The notes under the pieces are model-generated. The model did not search any database, had not been told where the DNA came from, and worked only from the letters and a program-made list of their open reading frames with translations. Below, piece after piece: positions 1-64,000 of a stretch of 64,000 bases of DNA. Both the position numbers and the translations under genes were made by a program. Origin of the DNA: Chloroflexota bacterium (GTDB lineage: Bacteria > Chloroflexota > Dehalococcoidia > Lucifugimonadales > JADFKI01); assembly GCA_027623195.1 (NCBI GenBank), contig JAQBUT010000012.1, positions 1 to 64,000 on the forward strand, in the 5' to 3' direction. Positions within the stretch are counted from its first letter, which is position 1, and each line of letters begins with the position of its first letter.

Positions 1-148
1 ATTTTCCTGCTCCTTTATTTCTGTCATTTTAGGAGCGGGACTCTCTCTTAGCTACCTGTCTAAAAAACCGATACCACCTCAATCAGGACCGACTTGCAGA
101 AGGGCGCATTGCAACTCATAGCCTAGTCGTATTTAATTCGGTTAACCG

Positions 149-181
149 AAGGGGCGGACCAGTTGGTCCGCCCTTTTTTTT
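149..181 (+). terminator. Intrinsic terminator for an upstream gene mostly outside the window
   Basis: GGGCGGACC-AGTT-GGTCCGCCC perfect stem followed by a T8 run. Confidence 0.85.
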
Positions 182-489
182 GCCCAGGTCGCGAATTACA
201 AGCCACGATTCTCACTCACGTATATGTTCAGTCGGAACCTGCCTGAATAGCCTCTGAAACCGCTCCCGAATTCCTGAGCAGAAATGTATACGTTCTGGGG
301 TTCGATGTTGTAGGATTAGGACCGAAAATGTCCGTGGATGGGCCGCCGATATCGAAATACCTTTACCACGTATCTACCTAATGCACGGCAATGACCGTCG
401 CTTTTGAACCAGGCGTGAACAGCGCCGGCTGGTGGCCATTTTTCATGGCCGAAGATATTGTGAAATCCCGTTGCAGATAACGCTGTAGA

Positions 490-834
490 GTGGTTGTGAA
501 AATGGTTCATGCTGACCCTAACCGGTGGGTCTGGTGGTACAAGCCTACGGAAACCCCCCAGAAGGGCCTTTACAGCGTAATGGTGCCTGGTCGTTTGCAA
601 GATGATGGCCGGACCGTGCATGGCGCCATTGCATTTTTCAAGGAGTTCGGTCGGGTGATGTTCGAGGGGAATGCTGTGCTGGACTGCCGTGCGGGTGGCA
701 CTGGAGCGATTCTATTTGCGCCAGGGGAGCTAATCAATTGTCCCAGATGTATGGCCGTAGATGCGCCGATTGTGTTTGATAGGAAGGTGGTTCGAGAGAC
801 TTTTGGTCCTCAGCCGCCGGTGGTGTTAAGCTGA
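490..834 (+). CDS. Hypothetical protein (114 aa)
   Basis: GTG-start ORF with protein-like composition and a CPRC motif; no family recognised. Confidence 0.5.
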   Translation: MVVKMVHADPNRWVWWYKPTETPQKGLYSVMVPGRLQDDGRTVHGAIAFFKEFGRVMFEGNAVLDCRAGGTGAILFAPGELINCPRCMAVDAPIVFDRKVVRETFGPQPPVVLS

Positions 835-861
835 GGGGCGTTTTTGCCTCTTCTGTCCTCT

Positions 862-1242
862 CTAGCCTGTAGACGCCAGGAGGCACCTCTCGACGGCGTG
901 AAGGCGCGCCAAGAGCTCTTCCTCCGGCATAGCCTGAGACACACAAATATCCGCTCCCTGCAATAGCGCATCCGGTGCGAATTCGCCTTCTCCACATACA
1001 GTCACTGCAATGATGTTATCTGTCAAAAGCCGCAGCATTGGAAGAAGGTTTTGGTTCTCTATTGGCATGACGCTGGGAAGTATGATTACGTCCGGATCGA
1101 CATCGGCGATCGTGGTAAAGAACTGGTCGACATCGTCTTCCTGGAAAATGCTGTAGTCGTGTCGGTCCAGCAGCTCTGCCAGTTCGAAACTGAATAGGCC
1201 ACCATCGTCTAGGATGCAAACAGTCCGGTTAAATGACATCAT
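862..1242 (-). CDS. Stand-alone atypical (pseudo-)receiver domain protein
   Basis: Receiver-fold pattern (ILDD, PDVIIL, ALLQGAD, EELLARL), but the phospho-acceptor Asp position is Pro and the conserved Lys is Gln. Confidence 0.7.
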   Translation of the reverse strand: MMSFNRTVCILDDGGLFSFELAELLDRHDYSIFQEDDVDQFFTTIADVDPDVIILPSVMPIENQNLLPMLRLLTDNIIAVTVCGEGEFAPDALLQGADICVSQAMPEEELLARLHAVERCLLASTG

Positions 1243-1269
1243 TTTATTAAGGCCTTGAAACCCCTGAGG

Positions 1270-1506
1270 CTAATGCCAGCCAACAATTACGCCGTGGTCG
1301 CGCTGTATGAGGGAAACGCGGTGCCCCTCGTCGCACCTGGTCTTTATGACCGATTTGCTGTTACCAGAAAATGGAGACAGGGCCAGTGACCGCCCTCCAC
1401 AATATGGACAGTTGATCTTGTAGACCATGCGCTCGCGGACTCGACGTATTTCGATGGTTTCCGTGGAGAGGTTCCCGTACTTAACAAATCTGGTTTTTGT
1501 AACCAT
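1270..1506 (-). CDS. Small zinc-ribbon-like hypothetical protein
   Basis: CPYC ... CDEGH metal-ligand pattern; co-oriented and directly upstream of the receiver gene. Confidence 0.5.
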   Translation of the reverse strand: MVTKTRFVKYGNLSTETIEIRRVRERMVYKINCPYCGGRSLALSPFSGNSKSVIKTRCDEGHRVSLIQRDHGVIVGWH

Positions 1507-1931
1507 TATCTTCTTCCCCGAAAAAATAGGCGACGTAAGTAAATATTTTGGCTAACCGTTTTGGGCTTGAGTTGTTAAAAATCAACTGGAACGACTAGGC
1601 CAAGTACCCAGCATTTTAAGAGACAGAGGTGGGATTTACAATCCATTTAGGTGCAAATTTTATACTATTTTAGTTTTAATTCAGATGTTTTGTTCTAATA
1701 GTATTCTAGCTTAATCTGAATAGCATTTCGAATGGCGGTAGGGCTTGCTATGCCGTAGTACTTTCCGGGGTTCACCGAGATTAATTGGGCGCAAACCGGG
1801 GCTATTGTAAAATTTCGACATCCGTCAGGTATGGCTCATTTGCGAGGGATGGCTTGGGACCAGATGAGATTGCAGCGGGTATCACCTTTAAGAGCCGTGG
1901 CCACGGTATAAAGGCAATTCTTGATGATGCC

Positions 1932-1960
1932 TTTAAGTCGTCATTTTGTTGTGCTATACT
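1932..1960 (+). promoter_or_regulatory. Putative sigma70 promoter with extended -10
   Basis: TTTAAG-17 bp-TATACT, with TG one base before the -10 hexamer (TGcTATACT). Confidence 0.45.
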
Positions 1961-1964
1961 CTCC

Positions 1965-2085
1965 GCAGAGGGTGTTCGCACCCCCTACAGGTCCCACCAG
2001 TCAATGTGTCTCTTCCGGGTCAAGAACTGCCGCTTGGGCTGGTGGGCCTATTTAACCCTCCCCCCAGCCGTCCTCTATTTTTTGC
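1965..2085 (+). ncRNA. Candidate structured small RNA (unassigned)
   Basis: Starts just after the promoter; GGGTG-TTCG-CACCC tetraloop hairpin, then a long stem CCCACCAGTC/GGCTGGTGGG, then a T-rich end. Confidence 0.4.
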
Positions 2086-2231
2086 TTTCTTATTTGTTTA
2101 GGCTATCGCTAACTTTCTAGTGCCCACTTTCTCCCAGTAGAGGCTCTTTGTCGCCCGCGTATAAGGGATTTTTGCGTGCGTAATTTTATGCCTCGTTGGG
2201 TAAAAAGGAAGAGGTGTGAGGAGGCCTTTGG

Positions 2232-2288
2232 ATGGCTAAAGAAAGAGGACCTGGAGAATTGGGTCCCAATAAAAAGATGAGCAGGTAA
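2232..2288 (+). CDS. Putative 18-aa peptide MAKERGPGELGPNKKMSR
   Basis: AGGAGG Shine-Dalgarno at 2219-2224 ahead of the ATG; the stop codon lies inside the 5' arm of the following hairpin. Confidence 0.25.
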   Translation: MAKERGPGELGPNKKMSR

Positions 2289-2319
2289 AATGACGGCGGA
2301 CCGCCGTTACCTGCTCATC
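2268..2319 (-). terminator. Long hairpin, probable minus-strand intrinsic terminator
   Basis: GATGAGCAGGTAA/TTACCTGCTCATC 13-bp inverted repeat with an inner ACGGCG/CGCCGT stem; followed by TTTTTATT on the minus strand. Confidence 0.6.
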
Positions 2320-2466
2320 GCCTCTTCCGGGTCAAGAAAAAGGCTTCCGGGACTGGTGTACGCGACCTTACCGGTCGGTCTGGTAAGGATAACACACGCC
2401 ATTAGACTTTTCTAGTTTTAATTTAATATTTCATTCAATTGAAGTATGTTTCGTTGAATTTGCCAT

Positions 2467-3096
2467 TCAGGCGATGTCTCCGAAAGATTTCGGAACAATA
2501 TCGTCGTGAAATGACAACTGGTCGGCAACGTCTTCGTGTCCTCTATCCGGAGGCAATTCCATTCCCATGCCGTCCGCCACTCTCACCAGGTAATTGAACA
2601 TGCCGGTGATATGCACTATGTCGACGATATCTTCGTCGCTCCAGCCGAATTCCCGCAGGTTGTCCACATGGCTTTGAGATGTGCTGGAAGGCGTAAAAGT
2701 TAGAAACTCCGCGAACTCAAGCATGGCAATCTGCTTCTCTGTCAGCCTAGCCTCTCGGTAGTTCTCACCAAACTGCTGCGCCAGTTGGGAATCGGGGTCC
2801 TGTTCGTGCAGAGCCTCTGCATGGGCGGTTGTTCAATACTGGCACTTGTTTAGGGCCGACACTACGGTGGCGATCATCTCTTTCTCGGCACTGGTCAGGC
2901 CTGATTTGCTCCTCATGACCGTGCGTAGGTGGGTCGCAAATGTTTCCATAATTTCCGGGCGAATCCCGTTTACGGCAAGCACGTTAGGCAGCTTTAAGTG
3001 GTGCCGGAGAATGGCGTCGTAGCCCAGCTTTATGTCTTCAGGCGCCTCGTCGTATTTGACGGTTCGTACGAATGCCAAATTCCCTACCTCGGCCAT
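2467..3096 (-). CDS. AhpD/carboxymuconolactone decarboxylase-family peroxidase-related selenoprotein (CxxU)
   Basis: ORFs 2833-3096 and 2467-2724 are in the same frame, separated only by one TGA (2833-2835) and 36 sense codons. Readthrough gives VSALNKCQY-U-TTAHAEAL, the AhpD CxxC...H motif with Sec replacing the second Cys. Confidence 0.85.
2807..2835 (-). promoter_or_regulatory. Bacterial SECIS element immediately 3' of the Sec codon
   Basis: UGA-11 nt-UGCAGA-GGC-UCUGCA: a stem with a G-initiated loop 17 nt after UGA, resembling the E. coli fdhF SECIS apical stem (UGCAGGUCUGCA). Confidence 0.7.
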
Positions 3097-3437
3097 TTAG
3101 TTATTAGAATAGGCATAATAATAGGGAATCCCTAAAATATTAACAATAATATTAAACAACACTCAAAAACAGTGAATTTATTTAAAATACGAATAGCGTG
3201 ACTAATTATTATTATTAAGACGGTTCAATTCCAAAAGAATCCTGAAAAGAGTCGTTTATCGGCGCATAAATCAGATATATATTTTCATGAAATTGGTTTG
3301 TCTTTACTCAAATTAGTCCCGTGGAAAACCTTTTTGCTCGTGTTTGCTAGGTAGCGGCGTTATAATGACACCCGTGTTGCAGCGTCCAGGACCTCCTGCA
3401 CCTCAAGCACACACAACTACAAGTTAAAGGACAGACT

Positions 3438-4442
3438 ATGCCCGACAAGCCTTATCTCGCTATCACTATGGGAGACCCCGCAGGAATAGGCCCAGAGGTC
3501 ACAGCCAAGGCACTTCAGGACAAGTGGGTGTACGACCACGTTCGGCCATTCGTTGTAGGAAGCACCGCTGCTATGAGCGATGCGCTTCGTCTTATTGGCG
3601 CGCCGGGGTCGGCCAGCCTGGCCCATACCCTGGAGGACGTGAAAGGCGAGTACGGCACCATCGACGTGCTGGATATGGAGAACCTGGATTACGGCTCTAT
3701 TGTGCCCGGCAAGATCTCTGCCGAGGCGGGCAGGGCCGTAGTGGAGTGGATACTTCGGGCCGGGGAGTTGGCTAGCTCCGGGCAAGTCCAGGCCATAGCA
3801 ACGGCGCCGATTAATAAAGAAGCCTGCAAGCTAGCGGGCCACACGGACATCGGCCACATGGAAATATTCCAGAGCCAGACTGGCGCCACACAGGTGGCCA
3901 CAATGCTCACGGCTCGGAACCTGCGAGTTGTGCATCTAACGACGCACAAGTCGGTAAGGGTTGCCTGCGACTTCGTGACCAAAGATAACGTGCTGGCTAA
4001 AATCAAGTTGACCGACGAATGCTTCAAGGAGTGGGGCTTCCCCAATCCGCGCATCGGCGTGGCAGCGTTGAATCCGCACGCCAGCGACGGCGGCCTGATC
4101 GGCGACGAGGAGGCCAATCACATCGCGCCGGCTGTGGCGGCTGCCCGAGAGATGGGAATCGATGCCACTGGCCCTGTGCCAGCCGACAGCGTTTTTCCTC
4201 AGGCCATTGATGGAAAATACGACGTAGTGCTGGCCATGTACCATGACCAGGGCCATATTCCAATCAAGGTTTACGACTTCTCCAAGAGCATTAGCGTGAA
4301 CCTGGGACTTCCGTTTATAAGGACATCTGTGGACCACGGCACGGCCTTCGACATTGCGGGCAAGGGCATTGCCGATGCAGAGAGCATGTTGGAGTGCATC
4401 AAGGTGGCCGTATCGCTGGCCAGCGAAAGCAAGCTGCCTTAG
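3438..4442 (+). CDS. pdxA: 4-hydroxythreonine-4-phosphate dehydrogenase PdxA (could be the PdxA2 catabolic paralog)
   Basis: MGDPAGIGPE, ALNPHA, AMYHDQG and RTSVDHGTAFDIAGKG motifs. Confidence 0.93.
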   Translation: MPDKPYLAITMGDPAGIGPEVTAKALQDKWVYDHVRPFVVGSTAAMSDALRLIGAPGSASLAHTLEDVKGEYGTIDVLDMENLDYGSIVPGKISAEAGRAVVEWILRAGELASSGQVQAIATAPINKEACKLAGHTDIGHMEIFQSQTGATQVATMLTARNLRVVHLTTHKSVRVACDFVTKDNVLAKIKLTDECFKEWGFPNPRIGVAALNPHASDGGLIGDEEANHIAPAVAAAREMGIDATGPVPADSVFPQAIDGKYDVVLAMYHDQGHIPIKVYDFSKSISVNLGLPFIRTSVDHGTAFDIAGKGIADAESMLECIKVAVSLASESKLP

Positions 4443-4444
4443 AG

Positions 4445-4496
4445 AGCAGTCAGACATTGGCTACCAGGTATTAGCATTATTCGCTGACTGCTGATT
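4445..4496. repeat. Intergenic palindromic element AGCAGTCAG...CTGACTGCTGATT (copy 1)
   Basis: Inverted arms at 4445-4453 and 4484-4492; related copy at 45845-45892. Confidence 0.65.
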
Positions 4497-4522
4497 ACTG
4501 TGAGCTAACAGCCGAGGAAACT

Positions 4523-5323
4523 ATGAAATTATCATTTATTGGCGGCGGGGTGATGGCGGAGGCCATCATAGGCGGCGTTATCGAGGGCGGAATCGCCTCA
4601 CCTGAAGAGGTGAGGGTTGGAGAGCCCGTAGCGGAACGCCGTGACGCAATGGAAGAGACGTATGGCCTGAAGGCATACGCCTCCAACAGCGACGTGCTGG
4701 AGGGCGCCGACCTGGTGGTCTTGGCCGTAAAGCCTCAGATCCTTCCGTACCTGTTGCCTGAGCTACAGACGGCGCTCAGACCGGAGCATACAGTGGCCTC
4801 CATTGTCGCTGGCGCTACCATGAAGACGTTGACTGAAGGCCTGATGCATAAGGCTGTAATTCGGATCATGCCGAACACGCCGGCCCAGATTGGCAGCGGC
4901 ATGAGCGTGTGGACGGCTTCTGATAGCGTGACCGAGGCGGCCAAAAAGGCTACGTCGCAGATACTGCGCACGTTGGGCGAAGAGGTTTACGTACCTGATG
5001 AGAAGCTGATTGATATGGCAACTGCTGTTAGCGCCAGCGGTCCTGCCTACGTGTTCTTGTTCATTGAGTCCATGATTGACGCCGCAGTGTACCTGGGTAT
5101 GGCCCGAGACATGGCTCGTCAATTGGTTTTGCAGACTGTCCTGGGCAGCACCGAGTTAGTCAAGCAGACGGGTCGCCATCCGGCCGACTTGAAGGACATG
5201 GTGACATCGCCGGGGGGTACGACTATCGAAGCGCTACGTTCGTTCGAAAGTCGTGGATTTCGGTCTGCGGTTTTCGAAGGCATCATAGCCGCATATGAGA
5301 AGTCAAAGGCGTTGGGGAGTTAG
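4523..5323 (+). CDS. proC: Pyrroline-5-carboxylate reductase
   Basis: IGGGVMA, LAVKPQ, RIMPNTP, SASGPAY and VTSPGGTT motifs. Confidence 0.95.
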   Translation: MKLSFIGGGVMAEAIIGGVIEGGIASPEEVRVGEPVAERRDAMEETYGLKAYASNSDVLEGADLVVLAVKPQILPYLLPELQTALRPEHTVASIVAGATMKTLTEGLMHKAVIRIMPNTPAQIGSGMSVWTASDSVTEAAKKATSQILRTLGEEVYVPDEKLIDMATAVSASGPAYVFLFIESMIDAAVYLGMARDMARQLVLQTVLGSTELVKQTGRHPADLKDMVTSPGGTTIEALRSFESRGFRSAVFEGIIAAYEKSKALGS

Positions 5324-5325
5324 AA

Positions 5326-5586
5326 TTGGCAGTATACCTGGTTCAATTTGTAAACCTGTTGGGGACGATCTTATACCTGGCCATGCTGGGTAGGGTAATT
5401 CTTTCCTGGGTTAACCTATCCACGACGAATCCGATAAGAGTTATCATTTTTCAGATAACGGAGCCGATTCTTTCGCCCATTCGACGAATACTGCCGCGTA
5501 TGGGGGCGTTGGACCTTTCGCCGATGATCGGCATTATCCTGATCCGAGTTGTTCAGGAGATCATAAAGAGGGTGATACAGATTTAG
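5326..5586 (+). CDS. yggT: YggT family membrane protein
   Basis: ILSW...ITEPILSPIRR...DLSP pattern; usual proC-yggT linkage. Confidence 0.9.
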   Translation: MAVYLVQFVNLLGTILYLAMLGRVILSWVNLSTTNPIRVIIFQITEPILSPIRRILPRMGALDLSPMIGIILIRVVQEIIKRVIQI

Positions 5587-5849
5587 ACCTGGTCCCGGGT
5601 CAGCCTGCCAATGACCTCTTTTAACGTTAGGTCTTCTATTTGAACAGTCTTGTCGCGGGCCCTTTGGCCGCGCACTATGCTAATTCGACCCTTGGCCAGC
5701 CCAAGCCTCTTGGCCAATAACGCCACCACCGCATCGTTGGCTTTGCCATCTTCCGGCACTGCCGTGACACGCACTGTTACCCTGTCGTCGCCATCTACTT
5801 CAATGGCGTTCCGCCTTGCCTTTGGTTGGACGCGTATGGTTAGCTGCAT
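5583..5849 (-). CDS. DUF167 (YggU/UPF0235) family protein
   Basis: VQPKA...VTAVPEDGKAN...RGQRARDK pattern. Confidence 0.88.
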   Translation of the reverse strand: MQLTIRVQPKARRNAIEVDGDDRVTVRVTAVPEDGKANDAVVALLAKRLGLAKGRISIVRGQRARDKTVQIEDLTLKEVIGRLTRDQV

Positions 5850-5854
5850 ACCAG

Positions 5855-6613
5855 TTACGCGTGGGCAAGCGCGCCGCCGTCCATGAAGATCATCTGACCT
5901 GTAACGAAGTCACAGGCGTCGGAGGCGAGGTACACCAGCAGCCCTGCCATATCCCTGGGGTGGCCCTTGCGGCGGGATGGCAGGTAGCGCACCAGCAGTT
6001 CCTTTTGGGATTCCTCGTTCGGCTCCTCGGTGCTGAACCAGCCGGCGCCGATTCCGTTAACCCGGACGCCTTTTCTGGACCACTCCAGCGCCAAGGCCAT
6101 GGTGAGCTGGTGTATGGCTCCCTGGGCTGCACAGGCCGCCACTGAATTCGACAGGCCGCGAACCGCCAGCGCAGAACCAATGTTTACGATGTGCCCACTG
6201 CCTTGCGCCAGCATTCGCTTGCCCACAGCCTGGCAGCAGAGATACGTGGACTTGACGTTGAAGTCCATGAGGGTCTGCCACTCGTCTTCGGTCACGCCTT
6301 CGAATGGCTTGGCGAAGTCGGCGTGGGCGTTATTCACAAGTATGTCAACTTTGCCCATCTCGGAGACTACACGCGCAACCATGGATTCGACCTGGGCGGA
6401 ATTAGTAGGGTCCGTGGATATGGTAAGGGCCTTACGCCCCAGGGACTCGACGGCCTTCGCGGCCTCGGCCATATCGGAGTTTTCCTTGCCCGCGATGGCC
6501 ACGTCTGCACCAGCCTCCGCCAGCGCGGATGCGAGCGTGGGCGTCCACCCTCTGCGGTCGGCAGTAATAATGGCGACCTTTCCGGTCAAATCCCATTCCT
6601 GTGGAATTGGCAT
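5855..6613 (-). CDS. SDR-family protein with degenerate catalytic motifs
   Basis: SDR fold (DLTGKVAII, VDILVNNA, VRVNGIGAG, VTGQMIFMDGG), but TGxxxGxG reads TADRRGWT and YxxxK reads ACAAQ. Confidence 0.85.
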   Translation of the reverse strand: MPIPQEWDLTGKVAIITADRRGWTPTLASALAEAGADVAIAGKENSDMAEAAKAVESLGRKALTISTDPTNSAQVESMVARVVSEMGKVDILVNNAHADFAKPFEGVTEDEWQTLMDFNVKSTYLCCQAVGKRMLAQGSGHIVNIGSALAVRGLSNSVAACAAQGAIHQLTMALALEWSRKGVRVNGIGAGWFSTEEPNEESQKELLVRYLPSRRKGHPRDMAGLLVYLASDACDFVTGQMIFMDGGALAHA

Positions 6614-6692
6614 TGTGTTTCCCTTCGGTAGTTATTAGTTTTTGGTTTTTAGTTAATAGACTCTCTAACAACTAGATACTAAGAACTGAGAA

Positions 6693-7496
6693 CTATATCT
6701 CCAGCGGTATCTCGGGGGCGTAACCTGTGGGCGCTAATCCGCCAGCAAGGCCTCCGCCATCGATGACGAATACCTCGCCATTCATGTAGTCCGACGATTC
6801 CGACGCCAGGAATACCGCCAGAGGCCCCATCTCCTGTGGGTAGCCCACTCGACCGATGGGGATGAACTCGCCACGGGGCAGGATGTCGTTGGATGCCGCC
6901 GTGCCCTCGGTGGGTATGTAGCCGGGCGCGATGCAGGCGGAGATGATGCCGAACCTGCTCATGCTGGTGGTTATGGTCCTAGTCAGTTGAACGACGCCGC
7001 CCTTGCCGCACGTGTACATATAGTTGTCGCGTCCGCCTCGAAAGCCGAAGCCTGAGGCCACGTTTATTATCTTGCCGCCGCCGCGCTCGATCATGTGCTG
7101 GGCGATGGCCCGAGAACAGTAGAAGGCGCCGGTCAAGTTGGTATCGATGCCGATATGCCAGTCCTCGTCGGATATATCCCATATGGGGATAGACCCCTGG
7201 CCTCGCACGATTCCAGCGTTGTTGAATAGGACGTCCACTTTGCCGAACTCGGCCAGTGCTTTGTCGAACAGGTTCTGCACCTGAGAAGAGTCCGTTACGT
7301 CGGTAGAGACGGCTATGGCCCTGCGACCCTCGGCCCTCACCAGGTCTGCCGTTTCGTCGATTGGGCCCTGCCTGCGGGACGCGATGGCCAGGTCTGCACC
7401 GGCCCGCGCCATGGCCACCGACATGTCCCTGCCCAGACCGGTGCCGCCGCCGGTGATGACGACCGTCCTGCCCTCAAGGCTTAACTTTTCCAGCAT
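6693..7496 (-). CDS. SDR family NAD(P)-dependent oxidoreductase
   Basis: TGGGTGLG, NNAG, catalytic Ser and YTCGK all intact. Confidence 0.93.
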   Translation of the reverse strand: MLEKLSLEGRTVVITGGGTGLGRDMSVAMARAGADLAIASRRQGPIDETADLVRAEGRRAIAVSTDVTDSSQVQNLFDKALAEFGKVDVLFNNAGIVRGQGSIPIWDISDEDWHIGIDTNLTGAFYCSRAIAQHMIERGGGKIINVASGFGFRGGRDNYMYTCGKGGVVQLTRTITTSMSRFGIISACIAPGYIPTEGTAASNDILPRGEFIPIGRVGYPQEMGPLAVFLASESSDYMNGEVFVIDGGGLAGGLAPTGYAPEIPLEI

Positions 7497-7585
7497 CTTT
7501 TGTCCTCCGTATATGTGTGAAAAGAATTAAGTATCCCTTTAGTGGGACCCTGGCCGCCAGTCTAAATTGTCCTGTATGTCCACCA

Positions 7586-8368
7586 TCATACCTGCGATGT
7601 GACTTCGCCGGCGATGGCGGTGAAGGTGGAGCCGTCGGCCAGCCGAAGTATCAGGTTGCCCTGCTCGTCCACGCCCTCCGCCATACCCTCGACGACCCTT
7701 TCCTGCCATGCCAGACGGACCGACTTTCCCAGGGTGTCCAGTTGCTGTTCCCATAAGTGAACGAGCGACTGGCCTTCGCGGACCGAGGCGTACAGATCGT
7801 CGAATACTTCCAATAATAGCTGCAACACCGTAGTCCGATTGTGGAACCGCGAGGTCTCCCTGAAAAGGCTCGTTGAAATATCAGCGATCTCCTCGTGTTT
7901 TGACGGGTCGAAGTTGACGTTCAGCCCTATGCCTACCACGGCGTGATTGGCTTCACTCTCCGTGATTGCGGTCTCGATTAAGATTCCTGATATCTTGAGG
8001 CCCCCCACGCGCACGTCGTTAGGCCATTTTATGGTCGGGGCCAGCCCGGCCACATCGGCGACGGTCCTGGCCACGGCCAAGGTCGCTGCCATGTTCATGT
8101 AAGGAAGCTGTTCGGCTTTCGGCCTAAGCAGCACGGAGAAGGACAGGTTCAGCCCACGAGGCGATATCCATGCCCGACTAAACCTACCTCGACCCGCCGT
8201 CTGCTCTTCAGCGATGACTACCGTGCCCTCTTTCGAACCCGCCTCTGCAAGCTTCCGGGTCTCGTCCATTGTGGAGTCCAGGGTATCGTGGTAATGAATT
8301 CGGTGGCCGATAATCCTGCCTGCCAAGGCCTGTTCCAAAAAGGGAACGTCAAGATCGGAAGGTGTCAT
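7586..8368 (-). CDS. birA: Biotin--[acetyl-CoA-carboxylase] ligase (no N-terminal HTH)
   Basis: STMD, QTAGRGR, KWPND, KISGIL and GIGLNV motifs. Confidence 0.93.
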   Translation of the reverse strand: MTPSDLDVPFLEQALAGRIIGHRIHYHDTLDSTMDETRKLAEAGSKEGTVVIAEEQTAGRGRFSRAWISPRGLNLSFSVLLRPKAEQLPYMNMAATLAVARTVADVAGLAPTIKWPNDVRVGGLKISGILIETAITESEANHAVVGIGLNVNFDPSKHEEIADISTSLFRETSRFHNRTTVLQLLLEVFDDLYASVREGQSLVHLWEQQLDTLGKSVRLAWQERVVEGMAEGVDEQGNLILRLADGSTFTAIAGEVTSQV

Positions 8369-8418
8369 ACCCTCTCACCCCCCTCTTCATCCTGACCACT
8401 TTTGTACCTCGGCCCGTC

Positions 8419-9360
8419 TTATTCCGACCTCAACTCGTCAAGATCTTCCTTTGAGATACGGACCTCGATGTTACCTGCCCGTTCCTCTTGAAGGAGCATG
8501 GTGGAGCGGGAGTCACGATGGCCCCAGCCTCTATTAAGGGCAGCCGTCATCTCCGCGAATGCGACATTGGCCACGTTCATGGGGACGCCGAATTCCCTGC
8601 CCAATTCCAGCGCCAGCCCTACGTCTTTGTGTGCCAGGTTCAGGGCGAAATTAGGTGGGTCGAATTTACCCTGAAGGTAGGTATCCGGCAGCGAGTTGCG
8701 GAGGGTCCTGCCCCGGCCGACGCTGCCATTCATTATGGCCTCCATCAGGTCCTTGGGCTCCACGCCTGCTTTCACACCCAGGGTCAGGCACTCGGCGATG
8801 ACAGTCTGAAGACCGTAGCCAATTGTGTTATGCATCAGCTTGCATATGCTTCCCGCCCCAATACCACCTGCGTAGGTGGGCTTGTCTCCTATAGCGTCCA
8901 GCAGAGGCTTGCAGCGATCGAATATGGCGCGGTCGCCGCCGACCATAACGGCAAGCTTCCCCGAGTTGGCGCCTATTGGCCCGCCGCTGACAGGTGCGTC
9001 CAATACGTGCACGCCCTTATCCGCGAAAATGGGGGATATTCGCCGTATTAGCGTTGGTGAACTGGTGCTGAGGTCGATGTAAACGGAGTCGGGACGCATG
9101 CCCTCCAGGACACCGCCCTCACCCAGCGCGACGGCCTCAACCTCACGCGGACCCGGAAGCGAGGTGAAGACCACGTCGCACATCGCCGCAAGCTCCGCCG
9201 GGGTGTCGGCCCAGTCGGCCCCGTTTTCTAGTAGAGAGGTCGCGGCCTCCCGGTTCAAGTCATGAACTGTCAGACTGAACCCTGCCTTAAGAATGTTGGC
9301 GGACATGCCGCCACCCATATTTCCCAGTCCAATGAAACCTACCTTAATGTCGTCTGGCAT
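8419..9360 (-). CDS. 3-hydroxyisobutyrate/tartronate-semialdehyde dehydrogenase family oxidoreductase
   Basis: [16 protein letters not shown] and KLMHN motifs; start set at MPDDIK after an AGGAG RBS. Confidence 0.9.
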
Positions 9361-9499
9361 TATCTTGTCTCCTGTGTATTCGGTAGCATCGGCGTTATTT
9401 ACTGCCATGGATGACTCGTCCCTGGGCAGTTTACTCGGGGCAAATGTTACCACAGAAGGGGTTGTGCAACCCGCCTGTTTCGGCCTTGGAGGTGCAGGG

Positions 9500-9955
9500 T
9501 TACGCGGAGAGTCGGGTCAGGCCCAGGCGTAGCAAGATAGCCGTAAGCAAGGCTCCGATCATCCCGCCGTAGAAGCCAGAGTCCAGCCACCAGTCGTCTG
9601 GCTGGTCGGTCAACATGATGACGACGAAAACGAGCGCCCCGACGAGGACTGTGGCGAAGACGGCTATGGAACTCTTGTATGCCCGATCAATGTCGACTGG
9701 GTTGGGTTCTTCCTCCGGGTCACGCAGCGCCGTGAAGGAGACGAAAGCGCAGTAGAGGAGTGCGGCCGACAGCACGGCAATCAACGGGAAGTAGGTTGTC
9801 AGCAGGCCGATAGAGCCCCATGCCTCCACTGTGAAGCCGCCGCCACCGGACGAGGAGTACCAACCGGCGAAGTCGGTGGCCAGCAGCAAAACCGCGCCGA
9901 CAACGGAGGTGATTAAAGACCCAACGAAGAATGGGGATGCAGGGTTGCTGTTCAT
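9500..9955 (-). CDS. Hypothetical membrane protein (about 4 TM)
   Basis: Four hydrophobic segments; GGAGG RBS before ATG 9955. Confidence 0.7.
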   Translation of the reverse strand: MNSNPASPFFVGSLITSVVGAVLLLATDFAGWYSSSGGGGFTVEAWGSIGLLTTYFPLIAVLSAALLYCAFVSFTALRDPEEEPNPVDIDRAYKSSIAVFATVLVGALVFVVIMLTDQPDDWWLDSGFYGGMIGALLTAILLRLGLTRLSA

Positions 9956-10147
9956 GATTGGCCTCCGCGAGCTTCTGTAAAGCAAGGCCATATTACATGA
10001 TGCTGAATGGAAGGCAACCTTCTCCTCTTGCCACCGCTCAAGTTGCCTCCACCCGGCTAATACGGTATCCTACCGTACTGAAAGACTGTTCTTAAATCGA
10101 TCTTGAAATGCATGTCGTGAGAAATAAATCTGGTGGAGGAGTTCTGA

Positions 10148-11785
10148 ATGAACACAATGCAGGCCATCGCGCGGATTCTGAAGATGGAGGGTGTGGAATA
10201 CATTACCTGTTTCCCCTCCAATAACCTCATCGAAGAGATTGCCAAAGAGGGCATTCGCACTATCATGTTCAGGCAGGAGCGCGGCGCCATCATGGCAGCC
10301 GACGCCCTCAGCCGCCTGAGCCATCGAAAGAAGTTCGGCGTTATCGTCACCCAGGGCGGACCTGGCTCCGAGAACTCCATGGGCGGTCTAGCCCAGGCGT
10401 TTGCAGACAACATTCCGGTACTGTACCTGCCGGGCGGTCCTGCGCTGAACGCTCGCTCGGTGAGGCCCAGCTTCTCGCCGGCACGCACGTACGAATCTGT
10501 GTCCAAGTACGCTGAAGTTATTTACACACCTGACTCGATTTCCAGTGTAATGCGGCGGGCATTCCACCAGCTGCGAAACGGTCGGGGCGGCCCTGTGACC
10601 ATCGAGCTTCCCGCAGACGTTGCAACTATGGAGGTCTCGGAAGGGGCGCTTAACTACCAGCCGCCCAAGAGGCACATCCAATCTCCTGATATCAAAGACG
10701 TTAAGGAGGCTGTGAAGCTGCTGTTAGGTGCCACTAAGCCCGTTATCTGGTCCGGCATGGGCGTGCTCATGTCCGAGTCCAGCGCGGAGTTGACCGAATT
10801 CGCAGAGCTGACGGAGATTCCAGTCTACTGCACTATGCCTGGCAAGTCGGGCTTCGACGATCGGCATCCTTTGGCGCTGGGCGCGGGAAGCTCAGCCACA
10901 TCCTTGCAGGCCCGTACCTGGTTGCAGGAGTCGGACGTGCTGCTGGGACTTGGTACCAGCCTTACCCGGACTGGCTACGGACAGCCAATTCCCGATGGCA
11001 AGGTGATGATTCACAATACCGAAAGCATTGAGGACATAAACAAGGATTTCGCAGCGGATGTTGGTCTGCCGGGCGACACCAAGCTCACGCTTCAGATGCT
11101 CATTGCTGAGGTCAAGGCGCAGTTGGGCGAGAACGGTCGTAAGGGCCAGACAGATGTAGCCGCCGAGATCGCTGAAATCAACGAGAAATGGATGGCCAAT
11201 TGGACGGACGCACTGGCCTCTGATGAGAGCCCCATCAGCCATTACAGGGTAATTGGTGAGTTGGAACGAGTGCTGGACCACGAGAACAGCATCGTGACCC
11301 ACGACGCCGGTGCGCCTCGCGACACCATGATGCCGTTCTACAAAGGGACCACACCCCACAGCTACATGGGCTGGGGCAAGACGACACACCTGGGATACGG
11401 CATACCTCTGATGATTGGCGCGAAGCTTGCCAGGCCGGACAAGTTCTGCCTGAACTTCATGGGTGACGGCGCTTTTGGCATGGCTGGTCTGGACATCATG
11501 ACTTCTGTCAAGGAAGGTGCCGCAATCACGACCATTGTTCTGAACAACGGTGGCATGGCTACTTATCCGGGTGGTTACCCCACTGCGCGAGAGCTTTTCG
11601 GGACCACGGAGATGATAGGCGACTACGCCAAGATCGCCGAGGGCATGGGAGCAGTGGGCATAACAGTTACGGAGCCGGGTCAGGTTGCTGATGCTATCAG
11701 GCAGGCGCAGAAGTTAAACGCCGAGGGCAGGACCGTGCTGTTAGACATACACACTAATCTGGAGGCCAAACGTTCTTCGTATTAA
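10148..11785 (+). CDS. Thiamine pyrophosphate-dependent enzyme (acetolactate synthase large subunit-like)
   Basis: RQERGA catalytic Glu, GGPG, and the GDGAFGM...NNG TPP motif. Confidence 0.92.
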   Translation: MNTMQAIARILKMEGVEYITCFPSNNLIEEIAKEGIRTIMFRQERGAIMAADALSRLSHRKKFGVIVTQGGPGSENSMGGLAQAFADNIPVLYLPGGPALNARSVRPSFSPARTYESVSKYAEVIYTPDSISSVMRRAFHQLRNGRGGPVTIELPADVATMEVSEGALNYQPPKRHIQSPDIKDVKEAVKLLLGATKPVIWSGMGVLMSESSAELTEFAELTEIPVYCTMPGKSGFDDRHPLALGAGSSATSLQARTWLQESDVLLGLGTSLTRTGYGQPIPDGKVMIHNTESIEDINKDFAADVGLPGDTKLTLQMLIAEVKAQLGENGRKGQTDVAAEIAEINEKWMANWTDALASDESPISHYRVIGELERVLDHENSIVTHDAGAPRDTMMPFYKGTTPHSYMGWGKTTHLGYGIPLMIGAKLARPDKFCLNFMGDGAFGMAGLDIMTSVKEGAAITTIVLNNGGMATYPGGYPTARELFGTTEMIGDYAKIAEGMGAVGITVTEPGQVADAIRQAQKLNAEGRTVLLDIHTNLEAKRSSY

Positions 11786-11819
11786 CTCAAGAGAAGTTAA
11801 ATACGTAGACCTAGATAGT

Positions 11820-11852
11820 AAAAAGAGGCGGCCATTTGGCCGCCTCTTTTTT
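11820..11852. terminator. Bidirectional intrinsic terminator
   Basis: AAAAAGAGGCGGCCA-TT-TGGCCGCCTCTTTTTT between convergent genes. Confidence 0.9.
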
Positions 11853-11880
11853 AGTTACATTTTGGTTGGGAAATATGTGG

Positions 11881-12201
11881 CTAAGATTCGTTATCTAACG
11901 TTCGGCTCATGTTTCTGGAAATCATCCAGAGCGCCATGCCCAGGGCCGCTGCGGCGATCCACAAGGGAATGATGAGTTCTGGGTAGGCGTTCAGGAACCC
12001 AACTGGCATAACGACGGCTGCGCTAGCGGGTACCATGGCTACAAGGGTTAGCCCCACGCGCCTAAGCACACGCATGGAAGCGACTCTTTGCTCATGCGCC
12101 CAGGCAATATCCGTTCCGCACATAGAACATGAGGCAAAGTTTATTTGTAAGTGGTATCCGCATATTGGGCAAGAGTTCTCGTTAGCAGGTGGCATCGGCA
12201 A
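11881..12201 (-). CDS. Double zinc-ribbon / 2-TM membrane protein
   Basis: CPIC and CSMC motifs followed by two hydrophobic helices. Confidence 0.7.
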   Translation of the reverse strand: MPMPPANENSCPICGYHLQINFASCSMCGTDIAWAHEQRVASMRVLRRVGLTLVAMVPASAAVVMPVGFLNAYPELIIPLWIAAAALGMALWMISRNMSRTLDNES

Positions 12202-12367
12202 TTCTCACGTTCGAAAGGTGAACAGGGCCTAAATAGAAAGGTAACGGGTATGTGTATCCGATGACAATGCCTTAGCGTTCGAATTAAGCCTTGGTCGAGC
12301 CAATATTCTCATGGGGCTCTGTTTTGTGGTGGAAATCAGCGGGCTGCTATGTCTCGGACAGAAGCGC

Positions 12368-12766
12368 CTACTGGTTCGTTTCCTGCAATATCAGCCAGTT
12401 CTCACTGGCCTCTGCCTGGAATTGGCGTTGCTCAGTGGGCCAGTTGGACTTTAAGTATGCCAAGACGTCCAGTACCTCTTTTTCGCTGAGCTTTCCCTCG
12501 AAAGACGGCATGGTCCTACCGGGGAATTGCAGCCTACCAAAAATGATTTGGACTAACTGCCCATCAGCATGGTGCCATGAATGGCCCTCAGGTCCACGCG
12601 TTGGAGTGCTGGGGGATGCCTGCTGGCCCGTCGCAGCTTCTCCGTGGCAGGTCTGGCAGTTCGCGGCGTAGATGGATGCGCCTCGTTCGGGGTCTGAACG
12701 CTCGCTCTCACTGTTTCCGGAGCAGGCGGCCAAGGCCATTAGGAGGATGGCGGCCCCTAAGAGCAA
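12368..12766 (-). CDS. Monoheme cytochrome c lipoprotein (start uncertain)
   Basis: LAAC lipobox, CQTCH heme motif, WHH and distal MPSF; GGAGG before TTG 12766. Confidence 0.8.
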   Translation of the reverse strand: MLLGAAILLMALAACSGNSESERSDPERGASIYAANCQTCHGEAATGQQASPSTPTRGPEGHSWHHADGQLVQIIFGRLQFPGRTMPSFEGKLSEKEVLDVLAYLKSNWPTEQRQFQAEASENWLILQETNQ

Positions 12767-12839
12767 GAGGCAGTACCTCCGGAATGTGATACTGGAAAGC
12801 CGTATTGGGTAACCTCGGCACTGGCATCCTGCTTCAGTC

Positions 12840-13082
12840 ACTTTTGATTCGCACCGCGGCCCCTTGAATACGTTGAACTCGTCCAGTGTCAATTCTCCTT
12901 CAGGTAGACGCATTGGGACGATCCCCAGATGCGTGTCCAGCTCTGTCCGGTGTTCTCTTTAAGGCCTAGACAGCCTGTTTACTGCTCATTCGACCAGCGC
13001 GAATATTGTGCCCGCAGAAGAAAATCATCTACAAACCGCCGAACAGCATCCCTAAGCTGAATCCGTCGCTGATCCCCGGCAT
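12840..13082 (-). pseudogene. Degenerate SHOCT-domain membrane protein gene
   Basis: MPGISDGFSLGMLFGGL*MIFF / GTIFALVE*AVNRLSRP*...HLGIVPMRLPEGELTLDEFNVFK; stops at 13029, 12986 and 12959 plus one frameshift; the tail matches the SHOCT R-x-x-x-GE-I/L-x-x-x-EF pattern. Confidence 0.55.
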
Positions 13083-13095
13083 TACGGTTTCACCC

Positions 13096-14242
13096 CTAGT
13101 GACTATGCCCGTCGTCAGGGTGCTCTTCCTCTACGGTTTGGTCTACTACCTCCTCGTTCGCTTCCTCGTGGAGGTGGCCATTGGTTTCGTCGTGCGTGTC
13201 GATCATCTCGTGCGGGTGTATGTCTTCTTCGTGTATGTCGGCAACGGTGCCTTCAGGTGTGGCTTCGGCCTCGTTTGCGTGTTCGTCGGCTTCGTTGTGC
13301 GCATCGACAACCTCGTGCGCGTGCATGTCCTCTTCGTGAGGCTCCTCCATAGCTTCGTCATGGCCCGATTCTCCGTGGTCATCGGCCATATAATCATCAC
13401 CCAGTAGCATTACCATTGTCTCGTTGGCGTTGTCCAGGTCGCCGTTCGTCAGCGCCATGAGAAGGTGTTGAGCCGGCTCATGGTTCACCTCGGATGTAAC
13501 CTCTGCAAAATGCTCAACTTGGTGGACCACATTTGTCAGGTCATCAGCCTTTAATGACGAGAGGGCAAGGCGCATGTGCATCGTAGGTAGATCTATTTCA
13601 GCCTCATCGAGGCCAGCCAGCATTTCCTCGATAATGTGCTCCGCTTCATGGACTTCACCTTCGGACAAAAGGTCCTTGCTTTGCTCCATCATGCGAAGAT
13701 GTTGACCTTCCGTTGCGTCCAATATGTGGTCTAAATGGTGGGACCCGTCGTGAATATCTCCCGCCTCGAGGGCGAATAATGCCATCCAGTGATGCATCAG
13801 GAGGTCGTCACCGGACATGCCAGCGCGAGCGTGAGCATGACCTCCTTCCAAGCCACCGATGTATTCGGCTAGTTCTTGCAAGTCCTCGTTAGAAATTTTC
13901 TCGGGGGGGGAAAACAGTCATCGTCCCTATGGGGGCCCTGACCTGCCTTTTGACTTGAGCTATGGAATGGCCTGCCAACCCCGGCGCGAAGTCAGTGCCT
14001 TGCGCCTCCTCTCCATGGCAGGCAGCGCATCCAGCCGTAGCAAAAACCTCCTGGCCATCAAGCAGATGTCCTATTTCGGATGCCTGGTGCCCAGACTCCT
14101 CTACCGGCTCGGCGGTGACTGTTGGAGGAGGTAGTAATTTAGTTCCTGCCGTCGGTGGTGCCGTTGGCGGTAGGTCAACCTGACAGGCCATGGCTATCAG
14201 GCTTAAGGCGATTGCGGATGCAACGAACCTGCGTAATTTCAT
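13096..14242 (-). pseudogene. Cytochrome c lipoprotein with His/Glu-rich C-terminal domain, frameshifted at a C8 tract
   Basis: Lipobox IAMAC and CAACH in the 5' ORF; deleting one C from the G8 run at 13903-13910 (plus strand) gives MTVFPPEKISNEDLQELAEYI, fusing both ORFs into a normal cytochrome c C-terminal helix. Confidence 0.75.
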
Positions 14243-14340
14243 GAGAAGTCTCCTATTTGCGTATTGATCCGTCCAGGGATTGCCTTTTTGAAAACAGAGG
14301 GTTGAACAGACTAATTTGTAAAAAGAATACACGAGTTAGT

Positions 14341-14388
14341 GTGAGGAAACCGTGAGACGTGAGTACCGTGCGTGAAATTTTTGTGAAA
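14341..14388 (-). promoter_or_regulatory. OmpR-family-like direct repeats upstream of the His-rich cytochrome gene
   Basis: TTCAC-N6-TTCAC (14372/14383) and CTCAC-N6-CTCAC (14341/14352) on the minus strand, 11-bp period. Confidence 0.4.
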
Positions 14389-14451
14389 AATTACGCAATA
14401 CTTGGCTTTGCCTACCGACCATGGCGGGTGGCTTCGGATGCCAAAGGGAGA

Positions 14452-15120
14452 CTAATTTAGAGGACGGAAGTCCTCGAGGTTTTGCCCTTCTATTGGTCCG
14501 GAGGGGGCGATTCCCGCAACCAGTTCATCTAGCCAAGGGGTTATCTGTGACTGACGAACCCCTCCAACCCAACGCCTGGCCACAACGCCGTCCCTGTCAA
14601 CCAGGAACGTTACAGGTATGCCTATTACTCCATAGTCGATGCTGATTCTACCGTCTGCGTCCATGCCGTTAGGGTAGGAGACGCCGAATTCGCTTATGAA
14701 TGCTCGGGCGTCTTTTTCGCTGTCCTGAATATCAACTCCCACGAATACAACATCGCTATCACCGTAGGTCTGCCAAAGTCTTTCCAGCACGGTGGCCTCC
14801 TGCCGGCAAGGTCCACACCAGGATGCCCAGAAGTTGATTACCACTGGCTTTCCTTGTAGTTCTTGCAGATCAAATCGCTGTCCGTTGAACGTCGTAAACG
14901 CCATTGGTGGCGCCGGTTTGCCGATCCTGGTGACGCCGCTTCGTCCCGTGACGGGGGACCGATTAGCCAATCCAATCCCCAGGACCACCATTAGTCCGAG
15001 TATGAGCGACGCAGATGCTACGATAGCGATAATCTTGCTTGATGAGCCGAGGCCAGAGGCGTTGCCTGGCTCTACGGTATCGTCGGGGTCACTTGGAGAC
15101 GATTCGTCAGTAAGGTCCAC
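14452..15120 (-). CDS. TlpA/ResA-like membrane-anchored thiol-disulfide reductase
   Basis: N-terminal TM, NFWASWCGPC, and a GIPVT cis-Pro loop. Confidence 0.92.
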   Translation of the reverse strand: MDLTDESSPSDPDDTVEPGNASGLGSSSKIIAIVASASLILGLMVVLGIGLANRSPVTGRSGVTRIGKPAPPMAFTTFNGQRFDLQELQGKPVVINFWASWCGPCRQEATVLERLWQTYGDSDVVFVGVDIQDSEKDARAFISEFGVSYPNGMDADGRISIDYGVIGIPVTFLVDRDGVVARRWVGGVRQSQITPWLDELVAGIAPSGPIEGQNLEDFRPLN

Positions 15121-15147
15121 CGGATAAGGCTCCGTTCGTTGTCGACT

Positions 15148-15828
15148 TTATTGCGTGGAACTTTGATCACGCAGCATGGATGAGGCCACTTGAATAAGGT
15201 CGGCCTCGGATATCAGATCGCCGGTATCGCCAGGGATGGACTGTATGGCGACGCCTACGACCTCGGACTGATCAGTTTCGCAATCAAAGTATATGGTCAG
15301 CGACCGTAGGTAGTCCCACATGGCGTCCGCTGGATTTATGCCAGGGCCGGCCAGAATCGTTCGTTCGGACCAACTGCCACGCATTACATTGCCGACGGAC
15401 CCACCGATGTTCACTTCTGATATCGCATCGGCAGGCTGTAGCAGTCTCAATTCCACCATTGTTGGACTACCCTGTTTATAGAACGTTACTGGGTAAGCAA
15501 TCAGCATGATTCCCTGGCCGTTGCGGTATACCAGGTTAGCCCTTTGGCGCCTGTCCAGAGACGCGCTGGAGTGCTCAAATCCCTCGGGAATAAACGTCGG
15601 CTCAAAGGCGTAACCAAGCGATGCCGAGATGCTCTTCAAATCGTGAAGCTCCAGTTCTGTATTGCAGGCGGCGTTGGTTGGCTTTGTAGTCTCAACCTGT
15701 TTGGTCGGCTGGGGTTGAGGCTCGGGTGAGCAGGCTACGAAAATTGATATTAGACCGATGAGTGCAATGACCACCCACCGTGCGGCCTGCGTTCGAACAG
15801 CTTGAAGTCTCATAGCATCGGATTCCAA
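15148..15828 (-). CDS. Hypothetical lipoprotein
   Basis: Hydrophobic leader ending FVAC, then a Pro/Thr/Gln linker; ends with an LIQVASSM helix. Confidence 0.7.
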   Translation of the reverse strand: MESDAMRLQAVRTQAARWVVIALIGLISIFVACSPEPQPQPTKQVETTKPTNAACNTELELHDLKSISASLGYAFEPTFIPEGFEHSSASLDRRQRANLVYRNGQGIMLIAYPVTFYKQGSPTMVELRLLQPADAISEVNIGGSVGNVMRGSWSERTILAGPGINPADAMWDYLRSLTIYFDCETDQSEVVGVAIQSIPGDTGDLISEADLIQVASSMLRDQSSTQ

Positions 15829-15835
15829 CTCAGTC

Positions 15836-16027
15836 TCACTGGAAATAGAATCCTGGTTCTTCGTCCATAGAAGGCAAGTCGTTCTTCAGCCGGGCGATGT
15901 TGGCTGCGGTCGAATCAATTGCGGCCCGCAACTCAGCTGCCCTTTCGTGGCCCCACAGTTGCAGGGCATGGTCTCCCAGGGTTTTAACGATGCGCTCGGT
16001 CTCAATCTTTATTTGCGATTCAGGCAT
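15836..16027 (-). CDS. Small hypothetical protein
   Basis: AAGGAG RBS before ATG 16027; helical, ends DEEPGFYFQ. Confidence 0.6.
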   Translation of the reverse strand: MPESQIKIETERIVKTLGDHALQLWGHERAAELRAAIDSTAANIARLKNDLPSMDEEPGFYFQ

Positions 16028-16237
16028 GACAATCTCCTTTACTCGCTGCTCCGGGTGAGTAGTAACCTTAACTGATGTGCTTCGTTTTAGCACCTGAACT
16101 GAGATTACGGAAGGTGGATTTGGCTGTCAAGGTTTGGGCTGGCGAAGGGAACAATGAAAGGTGTGTCAGGCCGACGAAAGGCAGTCAGCCAAGGCATGCA
16201 TGGCGGTTTTGCAACAATAGGAAGATGTGGATTTCAA

Positions 16238-16266
16238 TTGACACTCATTTTATGGGGTGCGATAAT
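16238..16266 (+). promoter_or_regulatory. sigma70 promoter of the rpmH operon
   Basis: TTGACA-17 bp-GATAAT. Confidence 0.7.
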
Positions 16267-16367
16267 CTTGCCAGCGAATAAATGACACAAAATAACATGG
16301 TCGTCCATTGGGCCTGATGTGTGAATAAAATGCACGGGGTGGAGACGACGGGACGTAAGTTAGACAA

Positions 16368-16511
16368 ATGCCAAAGCGAACCTATCAACCACGAAAAAGA
16401 CGCCGAGCCCGAGTGCACGGGTTCCGGTCCCGTATGAGTTCCAAAAATGGACGCAATGTTCTCAAGCGTCGTATGTTTAAGGGTCGGCAGCGTCTCACTG
16501 TTGCGGACTAG
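16368..16511 (+). CDS. rpmH: 50S ribosomal protein L34 (absent from the ORF track)
   Basis: Translates [47 protein letters not shown]; directly upstream of rnpA. Confidence 0.97.
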
Positions 16512-16536
16512 ATTCCGGCCTTGCATCTGACGGCCT

Positions 16537-16896
16537 ATGCGAAAGGAACAGCGCCTTCGAAGGGCGAAGGATTTCGCGGCTGTGCGCCACGAAGGTCGGA
16601 GTTGGGCTGAAAAGCTCCTTGTTTTGGCCATCCGACGTAATGGTCTAGAGGTAACTCGATTCGGGTTCATCATAGGGAAGCGGGTCGGGAACGCCGTATT
16701 AAGGAATAAGATCAAGCGGAGACTGCGAGAAATATCTCGCCTCGCCGATGTTCAGGAGGGGTGGGACGTAGTCTTCATAGCACGAAGTGGCGCCTCCTCC
16801 GCCGATTATCAGACGCTAAATAGATCCGCCGTGGAGCTTTTCAGGCGGGCCAAATTGTTGAATGAGTCGAGCCAAGCCGCTGAACGGCATGAATAG
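16537..16896 (+). CDS. rnpA: Ribonuclease P protein component
   Basis: RFGFIIGKRVGNAVLRNKIKRRLRE (RNR motif). Confidence 0.96.
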   Translation: MRKEQRLRRAKDFAAVRHEGRSWAEKLLVLAIRRNGLEVTRFGFIIGKRVGNAVLRNKIKRRLREISRLADVQEGWDVVFIARSGASSADYQTLNRSAVELFRRAKLLNESSQAAERHE

Positions 16897-16904
16897 GTGA
16901 AGTC

Positions 16905-17117
16905 ATGAGAGGGCTGGCTCTGGCTGCGATCAGGTTTTACCAAGTGGCGATTTCGCCTTATATCGCTGCGGGGGCCTGTCGCCACGATCCTACATGTTCC
17001 AGATATACCCAGCAGGCGATCATAAAGCATGGAGTGCTTAAAGGCTCTTGGATTGGCACCAAGCGATTGGCAAGGTGTCGGCCCGGGGGTACGCACGGTT
17101 ATGACCCAGTCCCTTGA
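16905..17117 (+). CDS. yidD: Membrane protein insertion efficiency factor
   Basis: YQVAISP..CRHDPTCS.Y...RCRP..GYDPVP. Confidence 0.95.
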   Translation: MRGLALAAIRFYQVAISPYIAAGACRHDPTCSRYTQQAIIKHGVLKGSWIGTKRLARCRPGGTHGYDPVP

Positions 17118-17164
17118 ATCTTTTGACGCCCCAGCGCGTTTGCCTGCCTTTCCGAAAGAAATTA

Positions 17165-18286
17165 ATGAAATTTAGTCTGAATCGACGATTACTTCTATTA
17201 GCTGTCCCCCTTATCGTACTGACTCTGGCGGCCTGTGCCGGTCAAATAAGTAAACCGAAAGGCTGGTCCGGGGGCACTGTTCAAGGCGACACACTTTATA
17301 TTGGCACTCAGGCCGGTGATGTGCGGGCGCTGGACGTGAAAAACGGTTTTACCAAGTGGGACTTCGAGCTTCAAGGGGAAGATAAATCTCGTGGCGTCTA
17401 CGGCGCTCCCGCGGTTACGGATGACGCCATTTACGTTGGTGGGTACGATAGTATCCTTTATGCCCTTTCGGTTTCTGGAGACTCGCTGTGGCAGGAACCC
17501 GTGGGCGGGTCCATCGTGGGCAGCCCCGTTGTGGCAGATGGCGCGGTGCTTGTTGGTGCGACAGATGGTGTGCTGTACGCCATCAATATTGAAGATAGGG
17601 CTGAATTATGGACGTTTGCCACGGGAAGCAGGGTGTGGTCTTCACCGGCGGTCGATGTCGGTAATGGGGTTGTTTATCTGACTTCGTTTGACCAAAAAAT
17701 TTACGCGCTAAAATTGGCAGACGGGTCAATGATGTGGGAATTTGAAACCGATGGTGCGGTCGCATCTACTCCAGTAGTCAATAGCGGTGGGGTATACGTC
17801 GGTTCTTTTGATGGCGTGTTTTATGCGCTCAACGCTGCGACTGGGGCGCCTCTCTGGCAGTTCGATGGCGCGAGCAACTGGTATTGGGGCGAAGCATTGG
17901 TGACGGGCGACACCGTTTACGCTGGTTCATTAGATGGCAACCTGTACGCGCTAGACAAGTTCTCTGGCGCCCTGCGTTGGACGTATGCAACTGAAGGTCC
18001 AATTGTCGGGAAGCCTGTGATTGTCTTTGATATGATAGCCGTGCCGTCGGATGATGGCGGTCTGCACCTGGTGCGCATGGCGGATGGCCGAGAGGTCAGT
18101 TCGTGCAGCATGGGTACCGAATTGAGGTCCTCGCTGGTCCAGCAGGACGGCGTGGTGTTTCTAAACGCCAATGACGGTTCGATCAGAGCGTTGCGTATCA
18201 AGTCAAGCGGCAATCCGGACGAAGAGTGGGTCCACTTTGCCAATGAGGACAAGCCTATAGATGCGGGGAGGCCCCCCGACTGCTAG
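17165..18286 (+). CDS. PQQ-type (BamB-like) beta-propeller lipoprotein
   Basis: LAAC lipobox; repeated SPVV..G.VYVGS.DG.LYAL....G...W blades. Confidence 0.88.
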   Translation: MKFSLNRRLLLLAVPLIVLTLAACAGQISKPKGWSGGTVQGDTLYIGTQAGDVRALDVKNGFTKWDFELQGEDKSRGVYGAPAVTDDAIYVGGYDSILYALSVSGDSLWQEPVGGSIVGSPVVADGAVLVGATDGVLYAINIEDRAELWTFATGSRVWSSPAVDVGNGVVYLTSFDQKIYALKLADGSMMWEFETDGAVASTPVVNSGGVYVGSFDGVFYALNAATGAPLWQFDGASNWYWGEALVTGDTVYAGSLDGNLYALDKFSGALRWTYATEGPIVGKPVIVFDMIAVPSDDGGLHLVRMADGREVSSCSMGTELRSSLVQQDGVVFLNANDGSIRALRIKSSGNPDEEWVHFANEDKPIDAGRPPDC

Positions 18287-18303
18287 GGTCCTAGAGATTT
18301 ATT

Positions 18304-19227
18304 TTGCAGATTATTATTGACATATGGAACCTGATCATCACCGAACCGATGATCAATAGCCTGGTTTTTCTCTACACTATTTTCTTCTCAAATTTTGGTG
18401 TGGCGATCGTGGCATTCACTGCGCTTATTCGTGCCGCAATGATCCCTCTAACGGTGCGGCAAAGCCATTCGTTGAAGCGGATGTCCGATCTGCAGCCCAA
18501 GCTGAAGGAAATTCAGGAACGGCACGCCAAGGACCGCCAGAAGCTCTCCACCGAGACGATGCGGATCTACAAGGAGAACGGCGTCAATCCCATCGGTTGC
18601 CTGGGGCCATTAGTCATACAATTCCCCATCTGGATTGGGCTCTTCCGAGCCATCGACCAGACCTTGCCTTCAACACCCGAGAAATTGGTGGGGCTGTCTC
18701 AGCATCTATACTCCTGGTTGCCCAGGGTTCATGAAGTAATTCCAATAAACAACTCGTTCCTTTGGGTGGACCTGTCGCTGCCGGACCCAACGCCGGTCAT
18801 GCCGGTGCTGGTGGGCGTATCCATGTGGTTGACCCAAAAGATGACCACGATGCCTTCAGCCGACCCAAGGCAGGCGCAGACCAATAAGATGATGCTGTGG
18901 ATGATGCCGTTGATGTTTGGTTTCTTCACAACGACATTTCCAAGTGGGTTGGCGGTATACTGGATTGTCTCTAACGTTATTGGCATCGTGATACAGGGAT
19001 TTGTAACGGGCTGGACGCCGCTTACGGATCTGCTAAAATTCCGAGGCTTTGGCCCCAAAGGGCCTGCGGACGAGCCGCAACCTGCTACCGCTTTAGTGGT
19101 CTCGGCAGAGGAGACGTCGACCGATGAGAACGATCGAAACGACAGCCAGGAATCCAGAAGAGGCAATCGAAATCGCCCTAAAGGAACTCGACGCCGAGCG
19201 CGGGGAAGTAGAAATAGACGTCGTTAG
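18304..19227 (+). CDS. yidC: Membrane protein insertase YidC/Oxa1 (short form without large periplasmic domain)
   Basis: LQPKLKEIQ, GVNPIGCLG..IQFPI, FLWVDLS.PD and PSGLAVYW motifs. Confidence 0.95.
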   Translation: MQIIIDIWNLIITEPMINSLVFLYTIFFSNFGVAIVAFTALIRAAMIPLTVRQSHSLKRMSDLQPKLKEIQERHAKDRQKLSTETMRIYKENGVNPIGCLGPLVIQFPIWIGLFRAIDQTLPSTPEKLVGLSQHLYSWLPRVHEVIPINNSFLWVDLSLPDPTPVMPVLVGVSMWLTQKMTTMPSADPRQAQTNKMMLWMMPLMFGFFTTTFPSGLAVYWIVSNVIGIVIQGFVTGWTPLTDLLKFRGFGPKGPADEPQPATALVVSAEETSTDENDRNDSQESRRGNRNRPKGTRRRARGSRNRRR

Positions 19228-19759
19228 CCGGGGCAAGGCAGGCATTCTTGGAATCGGCAGCGAGCCGGCCAGGGTCCGTGTAACGCTGCTTGAGCAGGCA
19301 CCCGACGTGGTTAAGGTGACCACCGAGATTCTGGAGAATCTCATCGCGGGCATGGGTGTTGACGTTGTCTTGAACCTCAAGCAAGCCCACAGCGAAGACC
19401 TTGGCGGCCCCGAATTCGAGATCGAGGGTGACGATTCAGGACTGCTTATAGGCCGACGTGGAGAGACCCTTCGGGCATTACAGTTCCTTGTTAAGTTCAT
19501 CGTTAGCCGCAAGCTGGAGAGCAGGGTTAACATTTCAGTGGACGTGGAGGGCTACCAGGCGCGCCGATACGATTCTCTGGCAAACCTGGCCGGCAGGGTG
19601 GCAGAGAGGGTGGCTAGCTCAGGCAGGTCTATTACGCTAGAGCCTATGCCACCGAACGAACGCCGAGCCGTACACATGGCGCTGGCGGACCACCCAAAGG
19701 TGACCACCGAGAGCACCGGCATGGGCGACGGTCGTCAGGTCATAGTGCAACCCAAGTAA
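19124..19759 (+). CDS. jag: RNA-binding protein Jag/EloR/KhpB (Jag_N-KH-R3H)
   Basis: EEAIE.AL.EL, LIGRRGETL.ALQ and ERRAVH motifs; overlaps the yidC 3' end by 104 nt. Confidence 0.95.
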   Translation: MRTIETTARNPEEAIEIALKELDAERGEVEIDVVSRGKAGILGIGSEPARVRVTLLEQAPDVVKVTTEILENLIAGMGVDVVLNLKQAHSEDLGGPEFEIEGDDSGLLIGRRGETLRALQFLVKFIVSRKLESRVNISVDVEGYQARRYDSLANLAGRVAERVASSGRSITLEPMPPNERRAVHMALADHPKVTTESTGMGDGRQVIVQPK

Positions 19760-19784
19760 TTTCGCTTTTCCTTAACTGGGTGAG

Positions 19785-20630
19785 GTGGAACGCGAGGTTA
19801 GAGTGCGGCCTGATTTTCTTGCGATAGGCCACGCCCCCAAGGACTTGACTCCCGATGGATTGCAGTTGGGTGGCGCAGTCACTTACGGGGCTATTGCCGC
19901 CAAAAGACTAGGTGTTTCGCCTGCAGTTGTTACCAGTGTCGGGCCCGATGTGGAAGTTGCCGATTCGCTACCCGATATTCCGGTCCACGTTGTGCCATCT
20001 GCTCAGACCACTACATTCGTTAATACATACATTGCCGGTCGTAGGACACAGTTTATTCGGGCGGTTGCTGGTCCGATTTCCACCTCTGACATCCCGCAAG
20101 ATTGGACGTCCGCGCCGCTTGTTATGCTGGGGCCCCTAGCCCAAGAATTGGACTCAGCCCTGGCCAGCCACTTTCCTGAGTCCATAGTAGTCGCTTCTAT
20201 TCAGGGGTGGCTGAGGCAGTGGGATGAGGATGGTAGGGTCAGTCCGTGTCAGTGGAATGGCTACGACATACTGCCACACGTGGATGCTGTGATTCTTTCC
20301 ATTGACGACATCGAAGACAGTAGTATGTTGGACGGGTGGAAGGATTTGACACCTGTACTGATAATTACACGTGGTTCCGAGGGCGCGGACGTTCACTTCC
20401 AAGGGACCTGGCATCACGTCGAATCGTTCCCGGTCACAGAGGTGGACCCCACTGGCGCAGGTGACGTTTTCGCGGCCGCATACCTTGTTCGATTCAGCGA
20501 AACCCGCGACGTTTTGCTGTCCGCCAGGTTCGCTTCTTGTGCTGCTAGCTTTTGTGTCGCCCGCCAGGGAACGCAAGGCATACCCTACCGTGCGGACGTC
20601 GAAGCCAGACTGGCTGGTGATAGTGCCTGA
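19785..20630 (+). CDS. PfkB family carbohydrate kinase
   Basis: LGG near the N-terminus, ITRGSEG and DPTGAGDVF motifs. Confidence 0.9.
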   Translation: MEREVRVRPDFLAIGHAPKDLTPDGLQLGGAVTYGAIAAKRLGVSPAVVTSVGPDVEVADSLPDIPVHVVPSAQTTTFVNTYIAGRRTQFIRAVAGPISTSDIPQDWTSAPLVMLGPLAQELDSALASHFPESIVVASIQGWLRQWDEDGRVSPCQWNGYDILPHVDAVILSIDDIEDSSMLDGWKDLTPVLIITRGSEGADVHFQGTWHHVESFPVTEVDPTGAGDVFAAAYLVRFSETRDVLLSARFASCAASFCVARQGTQGIPYRADVEARLAGDSA

Positions 20631-20979
20631 ATCCCGTAGAAGCATAGTTAGCGCGTTGGGGCTGAGTTGTCAGACCACTTAGTAGGTGAGATTGTGACCC
20701 TGGGGAAATGGGTTATGTTATAAGGGCAATGGTTGCTGTTCAAATGTGCCGACCAAGCTAGAACTCAGTAATGCAACGCGCGGTCGAAATCCTGATCTGT
20801 CACAGCATTTGGCGCCAATGGTTGCGGCATACTAGATATTATTTGGCTATATTCATGTGACGGGACATTCCCCCCCCCGTATATTCTGCGAATATAACCG
20901 AATAACGAGATTATTGTGAGGAATTGCCTGGTTACTTGCGCCACATCTTTTCAAAGGCCATAATAGCGCCACCGTCCAG

Positions 20980-22236
20980 ATGTATGGTCGCCGACCCTTA
21001 TTCCTTTTGGTACGCTCCGTTATGACTCCTCCAATCATTCGAATCAATCGCTTCGTCTGGCTAATAACCGGCGTTATCGCCGTTGGCGTGGCGTTGTATA
21101 TGCTTCGCGGCGCACTGTTTCCGTTCATTGTGGGCGGAGCACTGGCATACATAATGCACCCCCTTGTCGCCTGGCTCGAATCGCGAATGCCGGGCCGCCA
21201 AAGTCGACCCGCCTTGGTCCGGATCCTCTCCATATTTATCATGTTTGGGGTGATGGTAGTGGTCATCGCTGGTGCGCTGATAATAGTCTTACCACCCCTT
21301 CTGGAGCAGTTCGGACTGTTCATTGAAGTGCTGCCGGATTTGATTTCGGATGCCCGTATTGCCGTAGAGAACTGGAATCGCGAGATATCCAGCGCCATCC
21401 CGGAAGAAATCCGTCTGCAGATTCAAATTGCAGTCCAGGAAGCCGGAAGCGTGCTGGTCGGCGCGACTCAGAGTTTTGTTGTTCGGACTTTGGGAGTGGT
21501 CTCAGGGGCGCTCACTGTGGTCATTGGTCTGGCAGCCTTACCACTGTTTATTTATTACATTCTCAAAGACCGAGAAAAAATGGTGGACGGGCTGGTGTCC
21601 GTGTTCACCCCTGGCCCCAGGGCACATGCCAGAAACGTGATAACCGTCATAAACCATGTCTTTAGCTCCTACGTTCGCGCTCAACTCATGTTGGGTTTAG
21701 TCGTAGGAATTATGGTTTTTATTGGCCTGACCATCCTGGGGGTACCCTTCGCAATCATACTGGCGGTGGCGGCTGGCGTATTTGAACTCGTTCCTATTAT
21801 CGGGCCGTGGCTGGGAGCAATTCCCGGCATCGTGGTAGTGTTGGCGCTGGAACCGGAGAAGTTTTTCTGGGTAGTAATGGTGTATTTCGGTATCCAGCTT
21901 TTGGAGAACTCTCTACTTGTGCCGCGTATCCAGAGCCGGGCTCTGAACGTTCATCCAGTTCTCATCCTGGTCGTAATTATCGTGGGGAGCGAGGTCGCCG
22001 GTTTGTGGGGGATCATTCTTGGGCCTCCGCTTGTGGTGGCAGGCAAGGAGGTTTTCCACTACTTCGTGGAGGAGTGGAATTCTGTCGAGATGGCGACTCT
22101 GGCAGAGCTTAGGCTTGAGGAAGAAAACGCCCTTGAGGTAGGTCAAGACGGACTGGCGTCAGACCGAGTTATGGACGGCCTGGAACATCCCCTGGGTGCC
22201 TCGGAGGAAGTCGTGGAGACCCACCCACAGACGTAG
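20980..22236 (+). CDS. AI-2E family transporter (start may be 21022)
   Basis: Multi-TM; ELVPIIGP, IQLLENSLLVPRI, LNVHP and GLWGIILGPP patterns. Confidence 0.9.
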   Translation: MYGRRPLFLLVRSVMTPPIIRINRFVWLITGVIAVGVALYMLRGALFPFIVGGALAYIMHPLVAWLESRMPGRQSRPALVRILSIFIMFGVMVVVIAGALIIVLPPLLEQFGLFIEVLPDLISDARIAVENWNREISSAIPEEIRLQIQIAVQEAGSVLVGATQSFVVRTLGVVSGALTVVIGLAALPLFIYYILKDREKMVDGLVSVFTPGPRAHARNVITVINHVFSSYVRAQLMLGLVVGIMVFIGLTILGVPFAIILAVAAGVFELVPIIGPWLGAIPGIVVVLALEPEKFFWVVMVYFGIQLLENSLLVPRIQSRALNVHPVLILVVIIVGSEVAGLWGIILGPPLVVAGKEVFHYFVEEWNSVEMATLAELRLEEENALEVGQDGLASDRVMDGLEHPLGASEEVVETHPQT

Positions 22237-22363
22237 ACCGTTAATTCCAAATCACTCTCTTCATCCCAGCCGGTTGCGTCATTAAGGTACGAACTCCATA
22301 ATTACTGGAGATACGGCGGTTGAATGACTTGTCGTACACATTCCGGTTAAGAAGGGTGAGTGA

Positions 22364-23038
22364 TTGAGCAAAATCAGTGCTGTGCTTTTTGACTACGACG
22401 ATACGCTGGCGGCGACATATGCCCCTAGAGTGCTTGCCGCAGAGAAAGCCGCAGAGGGTATTTTGTCCCCGGACCTGGATATGGACCGGATCATGCGAGA
22501 GTGGGCCGGTAGACCTCAGATGGAGATTTTCCGGGAATTATCTAAAGATGAAGACTTGGCAAAAACATTATTTGAACGCTACACCACTGAATATTGGCGG
22601 CTTTCCCCAACCCATGTGAAGCTATTCCCCGGCGTCCGTGACATGCTGGATGCGTTGCGTTCTCAGGGGTTCAGATTGGGCATCGTAACTTCCAAGCCAA
22701 GGCTGCTGAAGAATGACGATGGGCCTTTTGGCGTTGAGCTAGAGCTTCAGCGGATGGACCTGATGAGCACCTTCGAGGTAGTAGTGGGCTGGGAGGACCC
22801 GGAGGAGCCCAAGCCTGCGCCTGCGCCGATCTTGTTTGCCCTGGACAAGATGGGTCTGGAACCCGGAGATGCCGTAATGGTCGGTGACAGCCATATCGAC
22901 ATCACTACAGCAAAGCGGGCCGGGACGACCTCCGTTGGCGCTACGTGGGGAACATTGGCTCGGGACATGCTGGTGGAAACTGGACCTGATCACCTCATAG
23001 ATTCGCCGGACCAACTCCTCCCTTTGGTGCAATCATGA
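22364..23038 (+). CDS. HAD family hydrolase (phosphoglycolate phosphatase/PpaX-like)
   Basis: FDYDDTL, VTSK, KPAP and VGDS..D motifs. Confidence 0.9.
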   Translation: MSKISAVLFDYDDTLAATYAPRVLAAEKAAEGILSPDLDMDRIMREWAGRPQMEIFRELSKDEDLAKTLFERYTTEYWRLSPTHVKLFPGVRDMLDALRSQGFRLGIVTSKPRLLKNDDGPFGVELELQRMDLMSTFEVVVGWEDPEEPKPAPAPILFALDKMGLEPGDAVMVGDSHIDITTAKRAGTTSVGATWGTLARDMLVETGPDHLIDSPDQLLPLVQS

Positions 23039-23118
23039 TCGAAATGGGGGAGTTCTAATGTCACTTCGTACTCTGAGAATTATCCGACCCTTTATGCCAT
23101 TGGAGAGTTGAGAATCCC

Positions 23119-23889
23119 TTGTCATCAGCCCTAGTCCACATTTCCATTCATGACCACGTCGCAACTGTTACGCTGAACCGACATTCAGCAGGCAACGCCA
23201 TCAATGAGGCCATGGCCTTTGCATTACGAGATGCCTTAACTGACCTTTCGCAGAGTGGCGAAGTGCGGGTGCTTCTTGTGACTGGTGAAGGCTCCGGCTT
23301 TTGTACCGGCACGGACCTCCCGAACTTAACAAACCCGGAACTGTTGTCTGATACTCTAAAAAACCACAGGATATCGGATGCCTTTGCTGCGCTAACCAAG
23401 CCGGTTATCGCCGCAATCAATGGCGATGCCTTAGACCAGGGATTAGAGCTTGCTCTTGCATGCGACATCAGGGTAGCGTCGGCCACGGCCCGATTGGGTC
23501 TTACCCAGGTGGAGGCAGGGTTCATGCCCTGGGATGGTGGGACGCAGCGCCTCCCTAGATTAGTTGGAAGAGGCCGTGCACTGGAGATGATCTTAACCTC
23601 CCGCCGAATTGACGCCCAGGAGGCTATGTCCATGGGTCTTGTCAACATGGTCGCGGAGCCGGATCAGGTCATGAATTCCACACTGAAGATAGCGCAAACC
23701 ATTGCTGCACACGGTCCTATCGCCGCAGGCTACCTCAAGGAAGCCGTGCTCAAGGGAATGGACCTGACATTGGAGCAAGGGCTTCGGTTGGAAGCGGACC
23801 TGAATTTCATCCTTCAGACGACATCTGACCGTGCAGAAGGAATTCAGTCTTTTCTCCAGCGCAGGAGCCCTGATTATGGTGGGAAGTGA
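23119..23889 (+). CDS. Enoyl-CoA hydratase/isomerase family protein (partly degenerate)
   Basis: Crotonase fold (FCTGTDL, KPVIAAING, GGTQRLPRLVG); GGG reads DQG and the PE glutamate reads TQ. Confidence 0.88.
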   Translation: MSSALVHISIHDHVATVTLNRHSAGNAINEAMAFALRDALTDLSQSGEVRVLLVTGEGSGFCTGTDLPNLTNPELLSDTLKNHRISDAFAALTKPVIAAINGDALDQGLELALACDIRVASATARLGLTQVEAGFMPWDGGTQRLPRLVGRGRALEMILTSRRIDAQEAMSMGLVNMVAEPDQVMNSTLKIAQTIAAHGPIAAGYLKEAVLKGMDLTLEQGLRLEADLNFILQTTSDRAEGIQSFLQRRSPDYGGK

Positions 23890-23890
23890 T

Positions 23891-24613
23891 ATGACCCATC
23901 CAACAGTCCTATACTCCAAGAAAGGCAACGTTGCTCACGTAGTGCTCAACAGGCCTCGTGTTATTAACGCCTATAACATGCAGATGCGTGACGAGCTCTA
24001 CGAGTCGCTAGCGGCAGCCAAGGATGATACGGACGTGCGTGCGTTGGTGTTAAGCGGGTCGGGCGAACGTGGCTTTTGCGCAGGGGCTGATCTGACAGAG
24101 TTTGGAACCGCGCCGTCGCTGGCCATAGCCAGGCAAGTGCGTTGGGAGCGGGACATATGGGGTCTGTTCTTGAGCATTCGTAAGCCGATGATCGCAGCGT
24201 TGCATGGCTTTGTCATCGGCTCCGGGGTAGAGATGGCATGCCTGTGTGACGTGCGAATCGCCTCGGAAAACGCTGTGTTCAGCATGCCGGAGGTTGCCCT
24301 GGGGATGGTGCCGGCTGCTGGCGGAACCCAGACCCTTCCTCGAGTTGTTGGCGCGGGTACGGCGTTGGAACTGATTCTGACGAATCGAAGTGTCGCGGCC
24401 AGCGAGGCTAAAGAACTGGGCCTGGTGCACCAGATCGTTGCCAATGGCGATTTGATGATGACGGCGATTTCTCTTGCCGAGAAGTTGGCGTCTCGCGATC
24501 CTGCGGCCCTGTCGGCGGCCAAGTCTGCCCTCGTTGACGGCTTGGACATGCACCTTGACGATGGCCTTCGCCTTGAGAAAAGATTGGCCATGAAGGCCAA
24601 ATCTAGCGAATAA
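23891..24613 (+). CDS. Enoyl-CoA hydratase/isomerase family protein
   Basis: FCAGADL, GSGVEM and FSMPEV, with both glutamates present; ATG 1 nt after the previous stop. Confidence 0.9.
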   Translation: MTHPTVLYSKKGNVAHVVLNRPRVINAYNMQMRDELYESLAAAKDDTDVRALVLSGSGERGFCAGADLTEFGTAPSLAIARQVRWERDIWGLFLSIRKPMIAALHGFVIGSGVEMACLCDVRIASENAVFSMPEVALGMVPAAGGTQTLPRVVGAGTALELILTNRSVAASEAKELGLVHQIVANGDLMMTAISLAEKLASRDPAALSAAKSALVDGLDMHLDDGLRLEKRLAMKAKSSE

Positions 24614-24635
24614 CGTCTGGCCAAAAAGGAGCCTT

Positions 24636-25337
24636 ATGTCGGACGCGACGGTCCTGGTTGTCGAGGACGAAGAGAACATCTTGGAAGCCTTGCGCTACAG
24701 CTTGGAAAGGGAAGGCCATACTGTCTATACGGCAGTGGACGGCGAAGAAGGCCTGAATCTCGCTCGACGTATCGATCCAGACCTGGTTATCCTGGACGTT
24801 ATGTTGCCGAAGATGGATGGCTTCGAAATTTGCCGAATACTTCGCGGCGAAACGGATGTCCCCATAATAATGCTCACGGCCCGAGGCGAGGAGATCGACC
24901 GTATTGTTGGCCTGGAACTGGGAGCAGACGATTACGTCACAAAACCTTTCAGCACTCGCGAGTTCATGGTCAGAGTCCGCAACATGCTGAGGCGGGCAAG
25001 GTTGTCCGATAACGTCGAATCAAGCTCCGCAGGCGAAGAAAATCTCGTAGCCGGGAATTTGGAAGTCGATCTGACCAGCCATGTGGTCCGCCTGGATGGC
25101 GTTGCGGTGGATATGAAGCCAAGGGAGTTTGATCTGTTGGCCCTGTTGGTAAAAAACTCAGGTCGTGCCTACAGCCGGGACCAGATATTGCAACAGCTCT
25201 GGGGGCACGACTATTATGGCGACACCCGAACGGTTGACGTGCACGTTCACTGGCTTCGGGAGAAGATTGAGCCGCAGCCGAGCAAACCTCAGAGGTTGGT
25301 TACCATACGCGGCGTTGGCTACAGGTTCGACAGATGA
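24636..25337 (+). CDS. phoP: OmpR/PhoB-family response regulator (PhoP-like)
   Basis: Intact receiver (VVEDE, LDVMLP, TKPF) and winged helix (RTVDVHV, TIRGVGY); adjacent to phoR and pst. Confidence 0.85.
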   Translation: MSDATVLVVEDEENILEALRYSLEREGHTVYTAVDGEEGLNLARRIDPDLVILDVMLPKMDGFEICRILRGETDVPIIMLTARGEEIDRIVGLELGADDYVTKPFSTREFMVRVRNMLRRARLSDNVESSSAGEENLVAGNLEVDLTSHVVRLDGVAVDMKPREFDLLALLVKNSGRAYSRDQILQQLWGHDYYGDTRTVDVHVHWLREKIEPQPSKPQRLVTIRGVGYRFDR

Positions 25338-27103
25338 GATTACCTCATTCCCTTCACTGGCGCATCTCTCTCGCCTACACGGCGCTCATATTCTTCACCA
25401 TGGGAGCTGTAAGCCTTTATCTAGTGGATTTCGTTCGCGACGCGTTCTTGGCGGACCTGCAAATTCGATTGCAGCAGGAAGTCAGCCTGGTGGCCGAATC
25501 GACATCGGGGTTCGTCGGTGACGAATCTGATAGCGGTGGGCTTCAACTCGTCGTCCAGGATATGGCTGAGATCATCAAAGCACGAGTGACGATAGTTGAT
25601 GCAAATGGATTGGTATTGGCGGACACGGCGGAGGATCCCGACCCGACGGGAAACCTAAGGCGGCGCCAGGAGATTCGGGAAGCCCTAAACGTGGGCGTCG
25701 GTAACGCCATCCGTGAGGAATCGGCATCCGATGGCGAGGTCGTCTACTCCGCCTTGGCTATACGGCATAACGGCGTGGTTGTTGCGGTTGCGCGGGTAGG
25801 CATTCCCACGTCTGATGTGAATGCAAACGTAAATCGGCTTATTACGACTATCCTGGTATCCGCTTTAGGGGTTGCTGCACTTTCCGTGGGCCTGGGCTTC
25901 ATGCTATTTCGTCGGACCTCCCGATCTGTGCAAAGGGTTGCTGAGGGCGCGAGACGTTTGGCTGATGGAGACCTGGAACATAGAGTTCAAACCTCATCCT
26001 CAGATGAGACTAAGGAATTGGCTGAGGCCTTTAACGGCATGGCCAATACCATCCGCAGCGTTGTCGGCGACCTATCCAGCGAACGAAATAAGCTGACGGC
26101 TGTGTTAGACACCATGGCGGATGGTGTGGTGGTGCTGGAGGCTGACAGCGAGGTCAGCCTTATGAATCGAGCGGCCGAGTGGCTTCTCGGCGTGGGCGCT
26201 AAAGACGCGGTGGGCAATCGTCTGGTAGAGGTGGTCCGAGACCACGAAATCCAGGAGACGGTTCAGAAGTCTATGGAGACTGGCCAGATATGGCAGATCG
26301 AAGTGGAGCTTCGGCCAAGTCGGACATTCCTCAGTGCGATAGCGACGCCTCTTTGGGCTGTTGATGGCACAACAGACGCCTCGGGTGTGCTGTTAACGCT
26401 CCATGATCTAACCCGCATTATGCAGGTCGAAACGACGCGAAAGGAGTTCGTGAGTAACGTTTCGCACGAACTCCGTAGTCCGTTGGCTTCTATCAAGGCG
26501 ATGGTTGAGACGCTTGAAGACGGCGCTATGGATGAGCGGAACGTTGCCGTGGACTTCCTTCGGCGGATTAACCGCGATGTGGACCGTATGAACGGTATCG
26601 TTAATGACCTGCTTGAGTTGTCCCACCTAGAGAGTGGCTACGTGCCGCTTCACCTGGCGCCAGTGGACCTCAAGCCTCTGGTGGAGGAGATCGTGGAGGA
26701 TTATCGGCGGTCTCCTCTTGGTAATGACCTGGAGATTAGTGTGGATTTTCAAGGCGCTACGTCAATGGTTACTGCCGAGGACGAAAAGCTACGTCAAGTG
26801 CTGGTTAACCTGATCGAAAACGCCATCAGGTACACCGTTAAAGGCAAGATCACGGTATCGGTTTCGGAAGAAGGGCGGTTCCAAAAAGTACGGGTGACTG
26901 ATACGGGAACAGGCATAGCTAGGGAGCATTTGCCCCACGTTTTCGAGCGGTTTTACAAGGCTGATAGGTCCAGGAGAGACGGCGGTACGGGGTTGGGTCT
27001 GGCCATCGTGAAGCACATAGTGCAGTCTCATAGAGGAGAGGTCAACGTCGAGAGTGAAGAGGGTGTAGGCAGTACCTTCGAATTCACCATACCCAAGGGT
27101 TGA
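25334..27103 (+). CDS. phoR: PhoR-like sensor histidine kinase (HAMP-PAS-HisKA-HATPase)
   Basis: FVSNVSHELRSPL, NLIENAIRY, DTGTG and GGTGLGL motifs. Confidence 0.88.
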   Translation: MRLPHSLHWRISLAYTALIFFTMGAVSLYLVDFVRDAFLADLQIRLQQEVSLVAESTSGFVGDESDSGGLQLVVQDMAEIIKARVTIVDANGLVLADTAEDPDPTGNLRRRQEIREALNVGVGNAIREESASDGEVVYSALAIRHNGVVVAVARVGIPTSDVNANVNRLITTILVSALGVAALSVGLGFMLFRRTSRSVQRVAEGARRLADGDLEHRVQTSSSDETKELAEAFNGMANTIRSVVGDLSSERNKLTAVLDTMADGVVVLEADSEVSLMNRAAEWLLGVGAKDAVGNRLVEVVRDHEIQETVQKSMETGQIWQIEVELRPSRTFLSAIATPLWAVDGTTDASGVLLTLHDLTRIMQVETTRKEFVSNVSHELRSPLASIKAMVETLEDGAMDERNVAVDFLRRINRDVDRMNGIVNDLLELSHLESGYVPLHLAPVDLKPLVEEIVEDYRRSPLGNDLEISVDFQGATSMVTAEDEKLRQVLVNLIENAIRYTVKGKITVSVSEEGRFQKVRVTDTGTGIAREHLPHVFERFYKADRSRRDGGTGLGLAIVKHIVQSHRGEVNVESEEGVGSTFEFTIPKG

Positions 27104-27146
27104 TTGGCCTTGTCTTGCGCTGCCTATCCCCAAAACAACACACATT

Positions 27147-27280
27147 TCTAATAAGACATTAAAGCCTCATTAATTTTCTGTTCACATTCAACCGTTACGC
27201 TGTAATTGAAGCTTAGGCTCAGGTTGTGCTTCGGTATGTTGTTAATCTTTCGTTAACAATGTGTTCAATAGCCCCTAATG
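27147..27280 (+). promoter_or_regulatory. Two PHO-box-like arrays upstream of pstS
   Basis: 11-bp-period repeats CTAATA/TTAAAG/TTAATT/TTCACA at 27148, 27159, 27170, 27181 and GTTAAT/GTTAAC/GTTCAA/CCTAAT at 27241, 27252, 27263, 27274. Confidence 0.65.
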
Positions 27281-27306
27281 AAGGGTGATTACAGTTAGGA
27301 GTAACT

Positions 27307-28296
27307 ATGTTGATTTCATTAATTGGGCGAATTTTCAAAAATCCTTCCAGCCGATTGGGCACAGCCACCCTGCTAGTCCTCATACTTTCTGCTGGCATGG
27401 CATGTGGCGGGTCCACTGGGACGGGTGCCGGTGATGGCACAGGCCAACCCTCATCAGGGTCTGGCGTTAGTGGTCAAATAGAGATAGATGGTTCTAGCAC
27501 CGTGTTCCCAATTACCGAAGCTGTCGCAGAGGAGTTTCGAAATAGCCATCCAAACGTGCAGGTTAACGTGGGCGTTTCTGGGACGGGCGGAGGGTTCAAA
27601 AGATTTATAGAAGGTCAGATTGACATCAACGACGCGTCGCGGCCCATCAAGCCCTCGGAATCGGGCACTGCTGCAGAAAATGGTGTTGAGTACCTGGAGT
27701 TGGAGGTCGCCATAGACGGTCTCGCGGTTATGGTTAGCCCTCAGAACGACTTCGTGGAGTGCCTGACTGTGGAGCAGCTAAAGACCATCTGGGAGCCGGG
27801 CAGCTCGGTGAAAACATGGAATGACGTGGACCCTACCTGGCCCAACAATGGGCTGAATCTTTATGGCCCAGGGACTGACTCCGGTACTTTCGATTACTTC
27901 ACAGAAGTAGTAATGGGCGAGGCTCAGGCGAGTCGACCCGATTACTCGGCCAGCGAAGACGACAATGTTCTGGTGCAGGGTATTGGCGGCGACCGCAACG
28001 CGTTGGGTTACTTTGGGTACGCCTACTACATCGAAAATGTCGACAAGCTAAAGATAGTGGCCATTGACGCGGGGGCCGGTTGCGTAAAGCCGACTGCCGA
28101 GACCATCGAGAACGGCAAATACCAGCCACTATCCCGCCCGCTATTAATTTACATCAACAAGGCAAGTCTGGAAAAACCTGACGTAAATGCTTTCCTGAGA
28201 TTCTACATGGAGAACGGCGCCGAATTGGCTGAGGAAGTTGGGTACATCCGTTTGTCAGAGCAGGAATATAAGAACAACATTGCCCTGTTACAGTAG
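27307..28296 (+). CDS. pstS: Phosphate ABC transporter substrate-binding lipoprotein
   Basis: [23 protein letters not shown] and YQPLSRPL motifs; lipobox GMAC. Confidence 0.95.
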
Positions 28297-28350
28297 TTTT
28301 CGGACAGCCCTCAATGTTTTGATACCCCAAAGGGAATTGAGCGAATAATC

Positions 28351-29313
28351 ATGGAGAGCTCTCTGCCTACGGTAGGGGAATCCAGCCGAGTGGCTAACTC
28401 GGCCAATAACGTTACACCTGCCTTCAGGCGCAGGCGGCGCACTACTATCGAAGGTAGTGTCGTTAAGTGGATATTCTTCGGCTGCGCCTTCATATCCGTA
28501 CTCACTACCATTGGCATAGTATTTACTCTCCTCTCCCAGGCTATAGGCTTCTTCTTCGAGGTATCCGTCTGGGAATTCATATCCGGCACCCGCTGGACTC
28601 CTATACTCAAACCCCAATCTTACGGCGTCCTACCTCTTGTCGGTGGAACCCTGCTGGTGGCAGTTATTGCTGCGGCCGTGGCGTTGCCGTTAGGTCTTTC
28701 GATAGCGATCTTCCTCGCCGAATACGCCCCGGGCAAGGTGCGGCGTATCGTGAAGCCGACATTAGAGGTGCTGGCGGGTGTACCTACCGTTGTATACGGC
28801 TACTTTGCTCTTACGTTCGTTACGCCAATCCTGCGGGGGGTGTTCCCTGACATGCTTGTCTTTAACGCGCTGAGCGCAGGACTGGTAATGGGAATCATGA
28901 TTATTCCGATGGTCTCGTCGTTGAGCGAGGATGCCATGGTGTCAGTGCCACGCTCGCTGAGAAACGCTGCCTTTGCCCTTGGAGCGACGCGATTCGAGGT
29001 TAGCCTGCGAGTGGTGGTACCGGCGGCGTTGTCCGGTATCGTAGCCTCTTTCATACTGGCAATCTCCCGTGCCATTGGCGAAACCATGCTGGTCACCATA
29101 GCCGCTGGTGCGACGCCTAGGCTCACCGGGAATCCACTGGAGAGCATACAGACTATGACTTCCTACATCGTGCAGTTGAGCCTGGGCGAAGCTGCACATG
29201 GGTCGCTAGAGTTCAACACTATATTCGCGGTTGGACTTTTGCTCTTTTTGATGACCCTGGTGATGAATTTGCTTGGCTTCTGGGTGGTGCGGCGATGGAG
29301 GATGAAGTATTGA
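28351..29313 (+). CDS. pstC: Phosphate ABC transporter permease
   Basis: [12 protein letters not shown] and SRAIGETM motifs; operon position. Confidence 0.95.
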
Positions 29314-29451
29314 TTTTTTGGGATTTTTGGCCAAGGTACGCTGCCTTGGCTTGCCATTGTGGAATGATCTGATGCAGAAGACATCGTGGTTCTATTGTTG
29401 GGGTAGATGGCAGGGCAATGTTGCTTTGGCCGACCCTTGTAGAAAAAGCTA

Positions 29452-30330
29452 ATGCAAACGACTTCGCAGTTCAACCAGAGGCTGCCGCTTAGAAAGGCCG
29501 TAGGCACGGTCCTTTATTTCGTATTTCTGTCGGCCGTGCTTGTGGGCATCGTCGGACTTGTGGTCCTGTTGACTCAGATACTCATACAGGGAATTCCCTG
29601 GTTGAGCTGGCACTTCATTTCTGGTTTTCCCTCTCGACATGCGGAGGAGGCCGGGCTGCTGTCGGCGCTGACCGGCACAATTTGGCTGATGTTCCTCACG
29701 GCGGTTTTCACGGTGCCCGTTGGTGTGGGCGCGGCCATTTACCTGGAGGAGTACGCCCCCACTAACTGGGTGACGAATCTTATCGAGATCAACCTGTCCA
29801 ATTTGGCCGGAGTGCCTTCAATCGTTTACGGACTGCTAGGTTTGGCTGTGTTTGTGCAGTTCCTTGGCCTGGGCCAAACGTTAATGGCAGGCGCAATGAC
29901 GCTGGCTTTGTTGGTGCTTCCCATCGTTATCCTGGCCTCGCGGGAGGCCATTCGTGCCGTGCCGGATACCCACAGGCTGGCGGCATTCGCTCTGGGGGCC
30001 GACAAGTGGCAGGTAATACGGGGAGTGGTCCTGCCTTCTTCCGTACCGGGTATATTAACGGGAACTATATTGGCAATGTCCAGGGCTATCGGTGAGGCCG
30101 CCCCGATATTGGCTATAAGCGCGCTGGTTTACCTGACGTTTGTCCCTACAAATCCTTTGGATAGATTCACGGTGCTGCCTATACAGATATTCAACTGGGT
30201 GTCCCGACCGCAAGACGAGTTCCGAGGGCTGGCGGCGGCTGGCATCATCGTGTTGCTGGCCATACTTCTTTCCATGAACGCCCTGGCAATTCTGCTCAGA
30301 GACCGCTATCAGGTGAAGGCCGATGACTAA
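29452..30330 (+). CDS. pstA: Phosphate ABC transporter permease
   Basis: [19 protein letters not shown] and RAIGEAAP motifs. Confidence 0.95.
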
Positions 30331-31102
30331 CGACAACTCCGACATTGTTCTCAGCGCACGGGACCTTTACGTGCACTACGGAGACTTTCTGGCGCTTAAA
30401 GACATAAACTTGGACATCAAGCGGCATGGTATCACTGCACTAATCGGTCCGTCCGGCTGCGGCAAGAGCACGTTGTTGAGATGCTTTAACCGCATGAACG
30501 ACCTGGTGCAGGACGCTCGTATAGAGGGCGAGATCATGTTTGAGGGGTACAATCTCTACTCGCCGGAGAGGGACGCCACGGAGATACGCTCTCGCATTGG
30601 AATGGTCTTTCAGAGGCCAAATCCCTTCCCCAAGTCCATATACGACAATGTGGCTTTTGGACTGCGCATAAATGGCTACACCGGGAACATGGAAGAGGCA
30701 GTAGAGCGATCCCTGAAGCAGGCAGCTCTGTGGGAAGAGGTTAAGGACAGGCTGAGCCGAAGCGCGCTGACCCTGTCCGGTGGCCAGCAGCAGAGGCTTT
30801 GTATCGCCAGGGCGTTGGCGGTGCAACCCGAGGTCATTCTCATGGATGAGCCTGCTTCGGCTCTAGACCCGATAGCCACGTTGGCTATCGAAGAGTTGAT
30901 TAGGGAACTGAGTAACGATTACACCATCCTTATAGTCACCCATAACATGCAGCAGGCGGCCAGGGTTTCCGACGAGACGGCATTCCTCATGGTCAATGAC
31001 GATCGCGCCGGTTATCTGGTAGAATTTGATGCAACCTCACAGATTTTCACCAATCCCAGCGACGAGCGAACTGAGGCTTATATAACAGGTAGATTTAGCT
31101 AA
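30323..31102 (+). CDS. pstB: Phosphate ABC transporter ATP-binding protein
   Basis: [22 protein letters not shown] and YITGRF motifs. Confidence 0.96.
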
Positions 31103-31153
31103 TCCACTGGTCCATCATGGACGGCCCTGGCAATTTAAAAAGGAGTGCTCATC

Positions 31154-31819
31154 ATGCCGAGAACAGATTTCGACAGAGACTTGAGAATGCTACAGGATGA
31201 GTTACTGCTGCAGGGCAGCATGACGGAGAAGGCCATTGCCAAGTCCATAACCGCTTTGAAAAGGCGCAACGCCGAGGTGGCTCAAGAGGTCATTGATGAG
31301 GATGACATCATCGACCAGAAGCGGTTCGAAATCGAGGAGCGCTGCATCGATTTAATCGCCACGCAGCAGCCGCTGGCCGGGGACCTTCGTATTCTCATTA
31401 CAGTTTTGCATGTGACCGGCGAGCTGGAACGTATGGGCGACTATGCCGAGGGTATCGCCAAGATCAGCCTTATGATGGGCAACGAGCCTCCCCTCAAGCC
31501 TCTTATCGACATTCCCCGGATGGCCGACAAGTCCATGGATATGCTTCGCCGTAGCCTGGACGCCTTCGTTAACCGAGACGTGGTGGCCTCCATGGGTATC
31601 ATGACGGAGGACGACGAGATCGACGATCTGTACGAGCAGGTATTTCGAGAACTGCTGACGTACATGATGGCCGACCCCGGGGCGGTAAAGCGGGCCACGC
31701 ATCTGTTGTGGGTCGCGCACGACCTGGAGCGCATAGCAGACCGCACCACCAACATCGCCGAGCGGGTAATCTATCTGGTTACAGGCAAGCTGACAGAGGC
31801 AAGCACCCCGGCTGATTAG
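31154..31819 (+). CDS. phoU: Phosphate signalling protein PhoU
   Basis: QQPLAGDLR, ELERMGD and LERIADR..NIAE repeats. Confidence 0.95.
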   Translation: MPRTDFDRDLRMLQDELLLQGSMTEKAIAKSITALKRRNAEVAQEVIDEDDIIDQKRFEIEERCIDLIATQQPLAGDLRILITVLHVTGELERMGDYAEGIAKISLMMGNEPPLKPLIDIPRMADKSMDMLRRSLDAFVNRDVVASMGIMTEDDEIDDLYEQVFRELLTYMMADPGAVKRATHLLWVAHDLERIADRTTNIAERVIYLVTGKLTEASTPAD

Positions 31820-31904
31820 TATTTCCCTACCTGTGTAAAGCAGAGACTCGCCCACGCGGCTGGTCGCATATGACACGGACCTCGCTATCTCGTACAATAC
31901 CTGC

Positions 31905-33212
31905 TTGGTGAATCCGAATTATAGGAAGCGTGCGCAGAGAGTGACCACTCCCAAGACCCCCGCGATGGCTTTGGAAGGCGTCCGAGTCCTGGATTTTTCC
32001 CGAATTTGGGCTGGCCCCCATGCCACCAAGCTACTCGCCGACATGGGCGCTGAGGTCATCAAAGTCGAGTCCACCAGGGCCTGGGACCCGCATCGCATGA
32101 TCATAGGCTCCGGAAACTTGCCTGACGGCGAACTAGGTGACGACCCCTGGAATCGCAGTGGCTGGTTCAACACTCTCCACATGAGCAAGTATGGCGTCAC
32201 TGCGGAGATGCGCCACCCCAAGGGCAAGGCTCTTCTGGAAGAACTGGTCAGCATCAGCGACGTTGTTATCGAGAACTTCCGCGCCGGGCTTATGGAGCGC
32301 AGGGGGTTGGGCTACGACGAGCTGAAGAAGATCCGCCCCGACCTTATCGTTGTGTCCATGCCAGCCTTTGGCAACACTGGACCATGGCGGGATTTCATTC
32401 AATACGGCATTGGCCAGGAGCAGTTGGGGGGCATAGCCTCCATGAACGGCTACCTGGACGATCCCTCGCCAGTGAAGTCCGGCGTGAACTTTGGCGACCC
32501 GATAAGTGGCGCTCATGCGGCAGGCGCGGTGCTTTCTGCCCTCTACCATCGTCGTCGCACAGGTAAGGGCCTCTTTATTGACCTCTCACAGCTTGAGTCG
32601 TCCATAATGACAATTGGAGAGCACCTGTTGGGCTTCCAGATGAATGGACGCAACCCGGGCAATCGAGGCAATCGACATCCAGTGTATGCGCCGCATGGCG
32701 TATACCGATGTGCAGGCGATGACCAGTGGGTAACAATCGCAGTGTCCTCGGATTCCGAATGGCAATCGCTTTGCCAGGTTATGGGCATGCCGGAGTTGGC
32801 TTCAGACTCACGTTTCGCGGACATTTTGGCGAGGCATAAGCATCACGACGAAATCGATGAGATTATCTCCGGTTGGACTCGGGACAAGGATTCCACCGAC
32901 GTGATGAACGACCTGCAGCGCCAGGGGGTTGCCGCCGCCCCTGTCCTCAAGGGCGAGGGCATTTTCAACGATCCCCATGTTCAGGAGCGGGGCGTGTTGG
33001 AGTTTGTGGACCACCCTGCCTTCGGACCCTACTTTATGCCTGGCTTATCTTGGAAAATGTCGGAAACCCCGGGCCGGGTCCGGTGGCATGCACCTATGTT
33101 GGGCGAACACAATTTACGTATATTCGGCGAATTGCTGGGAATGGGGACGGACGCCATCGATGCTCTGTACGCAAATGGTGTAAGCGGAATATCACCAGAG
33201 CTGGGTGAGTAA
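31905..33212 (+). CDS. CaiB/BaiF (family III) CoA-transferase
   Basis: LEGVRVLD, AGP...LADMGAEVIKVE, ENFR and APMLGEHN motifs; true start probably a few codons downstream. Confidence 0.92.
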   Translation: MVNPNYRKRAQRVTTPKTPAMALEGVRVLDFSRIWAGPHATKLLADMGAEVIKVESTRAWDPHRMIIGSGNLPDGELGDDPWNRSGWFNTLHMSKYGVTAEMRHPKGKALLEELVSISDVVIENFRAGLMERRGLGYDELKKIRPDLIVVSMPAFGNTGPWRDFIQYGIGQEQLGGIASMNGYLDDPSPVKSGVNFGDPISGAHAAGAVLSALYHRRRTGKGLFIDLSQLESSIMTIGEHLLGFQMNGRNPGNRGNRHPVYAPHGVYRCAGDDQWVTIAVSSDSEWQSLCQVMGMPELASDSRFADILARHKHHDEIDEIISGWTRDKDSTDVMNDLQRQGVAAAPVLKGEGIFNDPHVQERGVLEFVDHPAFGPYFMPGLSWKMSETPGRVRWHAPMLGEHNLRIFGELLGMGTDAIDALYANGVSGISPELGE

Positions 33213-33340
33213 TAGACATCCGGCAGGTAACGGCCTGGCCCCGCTGGGGCGCGATACCAGCATGCTATTTAGTCCATTGCAAGCTGAATTCGGCCGATTT
33301 CTAGCTAAAATACTGAATTTGGCCATTTTGGGGCTAGCCG

Positions 33341-33369
33341 TTGTTCAAAAAAACAAGGTCTGATATACT
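33341..33369 (+). promoter_or_regulatory. sigma70 promoter of the Mo-hydroxylase operon
   Basis: TTGTTC-17 bp-TATACT with an extended TG. Confidence 0.55.
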
Positions 33370-33605
33370 TATCGCGCTTGTCGACCAGACGCGATGAGGG
33401 GTCGTCTTCAAGCCTGTACGAACGGACGCTTACCCGTTTTCATACCGGGCGAATCTGAGAGATTTACATCGTGGATTCGAGTTTTGAAATCACCGTCCCT
33501 CGGCGGCTGGATGCACTTCACTGAGTTGGCCAATAAAATCTGGTAAAAAGCGGCGCAAGTCGCATGGAAATTTGGAATAGGAAAGTTAAGAAAGGAGGTG
33601 GGCCA

Positions 33606-34478
33606 TTGCATTGGATTGATTACGCAAGCCCCCATTCGGTAAGGGAAGCGGTGGACCTGCTGAACGAAGCGGGCGGAAGTGCTCGTCCTATGGCTGGCGG
33701 GACAGACGTATTGGTGCAGTTGAGGGCCAACGCCCTGCCCGACGTCAACCTGCTAGTGGATATGAAGAACATCCCAGAGTTGAACGAGATGACTATGGAC
33801 CCTGAGGTTGGCTTGACCCTGGGGGCAGCCGTTCCCTGCTACAAGATTTATGGGAACAAGGCCATTGAGCATGCATTTCCTGGTCTGATTGACTGCGCCT
33901 CTTTGATCGGCGGAACGCAGATACAGGGTAGGGCATCGCTGGGCGGCAACCTCTGCAACGCAGCACCTAGCGGAGACTCCATACCTGTAATGATCGCCCT
34001 TGGTGGCGTGGCTCGCATCAGCGGACCAAGCGGTGATCGCGAAGTTCCGTTGGAAGACTTCTGCACCGGTGTCAGGCGGACAGTAATTCAGCAAGGCGAG
34101 ATTCTGGTATCGTTGCACTTCCCTGCACCCGTTGCTAATCAGGGCGCCAATTACATGCGGTTCATCCCCAGAAACGAGATGGACATTGCTGTGGCAGGTG
34201 TAGGTTGCTCTGTTGTGTTAGATAACGGCAACATCAAGTCGGCCAGGGTAGCCCTGTCTTCAGTGGCGCCCACGCCGCTGTACGTTAAAGAGATCGGCGA
34301 CGCCATAGCCGGCAAGCCCGCTAATGAAGAGACACTTAAGCTAGCTGGCCAGATGGCTAAGGATGCTGCTAAGCCTATTACGGACATGCGAGGCACAATT
34401 GAGTACAGAAAGCACTTGTGCGACGTGTTGACGCGACGATCACTGCAAATTGCTATCGACCGAGCCAAGGAGAGTTAA
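33606..34478 (+). CDS. Xanthine dehydrogenase/CoxM-family FAD-binding subunit
   Basis: AGGTD and QIQGRASLGGNLCNAAPSGD motifs; AAGGAGG RBS before TTG 33606. Confidence 0.92.
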   Translation: MHWIDYASPHSVREAVDLLNEAGGSARPMAGGTDVLVQLRANALPDVNLLVDMKNIPELNEMTMDPEVGLTLGAAVPCYKIYGNKAIEHAFPGLIDCASLIGGTQIQGRASLGGNLCNAAPSGDSIPVMIALGGVARISGPSGDREVPLEDFCTGVRRTVIQQGEILVSLHFPAPVANQGANYMRFIPRNEMDIAVAGVGCSVVLDNGNIKSARVALSSVAPTPLYVKEIGDAIAGKPANEETLKLAGQMAKDAAKPITDMRGTIEYRKHLCDVLTRRSLQIAIDRAKES

Positions 34479-34481
34479 TAA

Positions 34482-34952
34482 ATGCCGGCCAAGACTTATG
34501 TACGGACCATAATTAATGGTGAGCATGTCGATTTCCTTTGTGAGCCACGCCAGAGTCTTCTGGAGTGCCTTCGCGATGTGATCGGGCTCACGGGTACCAA
34601 AGAAGGCTGCAACGATGGCAACTGTGGCGCTTGCACTGTCTCAATGGACGGTCGGATTGTTACGGCCTGCTTAGTGCTGGGCGTTGAAGCCGAGGGCAAG
34701 GAAATAACCACCATCGAGGGTATCGCCAAAGGCAGCCAGCTACACCCGGTTCAGCAGGCGTTCCTGGAAAACGCGGCGCTTCAGTGTGGTATCTGCACGC
34801 CAGGGTTTATCGTCTCCTCTGTGGCATTGCTGGAGAAAATCCCGCAGCCTTCGGAGCATCAGATTCGATTCTGGTTGGCCAATAACCTGTGCCGTTGCAC
34901 GGGTTACGACAAGATCGTTCGAGCGGTTCAGGATGCCGCAACCAAAATGTAG
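34482..34952 (+). CDS. 2Fe-2S subunit (CoxS-family)
   Basis: GCNDGNCGAC...C and QCGICTPG...CRCTGY motifs. Confidence 0.95.
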   Translation: MPAKTYVRTIINGEHVDFLCEPRQSLLECLRDVIGLTGTKEGCNDGNCGACTVSMDGRIVTACLVLGVEAEGKEITTIEGIAKGSQLHPVQQAFLENAALQCGICTPGFIVSSVALLEKIPQPSEHQIRFWLANNLCRCTGYDKIVRAVQDAATKM

Positions 34953-34964
34953 GGAGAGGTTTTG

Positions 34965-37244
34965 ATGACCACCACCGACTATGAGCGGAATATCGTCCTG
35001 TCCAACGTCGAGTACAATGTCGTCGGGACGCGACCGGTTCGCCCCGACGGCGCGGACAAGGTTACAGGTCGTGCGCTTTATGGTGCCGACTTTGATACTT
35101 CGGGCCTATTACACGGAAAGGTACTGAGGAGCCCGCACGCCCATGCCAGGATAAGGTCAATCGACACCAGCAAGGCAGAGGCTTTGCAGGGCGTTTTGGC
35201 CGTGGTCACGGGCAAAGATATGCCCCACGAGGCGGACGAGAGCGACGGCACCAAGTACTCTCGCGACAACATTCTTGCCAGCGACAAGGTCCTGTATAAG
35301 GGACACGCCGTGGCTGCGGTTGCGGCCACCAATCCTCATGTCGCCGAAGAGGCTATTGGCCTGATTGAGGTGGACTACGAGGTACTGAAGCCGGTATTGA
35401 CTGCCCCTGAGGCGATGAAGGACAGCGCTCCCATACTTCACGAGGGTTTGAAGACCGAGGAACTTGGGGAGAAGACCGATAAGGTCAGCAACATTGCCAA
35501 TCATTTTCAGCACGTGAAGGGCGACATAGCCAAGGGATTCGCCGACGCGGACGTAGTGGTGGAGCGCGAATACAACACTGTAACCGTGCATCAGGGGTAC
35601 ATTGAGCCCCACGGCGCTACGGCGCTCTGGAACACCGACGGTCGCCTGCACATCTGGTGCAGCACCCAGGGGGCTTTCACGGCAAGGGACGCCACCGCTG
35701 GGATTTTGGGCGTACCAGTCTCGCAGGTCAGGGTCACGCCTATGGAGATCGGCGGAGGTTTCGGAGGCAAGATTCCTGTCTACGTAGAGCCCATCGCTGC
35801 TCTGCTGTCCAAGAAGAGTGGACACGCCGTTAAGGTTGTTATGAGTCGGGCCGAAGTTTTCGAGTCCACCGGTCCTACCAGCGGCTCCAATATCAGGATC
35901 AAGGTAGGCGCCAAAAACGACGGCACTATTACTGCCCTCCAGGGTTACCTCGCCTTCGAGGCTGGGGGCTATCCCGGATCTCCGGTGAATGCAGGAGCGA
36001 TCTGCATATTCGCAGCCTATGACGTGGACAACGTCCTGATCGATGGCTACGACGTGGTTGTAAACAAGCCCAAGTCGGCTCCTTACAGAGCGCCAGGCGC
36101 TCCTAACGCGGCCTTTGCTTGCGAGCAGGCCATTGACGAGCTGGCAGGTAAGCTGGGCATGGACCCCATAGACCTAAGATTAAAGAATGCTGCCGTAGAG
36201 GGCACTCGCCGACCGGACGGACCAGCCTTCCCCCGAATTGGTTGTGTCGAAGTCCTGGAGGCGATGAAGAACCACCCTCACTACAGCGCACCTCTCGGTC
36301 CTAACCAGGGCCGGGGCGTTGCCATCGGGTACTGGTTCAACATAGGATTCCAGTCCAGCGTCAACATCAATGTGAACTCTGACGGGACCATTAGCCTTAT
36401 TGAAGGCTCAACAGACATCGGTGGCACTCGGGCCTCTATATCCATGCAGGCCGCGGAGGTCTTGGGCATTCCGATGGAGGATGTCCGTCCTTCAGTGGTC
36501 GACACAGACTCGATCGGATTCACAGCCGTTACCGGTGGAAGCCGAACCACATTTGCCACAGGTTGGGCTGCCTACGAGGCCGCTCAGGACGTTGCGCGGC
36601 AGATGATCGAAAGGGCGGCAACCATTTGGGACGTGGACAAGGACGGCATCGAGTTGAAGAATGGTGTCTTCCAATCCAAGGCTGACCCGGAACTGAAGAT
36701 GACCTTTAAGGAACTTTCGGGGCAACTGCTCGACACCGGCGGAACTGTAGTCGGTCGGGCCAGTATGAACGCAGGCGGTCTAGGCGCTGGTGGCGGGTCC
36801 TTCGCCGGCAACATTGTCGACGTAGAAGTGGATCCGGACACCGGAAAGACTTTAGTGACACGCATGACTGCCATTCAGGACGCTGGTAAGGCCATTCACC
36901 CAAGCTATGTGGAAGGCCAGATGCAGGGCGGTAGCGTGCAGGGTATTGGTTGGGCGCTGAACGAGGAGTACTACATGCGGGATGATGGCTCAATGGCCAA
37001 CACCTCGTTGTTGGACTACCGCATGCCCACCAGCCTGGACATCCCAATGATCGACACGGTCATTGTGGAGGTCGCCAGTGCTGAACATCCGTATGGCGTA
37101 CGTGGCGTGGGCGAGGCCAACATCGTGCCTCCAACGCCGGCCATAGCCAACGCCGTGCATAGTGCCATAGGCATCCGGATGGCGAACCTGCCGATTAATT
37201 CGGTGGCCATTATGGAAGCCAAGTGGAAGCAACAAGGGAATTAA
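34965..37244 (+). CDS. Xanthine dehydrogenase-family molybdopterin-binding subunit
   Basis: RSPHAHA, IGGGFGGK, PYRAPG, EGQMQGG and RGVGE motifs. Confidence 0.95.
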   Translation: MTTTDYERNIVLSNVEYNVVGTRPVRPDGADKVTGRALYGADFDTSGLLHGKVLRSPHAHARIRSIDTSKAEALQGVLAVVTGKDMPHEADESDGTKYSRDNILASDKVLYKGHAVAAVAATNPHVAEEAIGLIEVDYEVLKPVLTAPEAMKDSAPILHEGLKTEELGEKTDKVSNIANHFQHVKGDIAKGFADADVVVEREYNTVTVHQGYIEPHGATALWNTDGRLHIWCSTQGAFTARDATAGILGVPVSQVRVTPMEIGGGFGGKIPVYVEPIAALLSKKSGHAVKVVMSRAEVFESTGPTSGSNIRIKVGAKNDGTITALQGYLAFEAGGYPGSPVNAGAICIFAAYDVDNVLIDGYDVVVNKPKSAPYRAPGAPNAAFACEQAIDELAGKLGMDPIDLRLKNAAVEGTRRPDGPAFPRIGCVEVLEAMKNHPHYSAPLGPNQGRGVAIGYWFNIGFQSSVNINVNSDGTISLIEGSTDIGGTRASISMQAAEVLGIPMEDVRPSVVDTDSIGFTAVTGGSRTTFATGWAAYEAAQDVARQMIERAATIWDVDKDGIELKNGVFQSKADPELKMTFKELSGQLLDTGGTVVGRASMNAGGLGAGGGSFAGNIVDVEVDPDTGKTLVTRMTAIQDAGKAIHPSYVEGQMQGGSVQGIGWALNEEYYMRDDGSMANTSLLDYRMPTSLDIPMIDTVIVEVASAEHPYGVRGVGEANIVPPTPAIANAVHSAIGIRMANLPINSVAIMEAKWKQQGN

Positions 37245-37341
37245 GTTAATCCGGGTCTAGGGGCTGGCGTTCAGTGCGGACTTTCGCTTATTGTGAGAAT
37301 CGGCGTTGGTCGTCGGCCCCTATGACCTTTAAGAGGCGAGT

Positions 37342-37611
37342 ATGGCAACTGTATTCATACCCTCTCTAATGCAGGGCCTCACCGACGGTAAGCACGAGGT
37401 GCAGATCGAAGGGGCGACGGTTCGGCAGATCATCAACAACCTGGAAGTGGCGTTCCCCGGTATGAAGGAGCGGCTTCTAGACAAAGACCATATGAAGCCC
37501 AACATATCAGTAGCCGTGGATGGAGAGGTGACTCCGCTGGGCATGCTGGCGAAGGTGGGCGAAAACAGCGAGGTGCACTTCCTGCCGGCCATAGGTGGGG
37601 GCGTTCGCTAG
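37342..37611 (+). CDS. MoaD/ThiS-family sulfur carrier protein
   Basis: Ubiquitin-like pattern ending EVHFLPAIGGGVR. Confidence 0.88.
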   Translation: MATVFIPSLMQGLTDGKHEVQIEGATVRQIINNLEVAFPGMKERLLDKDHMKPNISVAVDGEVTPLGMLAKVGENSEVHFLPAIGGGVR

Positions 37612-37748
37612 TGCGATCTCGTTATAGTCCTCGGTCGTTGGCGAATGCGGCGAGAGGCAACAAATTTGCAACTTAGGGCCGATGCCGTTTCAAGGCATCG
37701 GCCCGTCATGTTTATTCGAAGGTTATTGACAGCCGTAGGAGGTTACAA

Positions 37749-38669
37749 ATGGCAGATAAAGAAATTAAAGGTGTAGTCGTACCGATTCTTACACCACTGA
37801 AACCCGATGAGTCGGTGGATGTGCCTTCGTTGCGTCGCCTGGCCAGCTACCTGGTCGACAATGGCGTGCATGGCATCTGGGTTTCCGGCACCACTGGGGA
37901 GTTCGCGAACCTTTCGGACAAGGAAAGGCTCATCAGCATACAGGCAGTCGTAGACGAGGTTGCGGGCCGCGTGCCGGTGATTGGCAACGTGTCCGGCGCC
38001 AGCACGCAGCTGTCCATCAACATGGCCCTGGAAGTCCAGGAGATGGGGCTGGATGGCATAGCCGTGACACCTCCTTACTACTATCCAAATGCGCAAGACG
38101 AGGTGCTGGACCACTACCGGCACATTCGCAGCCGGGTGGGCACGCCCTTGTGGGTGTACAACATCCCGCAGACGGTGAAGACGGCCGTAGCGCCTGGAAC
38201 CGTCGCGACCCTGGCCAGTGAGGGTGCTGTGGTTGGCGTCAAGGACAGCTCCGGCGCTGGTGAGCTTCTGGCCGAGCTTAACGTGCTCTGCCAACAGGGC
38301 GAGCTCTCCCTGCTACGCTTCTTGGGAACGTCCTACCGCATGACGGTGGCTAAAGGCGTGGGTGTGCAGGGCGTAATCCCTGGCATAGCCAATCTGATTC
38401 CCGCCATCTCAGTCGCGTGCTGGGACGCCGGTCAGGCTGGCGACGAGGCCAAGGCCAAAGAGGCTAATGCCAAGCTGCTGGCTTTCATGAAGCTGGGCAA
38501 GCTTGCCAAGGGAGGCAGTCCTAACGCGGCTGCGTTCGGCGGCATGAAGTCTGCTTTGAAGATCATGGGCGTCATCGACGACGACAGGATGTCCCGCCCC
38601 TTCCGTTCCTTCACCGACGACGAGAAAGCCGGCATACCGCCGATTCTCAAGGAATTGGGCCTGGCGTAG
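37749..38669 (+). CDS. Dihydrodipicolinate synthase/N-acetylneuraminate lyase family aldolase
   Basis: GTTGE, PPYY, YNIP and GVKDS motifs. Confidence 0.92.
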   Translation: MADKEIKGVVVPILTPLKPDESVDVPSLRRLASYLVDNGVHGIWVSGTTGEFANLSDKERLISIQAVVDEVAGRVPVIGNVSGASTQLSINMALEVQEMGLDGIAVTPPYYYPNAQDEVLDHYRHIRSRVGTPLWVYNIPQTVKTAVAPGTVATLASEGAVVGVKDSSGAGELLAELNVLCQQGELSLLRFLGTSYRMTVAKGVGVQGVIPGIANLIPAISVACWDAGQAGDEAKAKEANAKLLAFMKLGKLAKGGSPNAAAFGGMKSALKIMGVIDDDRMSRPFRSFTDDEKAGIPPILKELGLA

Positions 38670-38685
38670 GTAGCTTTTTGTTCAC

Positions 38686-38722
38686 CTTAACTCGCCGTCG
38701 TTAGATATGCGGCGAGTTAAGG
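38686..38722. terminator. Hairpin between convergent genes
   Basis: CCTTAACTCGCCG/CGGCGAGTTAAGG 13-bp inverted repeat. Confidence 0.7.
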
Positions 38723-38753
38723 CGTTTGAGCCCTAATAACGATTCGGATTCGG

Positions 38754-39662
38754 TTAAGACGGTTCATGTACTGGGCGCACAATGTCAAGATAGTCCTTAC
38801 GCCAGAAACGTGTCTCGGTCGTGAATTTCGCCTGGTCGTACAACCGTTCTAGAATGGCGACGGCCTGTTTGAGGTTCCAGCCGAAAAGTTTGAAATATTC
38901 CCATGTGGTTTTGCTGAACCAGTGAATCACACTCGTCACTATGTATAATGCTCTGGTCAAGGTCATATCCTGTTCTAACTTTGATCGGCCGTCTACTTTT
39001 CTTAGCGCTAGTGAGATGTTGGCCCAGAATCGCCCGTGTGTAAGACCGGATAGTAGTCGGTAATCCAAGCTATCATTAAAGGCGCTCCTGGCTAGGTCCG
39101 TCGCCCCGGGCATGCCGTCCCCAAATCCTATTAATCTGTTTCTTCTGTCCAACTTATGTCTTATGCCAAGGCTGGTGGCCCGATCTTTCAGGTGTTCAAT
39201 TCTCTTATCGATTACTAATGATGCATCCTGGAAATGGCTCGAGGTATTTATTTCTTGGGCGATGGCATCTCGACCGAAGGTCGCTTGTTCCCGAAGCTCT
39301 TGAAGTCTTAAACTGAAACTCCGTGAAACACGTTCGTGGCCGTCAATCGAAGTGTCCAAAAGCCAGTACCCCGTCGAAGATGACTCCAATATGATCCTCG
39401 CTAGGGTCCAAGGCGAAAATGTCATTAACGGCTCGGTTAATGCTCTTTTCAAAAGAGACATATGATCGGCAGCGAACTCGATTCCCCAATAACCTTGTCG
39501 ATAACCCGTCGTTATTAAATCGGGATAGTCAATTTCCTTTTGTTCGAGACTCGCCTGGGAATTCGTGAACGGTTGATGGTCATTATCAACCATAATCGAG
39601 CCTAAAGCGTCCGGCAAAGTTTGAAGAATTTCGATGGTATTTTCGAATTGTGGTTGATTCAT
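38754..39662 (-). CDS. Hypothetical protein, DUF5677/HEPN-like
   Basis: All-helical appearance with LARIILE and YRLLSGLTHG motifs; more AT-rich than neighbours; start uncertain. Confidence 0.6.
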   Translation of the reverse strand: MNQPQFENTIEILQTLPDALGSIMVDNDHQPFTNSQASLEQKEIDYPDLITTGYRQGYWGIEFAADHMSLLKRALTEPLMTFSPWTLARIILESSSTGYWLLDTSIDGHERVSRSFSLRLQELREQATFGRDAIAQEINTSSHFQDASLVIDKRIEHLKDRATSLGIRHKLDRRNRLIGFGDGMPGATDLARSAFNDSLDYRLLSGLTHGRFWANISLALRKVDGRSKLEQDMTLTRALYIVTSVIHWFSKTTWEYFKLFGWNLKQAVAILERLYDQAKFTTETRFWRKDYLDIVRPVHEPS

Positions 39663-39765
39663 GTGGATTGGCCTATCAGGTTTGGGATGTTGAGGATCGC
39701 CCAGTTCAACGTTATCATAAATAATCGGGGTTACAGGTATTGTCGAATGAGATGCGGAGATTTGA

Positions 39766-40626
39766 TTGAGAATTTCACCACAAACCCAAGTCGTAAAAAT
39801 CACCGGAGTGCGTCTGGCCTATGTGGACTGGGGCGATAACGGACCGCCGTTGCTGATGTTGCACGGCGACCTGCGCACGGGCCGAAGCTGGGACGGCGTT
39901 GCCCGGGACTTGTACGAAAGCTTCCATGTGGTCTCGCTGGACGCTCGGGGGCACGGCGACAGCGACTGGACTCCGCGCGGATACCGCTTCGATGACCGAG
40001 TGGAGGACTTGAAGGAGTTCTGCGACGCGCTGGGCCTGAGCGGTATTATCGGCGTGGGCCACTCCACCGGCGGCGTTGTGATGACCTTGGCTGCGGATAA
40101 GTATCCCGAACTCTTTACGCATCTGGTCTTGCTGGAGCCTATGGTTGTGGTGGACCAGCGTTTCCAGGAGATGGTTGCCAAGCGGGCCGACATCGATCGC
40201 ACCACGTGGGAGAGCCGCGATGAGGTCTACGGGTACCTGAGACGGCATCAGGCGGCAGGACGCTGGCGCGACGACGTTATCCAGGATGTGGTTGCACACG
40301 AGGCTTACGAGCGCGAGGATGGCCTCTTCGATATGAAATGGTCGGGGCACGCCTTTAACTGGGCGGACCGCGATGGCGACTTCGTGGACCTCAAGCCTGT
40401 CTTCCAGCACCTGGGCGAGGACCTGGGCATTCCTATTCTGTCCATACGCAGCAGCGACCACAAGTCCAGGGTGCCGGAGCAGCACGCCGTCCAGGACGGC
40501 GTGCCAGGTATGCATAAGCTCACCATAGAGAACGCCGACCACAACATGTACATGGAGCGTCCCGACGCCGTGGCGCAGGCCGTGGCCGATTTTGTAGAGG
40601 GACGGGTTTTGCCGGAGAGCCTTTAA
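39766..40626 (+). CDS. Alpha/beta fold hydrolase
   Basis: LHG, DARGHGDS, GHSTGG nucleophile elbow and a C-terminal His. Confidence 0.9.
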   Translation: MRISPQTQVVKITGVRLAYVDWGDNGPPLLMLHGDLRTGRSWDGVARDLYESFHVVSLDARGHGDSDWTPRGYRFDDRVEDLKEFCDALGLSGIIGVGHSTGGVVMTLAADKYPELFTHLVLLEPMVVVDQRFQEMVAKRADIDRTTWESRDEVYGYLRRHQAAGRWRDDVIQDVVAHEAYEREDGLFDMKWSGHAFNWADRDGDFVDLKPVFQHLGEDLGIPILSIRSSDHKSRVPEQHAVQDGVPGMHKLTIENADHNMYMERPDAVAQAVADFVEGRVLPESL

Positions 40627-40693
40627 TGAAAATAGACAGTAACAATACTGCCCAATTTAAAAAAATCAGTAGATATGGGCCAGGCGTATCCTC

Positions 40694-41696
40694 TTAATCC
40701 TTTGGCCGTCCCAGCACTGGCGTTATCGGGTCGTTGAAGCCCCAGCCGGTGTGCTCGCCCGGCGGCACCAGCCTGTCGATTTCGTCCAGGGCTTCGTCGT
40801 CGATCTTCCAGCCGAGGCAGCCCAGGTTGTCCTCGTATTGCTCCAGCGTGCGCGGCCCCACTATGACCGACGTAATGATGGGGTTGGCCAAGATCCAGTT
40901 CAGGGCGAACTGCGAAAGGGGCTTGCCGTGACGGTCTGCCAACGGCTTGAGCTTTTGCGCAACATCCAGGCTTTCGTCGCGCATTTCAGTTTGCTGAATT
41001 CGCGAATCTCCCCGAGCCGCACGAGAGCCCTCAGGCAAAGCCTGGTTAGGCAGATATTTGCCGGTTAGCACGCCACGGGCCAGTGGACTGTAGACCATCA
41101 TCCCTACGCCGTGCGCCTGACAGAATGGCAACTGCTCAAGCTCGATATCGCGGTTCACGATGTTATAAAGCTGCTGACCACACGCCACAGGGGTCAGGTT
41201 TCGACGGTCCGCTGTCCACAACGCTTCGCACATCTGCCACGCGTAGTGATTGGACATGCCGATGTAGCGTACCTTGCCCTGCCGGACCAGGTCGCTCAGG
41301 GCCTCGATGGTCTCATCCAGCGGTGTCGTGGGGTCGGGCCGATGCATCGTAGATGTCGATGTAGTCTGTCCGCAAACGGCCCAGGCTGTTCTCCACCTCG
41401 TTCATGATGTGGGCACGGCTTAACCCGCCGCCGGTAGGCCAGTCGCCCATGTTTGCGGCCACCTTGGTCACCAGCACCACCTGCTCTCGCTTGCCCTCCA
41501 GCGCCTTGCCAATGATGCGCTCTGACTCGCCGCCGTTGTAGCCGTTGGCTGTGTCGATAAAGTTAATGCCGTCGTCCAACGCCCTGTGGATTATGCGTGT
41601 GGAGTCTGCCTCGTTGGTAGGACTGCCGAACATCATGGCGCCCAGGCAAAGGCGGGACACCTTGACTCCGAAGCGCCCTACGTTAGTGTATTCCAT
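40694..41696 (-). pseudogene. Aldo/keto reductase, frameshifted near 41348
   Basis: N-terminal ORF (LGAMMFG, IDTANGY, TDYIDIY) and C-terminal ORF (MHRPD, GKVRYIGMSN, YSPLARG) are in different frames. Confidence 0.8.
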
Positions 41697-41744
41697 GGAT
41701 TGGTGTTATCTCCTGATTTGTGATGTTGGATGCAAGGGCAGACC

Positions 41745-42953
41745 CTAGACTACCTTGTAGCCACTACGGGTTACGGCCAGGCTGCTCTCGCTCCAGGGGT
41801 GGGCGCGGGCCACATCTTCGTTGATGTCGGCACCCCAACCAGGAACAGTCGGCACCGTCATGTAGCCGTCAATGATCTCCGGCTGCGCGGTAGTCAGGTC
41901 GTCCTTCCACGGCACGTCGTCGATGTCGATCTCCATGATGCGCACGTTAGCCAGCGTGGCGCACAGATTCGCGCTGGTGAAGCTGGACAGGTGGCTGTAG
42001 TAGTTGTGTGGCGCAACGTTGTGCTGGTAAACCTCTGCCAGGTCGCCTATCTTCTTGGACTGGCTGAAGCCGTTCCACGGCACGTCGATCATGAACATGT
42101 CCGCCGAGTGGTTCTCGAAGTAGGGGATGTAGTCCCGCATGTAGAACAGGTTCTCGCCGGTGCAGATTCTGGTCGTGGTGGAGTCCTTAATCTGGCGCAG
42201 GCTCATGTGATCGTACATGTCGATCTCCAACCACAGCATGTCGAACTGCTCCAGCACCTTGGCGATGCGCAGGGCGGACTCTGTCTTGAAGTGGAAGTTC
42301 AGGTCCAGGTTAATGTCGATGTCGTCGCCAACAGCGTCGCGGAAGGTGCCGATGAGCTTCTCGATGTGCGGAATGAGCCACTTGGGCGCCCACTGGTCGG
42401 TGGTGCCAACGCCTCCGCTGAAGCCGCCGCCAAAGGTCGCCCCCTGTCCCGGCAGAAGAATGTTGGTCTTCAATGCCGTGAACCCACGGGCCTTGACCTC
42501 CTTGCCCAACGCTGTGACCGCGTCCCAGGAGTCGATAGGTGGCACGCCCAGGATGTCGCTGTGGCGTACTCGGGAGCTGCCGCAGTGGGACCAGTAGACG
42601 CGGACCTTCTCGCGGGTGGGGCCGCCGAATAGCTCGGCCACGGAGATACCCAGCGCCTTGGCCTTGATGTCTATGAAGGCGCAGTCCAGGCCGGCGATGG
42701 CCTTCGCTGCGATGCCGCCGGGGCTCTGTCGCGTCGCGCGGTACATGTCCTGGAAGCGCATCTCAAAGGCCCTGGGGTCTTCGCCTATCAAGATGGGCTT
42801 TAGGTCGCGTATGGTGCCCTCGATGCCATGAGGCGATTTGCCGTCGCTGCACTCGCCCCAGCCGGTGATGCCTTCGTCGGTCTCCACCTTCACGAACATC
42901 CAAGGTCGCCAGCCTGCGTCAACGATAAAAGTCTCGATATTGGTGATCTTCAT
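41745..42953 (-). CDS. Mandelate racemase/muconate lactonizing enzyme family dehydratase
   Basis: VETDEGITGWGE, metal ligands D/E/E (LDLN, WLEI, TGEN), APHN and PGWG motifs. Confidence 0.92.
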   Translation of the reverse strand: MKITNIETFIVDAGWRPWMFVKVETDEGITGWGECSDGKSPHGIEGTIRDLKPILIGEDPRAFEMRFQDMYRATRQSPGGIAAKAIAGLDCAFIDIKAKALGISVAELFGGPTREKVRVYWSHCGSSRVRHSDILGVPPIDSWDAVTALGKEVKARGFTALKTNILLPGQGATFGGGFSGGVGTTDQWAPKWLIPHIEKLIGTFRDAVGDDIDINLDLNFHFKTESALRIAKVLEQFDMLWLEIDMYDHMSLRQIKDSTTTRICTGENLFYMRDYIPYFENHSADMFMIDVPWNGFSQSKKIGDLAEVYQHNVAPHNYYSHLSSFTSANLCATLANVRIMEIDIDDVPWKDDLTTAQPEIIDGYMTVPTVPGWGADINEDVARAHPWSESSLAVTRSGYKVV

Positions 42954-43028
42954 GTCGTCCCTCACAAGTTTATTTCATGAATCTTCCGGCACGGATGATA
43001 TCACAAATTACAGTCGTTTGAGGCTTCC

Positions 43029-43057
43029 TTGACAGGTGGATGATGCATTCATAGGAT
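43029..43057 (+). promoter_or_regulatory. sigma70 promoter of the amidase gene
   Basis: TTGACA-17 bp-TAGGAT. Confidence 0.65.
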
Positions 43058-43170
43058 AGACGTTAACCTGATGCCTGAGGAATGAGCCGAGGGTGCTCCG
43101 TCAGTCTGAAAAACCTAAATGATTTGGTGATTCGCAGTACGTTGGAAGTCTTAATAAGAAGGAGCCCGCT

Positions 43171-44592
43171 ATGGTGGATGAAAAATTGGCCTTCGCACCG
43201 GCGCACGAGGTGGCAGAATTAATAGCGACGAAGCAGGTGTCTCCTGTCGAGATGACGCAGCTTTTCTTCGATCGCATCGAACGTCTGGACTCGCAGCTAA
43301 ACTCCTATCTTACGCTGACGTACGATGAGGCGATGCAGACGGCTAGGGAAGCCGAGCAGGCCGTGGTCCGTGGAGATGAGCTTGGGCTGCTGCATGGCGT
43401 GCCCATTTCCGTCAAGGATTTGGAGCTGACCAGGGGTATCCGGACTACCAGCGGCTCGCTGCACTTCAAGGACAGAGTGCCGGACGAGGACTCCATTGTT
43501 GTGGAGCGGGTGCGCAGCGCCGGGGCGGTCATCCTGGGTAAGACGAATACTCCGGAGTTTGGCCACAGGGGGGTGACCGATAACCTGCTGGGCGACTCCT
43601 GTCGCAACCCCTGGAATACCGAGCGAACATCTGGCGGGTCAACAGGAGGAGGTGCGGCTGCCCTGGCTGCTGGCCTGTGCTCCCTGGCCACTGGCAGCGA
43701 CGGCGGCGGCTCATTACGCATCCCGGCAAGCTTCTGCGGTGTGTATGGCATCAAGCCGACGCAGGGCAGGGTGCCGCGCTATGGCGGAGCGGCCGCACCT
43801 TTAGTAGCCAACCAGCTTAGCCAGTCAGGCTCTCTATCCAGGAACGTGCGGGACTCGGCGTTGCTGCTGCAGGTGCTGGCTGGGTACGACTCTCGGGACC
43901 CAGCTTCTATACGTGAGGATGCCCCGGATTTCCTTGCGGCCTTGGATATGGACGTCAGTGGTATGAGGATAGCCTGGAGCCCGGACTACGGCTACGCGCC
44001 TGTGGACCCGGAGGTCGTGGAGGTGTGCGCCCAGGCGGCCAAGGCTTTCGAAGAGCTAGGCTGCACGGTGGAGGAAACCGACCTGGTTCTTGACGCGCCC
44101 ATTGAGCCTTTCCGCATCGTCTTCTCAGTGAATACCTATGCGGCCATGGGCGAGATGGTGGACAAGTATGAAGATGAGCTGACGGACTACTTCATGGACA
44201 ACATGAGGTTCGCCAGGACTGTCAGCGCGTCCGACTACGCCCGAGCCGTGGGCTACATCGACAAGCTTACGGCCCAGTTCGAAGACCAGTTGGACCAGTT
44301 TGATCTGATCCTTTCGCCGACCATGGCGGTGCCGCCGTTCTCGGTGGGACAGATCCCGACGGAGATCGCTGGTCAGCCTGTTGATGGCTTCGTTGGATTC
44401 ATGCCATTTACATACCCCATCAACATGATCGGTAACTCAGCGGCCAGTGTTCCGGCGGGTTTCTCATCGGGAGGCCTGCCCATTGGTCTGCACATCGTCG
44501 GCGGGTGGGGCGACGAGGAGACGGTGCTAGCGGCTTCGGCGGCCTTCGAACAGGTACGTCCGTGGACGGACAAGAGGCCGGCAGTATCTTAG
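43171..44592 (+). CDS. Amidase-signature family protein
   Basis: SVKD, GKTNTPEFG, GGSTGG and GSDGGGSLRIPA motifs. Confidence 0.93.
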   Translation: MVDEKLAFAPAHEVAELIATKQVSPVEMTQLFFDRIERLDSQLNSYLTLTYDEAMQTAREAEQAVVRGDELGLLHGVPISVKDLELTRGIRTTSGSLHFKDRVPDEDSIVVERVRSAGAVILGKTNTPEFGHRGVTDNLLGDSCRNPWNTERTSGGSTGGGAAALAAGLCSLATGSDGGGSLRIPASFCGVYGIKPTQGRVPRYGGAAAPLVANQLSQSGSLSRNVRDSALLLQVLAGYDSRDPASIREDAPDFLAALDMDVSGMRIAWSPDYGYAPVDPEVVEVCAQAAKAFEELGCTVEETDLVLDAPIEPFRIVFSVNTYAAMGEMVDKYEDELTDYFMDNMRFARTVSASDYARAVGYIDKLTAQFEDQLDQFDLILSPTMAVPPFSVGQIPTEIAGQPVDGFVGFMPFTYPINMIGNSAASVPAGFSSGGLPIGLHIVGGWGDEETVLAASAAFEQVRPWTDKRPAVS

Positions 44593-44620
44593 ACGATGAT
44601 AAATACGGAGGTGAATTCCT

Positions 44621-45826
44621 TTGCAGTCAAAGACCTATGATGTCATAGCTATAGGTGGCGGACTGGGTGGCTCGGCCATTGCCCATGGTATGGCGAAGAG
44701 CGGCGCCAGCGTTCTGGTCCTTGAGGCCGAGCAGGATTACAAAGACCGTGTTCATGGCGAGTTGCTCACTCCCTGGGGGGTGGCCGAAGCCAAAGAATTA
44801 GGTGTATTTGACGCCATCATGGAGGGCGGAGGACATGAGCTACCCTGGTGGAACATATACATATACGACGACATGGTAGAGCACCGAGACCTATCCAGTA
44901 CCACGAGGCAACTGCTTCCCAACGTGTCCTATTTCCATCCGGATATGCAGGAGGCCATGGTACAGTCGGCCAAGGATGCGGGGGCGGACGTGCTTCGTGG
45001 CGCCAGGGTAGTGAGGATGACGAACAATGGGACGCTCAGGGTGGTGGTAAGCGTTAAAGGTGTGGAAACGGAATACATCACGAGGCTGGTGGTAGGAGCT
45101 GACGGCAGGGCGTCCATGTCCCGAAAATGGGGCGGCTTTCACGTAAATGAAGGCCTGGAGCAGAATATGATTTGCGGGGTCATGTTCGAGAATATGGCCT
45201 TTCCCGACGACGCATCTCATATATGGCAGATACCTTCGCTGGGGCTCTTTGCGCCGGTGTTTCCGCAGGGGAACGGGAAGGCCCGTTCGTATCTGGTCTA
45301 TCCAGCGACCTGGCCTTTTCGGCTGAGTGGAAAGGATTCGGTCCAGGAATTTATTAATTACGTGACCGACATGGGAGAGCCTTTGGCCTACTACTATAAG
45401 GCTGAACCTATAGGGCCTATGGCCACCTGGAGCGGCACACGACTATGGGTCGATCACCCATATCAGAAGGGCGTTGCATTGATAGGTTCGGCGGCTTGCA
45501 CCAGCGATCCGTCTTGGGGGCAGGGTATGGCCCTTGCTCTACGAGACGCGCGGGTGCTCCGTGATCATCTCCTGAAAAATGACGATTGGGACGTTGCAGG
45601 GCATGCGTACGCCCAGGAACACGATCGCTACAGTGCAGTTAATAAGGAAGTAGAAATCTGGATGAACCAGTTGCATCTTGGAGTTGGGCCGGAGGCGGAA
45701 GCCATAAGGGAACAGGCTATGCCCAAGTGGAAAGTGCAGCCACCGAGAGCGGCTGACGTGCTGTTCAGCGGCCCGGATCTCGAGCTTACGGAAGAGGTCC
45801 GGAATGAGTTCTTCAACTTAGTCTAA
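44621..45826 (+). CDS. FAD-dependent monooxygenase/oxidoreductase
   Basis: IGGGLGG, VGADG and GSAA...P..GQG motifs (the GD motif Asp is Ser). Confidence 0.88.
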   Translation: MQSKTYDVIAIGGGLGGSAIAHGMAKSGASVLVLEAEQDYKDRVHGELLTPWGVAEAKELGVFDAIMEGGGHELPWWNIYIYDDMVEHRDLSSTTRQLLPNVSYFHPDMQEAMVQSAKDAGADVLRGARVVRMTNNGTLRVVVSVKGVETEYITRLVVGADGRASMSRKWGGFHVNEGLEQNMICGVMFENMAFPDDASHIWQIPSLGLFAPVFPQGNGKARSYLVYPATWPFRLSGKDSVQEFINYVTDMGEPLAYYYKAEPIGPMATWSGTRLWVDHPYQKGVALIGSAACTSDPSWGQGMALALRDARVLRDHLLKNDDWDVAGHAYAQEHDRYSAVNKEVEIWMNQLHLGVGPEAEAIREQAMPKWKVQPPRAADVLFSGPDLELTEEVRNEFFNLV

Positions 45827-45844
45827 ACAATCGAAGCTAATGGC

Positions 45845-45892
45845 AATTAGCAGTCAGCTTTTCCGTTCGAGGAGTGTAGCTGACTGCTGATT
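45845..45892. repeat. Intergenic palindromic element (copy 2 of the AGCAGTCAG family)
   Basis: AATTAGCAGTCAGCT ... AGCTGACTGCTGATT between convergent genes. Confidence 0.7.
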
Positions 45893-45905
45893 TCATGTGG
45901 CTAGT

Positions 45906-46274
45906 CTAGTCCGGGTAAACGGTGGTCTTGCTGTCGGGATGCGTCAAGGATATGTGTGAGAAGTCCTGGCCGTCTTGGGCGCCGTGCCAGTGCTTTTCAC
46001 CGGCTGGAATCACGGCCGTGTCCCCCTGCTCGAACTTGACCTGTTCGCTCTCGTTTACCACGTAGCCTTTGCCGCTGAGGCCGAACAGGATCTGGTCGCT
46101 GGTGTGGACGTGGAAGTAATTCTTGGAGCCGTTGTAAAATGTCACCTGGTTGAAATTGAAATAACTGCTCATTCCTCCGCCGACGATGCTACGACCCTCT
46201 ACTTTTCCGCCATAGAAAATAGGCGCGTCGGAGCGGTCCTCCGGCGTGTTCTGGTCCTTCTTGATTATTTCCAT
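45906..46274 (-). CDS. Cupin domain protein
   Basis: HVHTSDQ and GD...IPAGEKHWHGA motifs. Confidence 0.9.
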   Translation of the reverse strand: MEIIKKDQNTPEDRSDAPIFYGGKVEGRSIVGGGMSSYFNFNQVTFYNGSKNYFHVHTSDQILFGLSGKGYVVNESEQVKFEQGDTAVIPAGEKHWHGAQDGQDFSHISLTHPDSKTTVYPD

Positions 46275-46296
46275 GTTTCCTCCTTCATATTCAGTC

Positions 46297-47283
46297 TTAT
46301 AGTTCCAGTCTTGTGCCTACGCTGTTTTGGATGAACGCCTCTGGGAAGGCGGCAGCAATTGCATGCGTGGCGCGCCATCCTGTGCAGTGTCCCGGTATTA
46401 TGAAATCTGGCGAGAATCCTCTGAGCGATTCTATTACAGAAGAAATAATCGGCTCAAACAGAGGGCCGTTAAGGTGAAAACCACCTAACACCGCGTAAAT
46501 TTTGTCTTCCCCAGTGATCTTCCTAGCGTATCTGATGATGTTCACTATACCAGCATGACCACATCCGGTCATCACCACCAGGCCTTTGTCCTTGACGTTT
46601 ATAACCACGGCCTGGTCATCCAGTATCAGAGGGTCCGGCTGCCACTCGCCGTCGTGGAAGGCCTGGTGAATTTTGAATCCAGTTTCGAAATCGGTTGTGC
46701 GGTCAACTTCCCCCGTTACCAGAACCGAGCCATCCAGCAAAAACGACGGCTGGCGTTCCTCTATGATTTCGAACCCTGCGCCCCTTAACGCCGACTTGCT
46801 TGTAGACGGAATCTCTACGGGACTTCTTCCTGGCACCACCAGTCGCCGTCTGCTCCAGAACTCGGGGTGAATTAGCACTGGTAGTTTGGCGGTTCCGCCC
46901 AGTTCCTTAACAATACCGTCTATGCCGGTTGTGTGGTCGAAGTGGCCGTGGCTTAGAACGATAGCCTCGATATCTTTGGGCGAGAATTCCAGCCGGCGCA
47001 TGTTGTCCACCACGCCGTCGGGGCTGATGCCCGTATCAAAAAGGACATTGCGGGTGCTTTCGTTTTTCGTGATGGAAATTAAGGCTGAGAAGCCGTGCTC
47101 TGCTTTTAACGCGTCGGCTATTGTGCCGCCCTCTAAAAACGCAGCACGTATGGGCTCTGCCTTGGAGCCGCTCAACGAAGGGCGTTTCGCCGGTCCCTGG
47201 TTCTGCAGCAGCATGTCACTGACGTTGTCTACAACAGAGGTGATACTTACGGAATCCACCGGTTCTAATGATATGGTTATCAA
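46297..47283 (-). CDS. MBL-fold metallo-hydrolase (MJ0448-like)
   Basis: EHG, FDTG, SHGHFDH, GCGHAG, GGFH and HCTG motifs; start set at TTG after a GAGGGAG RBS. Confidence 0.88.
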   Translation of the reverse strand: MITISLEPVDSVSITSVVDNVSDMLLQNQGPAKRPSLSGSKAEPIRAAFLEGGTIADALKAEHGFSALISITKNESTRNVLFDTGISPDGVVDNMRRLEFSPKDIEAIVLSHGHFDHTTGIDGIVKELGGTAKLPVLIHPEFWSRRRLVVPGRSPVEIPSTSKSALRGAGFEIIEERQPSFLLDGSVLVTGEVDRTTDFETGFKIHQAFHDGEWQPDPLILDDQAVVINVKDKGLVVMTGCGHAGIVNIIRYARKITGEDKIYAVLGGFHLNGPLFEPIISSVIESLRGFSPDFIIPGHCTGWRATHAIAAAFPEAFIQNSVGTRLEL

Positions 47284-47454
47284 TTGTTCTCTCCCTCGGC
47301 GAGGCCAGTATAAACGCGCTCGACAATAGGTGTCAAAATCGGTGAACGGACGGCTATAAGCCCGGAAACTTGCCTTAATGCAGACTGTATTGTATAAATG
47401 GTGCGGCAACTCAGCTTATTTAAATCGCTGGTAGGAGGATCATCACAAATACCT

Positions 47455-48432
47455 ATGAAAGCAGCAAGGATATCTAGTCCCAAGCAATTTGAAGTAATGG
47501 ATGTAGAGATACCTACTATTGATACAGGTCAGTGTCTTATCAAGCTGGAGACGTGGTCGGCTTGCGGCAGTGACATTCGCCACGCATACGGGCCAGTGCA
47601 TGCGGAAGAGAACTATCCCATGAGGATAGGCGGCGCTTGCCACGAATGTGCAGGGACCATAGTGGAGAGCCGCTCTGATAAGTTCAAGGAAGGTCAGAGA
47701 GTCATCGTGTTGCCAACACGTGAAGGGCATGGCGGCTTGGTGGAGTACCTGCCTGGAGACGAGGGGCGCATGGCGCTGCTCCCGGATCACGGCGACGTCT
47801 CCGAGTGGGTGATGTGCCAGCCCTCAGGGACAGTGCTGTATTCGTGTCAGCAGATGGGCACAATTATCGGCCAGAACGTGCTTATTATGGGACAGGGCAG
47901 CATAGGCCTATCCTTCACGGCCATTGTCGCACGCTCGGGCGCCAAAAAGGTCATCGCCGTGGACCTGCTGGACAACAGGCTGGAATTCTCCAAGAAGTTC
48001 GGGGCCACGCACACCATCAACCCTAGCAAGGTGAACCTGGATGAGGCGGTAGCCGAGCTCACCGGCGGCATTGGCGCCGACATCACGGTAGAGGCCGGCG
48101 GTTACCCTGAAACGCTTGAGGGTGCACTAAGACTGGTGAAGAACCTTGGGAAGACCATTATCTTCGGTATTCAGGGAGGCGTTGCAGGACATCGCACGCC
48201 AATCGACACCAGCCTTTTCCTGCGCCGGGCACCCACGATTATCCCCACGCAGGGAGCCACCAGCGGTGACCCTATCACCCACATCGAGAACATGATTGAG
48301 CTTCGAGAGCGGGGCTGGTGGGACCCCACCGAAATGGTAACGCACAGGATGCCATTCGACGACGTGCAGAAGGCATATGACATGTACGAGAACTACGATG
48401 ACAACATTGTCAAGGTGCTGTTGTCGCTTTAG
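47455..48432 (+). CDS. Zinc-binding (MDR family) dehydrogenase
   Basis: CGSD, CHE and GQGSIG motifs; lacks the structural-zinc Cys cluster. Confidence 0.9.
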   Translation: MKAARISSPKQFEVMDVEIPTIDTGQCLIKLETWSACGSDIRHAYGPVHAEENYPMRIGGACHECAGTIVESRSDKFKEGQRVIVLPTREGHGGLVEYLPGDEGRMALLPDHGDVSEWVMCQPSGTVLYSCQQMGTIIGQNVLIMGQGSIGLSFTAIVARSGAKKVIAVDLLDNRLEFSKKFGATHTINPSKVNLDEAVAELTGGIGADITVEAGGYPETLEGALRLVKNLGKTIIFGIQGGVAGHRTPIDTSLFLRRAPTIIPTQGATSGDPITHIENMIELRERGWWDPTEMVTHRMPFDDVQKAYDMYENYDDNIVKVLLSL

Positions 48433-48470
48433 TTGTCAGGCGGGTTATTTAGCTAAATTTCGCTAAGAAG

Positions 48471-48502
48471 AAGAGGGCTGGTCGCAAGACCAGCCCTTTT
48501 TT
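48471..48502 (+). terminator. Intrinsic terminator
   Basis: AGGGCTGGTC-GCAA-GACCAGCCCT followed by a T run. Confidence 0.9.
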
Positions 48503-48836
48503 GATTTTCACGAAGCGTCGGGGAGTAGCTTTGGTTGTCCTTCTCATACCGAAGTTCTAAGGATATCCCGTGGTGACTTTCTAATATAGACGTACGTATC
48601 CGGAACGCTGTTCACCACCGGTCACTTTGCTTCACTCTTTCCGCACCAACTGTCAGCGAATTGGTACAGGGAATGCCCCTATGTGTTCACGTTGGAATAA
48701 TAAGCTGTGGTTAAGTGTTTCTTAGGCTAAGGTTATGCGTCCATTTTCCGGATGTATGGGAACACACCTTCTAAGGCCGGTGCTGATGAGATCAAAAAGG
48801 ACGCGCCACGGGAAGATGCCCGCAAGGAGGTACGAC

Positions 48837-48956
48837 GTGAGCACAAGAGCAAAGACATTGATGGCACTGGGAGTGATAGCGCTCGCCTCTGTCATGACCT
48901 TTATTTCCGCTAATTGGCAAATTGTAGAAGCTGGTAGACGCTGGAGCAGCGACTAG
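48837..48956 (+). CDS. 39-aa signal-peptide-like microprotein MSTRAKTLMALGVIALASVMTFISANWQIVEAGRRWSSD
   Basis: AAGGAGG RBS 6 nt before GTG; basic N-terminus, hydrophobic core, short polar tail. Confidence 0.6.
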   Translation: MSTRAKTLMALGVIALASVMTFISANWQIVEAGRRWSSD

Positions 48957-49024
48957 ACCCTCGCACCTATCATCAGCTCGGCCGCTCTAACCCTTTCATC
49001 CATAGCCCACAATCCCTGTAAGAG

Positions 49025-49990
49025 CTAGTCTACGGACTGCTTGGTCACGGCCTCTATCATCGCTTGTATGTACCCGTTTGCAAACGCCCGTCCACGATGG
49101 CCCCACTCGGTATCCTGGTGAGTGTGCGGCACATGGTCGTCAATGAAGAAGCTGTCGAACCCAACCTCGTGGTATATCTTCATCGCCCGGTACATGTCTA
49201 CGTAGCCAGTGTTGATAAACTCCTCATGGAATTTGGGGACCTGGCCTGATACATTTCTGAAGTGTACATACAGGATCTTCTTGCGCTCGCCAAAGTACCG
49301 TATCATTTCGTAAATGTCGTCCCCTTGCATCTCGGAGAACGTCCCCTGGCAGAACTCGATGGCGTTGCAGTCCGAAGGGACTATCTCGACAAGACGCCTG
49401 TAGGAGTCGAAGCTCCTCAGCAACTGGGGTATGCCTCCGAGAGCCTCCACTGGCGGGTCGCAGGGATGTATGCCCAGGCGAATGCCCTCCTCCTCAGCGA
49501 CGGGAGTGATGATCTTGATCCAGTACTCCAGGTTGTCCCACATCTCCTCTTCCGTGTAGGCCCGGTCGTGGGTTAGCGGCAAGGCTTTGGCCTCCTCGTA
49601 ATCGAAGGCGGTGGCAAGAGCGCCGCAGCGAATGACGGCGGGGGTCGTGCGCCAGACGTGGGAGGGCATCCAGTTGTAGCCGAAGATAGGAATGCCGGCG
49701 CGGGCGATGTTGCGTACGGTGTAGATCATGTTCTCGATCTGCTCGTCGCGGCGGGGGCCTGCCAGCATGATGTGGTCGTAGAAGCTGGTGGGAACGTTCT
49801 CGATTGCGGAAAGCTTGGGGCCGTGCTGTTCTACTGCTAGGCGCAACTTAACCAGGTCGTGCAACTCCCAGCGTCCACCAGCGCCAGGTAGATCGGGATT
49901 ATTCAGAAGCACGTCAGTGGCGCCGTACTGACCCGCGAACCTCAGGTACTCTGGTGTGGCCTGTCTGAACTGCCCAAATCCTGCGCGCAT
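49025..49990 (-). CDS. uxuA: Mannonate dehydratase family protein
   Basis: YNWMP, HPCDPP, FCQG, VHFRNV and DHVP motifs. Confidence 0.85.
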   Translation of the reverse strand: MRAGFGQFRQATPEYLRFAGQYGATDVLLNNPDLPGAGGRWELHDLVKLRLAVEQHGPKLSAIENVPTSFYDHIMLAGPRRDEQIENMIYTVRNIARAGIPIFGYNWMPSHVWRTTPAVIRCGALATAFDYEEAKALPLTHDRAYTEEEMWDNLEYWIKIITPVAEEEGIRLGIHPCDPPVEALGGIPQLLRSFDSYRRLVEIVPSDCNAIEFCQGTFSEMQGDDIYEMIRYFGERKKILYVHFRNVSGQVPKFHEEFINTGYVDMYRAMKIYHEVGFDSFFIDDHVPHTHQDTEWGHRGRAFANGYIQAMIEAVTKQSVD

Positions 49991-50098
49991 GGTTTTCTCC
50001 TGATGGGGTTGATTTCTGTTGGTATGATAACATCATTTAATTGCACGATCGATCTGGAAAGTCGCGATGGCTAGCGTGGGTGCATAGGAAATTGAATC

Positions 50099-50950
50099 AT
50101 GGAAAAATCTGAGATGGCCCAAGAATTAGAAATTGTCACGACACCCACATTTGAGTGGCTGGCTGAAAATATCAAGACTTGTCGAAGCCGACTAGTCATA
50201 GGAAGTCCTTACATAAATGGTGGCCTCAAGCAGGTTATGAACCTCATTAATGAGGATGTGCCGAGAACGTTGGTTACCAGAACCGACCTTCGGGACTTCG
50301 CTGTAGGGGCTTCAAATCTTCTCACTCTTTGTTCTCTATCGAGAGAAGGCGTAGATGTACGCACCCTTAGCGATATTCACGCCAAGGTATATGTCGTGGA
50401 CGACTCGGTGGCATTGGTGACTTCAGCAAACGCGACTTTTTCAGGGCTCCATCGAAATAGGGAATGCGGATTGGCCACGCGTAATCCTCTTATGGCCAGA
50501 AGACTCGCGGAATCCGTTTTAAGTGGCTTCGGTGCTGAAAGGCCGCCCCGCAGGATGTCATTAAAGGACTTGGAAGGTCTGCATGATTCTCTCGAATCCG
50601 TCAAGGTCACGATGCCGGCACTCACAAAGTTTGAACATCAGGGAGATAGCGACTCTTTTGGTGAAGCGGAATTCAAAATCACGGACATGACGAAATTGCT
50701 GCAAGGTTTTAGCGGGTGGCGGAGACTCACCTTGCGGGGAGTATTGCAGATGCCGGACAGTTTTTTTCGTATGGATGATATTTTTGAAGCCTGCGCCTCC
50801 GACGCTGCCAAAGAATATCCTAAAAATCGCCATGTCCATGCGAAATTGCGTCAGCAGCTTCAGAACTTGCGCGAACATGGTATCGTTGAATTTGTTGATA
50901 ATAGAGGGCGATATAAACGCCTATTGGAAGGGGAGGCCTCTAAGGAATGA
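50099..50950 (+). CDS. PLD-family nuclease fused to a DpnI-type winged-helix domain (candidate modification-dependent restriction endonuclease)
   Basis: Single HxKxxxxD (HAKVYVVD) plus SANAT..G...N.E; C-terminus YPKNRHVHAKLRQQLQNLREHGIVEF...GRY. Confidence 0.8.
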   Translation: MEKSEMAQELEIVTTPTFEWLAENIKTCRSRLVIGSPYINGGLKQVMNLINEDVPRTLVTRTDLRDFAVGASNLLTLCSLSREGVDVRTLSDIHAKVYVVDDSVALVTSANATFSGLHRNRECGLATRNPLMARRLAESVLSGFGAERPPRRMSLKDLEGLHDSLESVKVTMPALTKFEHQGDSDSFGEAEFKITDMTKLLQGFSGWRRLTLRGVLQMPDSFFRMDDIFEACASDAAKEYPKNRHVHAKLRQQLQNLREHGIVEFVDNRGRYKRLLEGEASKE

Positions 50951-51180
50951 TGGATCAAACGCTACGGCTCGAAGTAGATGTAAAGTTCTTTCAACTTGAA
51001 GAATCTGCCGAAGCGGAATCTCTGGCCAAGCAGATAGATGGCGCGGTTTATACTTGGAAGACCATTAGGACGGTAAATTGGCTGGAGCATGGATTCAGAA
51101 ATGTTGACGCGCTCGGTCTCGTAGTGCTTCCGCGTTTACTACCCGATGAAATTCAGATGTCGGACGATCCTGAGGAGTAA
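50947..51180 (+). CDS. Small acidic hypothetical protein
   Basis: ATGA overlap with the nuclease stop; GGAGG upstream. Confidence 0.6.
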   Translation: MMDQTLRLEVDVKFFQLEESAEAESLAKQIDGAVYTWKTIRTVNWLEHGFRNVDALGLVVLPRLLPDEIQMSDDPEE

Positions 51181-51225
51181 TGTGAAGCAATCAATTGTGA
51201 GAATTCGATTTTGTAGTTGGCTGGG

Positions 51226-51690
51226 TTAGCCCGCCTTCCAGAGCTTGCGTGTCCATGTCTCATTGTTCTCAAGTATCGCGAAGGCGACGCTTTCGATGTC
51301 GATGGAAAAGAGGTGGAACGGAGAGCCGTCTGCGGTGGGGTCCAAGCCCAACTTCTCAAAAAAGGCCTTTGCATATCGCTGCCGTAGATCGGGGTCCTGG
51401 ATGTCTACGGCGCGGCCATATACCTTGAACTCGCCTTCGGTGCCGTCCTTGTTGGAGATGGTGTTGTGCACCGTACAGCGAGGGTCGCGCAGTAGGTCGA
51501 GGGCTTTGCGGGACTGCCACATCATGCCCAGATACAGGCGACCGCCTGTAATGAGGGGTTCGACAGGGCTAATACGTGGCCACCCGTCTTTACGTAGTGT
51601 TGCGATGAGGACGAGGCCGGTGCGGTTGAAGCGCTCCTCGCCCAGGTTAGCCAGGTCTGGGTCGCTTTGCCAGAGTTCATCCCAGATCAT
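51226..51690 (-). CDS. Pyridoxamine 5'-phosphate oxidase-family (split-barrel, possibly F420-binding) protein
   Basis: ATLRKDGWPRISPV and K..DL.RDPR motifs. Confidence 0.85.
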   Translation of the reverse strand: MIWDELWQSDPDLANLGEERFNRTGLVLIATLRKDGWPRISPVEPLITGGRLYLGMMWQSRKALDLLRDPRCTVHNTISNKDGTEGEFKVYGRAVDIQDPDLRQRYAKAFFEKLGLDPTADGSPFHLFSIDIESVAFAILENNETWTRKLWKAG

Positions 51691-51764
51691 TGTTTCGTCC
51701 AGATGGCGACGCGAAGTGAGATGGGCCGGGTCGCATCGCATTCAGATTATGAATTAGCCGACCT

Positions 51765-52376
51765 TTACCCTAAAGCGATTCGAACCATGTTCTTTTCCAG
51801 CGCTGTGCCCAACTGGGTTGCAAGGTCCAGACGCTGATGATCTCCGTGGGTGCCCACAAAGGCGACCCCCAGCAGGCGACCCAGGCGAAAGTCGACGATA
51901 GTGACGGAGACCAGCTTGTCGTCTTCGTTGTGCAGCGCCTTTAACGCGACTGCTTCATCGAAGAACCCCTTAGGCTCAAGACGCTCTACAGCCACCAGCT
52001 CCTGTTCGTTGTCTAGCTTGGTGCCAATGTTCTCCTCGAAGTCGTGAAGAAACACATCATGCATCCATGTGTGAACGGACTCAGGTGAGTCGAATAGGTG
52101 AACTACGGTGGCCGCCATGAAATTCGTGCCGTCACCTGACGTGGAAGAGCCGTTGAATTCGCGCATGTAGCCGTTAATCCGCCCGATCTTTTGGAAGCGT
52201 TTTGCGCTGCTCCCCGGAAAGCCCTGATCGGCCATCATCTTGTTCGTCAGAGGGCCCTCGCGTCCGACCTTGTAATCCTTGAATTCGGATAGCAAGTCCT
52301 TCTGCTCCAGAGCCATGCGCTCTAAATCTTCTTCAGCTACTTCGGATGTGGCACGTTCTAGTGAGGTTGTAGTCAA
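51765..52376 (-). CDS. Hypothetical protein
   Basis: AGGAG RBS before TTG; 203-aa ORF co-oriented with neighbours. Confidence 0.7.
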   Translation of the reverse strand: MTTTSLERATSEVAEEDLERMALEQKDLLSEFKDYKVGREGPLTNKMMADQGFPGSSAKRFQKIGRINGYMREFNGSSTSGDGTNFMAATVVHLFDSPESVHTWMHDVFLHDFEENIGTKLDNEQELVAVERLEPKGFFDEAVALKALHNEDDKLVSVTIVDFRLGRLLGVAFVGTHGDHQRLDLATQLGTALEKNMVRIALG

Positions 52377-52477
52377 ATAATGTCTCCTGGAAACCTAGTA
52401 GTCTGTTACTGGATTACAAAGTCTTACATATATATGATAACGCAAACTAGCGACGCGGGCATGCCCTTGTGGCTAAT

Positions 52478-53524
52478 TTAGCCACAGACCATGGGGTAGA
52501 CATGGAGACTTCGGGACATTTCCACTGGAATCTGACTGCCTTTCCAACTGTCGCCGCCGTCTTCGCTGGCGAAGAAGTGACCGTAATTGGTGGTGCAGTA
52601 AATCCTATCAGGGACGGCTCGGTCGATGGCCACCTGGAACATTCGACCAGGAGGAGTACTGCCCAGATCCAGCCGCTCCCAGGTGTCTCCCAGGTCGCGG
52701 GTACGGAATACGGCTCCGGCCTCCTCGGTCCCTGCAGGCGCTCCGCCACCACCAGCGCCGGCCGCCAGGTAGATCGTCCTGGGATCGTCGGGCGCGACCG
52801 TTAGCCCACGGCAGTAGGAGCCGCCGGGGAACATCTCGCCGAACCGCATGTGCTCCCAGTGCCGGCCTCTGTCGGGGCTGCGGAACATGGCCACCTGGGC
52901 AATTATGAATACCATGCCCGGAGAGGCAGAGCTGACCTGGACGCCATGCAGGTCGACAGTGTGGTTATCCCTGTAAAGGCCATCGGTGATGGAGTCCCAG
53001 CTCTCCCCGCCGTCGCGACTGGCCAGCAGGCCGCCCACCTCTATGGAGGCGTAAACGTCGTTGGCGTCGGATGGGTCCACGGCGATGCCAATTACGCGCT
53101 TGGCCAGAGGCGGCATGTATGTGGTTACGTCGGGATAGTGGATTCGGCTGGTGTCCGCCTGCTTCCAGCTCTCGCCTCCGTTGTACGAGGTGTAGATGGA
53201 ACAGGGCTCGTAACCGGCGAATACGATGTCCGGGTTGCTCGGATGGAAAGCCAGGGACCACACGTCCTGCCTGGGGGTATTCAGGGCCTGCCAACTGTCT
53301 CCGCGGTCGTCGCTGCGGTAAACCCCGGATTGAGTGCCAGCGTAGACGGTGGCCGGATTATTCGGGTGTATGGCCAGGGCGCGCACCTGGGGATTATCCG
53401 GGAGGCCCTTGGCAATACTTTGCCAGTCCCCGCCGTTCATGCGCATCATACCGCCCTGGGCGAGGTTGTCCCCTTCGCCTCCCAGGCCGACGTATACGTA
53501 GGTTTGGTGATTGGCTGTGGTCAT
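52478..53524 (-). CDS. BNR/Asp-box repeat beta-propeller protein (no signal peptide)
   Basis: Repeated S.D.G.SW Asp-boxes. Confidence 0.88.
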   Translation of the reverse strand: MTTANHQTYVYVGLGGEGDNLAQGGMMRMNGGDWQSIAKGLPDNPQVRALAIHPNNPATVYAGTQSGVYRSDDRGDSWQALNTPRQDVWSLAFHPSNPDIVFAGYEPCSIYTSYNGGESWKQADTSRIHYPDVTTYMPPLAKRVIGIAVDPSDANDVYASIEVGGLLASRDGGESWDSITDGLYRDNHTVDLHGVQVSSASPGMVFIIAQVAMFRSPDRGRHWEHMRFGEMFPGGSYCRGLTVAPDDPRTIYLAAGAGGGGAPAGTEEAGAVFRTRDLGDTWERLDLGSTPPGRMFQVAIDRAVPDRIYCTTNYGHFFASEDGGDSWKGSQIPVEMSRSLHVYPMVCG

Positions 53525-53569
53525 TGCTGGCCTCCTTATTGCAAGCGTCGTAGGGGTAGTGGCTGTTGC

Positions 53570-54508
53570 TTAACCCTTCAAACTCAAAGTCTGCTCTGGG
53601 AATAGCTCTTCGGGCTGGAAGGCTGTTGGTATTATCTTTTGGTCCACGTTGAACTGGATAAACTGCTCCAGCGTATGGCGCGTGCCCTCGAAATCATAAG
53701 GGATGGGGTCGCCACCCGCGATCCTTCCCATCTTGATCTGCTCCTCATCATGAGCGTTGGCCGGGCCTTGAGACTGCAGTCGGTCGATGTAGGGCTTCTT
53801 GGCATCTGCGAATAAAGAGAACAACTCTTCGGCCAACCAGGGCTCTGCGGCCAATAGCTCGTCCTTCACTACCAGCAGGTGGCTGATGGGGTAGATTCGG
53901 GTCTGGTTGTGCCAGGCCTTGTCGTCCTCATCGGCATTGGGGAAGAGAGGCCGGACTTTCGGCGAGTCGATAGGGCCTGCGCCGATGGCGGCGTCAACCT
54001 CTCCCGACAACAGCATCTCTGCGACGCTGTCCATTTCGGAGGAGATGACGTTGGGAGGATAAACGTACTCTGCCACATGCTCGTCGCCGGACAGCACCCA
54101 GGTTACGGAATCCAGGTCCAGGCCGTACTGGTCCTTGAGGATAGCCTTCGTCCATATGCCGGGTGTGAGGGTATAGCTTCGCAGTCCAATCCTCTTGCCA
54201 GCCAGGTCGGCAGGGGACTGAATGCCCGAGTCGACGTTTACGGCAACACCTCCGTGGTAGAAGGCGCGGGTTAGGAAGATGGGCAGTGCGGTGAAGGCTT
54301 TGCCGTGATGCTTGGCGCACAGGTAGGTGGAAAGCGCCATCTCTGCGACATCGAACTCCAGGCCGCGCACCATTCGACGAAAGATCATCGGTACAGGTGT
54401 GATCTCGACATGTTCCAGGTCGAATCTGTCGGACTTAACGGAGCCGTCCTTAAGGCCCTCGGTCTGACCGTAGTTGCCGATGGCGGTTTTAAGCACGAGG
54501 CTTGGCAT
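53570..54508 (-). CDS. 4,5-dihydroxyphthalate decarboxylase-like / PBP2-fold protein
   Basis: FRRMV...EFDVAEM, LPIF..R.F, DLAGKRIG and YPISHL patterns; no signal peptide. Confidence 0.8.
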   Translation of the reverse strand: MPSLVLKTAIGNYGQTEGLKDGSVKSDRFDLEHVEITPVPMIFRRMVRGLEFDVAEMALSTYLCAKHHGKAFTALPIFLTRAFYHGGVAVNVDSGIQSPADLAGKRIGLRSYTLTPGIWTKAILKDQYGLDLDSVTWVLSGDEHVAEYVYPPNVISSEMDSVAEMLLSGEVDAAIGAGPIDSPKVRPLFPNADEDDKAWHNQTRIYPISHLLVVKDELLAAEPWLAEELFSLFADAKKPYIDRLQSQGPANAHDEEQIKMGRIAGGDPIPYDFEGTRHTLEQFIQFNVDQKIIPTAFQPEELFPEQTLSLKG

Positions 54509-54731
54509 GAGGGAGTCTCCCGAAATGGATGAGTCTAACGCCCCACATGATAATGGCTATGGGGCATACGGGCAATGTTGGGCGATTCGGAGATTTTCTT
54601 GGGGAGTTTTGATGCTGCCAGAGCCGCCGTGCGCCGTCGCCGGGAGTTATGGTCCCGACGACGAGTCTGTGAGGTTTATTAGCAGGGGCAGATAGGAGCA
54701 CGTCTTATTAACGCCGCCCATTCAGGCCTGA

Positions 54732-55397
54732 TTACAGCTCGAAGGTCTTTCTCCAGATGCCGGGAGAGTCTGGCAGGTGCAGCATGGTCTTCTGCCAGTA
54801 CTCGTTGGCGGGATTTAGCCCGCGCTGGTGGTTCCACTCGTCGCTCTTGGAGACGTTCTCGTGCTCGAAGTCGTAGACGGTTAGGTACTTCGGCTGACCC
54901 TCTGCGGCCAGGAATCGGCGACCGCTGATGACGCCGGGAACCTTCTCGTAATTGGGGATATAGATTGTGTTGTACCAGTCGTTCCATCCGTCTTCGTCCT
55001 CGGGCTTGATGTTGATGCGACCAATTTGAAGGGCGGGAGCCATGCCTCTGTTGGCCATATCGTCGGAGAGCTTGTCGGGTAGGAACATCTTGTAGGTGTT
55101 GCGGATGAAGGTGGTGCCAATGACGTCGGGCGAGACTCTTTTCGTCCACTCGGAGGGGTTGGCGCGTACCTTCTGGTACTCCGGCGTCTCCAGGGCGGCC
55201 AGGCTTTCCAACTCGTACATGGCCAGGTGCTTGGGGCCGGTGGTAACGACCTCATAGCGTGCGGCGTTAAGGAAGCCGGGGCAGGCCATGCGCTCTATTA
55301 TGTGCTCTTCTGTGTACCAGGCGTTAAAGTCGTCTTCCAGTTCAGCAGGGACGTCTGCCCAGACCATCATGAGGGCGGTGCCTTTTTTGTTTGGCAT
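54732..55397 (-). CDS. Tandem dimeric alpha-beta barrel (DUF4286/EthD-like) protein
   Basis: Two copies of E..FN.WY...H/Y.....PG....R.......K.L..Y. Confidence 0.8.
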   Translation of the reverse strand: MPNKKGTALMMVWADVPAELEDDFNAWYTEEHIIERMACPGFLNAARYEVVTTGPKHLAMYELESLAALETPEYQKVRANPSEWTKRVSPDVIGTTFIRNTYKMFLPDKLSDDMANRGMAPALQIGRINIKPEDEDGWNDWYNTIYIPNYEKVPGVISGRRFLAAEGQPKYLTVYDFEHENVSKSDEWNHQRGLNPANEYWQKTMLHLPDSPGIWRKTFEL

Positions 55398-55440
55398 GTT
55401 TTGGATATCTCCTAAATGGGTGTTGGGTTTTATTACCATC

Positions 55441-55557
55441 CCTCCCGCCCGGACGGGATTTGTTTAGCAGGGGACACATCCCACAGGCCCCCTGCGAGAG
55501 AGGATTCCTCTCTCGATTCCCTTTATTGTTGTCCCTCACCGGGATTCCTGCGGGAGG
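55441..55557. repeat. Nested-palindrome intergenic element (REP/MITE-like)
   Basis: CCTCCCGC/GCGGGAGG ends enclosing GCAGGGG/CCCCTGC and CGAGAGAGG-ATT-CCTCTCTCG hairpins. Confidence 0.45.
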
Positions 55558-55577
55558 AAAGGGCTAGTTTTTATAAA

Positions 55578-56762
55578 TTAGTCGGCGGAGACGGGTTGCT
55601 GGACGCGGCCTTTGAAGGCGGGCATTATCTCCTTGGAGAACCGCTCTAGCTGCTCCAGAATTACCGATTGCGGGGTGCCGACTGGTTGGCCTACGCTAAT
55701 ACGGTCGAGGCCAGGGTATCGCTCTTCCAGCGACTTGAGCTGTGCGATGATGTGCTCGGGAGGTCCCGTCAGGAAGCCACCTGACTTCACTGCTTCGTCG
55801 ATCTTTGGCAGGTCTGCTGTGGGTGCCTTGGTTGGGTCGGACATTATGTCGATCTGCTCTTCGCTCAGCGCTCGTACCAGGCGTAGGGGCCCGAACATTT
55901 TCAGGTTCTCTTCGTAGTACTTGCCGGCGGCCTTTATGCCTTCCTCAACAGTGTCTGCAATGTAGAAATGGAAGCCGAAGCTGAGGTTTTCACCTAGTTG
56001 AAGCTTCTTGCCAGCTCGGGCGTTGGCTTGCTGGAAGGCCTCCACAACACGGTGCATGGCTCCGCCTTCGGCAACGCCGCCGCCTATTACGCCCTTGATG
56101 CCGTGCTTGGCCATGAAGTCCAGAGCGCGCGGGGTGGCGCTTTGCACCGGCTGCCAGCACTCCACAGGGTTTACGGGCCTTGGTACCACTGTAATCTCCT
56201 CCAACTGGTAGCCGCGATAGGGAACGCTGGGAGGCAAGGTGTAGTACTTACCTTTGTGGGAGAAGGACTCGTTATTGAATGCCTTGAAGACGATGTCAAC
56301 CTGCTCCTCGAACAGATCGCGGTTGGCCTCCTGGTCGAACAGAGGCGAGCCGAAGGTTTCGATCTCGCGGCTGTGGTAGCCTCGGCCCACGCCAAAGCGG
56401 ACTCGACCGCCTGTTAGGTAATCGGCGGTGGCGTAGTCTTCAGCAAGACGCAGGGGATGCCACATAGGTGCGATGTTGAAACCGCAGCCGAGCATGATGT
56501 TCTTGGTGATATGGGCCAGGTGCACTGCCGTAAGCAGTATGTTCGGCAGACACTCGTAGCCCTCGGGCTGGAAGTGGTGTTCTGCCATCCATAAGGTATC
56601 AAAACCGCTCTTGTCCATGAGCTTGGCGATGGCATCAGTCTTGTCATAGGCTGTCGCAAGCTGCTTGTTGGAGAACTTGCGGTCGTTGACGGCAGTGCCG
56701 CCGTAACCGACGTTCTCCATGTCTATGTGTCCAGCGAAAAGGCTGTCGAACTTTGTAATCAT
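55578..56762 (-). CDS. Luciferase-like monooxygenase (LLM class flavin/F420-dependent oxidoreductase)
   Basis: WMAEHHF, HPLRLAED, GVGRGY and PRP motifs; GGAGG RBS before ATG 56762. Confidence 0.92.
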   Translation of the reverse strand: MITKFDSLFAGHIDMENVGYGGTAVNDRKFSNKQLATAYDKTDAIAKLMDKSGFDTLWMAEHHFQPEGYECLPNILLTAVHLAHITKNIMLGCGFNIAPMWHPLRLAEDYATADYLTGGRVRFGVGRGYHSREIETFGSPLFDQEANRDLFEEQVDIVFKAFNNESFSHKGKYYTLPPSVPYRGYQLEEITVVPRPVNPVECWQPVQSATPRALDFMAKHGIKGVIGGGVAEGGAMHRVVEAFQQANARAGKKLQLGENLSFGFHFYIADTVEEGIKAAGKYYEENLKMFGPLRLVRALSEEQIDIMSDPTKAPTADLPKIDEAVKSGGFLTGPPEHIIAQLKSLEERYPGLDRISVGQPVGTPQSVILEQLERFSKEIMPAFKGRVQQPVSAD

Positions 56763-56903
56763 GTAGCGCCTCCATAGGGCTAATATCGTTCCGTATGCGC
56801 CTATTGTAAACTGGTAACATGCGAAGTCAAATTCGTTGTCTGGTTTTTTTAGAAAAATTAGGATATTTAGGCTAATTAAGCCAAATCGAAAGGTCTGAAT
56901 TTT

Positions 56904-58337
56904 ATGAAATCCATTGTCATTGTTGCTTTCGATGGCTTGCAGCCCGCCCAGGTAACGCTCAATTTGATGCCGAATCTGGCGCGGTTCGCTGCCGACGGCG
57001 TGACATTCACCAATAATCACGCTGTGTTTCCCACAGTGACTCGCATCAACGCGGCCAGCATGGTCACCGGGATGCATCCGGGTCGCCATGGCCTGACAGC
57101 CAACACGCTGGTGGTTCGGGATTTCGATCCCTATTTGGCCTTCTCTGCGCTGGAGCCCACGTTGGCGCAGCTTGCGCAAAAGACAGGGCGAGTGTTACTT
57201 CAACCGACCCTGGCGGATATTCTTTCAGGACATGGCCAGGAGTATGTCGCGGTGGTGACGGGTACGTCGGGGAACGCCTACGTACACAATCCCAGGGCCG
57301 AGCAGTCCGGTGGCGCGACCATTCACCCCGAATTCTGTCTGCCGTATAGCCTTCACGATGAGATCGTAGGCAGATTCGGAGTGTGGCCCGAATCCGGCGT
57401 GACCAACGCGGACAAGCTGGTCAGGGGGACTGATATCGCCACTCAGTACGTGTGGCCCGAGCGCAAGCCTGCCGTTTCCTTCGTATGGTTCTCGGAGCCG
57501 GACCACGCTCAGCACGCTCACGGCGTTGGTTCGGAGGTGGCGTCAAAGGCTATTGGTGAGGCGGACGAACAGTTCGGCAGGCTGCTGTCGCATCTGGACG
57601 GCGATACTGACGTGTTCGTGATTTCGGACCACGGTTACTCCACGGTGAAAGATGCGATAGATATCGAGGCCGAGGTGCGGCAAGCCGGGTTCCCTGCTGG
57701 TGATCAGCCGGGCGGCGTTGTCGTTGCGCCTAATGGCGGCTCGGCGCTTTTCTACACTCACCAAAGCGACAGGGATACGACTGACCGCCTGGCGCAGTGG
57801 CTCATGGGTCAGCCCTGGTGTGGTGCATTGATGGCGTCTGAGGCCGTAGCGGGCATTGCTGGCACTGTGCCGGCTTCTGTGGCGGGCATGCAGGGCGAAC
57901 GGACGCCCGAACTGGCCATGTCCTTCAGGTGGGACTCTGAGGTAAACGAAGCGGGCTTCGCAGGGCACGCGTTCTCCACAAGCCTTGGTCCGGGACAGGG
58001 TCAGCACGGCTCTATGAGCAGGCACGAGACTCACAACGTGTTGTTCGCAAGAGGGCCCAGCTTTAAACAAGAGCTAACCATCGACAATCCCACGGGCAAC
58101 ATCGACCTCGCGCCGACGATTCTGAGGATTCTTGGATTGTCCGGTGGCGAGGGCATGGATGGCCGTGTGCTAGCCGAGGCGTTACGAGATGGCCCAGACG
58201 CTGCGTCAGTCCAGTGGCGCACCGACACGCATGAAGCGCAACGAGATGTGGATGGCGGGACGTACCGTCAGTACGTCAAAGTCTCGTCCGTGGGCAGCAC
58301 GACGTACGTGGACGAGGGGTTGGGCTGGGTGGAGTAG
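56904..58337 (+). CDS. Alkaline phosphatase superfamily, nucleotide pyrophosphatase/phosphodiesterase-like
   Basis: FDG, PTVT.IN...TG, EPDHAQH, SDHG, GQHG and DLAPT motifs. Confidence 0.9.
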   Translation: MKSIVIVAFDGLQPAQVTLNLMPNLARFAADGVTFTNNHAVFPTVTRINAASMVTGMHPGRHGLTANTLVVRDFDPYLAFSALEPTLAQLAQKTGRVLLQPTLADILSGHGQEYVAVVTGTSGNAYVHNPRAEQSGGATIHPEFCLPYSLHDEIVGRFGVWPESGVTNADKLVRGTDIATQYVWPERKPAVSFVWFSEPDHAQHAHGVGSEVASKAIGEADEQFGRLLSHLDGDTDVFVISDHGYSTVKDAIDIEAEVRQAGFPAGDQPGGVVVAPNGGSALFYTHQSDRDTTDRLAQWLMGQPWCGALMASEAVAGIAGTVPASVAGMQGERTPELAMSFRWDSEVNEAGFAGHAFSTSLGPGQGQHGSMSRHETHNVLFARGPSFKQELTIDNPTGNIDLAPTILRILGLSGGEGMDGRVLAEALRDGPDAASVQWRTDTHEAQRDVDGGTYRQYVKVSSVGSTTYVDEGLGWVE

Positions 58338-58366
58338 GGATCGCTTTTGTCTGACTAACAGGTTTC

Positions 58367-58399
58367 GCCGGTCCTCGCATTATTGAAACGAGGACCGGC
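58367..58399. terminator. Hairpin between convergent genes
   Basis: GCCGGTCCTCG/CGAGGACCGGC 11-bp inverted repeat. Confidence 0.65.
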
Positions 58400-58414
58400 A
58401 AATTATGCGGGTGA

Positions 58415-58960
58415 TTAGTGAGCCCCGACCGGAGTCATGGGCATTACCAGGTTGCCATAACCACTGATGGTCAGAACATGGTATTCCCATGTCCCCCAAA
58501 CGGACCAGTCCGGGTTGCCTTCATAACGCGGGTCTGTCTCATGAACGATGAGGTAATTATACGTGTTGTTGTCATCGTATCCGTAGCATCTGATGTCATT
58601 GAGAATCCAGCCGCTGTCCATATAAGGCGTATTCTCGAATTTTGCTCGATATTGCACCTGGTAGTCGCAGGTGGTCAGTGTTGCGCCGTCGAGGTCATCA
58701 ATAGAAGCCACAGTTCCGTATATGCGACCGTCACCTAGGTCCCAATACCAACCTCCGTTGGGACAGCCCGGATTACAATCGTAGGCATACACTGATGTGT
58801 AAGCCCCGACCGTTGTAACGCCCTCATCCGGGATGCCGTTGTTGTCCACGTCATACCTGTCCTTGTCATGGCCAGGTACCAGTGTGCCTGCCATGGCCAC
58901 TGACGCGGTTATCATGACCGTCATCATTGCTAATGTTAACGCGATTGCGACCCGTTTCAT
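58415..58960 (-). CDS. Secreted hypothetical protein
   Basis: GGAGG RBS; Sec signal MKRVAIALTLAMMTVMITASVAMA; DVDNNGIPD loop; Trp/Tyr/Asp-rich with four Cys. Confidence 0.75.
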   Translation of the reverse strand: MKRVAIALTLAMMTVMITASVAMAGTLVPGHDKDRYDVDNNGIPDEGVTTVGAYTSVYAYDCNPGCPNGGWYWDLGDGRIYGTVASIDDLDGATLTTCDYQVQYRAKFENTPYMDSGWILNDIRCYGYDDNNTYNYLIVHETDPRYEGNPDWSVWGTWEYHVLTISGYGNLVMPMTPVGAH

Positions 58961-59196
58961 TTCTTGCCTCCTTTGACGTATATGCCTACGCTCTCGTAGT
59001 TTATGGCTCTGTTCACTTCGCCGAATGCTGGCGCGGCCCACAAAGAGAGCCTCGATTCATGTGGGGTATCAGCACGCTTAACCTAGAAATTGAGGCCAGC
59101 ACGTGCATATTATTCATAACGCGTGTCGAGGTCAAATTCGGTTCCCAGTGATGTGCCAATAACATGCTTGGACGGGAAGAAAGGTAGGGTTTTCCC

Positions 59197-60771
59197 CTAA
59201 GTCGACGCCCGTCCTCTGCGTAGCCCTCGGCCAGGTACTGCGCCGGTGTTTTCGCCGTTCTCGATGACGATTTGGCCGTTGACGATTACGTAGTCTATGC
59301 CGACGGGGTAGTGATGGGGGTCGTCCTTGGTGGCGTCGGTGCGGACCGTCTTGGGGTCGAAGATGACGATGTCGGCCTTGAAGCCGTCGCGTAAGATCCC
59401 ACGGTCCGGCACGCCCAGGCGTTGCGCCGGGAACGACGTCATTTTGCGGATGGCCTCGGGCAGGCGCAGGTGCTTCTCGGCCCGCACGAACTCAGCCAGC
59501 ACTATGGGAAAGCAGCCGTAGGTGCGGGGGTTGGGGTACTCGCCGAACAGAATTGCGTCGCTGGCGATCATCCCTGCCGGGTGCGAAACGAACGCGGGCA
59601 GCGTCTGGGCGTTGGTGCCCAGGCCGACTGTTGATATGCCTAAGTTTTCCTCGACAAGCAGGTCGAACAGCGCGTCGGCGGGATCCTGGTTGCGCATCTG
59701 GGCGATCTCGGTAATGAGCCTGCCGTCGTACTGCTTGTTCTGTGGCTGTGTGAAATTGGTTAGCCAGTTGTTCTCCAGCCTATCCCTCACGACCTCCTTT
59801 TTCATGCGGGCGCGGTCGTTGGGGTCCTGCAACGCCGCCATCAGACGCTCGGGGCCGCCGTCTTTGGCCCAGAACGGCAGGCCTATGGTTATGGTGGTGC
59901 CAGAGTAAGGATAGGTGTAGCAGTCGAAGGTCACATCCATGCCCTCGTCGCGGGCGTTCTCCACCAGGCCAAGGTAGTCCAGGTGGCTGCCGTCCCCCTG
60001 CCTGCCCTGGCGGAAGTGCGTCAGGTGAATCGGGATGCCGCTGCGTCGACCGATATCCAGGGCCTCCTCCCATGGGGCAAGAACGCCCTGCGCCTTGAGG
60101 CTGGCCCTGGTGTGCGTATGGTAAAAGCCGCCCAGTCTTGCAGAGGCTTCCGATAAGGCTACTAGCTCGTCGGTGTCGGCGTATGCGCCGGGAGGGTAGT
60201 CCAGACCGGTGGACAGGCCCCATGCGCCCTCTTCCATTGCCTCACGGACTACCGACTTCATGTCCTCTAACTCGGCTGCTGTGGCGGGCCGCTGCTCCCA
60301 GCCAACGCTCCAGATGCGCACCGGTGAGTTGCCCAGGATGTAGGCCACGTTAATGGCCACCGTATTGTCGAACTTGCCAATGAAGTCGGCTACCGTAAGC
60401 CAGTCGGCGGGCATTGGCGGGTAGCCGTTCAAGCCGGAGTCCAGCCAGATGTAGCGGTGCAGCTCGTCCTGCGTCTTGAAGGGCGCGTGGGATATGCCGT
60501 CGATGCCAACCAGTTCTGTCGTAACGCCCTGTCGCACCTTGGGATCGTGGTGAGGCTCGCCGAGCATGGTTAGCCCTGCGTGGGAGTGAAGGTCGATGAA
60601 GCCTGGGCAGACAACGTGGCCGGTGGCGTCGATAGTACGGGCGGCTTGCAGGCCCGAGGTGTCGCCCCGGTGGATGGCGATGGTGTCGCCGGTGACCAGC
60701 ACCGCGCCGTGGAAGCCGGGGCTGCCCGTGCCGTCGATAATAAGGCCGTTTTCGATAAGTAGGTCCAGCAT
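59197..60771 (-). CDS. N-acyl-D-amino-acid deacylase family amidohydrolase
   Basis: IDGTG, PGFIDLHSH, QGVTT, GLSTGLDYPPG and PRTYG.FP motifs. Confidence 0.93.
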   Translation of the reverse strand: MLDLLIENGLIIDGTGSPGFHGAVLVTGDTIAIHRGDTSGLQAARTIDATGHVVCPGFIDLHSHAGLTMLGEPHHDPKVRQGVTTELVGIDGISHAPFKTQDELHRYIWLDSGLNGYPPMPADWLTVADFIGKFDNTVAINVAYILGNSPVRIWSVGWEQRPATAAELEDMKSVVREAMEEGAWGLSTGLDYPPGAYADTDELVALSEASARLGGFYHTHTRASLKAQGVLAPWEEALDIGRRSGIPIHLTHFRQGRQGDGSHLDYLGLVENARDEGMDVTFDCYTYPYSGTTITIGLPFWAKDGGPERLMAALQDPNDRARMKKEVVRDRLENNWLTNFTQPQNKQYDGRLITEIAQMRNQDPADALFDLLVEENLGISTVGLGTNAQTLPAFVSHPAGMIASDAILFGEYPNPRTYGCFPIVLAEFVRAEKHLRLPEAIRKMTSFPAQRLGVPDRGILRDGFKADIVIFDPKTVRTDATKDDPHHYPVGIDYVIVNGQIVIENGENTGAVPGRGLRRGRAST

Positions 60772-60791
60772 TTTTTCACCCAGTGATGCTC

Positions 60792-61538
60792 TTAAGGTTT
60801 AGGTATTTTCGCCAGGAATTCGTTTGCGCCTGAGGTTAACCAGGCGGGCCATCCGGTCATGATGAACTTCGCGCCCTGCCCCAGGAAGTGGTCGATGGTG
60901 TCGAGGGTTGCCAGGGTGCCGGGAGTGCGCCCCGCGGCGATGGTCTTCTGGATGACGCCGTCCATCACAGCCATCACATCAGGATGAAAAGGCTGGCCCA
61001 GAAGTCCCATGCTCTGCGACAGGTCTCCCGGTGCCACGAAGAATACGTCGATGCCGTCTACTTTTAGGATCTCGTCCAGTTCGTCCACGGCGGCGATATC
61101 CTCGATCATGATGACCACCAGGGTTTCGTCGTTGGCCTTCTGGACGTAGTCGGGGTCGCCGTAGCCCTGCCGGCTGCCGAACATCCCTCGCTGGCCCAGG
61201 GGGTGGAAGCGCGAAGCGTCCACAACCTGCCGAGCCTCATCGGCGTTGTTCACATGCGGCATGATGATGCCCTGAGCACCCACATCTAGCGTGCGGTAAA
61301 TGACGCCCGGCGTAATCTGGTTGACTCGGACCACGGGCGTCAGGCCCCACAGGTCGCAGGCGCGCGTCATGTCGGGTATATCGGCGAAGTCATAAGGCCC
61401 GTGTTCGGTCTCTATCCACGCGGCGTCGAACAGGCCCAGAGAGCCTATGTAGTCCAGGATGTCAGGCGAGTGAAAGCCTTCGATTATGGTGGTTACTTCA
61501 CCGTTAGCGAGCTTCCGTTTTGTAAGGTTGGGGCGCAT
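60792..61538 (-). CDS. HpcH/HpaI aldolase family protein
   Basis: IETEHG, LDVGAQG..MPHV, P.GQRG, MIE and APGDLS motifs. Confidence 0.9.
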   Translation of the reverse strand: MRPNLTKRKLANGEVTTIIEGFHSPDILDYIGSLGLFDAAWIETEHGPYDFADIPDMTRACDLWGLTPVVRVNQITPGVIYRTLDVGAQGIIMPHVNNADEARQVVDASRFHPLGQRGMFGSRQGYGDPDYVQKANDETLVVIMIEDIAAVDELDEILKVDGIDVFFVAPGDLSQSMGLLGQPFHPDVMAVMDGVIQKTIAAGRTPGTLATLDTIDHFLGQGAKFIMTGWPAWLTSGANEFLAKIPKP

Positions 61539-61575
61539 AAGAGTCCTCATTTGCTGGTTTTTAGTAGTTAGTTCT

Positions 61576-61929
61576 TTAGCCTTCCCAGCCTGTTTCCGCA
61601 GCCCAGGCTTGCAGGCCGCGTCGAAAGGCAAGGCCGCCCATGGGCATGAGGACGGTCTCCAGCGCCTCCAGGATTTCCCGAGGCGTTGCGCCCTCCGCCA
61701 GGGCTACGCGCATGTGCGCCTGGATCTGGTCCTGGTCTGCGCGCAAGGCCGTCTCCACGGCGATTTGCAACAGCTCCTTGGTTTTGCGGTCCAGCATGCG
61801 TTGGCCGGTGTAGGTGGCATCGATGAAGGTGTTGTACTTCTCCACCCATTCGGGCTCCTGGGATGCCATGATGCGGTGCATCTCCAGAGAGTAGCCTCGG
61901 TTGGGAGGAACAGGGCTGTTGGTGGTCAT
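61576..61929 (-). CDS. Carboxymuconolactone decarboxylase family protein (no CxxC)
   Basis: LDRKTKEL...H...AL..GAT..EI.E pattern. Confidence 0.88.
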   Translation of the reverse strand: MTTNSPVPPNRGYSLEMHRIMASQEPEWVEKYNTFIDATYTGQRMLDRKTKELLQIAVETALRADQDQIQAHMRVALAEGATPREILEALETVLMPMGGLAFRRGLQAWAAETGWEG

Positions 61930-62002
61930 GGTAGGCTCCTAGTCTTTCGGTCTGATTGGGCCAGGTGTGAGATTTGGGTTTAGGCTTCCTCTTCGCCTTA
62001 AT

Positions 62003-62066
62003 CCACTCCTTTAGGGAGAGGAGATTATCCCATCTCTCTTGAGGGAGAAGGTTAGGATGAGGGGGT
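62003..62066. repeat. Degenerate CCCTCTCCC-N-GGGAGAGG-type palindromic repeats
   Basis: CCACTCCTTTAGGGAGAGG and CCATCTCTCTTGAGGGAGAAGGTTAGGATGAGGGG in tandem. Confidence 0.4.
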
Positions 62067-62119
62067 AGCCTTTCGAATTCATATGTCCCTGGCCGTTTTG
62101 GATGTCGTCCGTTTTTGCT

Positions 62120-62983
62120 TTACGTAAGAAACTCGTTGATGGCTGAATCGTAGAATGACTTGCGGGTGACCTGGGCCATGAGCTCCGCCGATGCGATGGA
62201 ATCTCGCAAGTCGGCTGGGGCCACGCCCTCGCGAAGTGCCTTCAGCGTGTCGTATACACCCTTTACCGCTGCGGAGAATGGCAGATGCCCTTGCAGCGCA
62301 ACTCGTACGCCGTTTGCTCCCAGGAATTCCTTGTCGCTAAGTTCGCCACCTGCGCCGCCCAGCAACAGCGGAATGTTAACTTCTGCGTTCACGGCTTCGA
62401 CCTCGGCTTTTGTCGATGCCCCTGCCATGAAGACGGCGTCTACGCCTGCCTGCTCGTAGGCCTTGGCGCGCTTGATGGCTTCTGGGAGGCCTGAGAAAGC
62501 TAGCGCGCTGGTGCGACCGGCTATAACCATGTTGGTGTCCTGTCTGGCGGAAAGCGCGGCCTTCATCTTGCCTACGCCTTCCTCTATGGAGATCAGCTCG
62601 CCGCCCTTGGGGTGGCCGTAGGCGATGGGCAGGATGGTGTCTTCGATGGTGAGGCAGGACACCCCGGAGGTCTCCAGCTCTTCCACGGTGCGCCTGACGT
62701 TCAGGGCATTGCCGTAACCGTGGTCGGCGTCCACCATGAGGCTAAGGTTGCCTGCACGGCAGATGCGATGTATCTGCTGGGCGAACTCCGTCAGGGTGAG
62801 AACGATTAGGTCGGGGTCGCCCAATACTGTGAACGAGGCGATGGAGCCTGCGAACATACCGATCTCAAAGCCAAGGTCTTCGGCTATGCGTGCCGATATA
62901 GGATCGTAGACGGAGGCGGGGTGAACGCACACGTCGCCTTCCAGAACTGATCTGTAGTTAAGACGTCTCTGGGTAAGTTCCAT
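62120..62983 (-). CDS. Isocitrate lyase/PEP mutase family, oxaloacetate decarboxylase-like
   Basis: DADHGYGNALNV and IEDT.LP..YG (no KRCGH gating loop). Confidence 0.85.
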   Translation of the reverse strand: MELTQRRLNYRSVLEGDVCVHPASVYDPISARIAEDLGFEIGMFAGSIASFTVLGDPDLIVLTLTEFAQQIHRICRAGNLSLMVDADHGYGNALNVRRTVEELETSGVSCLTIEDTILPIAYGHPKGGELISIEEGVGKMKAALSARQDTNMVIAGRTSALAFSGLPEAIKRAKAYEQAGVDAVFMAGASTKAEVEAVNAEVNIPLLLGGAGGELSDKEFLGANGVRVALQGHLPFSAAVKGVYDTLKALREGVAPADLRDSIASAELMAQVTRKSFYDSAINEFLT

Positions 62984-63063
62984 GGGAATCTCCTCTCAAA
63001 TTAGGTCGTGCGCAATTCTATACCAATCGGGTGCGTGAGGCTATTGGGGGAGTTGGCAAGCCA

Positions 63064-63110
63064 AGAAGAAACCTGCGGCGGCGCTGATTATGCAAGGCGC
63101 CGCCGCAGGT
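63064..63110 (-). terminator. Intrinsic terminator after the MscS gene
   Basis: ACCTGCGGCGGCGC/GCGCCGCCGCAGGT 14-bp stem followed by TTCTTCTT on the minus strand. Confidence 0.75.
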
Positions 63111-63158
63111 GATTCGGTTCAGAGACGTGTATGGGTTATGAAACTGAGCCCAATGTTG

Positions 63159-64000
63159 TTAGTTGTTCCGCACGTTGGTGGACTCAGGGCTGTTGCCGAA
63201 ATAGACCTTGGTGTGCGGCCACGGTATTTCGATGCCCTCCTGATCAAAACGAACCTTGATTCGTTTACGAAACTCGCCCATCAACGGGACACGACTCATG
63301 GGTTCCGTGTCGCCCAATATCTTGATGTCGACACTGATATCCCCAAGATTGTCCACTCGGCTGACGCTTGGCGTAGTCAGCATCTGGTCTCCCCACTGCG
63401 GGTCCGACTTTAGCTTTTCGCACTCCTCATTGATCACAGCAATAACCCTGTCGATGTCTTCCCCGTAACCGACCCCGATGTCTAGATTAATTCGCGCCCA
63501 GTACCTGGTCATATTGCTGGCAAGACGGATATTGCTGTTCGGCACGACATGCATAGTGCCATCCAGGTCTCTCAGGATTGTTCGCCGGAGATTGATGTCT
63601 TCGACCAGTCCCGCAACGCCAGCTATGCTTGCGACTTCTCCCACCCGAAACCAGTCTTCCATCACGATGAAAAAGCCGTGCAGATAATCCCGGATGATAT
63701 TTTGAGCTGCGAAGCCAACGGCTAATCCCACGACACCAGCTGCGGCAATTATTGGACCTGTATTTATTCCAATTGCGCCTAACATGGTCATTATGGACAC
63801 GAGCCAGATCGCAAATGAGATCGTCTTTACTACCACCCGCGAAAGGGTCTCGGACCTCTGGGAAAGCTGACCGTCCGTCTCATCGCGCAGCTTGGGAATC
63901 CGAACGCTAATGGCTTTTGGCACCACCCTCTTTGGAATCGCAACAACTATGAACGTAACGATAAGTATTATGAGAACCTTGATTGCGCTGCCGACTAGAA
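63159..64000 (-). CDS. Small-conductance mechanosensitive channel (MscS family), 5'-truncated by the window edge
   Basis: GLAVGFAAQ...D...G, G.VE.I.LR.T, VPNS and GIEIP motifs; frame is open to the window end. Confidence 0.92.
   Translation of the reverse strand, partial: LVGSAIKVLIILIVTFIVVAIPKRVVPKAISVRIPKLRDETDGQLSQRSETLSRVVVKTISFAIWLVSIMTMLGAIGINTGPIIAAAGVVGLAVGFAAQNIIRDYLHGFFIVMEDWFRVGEVASIAGVAGLVEDINLRRTILRDLDGTMHVVPNSNIRLASNMTRYWARINLDIGVGYGEDIDRVIAVINEECEKLKSDPQWGDQMLTTPSVSRVDNLGDISVDIKILGDTEPMSRVPLMGEFRKRIKVRFDQEGIEIPWPHTKVYFGNSPESTNVRNN

Follow-up and report, generated by a model that had tools for sequence, protein, structure and literature searches.

What occupies the gap between a conserved minus-strand gene group and a selenoprotein gene in this Chloroflexota bacterium, where one 17-base sequence stands twice at the apex of a hairpin? 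The window (the whole stretch of DNA analysed, 64,000 nucleotides) belongs to the genome referred to here as G000 and was compared mainly with G002, a genome of the same genus. The gap likely holds two conserved genes for predicted hairpin RNAs, RNA1 (element E1) and RNA2 (element E2), facing each other and sharing the 17-base repeat. The features are given by position, strand and description:

862-1506, minus: conserved left neighbours, comprising a short Zn-ribbon gene (1270-1506) and a degenerate receiver domain (862-1242)
1932-1960, plus: candidate promoter of RNA1, with a weak -35 region and the extended -10 TGCTATACT at 1952-1960
1966-2053, plus: E1/RNA1, about 90 nt, with a UUCG hairpin (1970-1983) and a long stem (1989-2002/2037-2049)
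2004-2120, plus: possible 38-codon hydrophobic frame, conserved at its start only
2010-2026, plus: repeat copy 1, with the predicted apical loop CGGGUCAA at 2016-2023
2034-2044, plus: second, imperfect repeat block in E1, partner of 2347-2358 in E2
2051-2275, no strand assigned: variable spacer, C-rich and G-poor at first, G-rich later
2276-2319, minus: terminator-like 3' hairpin of predicted RNA2, with a 13-bp stem (2276-2288/2307-2319)
2320-2344, minus: recognition hairpin of predicted RNA2 (GCCT...AGGC, 9-bp stem with two G.U pairs), containing repeat copy 2 (2322-2338)
2347-2358, minus: second repeat block in E2, partner of 2034-2044
2354-2401, minus: 5' hairpin domain of predicted RNA2, core CCTTACC (2366-2372)/GGTAAGG (2382-2388)
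2401-2438, minus: AT-rich conserved block, candidate RNA2 promoter (TTGAAT-18-TAGAAA)
2467-3096, minus: AhpD-like selenoprotein gene (peroxidase-related), a neighbour outside the unit, with an in-frame UGA (2833-2835) at the CxxU position

All of the features named in an earlier note on this DNA were found where it had placed them. The two copies of the 17-mer lie 312 nt apart; in the window, two matches with at most 3 mismatches were found (0.11 expected), and none of 100 shuffles reached two. The 3.0-Mb genome contains only these 2 copies at 0, 1 and 2 mismatches and 12 copies at 3 mismatches. Exact repeats of at least 17 bases within 500 nt are present at 23 loci of the genome, being uncommon but not unique. 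E2 folded with a z-score of -5.7 on both strands (0/200 shuffles) and the long stem of E1 with -2.9 (3/200 shuffles), while 1965-2090 as a whole reached only -1.0 (32/200 shuffles). The UUCG hairpin was confirmed, although its closing pair is G-C and not the usual C-G.

The earlier note recognised no RNA family, and Rfam agreed. Like the families considered (6S, SRP, RNase P, tmRNA and Chloroflexi motifs), the elements would be structured RNAs with their own predicted promoters; unlike those families, the window has no match to them at the gathering score. Searches of the region and its G002 homologue gave chance-level matches only, none at useful E-values, and the SRP RNA, RNase P RNA and tmRNA genes are situated elsewhere in the genome. 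6S RNA is a rod of about 180 nt with a central bubble and a wide distribution; E1 is about 90 nt long, was found in 2 of 150 genomes and has no RF00013 match, and this identity was rejected. RF00013 was found in 0 of 40 genomes of the order (5 of 14 controls were positive), 6S RNA being either absent from these or too divergent. An origin of replication was also rejected, as there are no DnaA-type boxes nearby (3 in the window vs. 3.0 expected).

E1 and E2 are conserved far above neutral sites, and the spacer drifts. Between this genome and G002, 80/83 positions are identical in E1, 101/125 in E2 and 111/227 in the spacer; four-fold sites are identical at 50/107 positions and the flanking genes at 70-81%. 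Whole folds are kept, with compensatory changes in the E2 helices. The earlier note extended E1 to 2085, but conservation stops near 2053. It also pointed to a third occurrence of CTTCCGGG (2344-2351), which is present but not conserved.

By DNA search, 2 of 61 genomes carry the locus, namely G000 itself and G002. With RNA models, E1 was matched in 2 of 150 genomes and E2 in 3 of 150; one of the E2 matches was weak and partial and was rejected, as was an R2 match in G092. A class-wide DNA search of 401 genomes gave 16 short weak matches, rejected on context. The 110-aa gene that flanks the locus is present in the same 2 genomes out of 401; the other genome of the genus (86% complete) lacks both the locus and this gene. 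A third homologue, P0038, is a gene-caller frame from a Logan contig that reads through E1 and E2. It is known as a translated frame only, and its inferred bases are the codon positions fixed by the residue. It matches the E1 frame of either genome at 25/26 residues and the E2 frames of the two genomes at 18/21 and 19/21; both repeats are compatible and stand at a distance of 311 nt, with an unrelated spacer. A contig from run X7 carries E1 alone, matching 1949-2053 with 4 differences before a different C-rich tail. E2 is thus represented by two DNA sequences only. Pattern scans of metagenomes (at least 120 matches), GTDB contigs (at least 119) and viral contigs (40) gave chance matches only; among the matches listed, none of 160 and 119 had a context resembling E1 or E2, and the best chance match listed (L111) was rejected because it sits in an apparent coding frame. 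Further searches (another viral pattern, the flanking protein against viral sequences, BLAST against phages and plasmids) were unproductive. Judged from these comparisons, the two-element RNA locus is real, conserved, uncatalogued and narrow in range.

The first 40 nt of the spacer contain C16/G3 and C18/G3 in the two genomes. The spacer is C-rich after E1 and G-rich farther on, which fits transcripts that enter from either side and end there. The G000/G002 comparison showed no conserved promoter in the spacer. One block (2153-2184) is weakly kept (local alignment p=0.004) and can pair with the RNA1 5' hairpin (-18.2 kcal/mol in G002, -11.7 here).

The left side of the locus (Zn-ribbon, receiver and 110-aa genes) is syntenic in G002. 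Of 401 genomes of the order, 184 have the Zn-ribbon family, in many cases directly before the same 290-aa gene; the gene at 1270-1506 is a short second copy for this protein, which has no Pfam match and is also encoded at G000 C40:51559-52035. The minus-strand promoter at 1613-1681 is conserved (TTGTAA-17-TAAAAT; a GGATT-N3-AATCC palindrome covers the -35). A 22-nt AT-rich motif upstream of this promoter recurs at 2402-2423, and the two places possibly share a regulator site. The 110-aa protein (502-834) belongs to no known family and has an invariant MxxxDPNRWVWWY start and a CPxC motif; its relatives, named Chloroflexota, form 11 clusters down to 52% identity, and an Atlas search with it gave nothing above 0.81. 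The region before its gene (250-500) can be aligned clearly with G002; no conserved frame was seen in it, and it is possibly another structured leader or RNA. Positions 1-81 are the end of a multi-copy repeat, probably an insertion sequence, that matches about 20 contig ends; it breaks up a 159-aa frame which G002 has intact.

A conserved extended -10 and the better fold on the plus strand support E1 as a plus-strand RNA. The motif TGCTATACT is identical in G002, has compatible residues in P0038 and fits the TGnTAnnnT pattern that precedes tRNA genes of this genome; the 9-mer has 11 copies genome-wide. The promoter was missed by the promoter scan because its -35 is weak. The start of RNA1 was predicted near 1966-1968. 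The stem energy of E1 was -28.3 kcal/mol on the plus strand vs. -23.2 on the minus strand (a further pair of values, -29.1 vs. -21.9). The apical loop of the predicted RNA1 presents GGGUCAA, with an unpaired probability of 0.9-1.0 in G000 and 0.8-0.9 in G002. The second repeat block is by itself not significant (p 0.08 and 0.13), and E2 as a circular permutation of E1 was rejected (p 0.05-0.3).

E2 is likely a minus-strand RNA, running from about 2401 to 2270. It forms three stem-loops, in which two pairs change on both sides between G000 and G002; such changes support folding, not strand, and covariation in the two sequences was not significant (106/500 shuffles). The minus strand was preferred because of wobble positions that read G.U on minus and A.C on plus. 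These are 2324/2340 and 2327/2337 in G000 and G002 (compatible in P0038) and 2277/2318 of the 3' hairpin in G002 and P0038. At 2370/2384 of the 5' hairpin, G000 has A-U, G002 has G-C and the inferred P0038 bases give G.U on minus and A.C on plus. The helix-end positions 2373/2381 (G000 and G002) and 2287/2308 (G002) favour plus. The recognition hairpin is invariant in G002, has compatible residues in P0038 and is more stable on minus (-9.8 kcal/mol vs. -3.9 on plus); its loop UUGACCC (2335-2329) opens with the YUNR motif UUGA. The minus-strand terminator read in the earlier note was only partly borne out: the 13-bp stem is present, and on minus one change in it is compensatory and another turns A-U into G.U, but a clear U-tract follows it on minus in G000 only, and there is none on plus. 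The AT-rich block right of E2 is 27/32 identical in G002, where the box reads TTGATT-18-TAGAAA. Transcription from this candidate RNA2 promoter would begin at the conserved fold's edge, although the -10 is non-canonical, the last T being missing; the block resembles 1660-1681, upstream of a minus-strand operon.

The predicted loops of RNA1 and RNA2 are exactly complementary over 7 nt, and both are predicted to be unpaired. The predicted RNA1:RNA2 duplex has 20 contiguous pairs plus the second block, bearing in mind that opposite readings of any repeat would do the same. Pairing beyond the 17-mer exceeded that of shuffled flanks (p=0.046 and 0.025). In the second block, G000 and G002 differ in both RNAs and each version pairs. 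The four distinct differences between the E1 and E2 copies in the paired blocks are all T in E1 and C in E2, and would thus give G.U in a duplex of plus-strand RNA1 with minus-strand RNA2, a pattern of about 1 in 16 by chance; this is modest evidence for that orientation. The duplex energies did not discriminate orientation (-58.0 vs. -52.8; -59.0 vs. -58.1), and whole-molecule pairing gains were larger in the opposite one. No covarying change is present inside the 17-mer, whose central 7 bases are invariant.

The convergent sense/antisense arrangement suggested by the earlier note is the best supported reading (by conservation, strand-diagnostic wobbles and complementary loops), though unproven. 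We consider the case evenly balanced for two convergent RNAs, one antisense to the other, that follow the repeat plan of par(pAD1) yet lack a conserved toxin. Both elements might instead be transcribed from the plus strand, either as a pair of paralogous RNAs or as one RNA of 410-450 nt with a variable middle, the repeated apex being a protein or mRNA target site used twice. Overall folding of E2 is indeed close on the two strands (z -5.65 on plus vs. -5.66 on minus; consensus -40.4 vs. -43.9), three one-sided changes keep plus pairs in its consensus fold besides one at the terminator stem, and the same loop, closed by UUC/GAA, can form at the apex of E1 and of E2 alike. On plus, E2 is followed by a U-rich run (2407-2419), and the U-tract of RNA1 itself is short. 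However, four internal A.C mismatches on plus become G.U on minus, E2 would have no conserved spacer promoter, the C-rich tail after E1 in three sequences resembles a termination zone, and the conserved block 2401-2432 is longer than a U-tract requires. A plus-strand E2 was judged unlikely for these reasons, minus being about three times as likely as plus. The 17-mers might also act as DNA, as a looping operator pair or recombination cores, with the hairpins as incidental terminators. The quasi-palindrome TCTT-N7-AAGA, the position of copy 1 about 45 nt downstream of the promoter and the repeat spacings (312, 311 and 279), which differ by about three helical turns, would suit such sites. The repeated operator, one of the earlier note's alternatives, is nevertheless weak: several upstream copies genome-wide would be expected of a transcription-factor operator and there is no further copy at up to 2 mismatches, TCTT-N7-AAGA counts track codon periodicity (49 of 59 matches in called frames, 10 intergenic), and conservation spans whole folds with compensatory changes as well as the invariant repeat centre. 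No joint skipping the spacer was found in the DNA contigs of 4 runs. We regard DNA sites as improbable.

The earlier note further suggested that E2 could belong to the selenoprotein mRNA as its 3' UTR. The selenoprotein gene ends 65 nt upstream of E2 on the same strand with no terminator listed in between, so read-through is possible in this genome. Yet the gene is absent at this place in G002, which keeps E2 next to an unrelated plus-strand gene; as both the right-hand gene and the spacer differ there, E2 is not simply the selenoprotein's 3' UTR, and the suggestion fails generally. A cis element of this mRNA, including a SECIS-like one (rejected on the same missing linkage), is refuted as what keeps E2 conserved and is otherwise scarcely credible. 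More serious is the reading of RNA1 as a short-peptide message running from 2004 to the shared hairpin 2276-2319, with RNA2 as an antisense repressor of the par/Fst type I kind. Its layout matches par(pAD1) as far as that system is described in the available part of PMC7472228, the start codon adjoins the repeat, codons 1-16 differ from those of G002 by synonymous changes only (three of three, p about 0.025), and a hydrophobic stretch of 19 residues (mean 1.41) occurs in the G000 peptide. Against this, neither length nor C-terminus is kept (38 aa in G000 vs. 58 aa in G002, hydrophobicity 0.77 in the latter), codon 16 is not Tyr in P0038, and the X7 tail is unrelated beyond 2053. The ribosome site is weak (AGGU, 11 nt upstream, paired), the three synonymous changes also sit at unpaired or terminal fold positions, and the peptide has no Pfam family and no homologue was found; its sole match, P0039, is a singleton built of repeats and was put down to chance. 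We consider the peptide message rather unlikely. The pairing step is common to this reading and to the toxin-free antisense pair, and the antisense-pair model taken to include the peptide variant is probable.

In the antisense-pair model, RNA2 (minus, about 2401 to 2270) would bind RNA1 (plus, about 1966 to 2053) by way of the repeat that they share and would inactivate it. First contact would be a kiss between the UUGACCC U-turn loop of RNA2 and the GGGUCAA loop of RNA1; the YUNR motif speeds first contact in several antisense systems, according to the available part of PMC6562991. Pairing could then grow to 20 bp (2007-2026) and on to the second block (2034-2044), opening the long stem of RNA1, and the duplex would be sequestered or cut by RNase III, without Hfq. 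The genome encodes RNase III and Rho, and Hfq was not found in it (87% complete). RNA1 would be the effector, most likely a non-coding regulator that works through its apex, and the level of free RNA1 would depend on the balance between the two promoters. An RNA1 target did not stand out among 2603-2606 called start regions, in which the Zn-ribbon ribosome site ranked 1005 of 2603. No conserved long complement of RNA1 was found elsewhere in the island or genome, a 16-nt complement match being rejected because it lies inside a coding gene, and pairing with SRP RNA, tmRNA or RNase P RNA gave broken duplexes only.

The par(pAD1) locus is the closest parallel in layout. Its convergent RNAs are complementary through direct repeats read oppositely, as set out in the available parts of PMC7472228 and PMC4147584. 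Like par(pAD1) (RNA I/Fst and RNA II) and the par-like loci described there, this locus would have two RNAs from predicted convergent promoters, of which the plus one is conserved and the minus candidate is conserved but non-canonical. Direct repeats likewise give the complementarity (17 nt exact, 20 bp with wobble, and an 11-nt imperfect block), with a U-turn loop for first contact and two repeat blocks. Unlike par(pAD1) as described in those parts, it has no conserved toxin frame, no conserved Fst/Ldr-type hydrophobic peptide and no Fst/Ldr match; its conserved units are 190-225 nt apart, the shared terminator is only putative, the predicted first contact is between repeat loops instead of terminator loops, and the host is a Chloroflexota bacterium instead of Enterococcus.

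The available part of PMC4147584 lists tisB/IstR-1, shoB/OhsC, zor/Orz, as well as dinQ/AgrB, as non-overlapping type I pairs, in which Hfq is not needed and RNase III acts on the tisB duplex. The present locus resembles them in its neighbouring, non-overlapping genes and in a near-perfect complementarity that spans about 20 nt (IstR-1 has 21 nt). Those pairs are divergent, as far as that account goes, and target a long toxin 5' UTR, whereas the genes here are predicted to be convergent and have no conserved toxin. RosA of Bacillus subtilis is a sponge of the sRNAs RoxS and FsrA (PMC8216469, available part). As with RosA, one small RNA is predicted here to titrate another and alter its level or processing, and by analogy the likely outcome resembles an sRNA sponge. 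Unlike RosA in that description, the partner adjoins its target and bears an exact 17-nt copy of the target's apex, and no mRNA regulon is known for RNA1. The Dehalococcoides rdhA motif, situated upstream of dehalogenase genes according to the available part of PMC11109978, has a different context.

Pairing of this kind has precedents in par(pAD1) and in sRNA sponges; the sequences are new, and no prior report of SAR202 small RNAs or of this layout was found in the open-access literature. We tentatively propose, as a possible though not the favoured outcome, a protein-free two-RNA switch, in which a small RNA is controlled by a dedicated neighbouring anti-RNA carrying an exact copy of its apex. 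This would be a toxin-free par plan controlling a regulator, in a SAR202-type lineage for which neither Hfq nor 6S RNA was found. The weight of the finding is limited by its narrow range, one genus in the genomes searched. The antisense-pair model is easy to test, culturing not being required: a pair of short transcripts made in vitro and an exchange of loops would do. If true, the par plan would be used here with no conserved toxin, and the locus would be a first testable RNA-RNA regulator in this lineage.

Follow-up and report, generated by a model that had tools for sequence, protein, structure and literature searches.

AhpD-like selenoproteins with a CxxU motif were described in 2005 from the Sargasso Sea, where the accessible part of the report counts 27 of them (PMC1088965), and 299 AhpD-like selenocysteine (Sec) sequences are given for the GOS data in the accessible part of a second paper (PMC2398784). 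This agrees with a first-pass annotation of the DNA studied here, which had stated that such proteins are known from marine metagenomes. A 2026 review lists, in the accessible part of its text, an "AhpD-like protein, TIGR01926, CxxU" among high-confidence predictions not experimentally verified (PMC13188914). The corresponding part of the BSepDB paper credits two named Dehalococcoidia with 49 and 46 selenoproteins (PMC13326102), and records bearing those names were found to hold homologues of our gene with the TGA and the hairpin described below (L144 and L143). Our gene is a member of this family catalogued since 2005, and selenoprotein-rich Dehalococcoidia have, according to these partial sources, already been reported; a literature search for SAR202 together with selenocysteine surfaced only unrelated papers.

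The closest relatives of known structure are Cys-type peroxidase-related proteins, namely Mlr4105 (3C1L), YP_296737.1 (2PRR), YP_614459.1 (2PFX), the Deinococcus radiodurans AhpD-like protein (6K40) and a D. geothermalis protein (2OYO). They have a C-x-Y-C-x3-H motif in common with our protein, their second position being Cys and not Sec, and the physiological substrate and reductant are not established for most of them. As far as the accessible text goes, a D. radiodurans AhpD-like mutant is sensitive to H2O2 and the CxxC of the protein is required (PMC8945050); to judge from the titles, 6K40 is probably this protein. Mycobacterium tuberculosis AhpD (1KNC/1GU9) and Pseudomonas aeruginosa PA0269 (2O4D) display a helix-turn-helix and a Glu/Cys/x/Cys/His relay at equal spacing, and PA0269, with the same motif, reduces H2O2 weakly, as stated in the accessible part of its description (PMC3141380). 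Our protein matches PA0269 with a Z-score of 16.8 and 21% identity, and M. tuberculosis AhpD with a Z-score of 12.3 and 11-12% identity, with a tyrosine in place of His132 of the latter. M. tuberculosis AhpD also differs in that no PF10417-type AhpC (AhpC C-terminal domain) was found in our genome, which is 87% complete and in which this is not proof of absence. Bmp8 (6OHI/6OHJ) and human Sestrin2 Sesn-A have the fold in common (Z 17.6 and 12-16, respectively) at 16-19% identity to our protein, and their known reactions differ.

With regard to the AhpD-like selenoprotein family (COG2128; "AhpD-like 1"), the locus agrees in passing TIGR01926, in its CxxU, in its in-frame UGA followed by a hairpin, and in coming from aquatic bacteria. 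Unlike the catalogued family, it belongs to a Dehalococcoidia sub-clade with a 25-residue C-terminal tail and is one of three Sec paralogues in a single genome, and the copy studied here is weakly constrained. We consider it likely that the locus is one AhpD-fold gene whose UGA very likely specifies Sec, and that it encodes a CxxU enzyme predicted to reduce peroxides or disulfides, in a redundant and probably still working copy.

The gene and its interrupted reading frame

The gene lies in a window of 64,000 nucleotides (contig JAQBUT010000012.1, assembly GCA_027623195.1) from a Dehalococcoidia genome of 3.0 Mb. Translation of the minus strand from 3096 to 2467 gives 209 residues with a terminal TGA and a single internal stop, the TGA of codon 88 (2833..2835), which occupies the second Cys position of a CxxC motif (NKCQY-TGA-TTAH) and is predicted to encode Sec. 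A gene caller sees an ORF of 87 aa upstream of the TGA (2833-3096) and another of 85 aa downstream of it (2467-2724), which, as the first-pass annotation had recognized, constitute one frame broken only at this codon. The read-through protein reaches 137.3 bits against TIGR01926 (cut-off 81.8), whereas the separate halves score 44.6 and 45.1 bits. The TIGR01926 match spans residues 9-180 and leaves a 25-residue C-terminal tail, and a Pfam CMD match runs across the TGA (residues 47-98). It had also been anticipated that automated pipelines would split such a gene; in 37 of the 42 database matches the coverage of the query does not exceed 57%, and many have their start immediately past the TGA. 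Three other profiles fell short, namely AhpD proper (TIGR00777; 21.4 bits against a cut-off of 191.95) and two other AhpD/CMD selenoprotein families, NF041238 (CFYUT; 66.1 against 175 bits) and the YciW-related NF053654 (22.9 against 310 bits).

Residues are numbered here from ATG 3096, the alternative start that gives 209 aa. Translation probably begins at TTG 3078 (codon 7), since a Shine-Dalgarno-like GAGGT (3086..3090) is located 7 nt upstream of it and since it aligns with ATG, GTG or TTG starts at all 16 loci compared, 15 of them besides our gene. The coding sequence would then run over 2467..3078 on the minus strand and encode 203 aa, with Sec at residue 82. The selenoenzyme proposed in the first-pass annotation is thus retained, whereas its length of 209 aa is probably six residues too great.

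The motif reads E73-x11-C85-Q-Y87-(TGA)88-x3-H92. Cys85 (2842..2844), the opening residue of the CxxU, is the same in all 73 other rows of a 74-row alignment, and His92 (2821..2823), whose codon shares the first base of the hairpin, is a histidine in 72 of these 73. Glu73 (2878..2880) is assigned to the AhpD proton relay by its spacing, which equals that of Glu36/Cys48/Tyr50/Cys51/His55 in the accessible description of PA0269 (PMC3141380). The gene is solitary and divergent from a pdxA-like gene, with synteny kept at L068, L106, L133 and L148. The neighbourhoods of the gene, of its C24 paralogue and of a sister clade were examined, and no substrate or functional link emerges for our gene; scans for promoters and terminators gave weak consensus matches (4 against 1.7 and 4 against 1.3 expected, respectively).

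Elsewhere in the window, PhoB/PhoR-like two-component genes (24636-27103) precede phosphate transport genes (27307-31819), both assigned by Pfam matches; the latter are ordinary and probably form a pstSCAB-phoU operon. The same short inverted-repeat-like loose ends (CATGAGTCATCC...) were seen at 151-174 and 11822-11849 in the contigs of a second study, which suggests a small repeated element at these positions.

Evidence for selenocysteine insertion

The hairpin UGCAGA-GGC-UCUGCA noticed in the first-pass annotation was located at 2821-2807 on the minus strand, with 11 nt separating the UGA from its first base. It is a predicted bSECIS (2807..2821) with a 6-bp stem and a GGC loop 17 nt past the UGA. 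The bSECIS model, in the accessible part of its description, asks for a loop of 3-9 nt with a G within its two opening positions, a stem of 4-16 bp, a spacing of 16-37 nt and a minimum free energy of at most -7.5 kcal/mol (PMC13188914). The hairpin falls within these constraints (3-nt GGC loop, 6 bp, 17 nt), its energy of -7.8 kcal/mol (45 nt) being only just inside the limit. A lower stem found in L010, L011, L033 and L034 (-13 to -18 kcal/mol) is missing from it. As the folding energy alone is unremarkable (z = 0.62 against shuffles, 66 nt) and does not single out the element, the hairpin was judged by covariation and by Cys controls.

Across 28 loci, 97.6% of 168 cells are paired, with 14 two-sided changes in three of the six pairs; none of 500 shuffles paired as highly and slid positions pair at 40-76%, the 28 loci being related sequences and the shuffle counts not being probabilities. 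The loop G, a synonymous third codon position, is invariant in all 28. Six pairs plus the loop G at the same offset were found at 28 of 38 TGA loci and at none of 19 Cys loci, against a chance level of 71 in 85,137 genomic TGA triplets (0.08%). Four of the 540 predicted ORFs ending in TGA possess this combination, and all four are Sec candidates: our gene, the two paralogues and a rhodanese in which TGA occupies the active-site position.

Within the AhpD-like family, the distance between hairpin and UGA differs by clade. A wider set of 97 distinct TGA contexts has the loop at 17 nt in 51 cases, at 24 nt in 25, at 33 nt in 14 and nowhere in 7, the 24-nt and 33-nt offsets having been picked after the sequences were inspected; one of 24 Cys loci was positive in this three-offset test. 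The fixed-offset test alone leaves 53 of 86 TGA loci devoid of a hairpin, most of which have one at another offset. In the 33-nt form, the stem changes on both sides (by eye). The relatives with a spacing other than that of our gene include the L069-L142 and L116-L157 clades. The 24-nt clade adjoins GMC oxidoreductase and luciferase-like monooxygenase genes and frequently stands back to back with another AhpD-like gene of the Sec type, a PNPOx-like gene lying between the two. Some of its members are decaying, with TGA replaced by TTA, extra stops and a dN/dS of 0.8-1.0 in two pairs.

The genome holds the machinery for Sec, as the first-pass annotation had implied. Profile searches recovered selA (554 bits), selB (334 bits) and selD (385 bits), all above their cut-offs, and a tRNA-Sec with a UCA anticodon was found above its cut-off (63.4 bits), so that all four genes (selA, selB, selC and selD) are present; the selD itself carries one in-frame TGA. 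The UGA codon is not reassigned, since RF2 is present, TGG encodes Trp152 of our gene and TGA terminates 540 predicted ORFs.

Homologues with Cys opposite the TGA were expected from a Sec codon and homologues with Trp from another reading; the homologues show TGA or Cys, and never Trp. Among 41 related genomes, 24 have a match, and 29 of the 35 matches contain one TGA. It falls in the column of codon 88 at all 28 relative loci checked. A phylum-wide sample of 29 loci gave 10 with TGA and 19 with Cys, and of 99 further loci the 97 that cover the column comprise 86 with TGA, 6 with Cys, 3 with TTA and 2 that are misaligned, with no TGG. Of 18 TGA-bearing genomes searched for selA, 17 gave a match, and the remaining one is an assembly of 86% completeness; among 14 genomes whose best match has Cys, selA was detected in 11. 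The three genomes that are 97-100% complete and lack selA all carry the Cys form. Metagenome and genome contigs queried with a single protein returned no relatives, whereas an alignment of C-terminal halves did find some. Both halves of the gene are under purifying selection, because dN/dS is 0.11-0.18 on each side of the TGA in comparisons with L010 and L068.

The notion that the TGA is something other than Sec, be it a true stop (of a split gene or through a nonsense mutation), a codon that an alternative code reads as Trp or Gly, or the product of faulty assembly, has been largely refuted by these data, and we give it hardly any weight. It could draw on the hairpin energy, which does not exceed that of shuffles, and on an in-frame ATG at 2724 that could start the second piece. 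A first piece on its own would be devoid of His92, however, and the TGA is conserved down to about 30% identity, where it alternates only with Cys among intact genes. A different code is contradicted by RF2, by the TGG of Trp152 and by the final TGA of our gene, which corresponds to TAG in L068. An assembly error is excluded because the TGA and hairpin recur unchanged in contigs from four runs of the second study. UGA88 is very likely decoded as Sec.

Of the paralogues, those on contigs C24 and C11 share the TGA at its position and one on C12 has Cys there; the genome totals 11 CMD matches. A second, short CMD-family gene with an uninterrupted frame is located within the window (G000:C44:61600-61854, minus strand). 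A rough read-through scan, which will have missed some cases and whose 40 candidates were compared with NCBIfam, points to about 20 likely selenoproteins in the genome (L167-L188). These include selD, three AhpD-like proteins, two sulfurtransferase-type rhodaneses, GrdA, a GrdB-like, an FtrB-like and an OsmC-like protein, a thioredoxin-NHL protein, five Prx/TlpA-like proteins, an antiporter-rhodanese fusion, a thiolase-fold protein and a UXX-star protein (L188) whose TGA is upstream of the model match. Two further UxxC proteins with no NCBIfam match (L172 and L173) are presumably DUF3179 members. The TGA between urease gamma and beta (L185) and that at a hydrolase/SDR junction (L191) are best taken for ordinary stops that separate neighbouring genes. 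The TGA at codon 27 of an OmpR-type response regulator (L189; G000:C4:58512-59249, plus strand), with coding-like sequence on both sides, is either a nonsense mutation or a case of read-through.

The thiolase-fold gene (L171; G000:C56:36671-37834, minus strand), which lies outside the window and adjoins a DUF35-like ORF, has two in-frame TGA codons and is far more novel than our AhpD-like gene. In 35 close homologues, its second site is TGA throughout, and its first site is TGA in 17 and Cys in 18. A class-wide search matched 86 of 401 genomes, with one or two TGA codons in most best matches. "Thiolase" is absent from the accessible part of the 2026 catalogue of 119 selenoprotein families (PMC13188914), and literature searches returned nothing relevant.

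Predicted chemistry of the CxxU enzyme

The AlphaFold2 model, obtained with the 74-row alignment and with Sec read as Cys, has a pLDDT of 89.7; a single-sequence model (pLDDT 45) was set aside. The best structural matches are 3C1L, 2PRR, 2PFX, 6K40 and 2OYO (Z 19.8-21.6, with 3C1L at 21.6; 28-35% identity over 180-188 residues), followed in order by Streptococcus pneumoniae AhpD, Bmp8, PA0269, Sestrin2 and M. tuberculosis AhpD. The modelled protein combines the AhpD helical fold with the E-x11-C-x2-C/U-x3-H relay, comprising E73, C85, Y87, U88 and H92.

In M. tuberculosis AhpD, the second Cys is the nucleophile. Its position varies within the fold, Sestrin2 retaining and using only the first Cys according to the accessible text (PMC4674687). 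From where Sec is placed, the nucleophile of our protein would be expected at the second Cys position, unlike that of Sestrin2. SelB-GTP-Sec-tRNA would bind the GGC loop 17 nt downstream, and UGA88 would thereby be read as Sec. In the resulting protein, the Glu73/His92 relay would hold Sec88 as a selenolate, which may attack an alkyl hydroperoxide or a disulfide, and a selenenyl-sulfide would form when Cys85 resolves Sec88. Re-reduction, which closes the cycle, could come from a lipoyl arm or from a thioredoxin-like or AhpC-TSA-domain protein; the genome has 5 biotin/lipoyl-domain (PF00364) matches and 15 AhpC-TSA-domain matches, six of the latter with a TGA of their own. Peroxidase activity is suggested by the family and by the modelled fold.

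A different function can be envisaged: instead of disposing of peroxides, the Sec enzyme could act on a small molecule and strip it reductively of a halogen or other leaving group, a type of reaction for which the AhpD-fold debrominase Bmp8 employs two cysteines. Bmp8 superposes on the model (Z 17.6, rmsd 2.9 over 181 residues) and matches the family profile with an E-value of 1e-9. Sec is the catalytic residue of deiodinases, which counts in favour of this function. A catabolic setting is offered by the luciferase-like monooxygenase, GMC oxidoreductase and PNPOx-like genes adjoining the sister clade, and by the acyl-CoA dehydrogenase gene adjoining the C24 paralogue. For Bmp8, debromination via oxidation of its cysteines to a disulfide has been proposed, in the accessible part of the report (PMC5577590). 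Nevertheless, Bmp8 is only 17-18% identical to our protein, against 28-35% for the peroxidase-related proteins, which also score higher by structure and by profile (E-value 1e-50 or better), and the genes identified beside the window copy include none for halogenation or dehalogenation. Dehalogenation is improbable. We see an equally slim chance that SAR202/Dehalococcoidia expanded this Sec AhpD-fold family as deiodinase-like reductive dehalogenases for marine halogenated organics and not for peroxide defence. The reduction of peroxides or disulfides is the function we favour.

Constraint and redundancy of this copy

In a strain about 99% identical, the gene shows five non-synonymous and no synonymous differences, namely K14Q, F150I, M177L, M179V and a stop at codon 185 (Arg185; 2542..2544). 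In the neighbouring genes over 174-4945, the same strain has 14 differences, of which 12 are synonymous and 2 non-synonymous (5/5 against 2/14 non-synonymous; Fisher p = 0.0018). The stop would drop the 25-residue C-terminal tail and spare the TIGR01926 domain (9-180). The orthologue clade has a support of 100 in a quick tree, which was used only for grouping into clades; its 131 rows each have 130 residues or more, and the frameshifted orthologue is not among them. The clade includes P0002, with Ser at the Sec position and Cys at the His position, and P0003, with Gly at the Sec position. The syntenic orthologue L035/L106 has His92 replaced by Asp and a frameshift, seen in several contigs. Among the five other orthologue lineages, three are frameshifted or have lost Sec, and L010 and L068 are intact. 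The dN/dS of the gene is 0.10-0.17; the same pairs give lower values for pdxA (0.03-0.04) and proC (0.06-0.08), and that of the C24 paralogue is 0.07-0.09. To judge from these comparisons, the window copy is apparently the least constrained of the three Sec-type paralogues and so probably a redundant back-up.

The same figures could mean that the copy retains its Sec codon by descent, as a redundant duplicate now in decay after a recent escape from purifying selection, and that the C24 or C11 paralogue supplies the working enzyme. All five strain differences alter the protein, one of them as a stop, and Met177 and Met179 of the window allele depart from the Leu and Val of the family. Loss of Sec, His or frame in three of the five other orthologue lineages, the weakened hairpin and the two intact Sec paralogues in the genome point the same way. 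In the window allele, nevertheless, the frame is open, none of the five motif residues has been lost and the 6-bp stem is perfect, and the long-term dN/dS of the gene is well under 1. Moreover, the strain's stop is located beyond the TIGR01926 domain, where many homologues end, and five changes are few. We regard decay as rather unlikely, though less so than dehalogenation, and favour a redundant copy that probably still works.

The finding is mostly an annotation fix: the clade is stored in public protein sets as half-length pieces, so that searches under-count it. The replacement of TGA by Ser, Gly or Leu codons, together with the frameshift, provides a small natural example of the loss of a duplicated selenoprotein. 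As the family has been predicted since 2005 and, in the accessible text of its catalogues, is still given as experimentally unverified, a test could make use of any soluble member of 200 aa; for expression, the better-conserved C24 paralogue (G000:C24:87745-88347) would be the safer choice.
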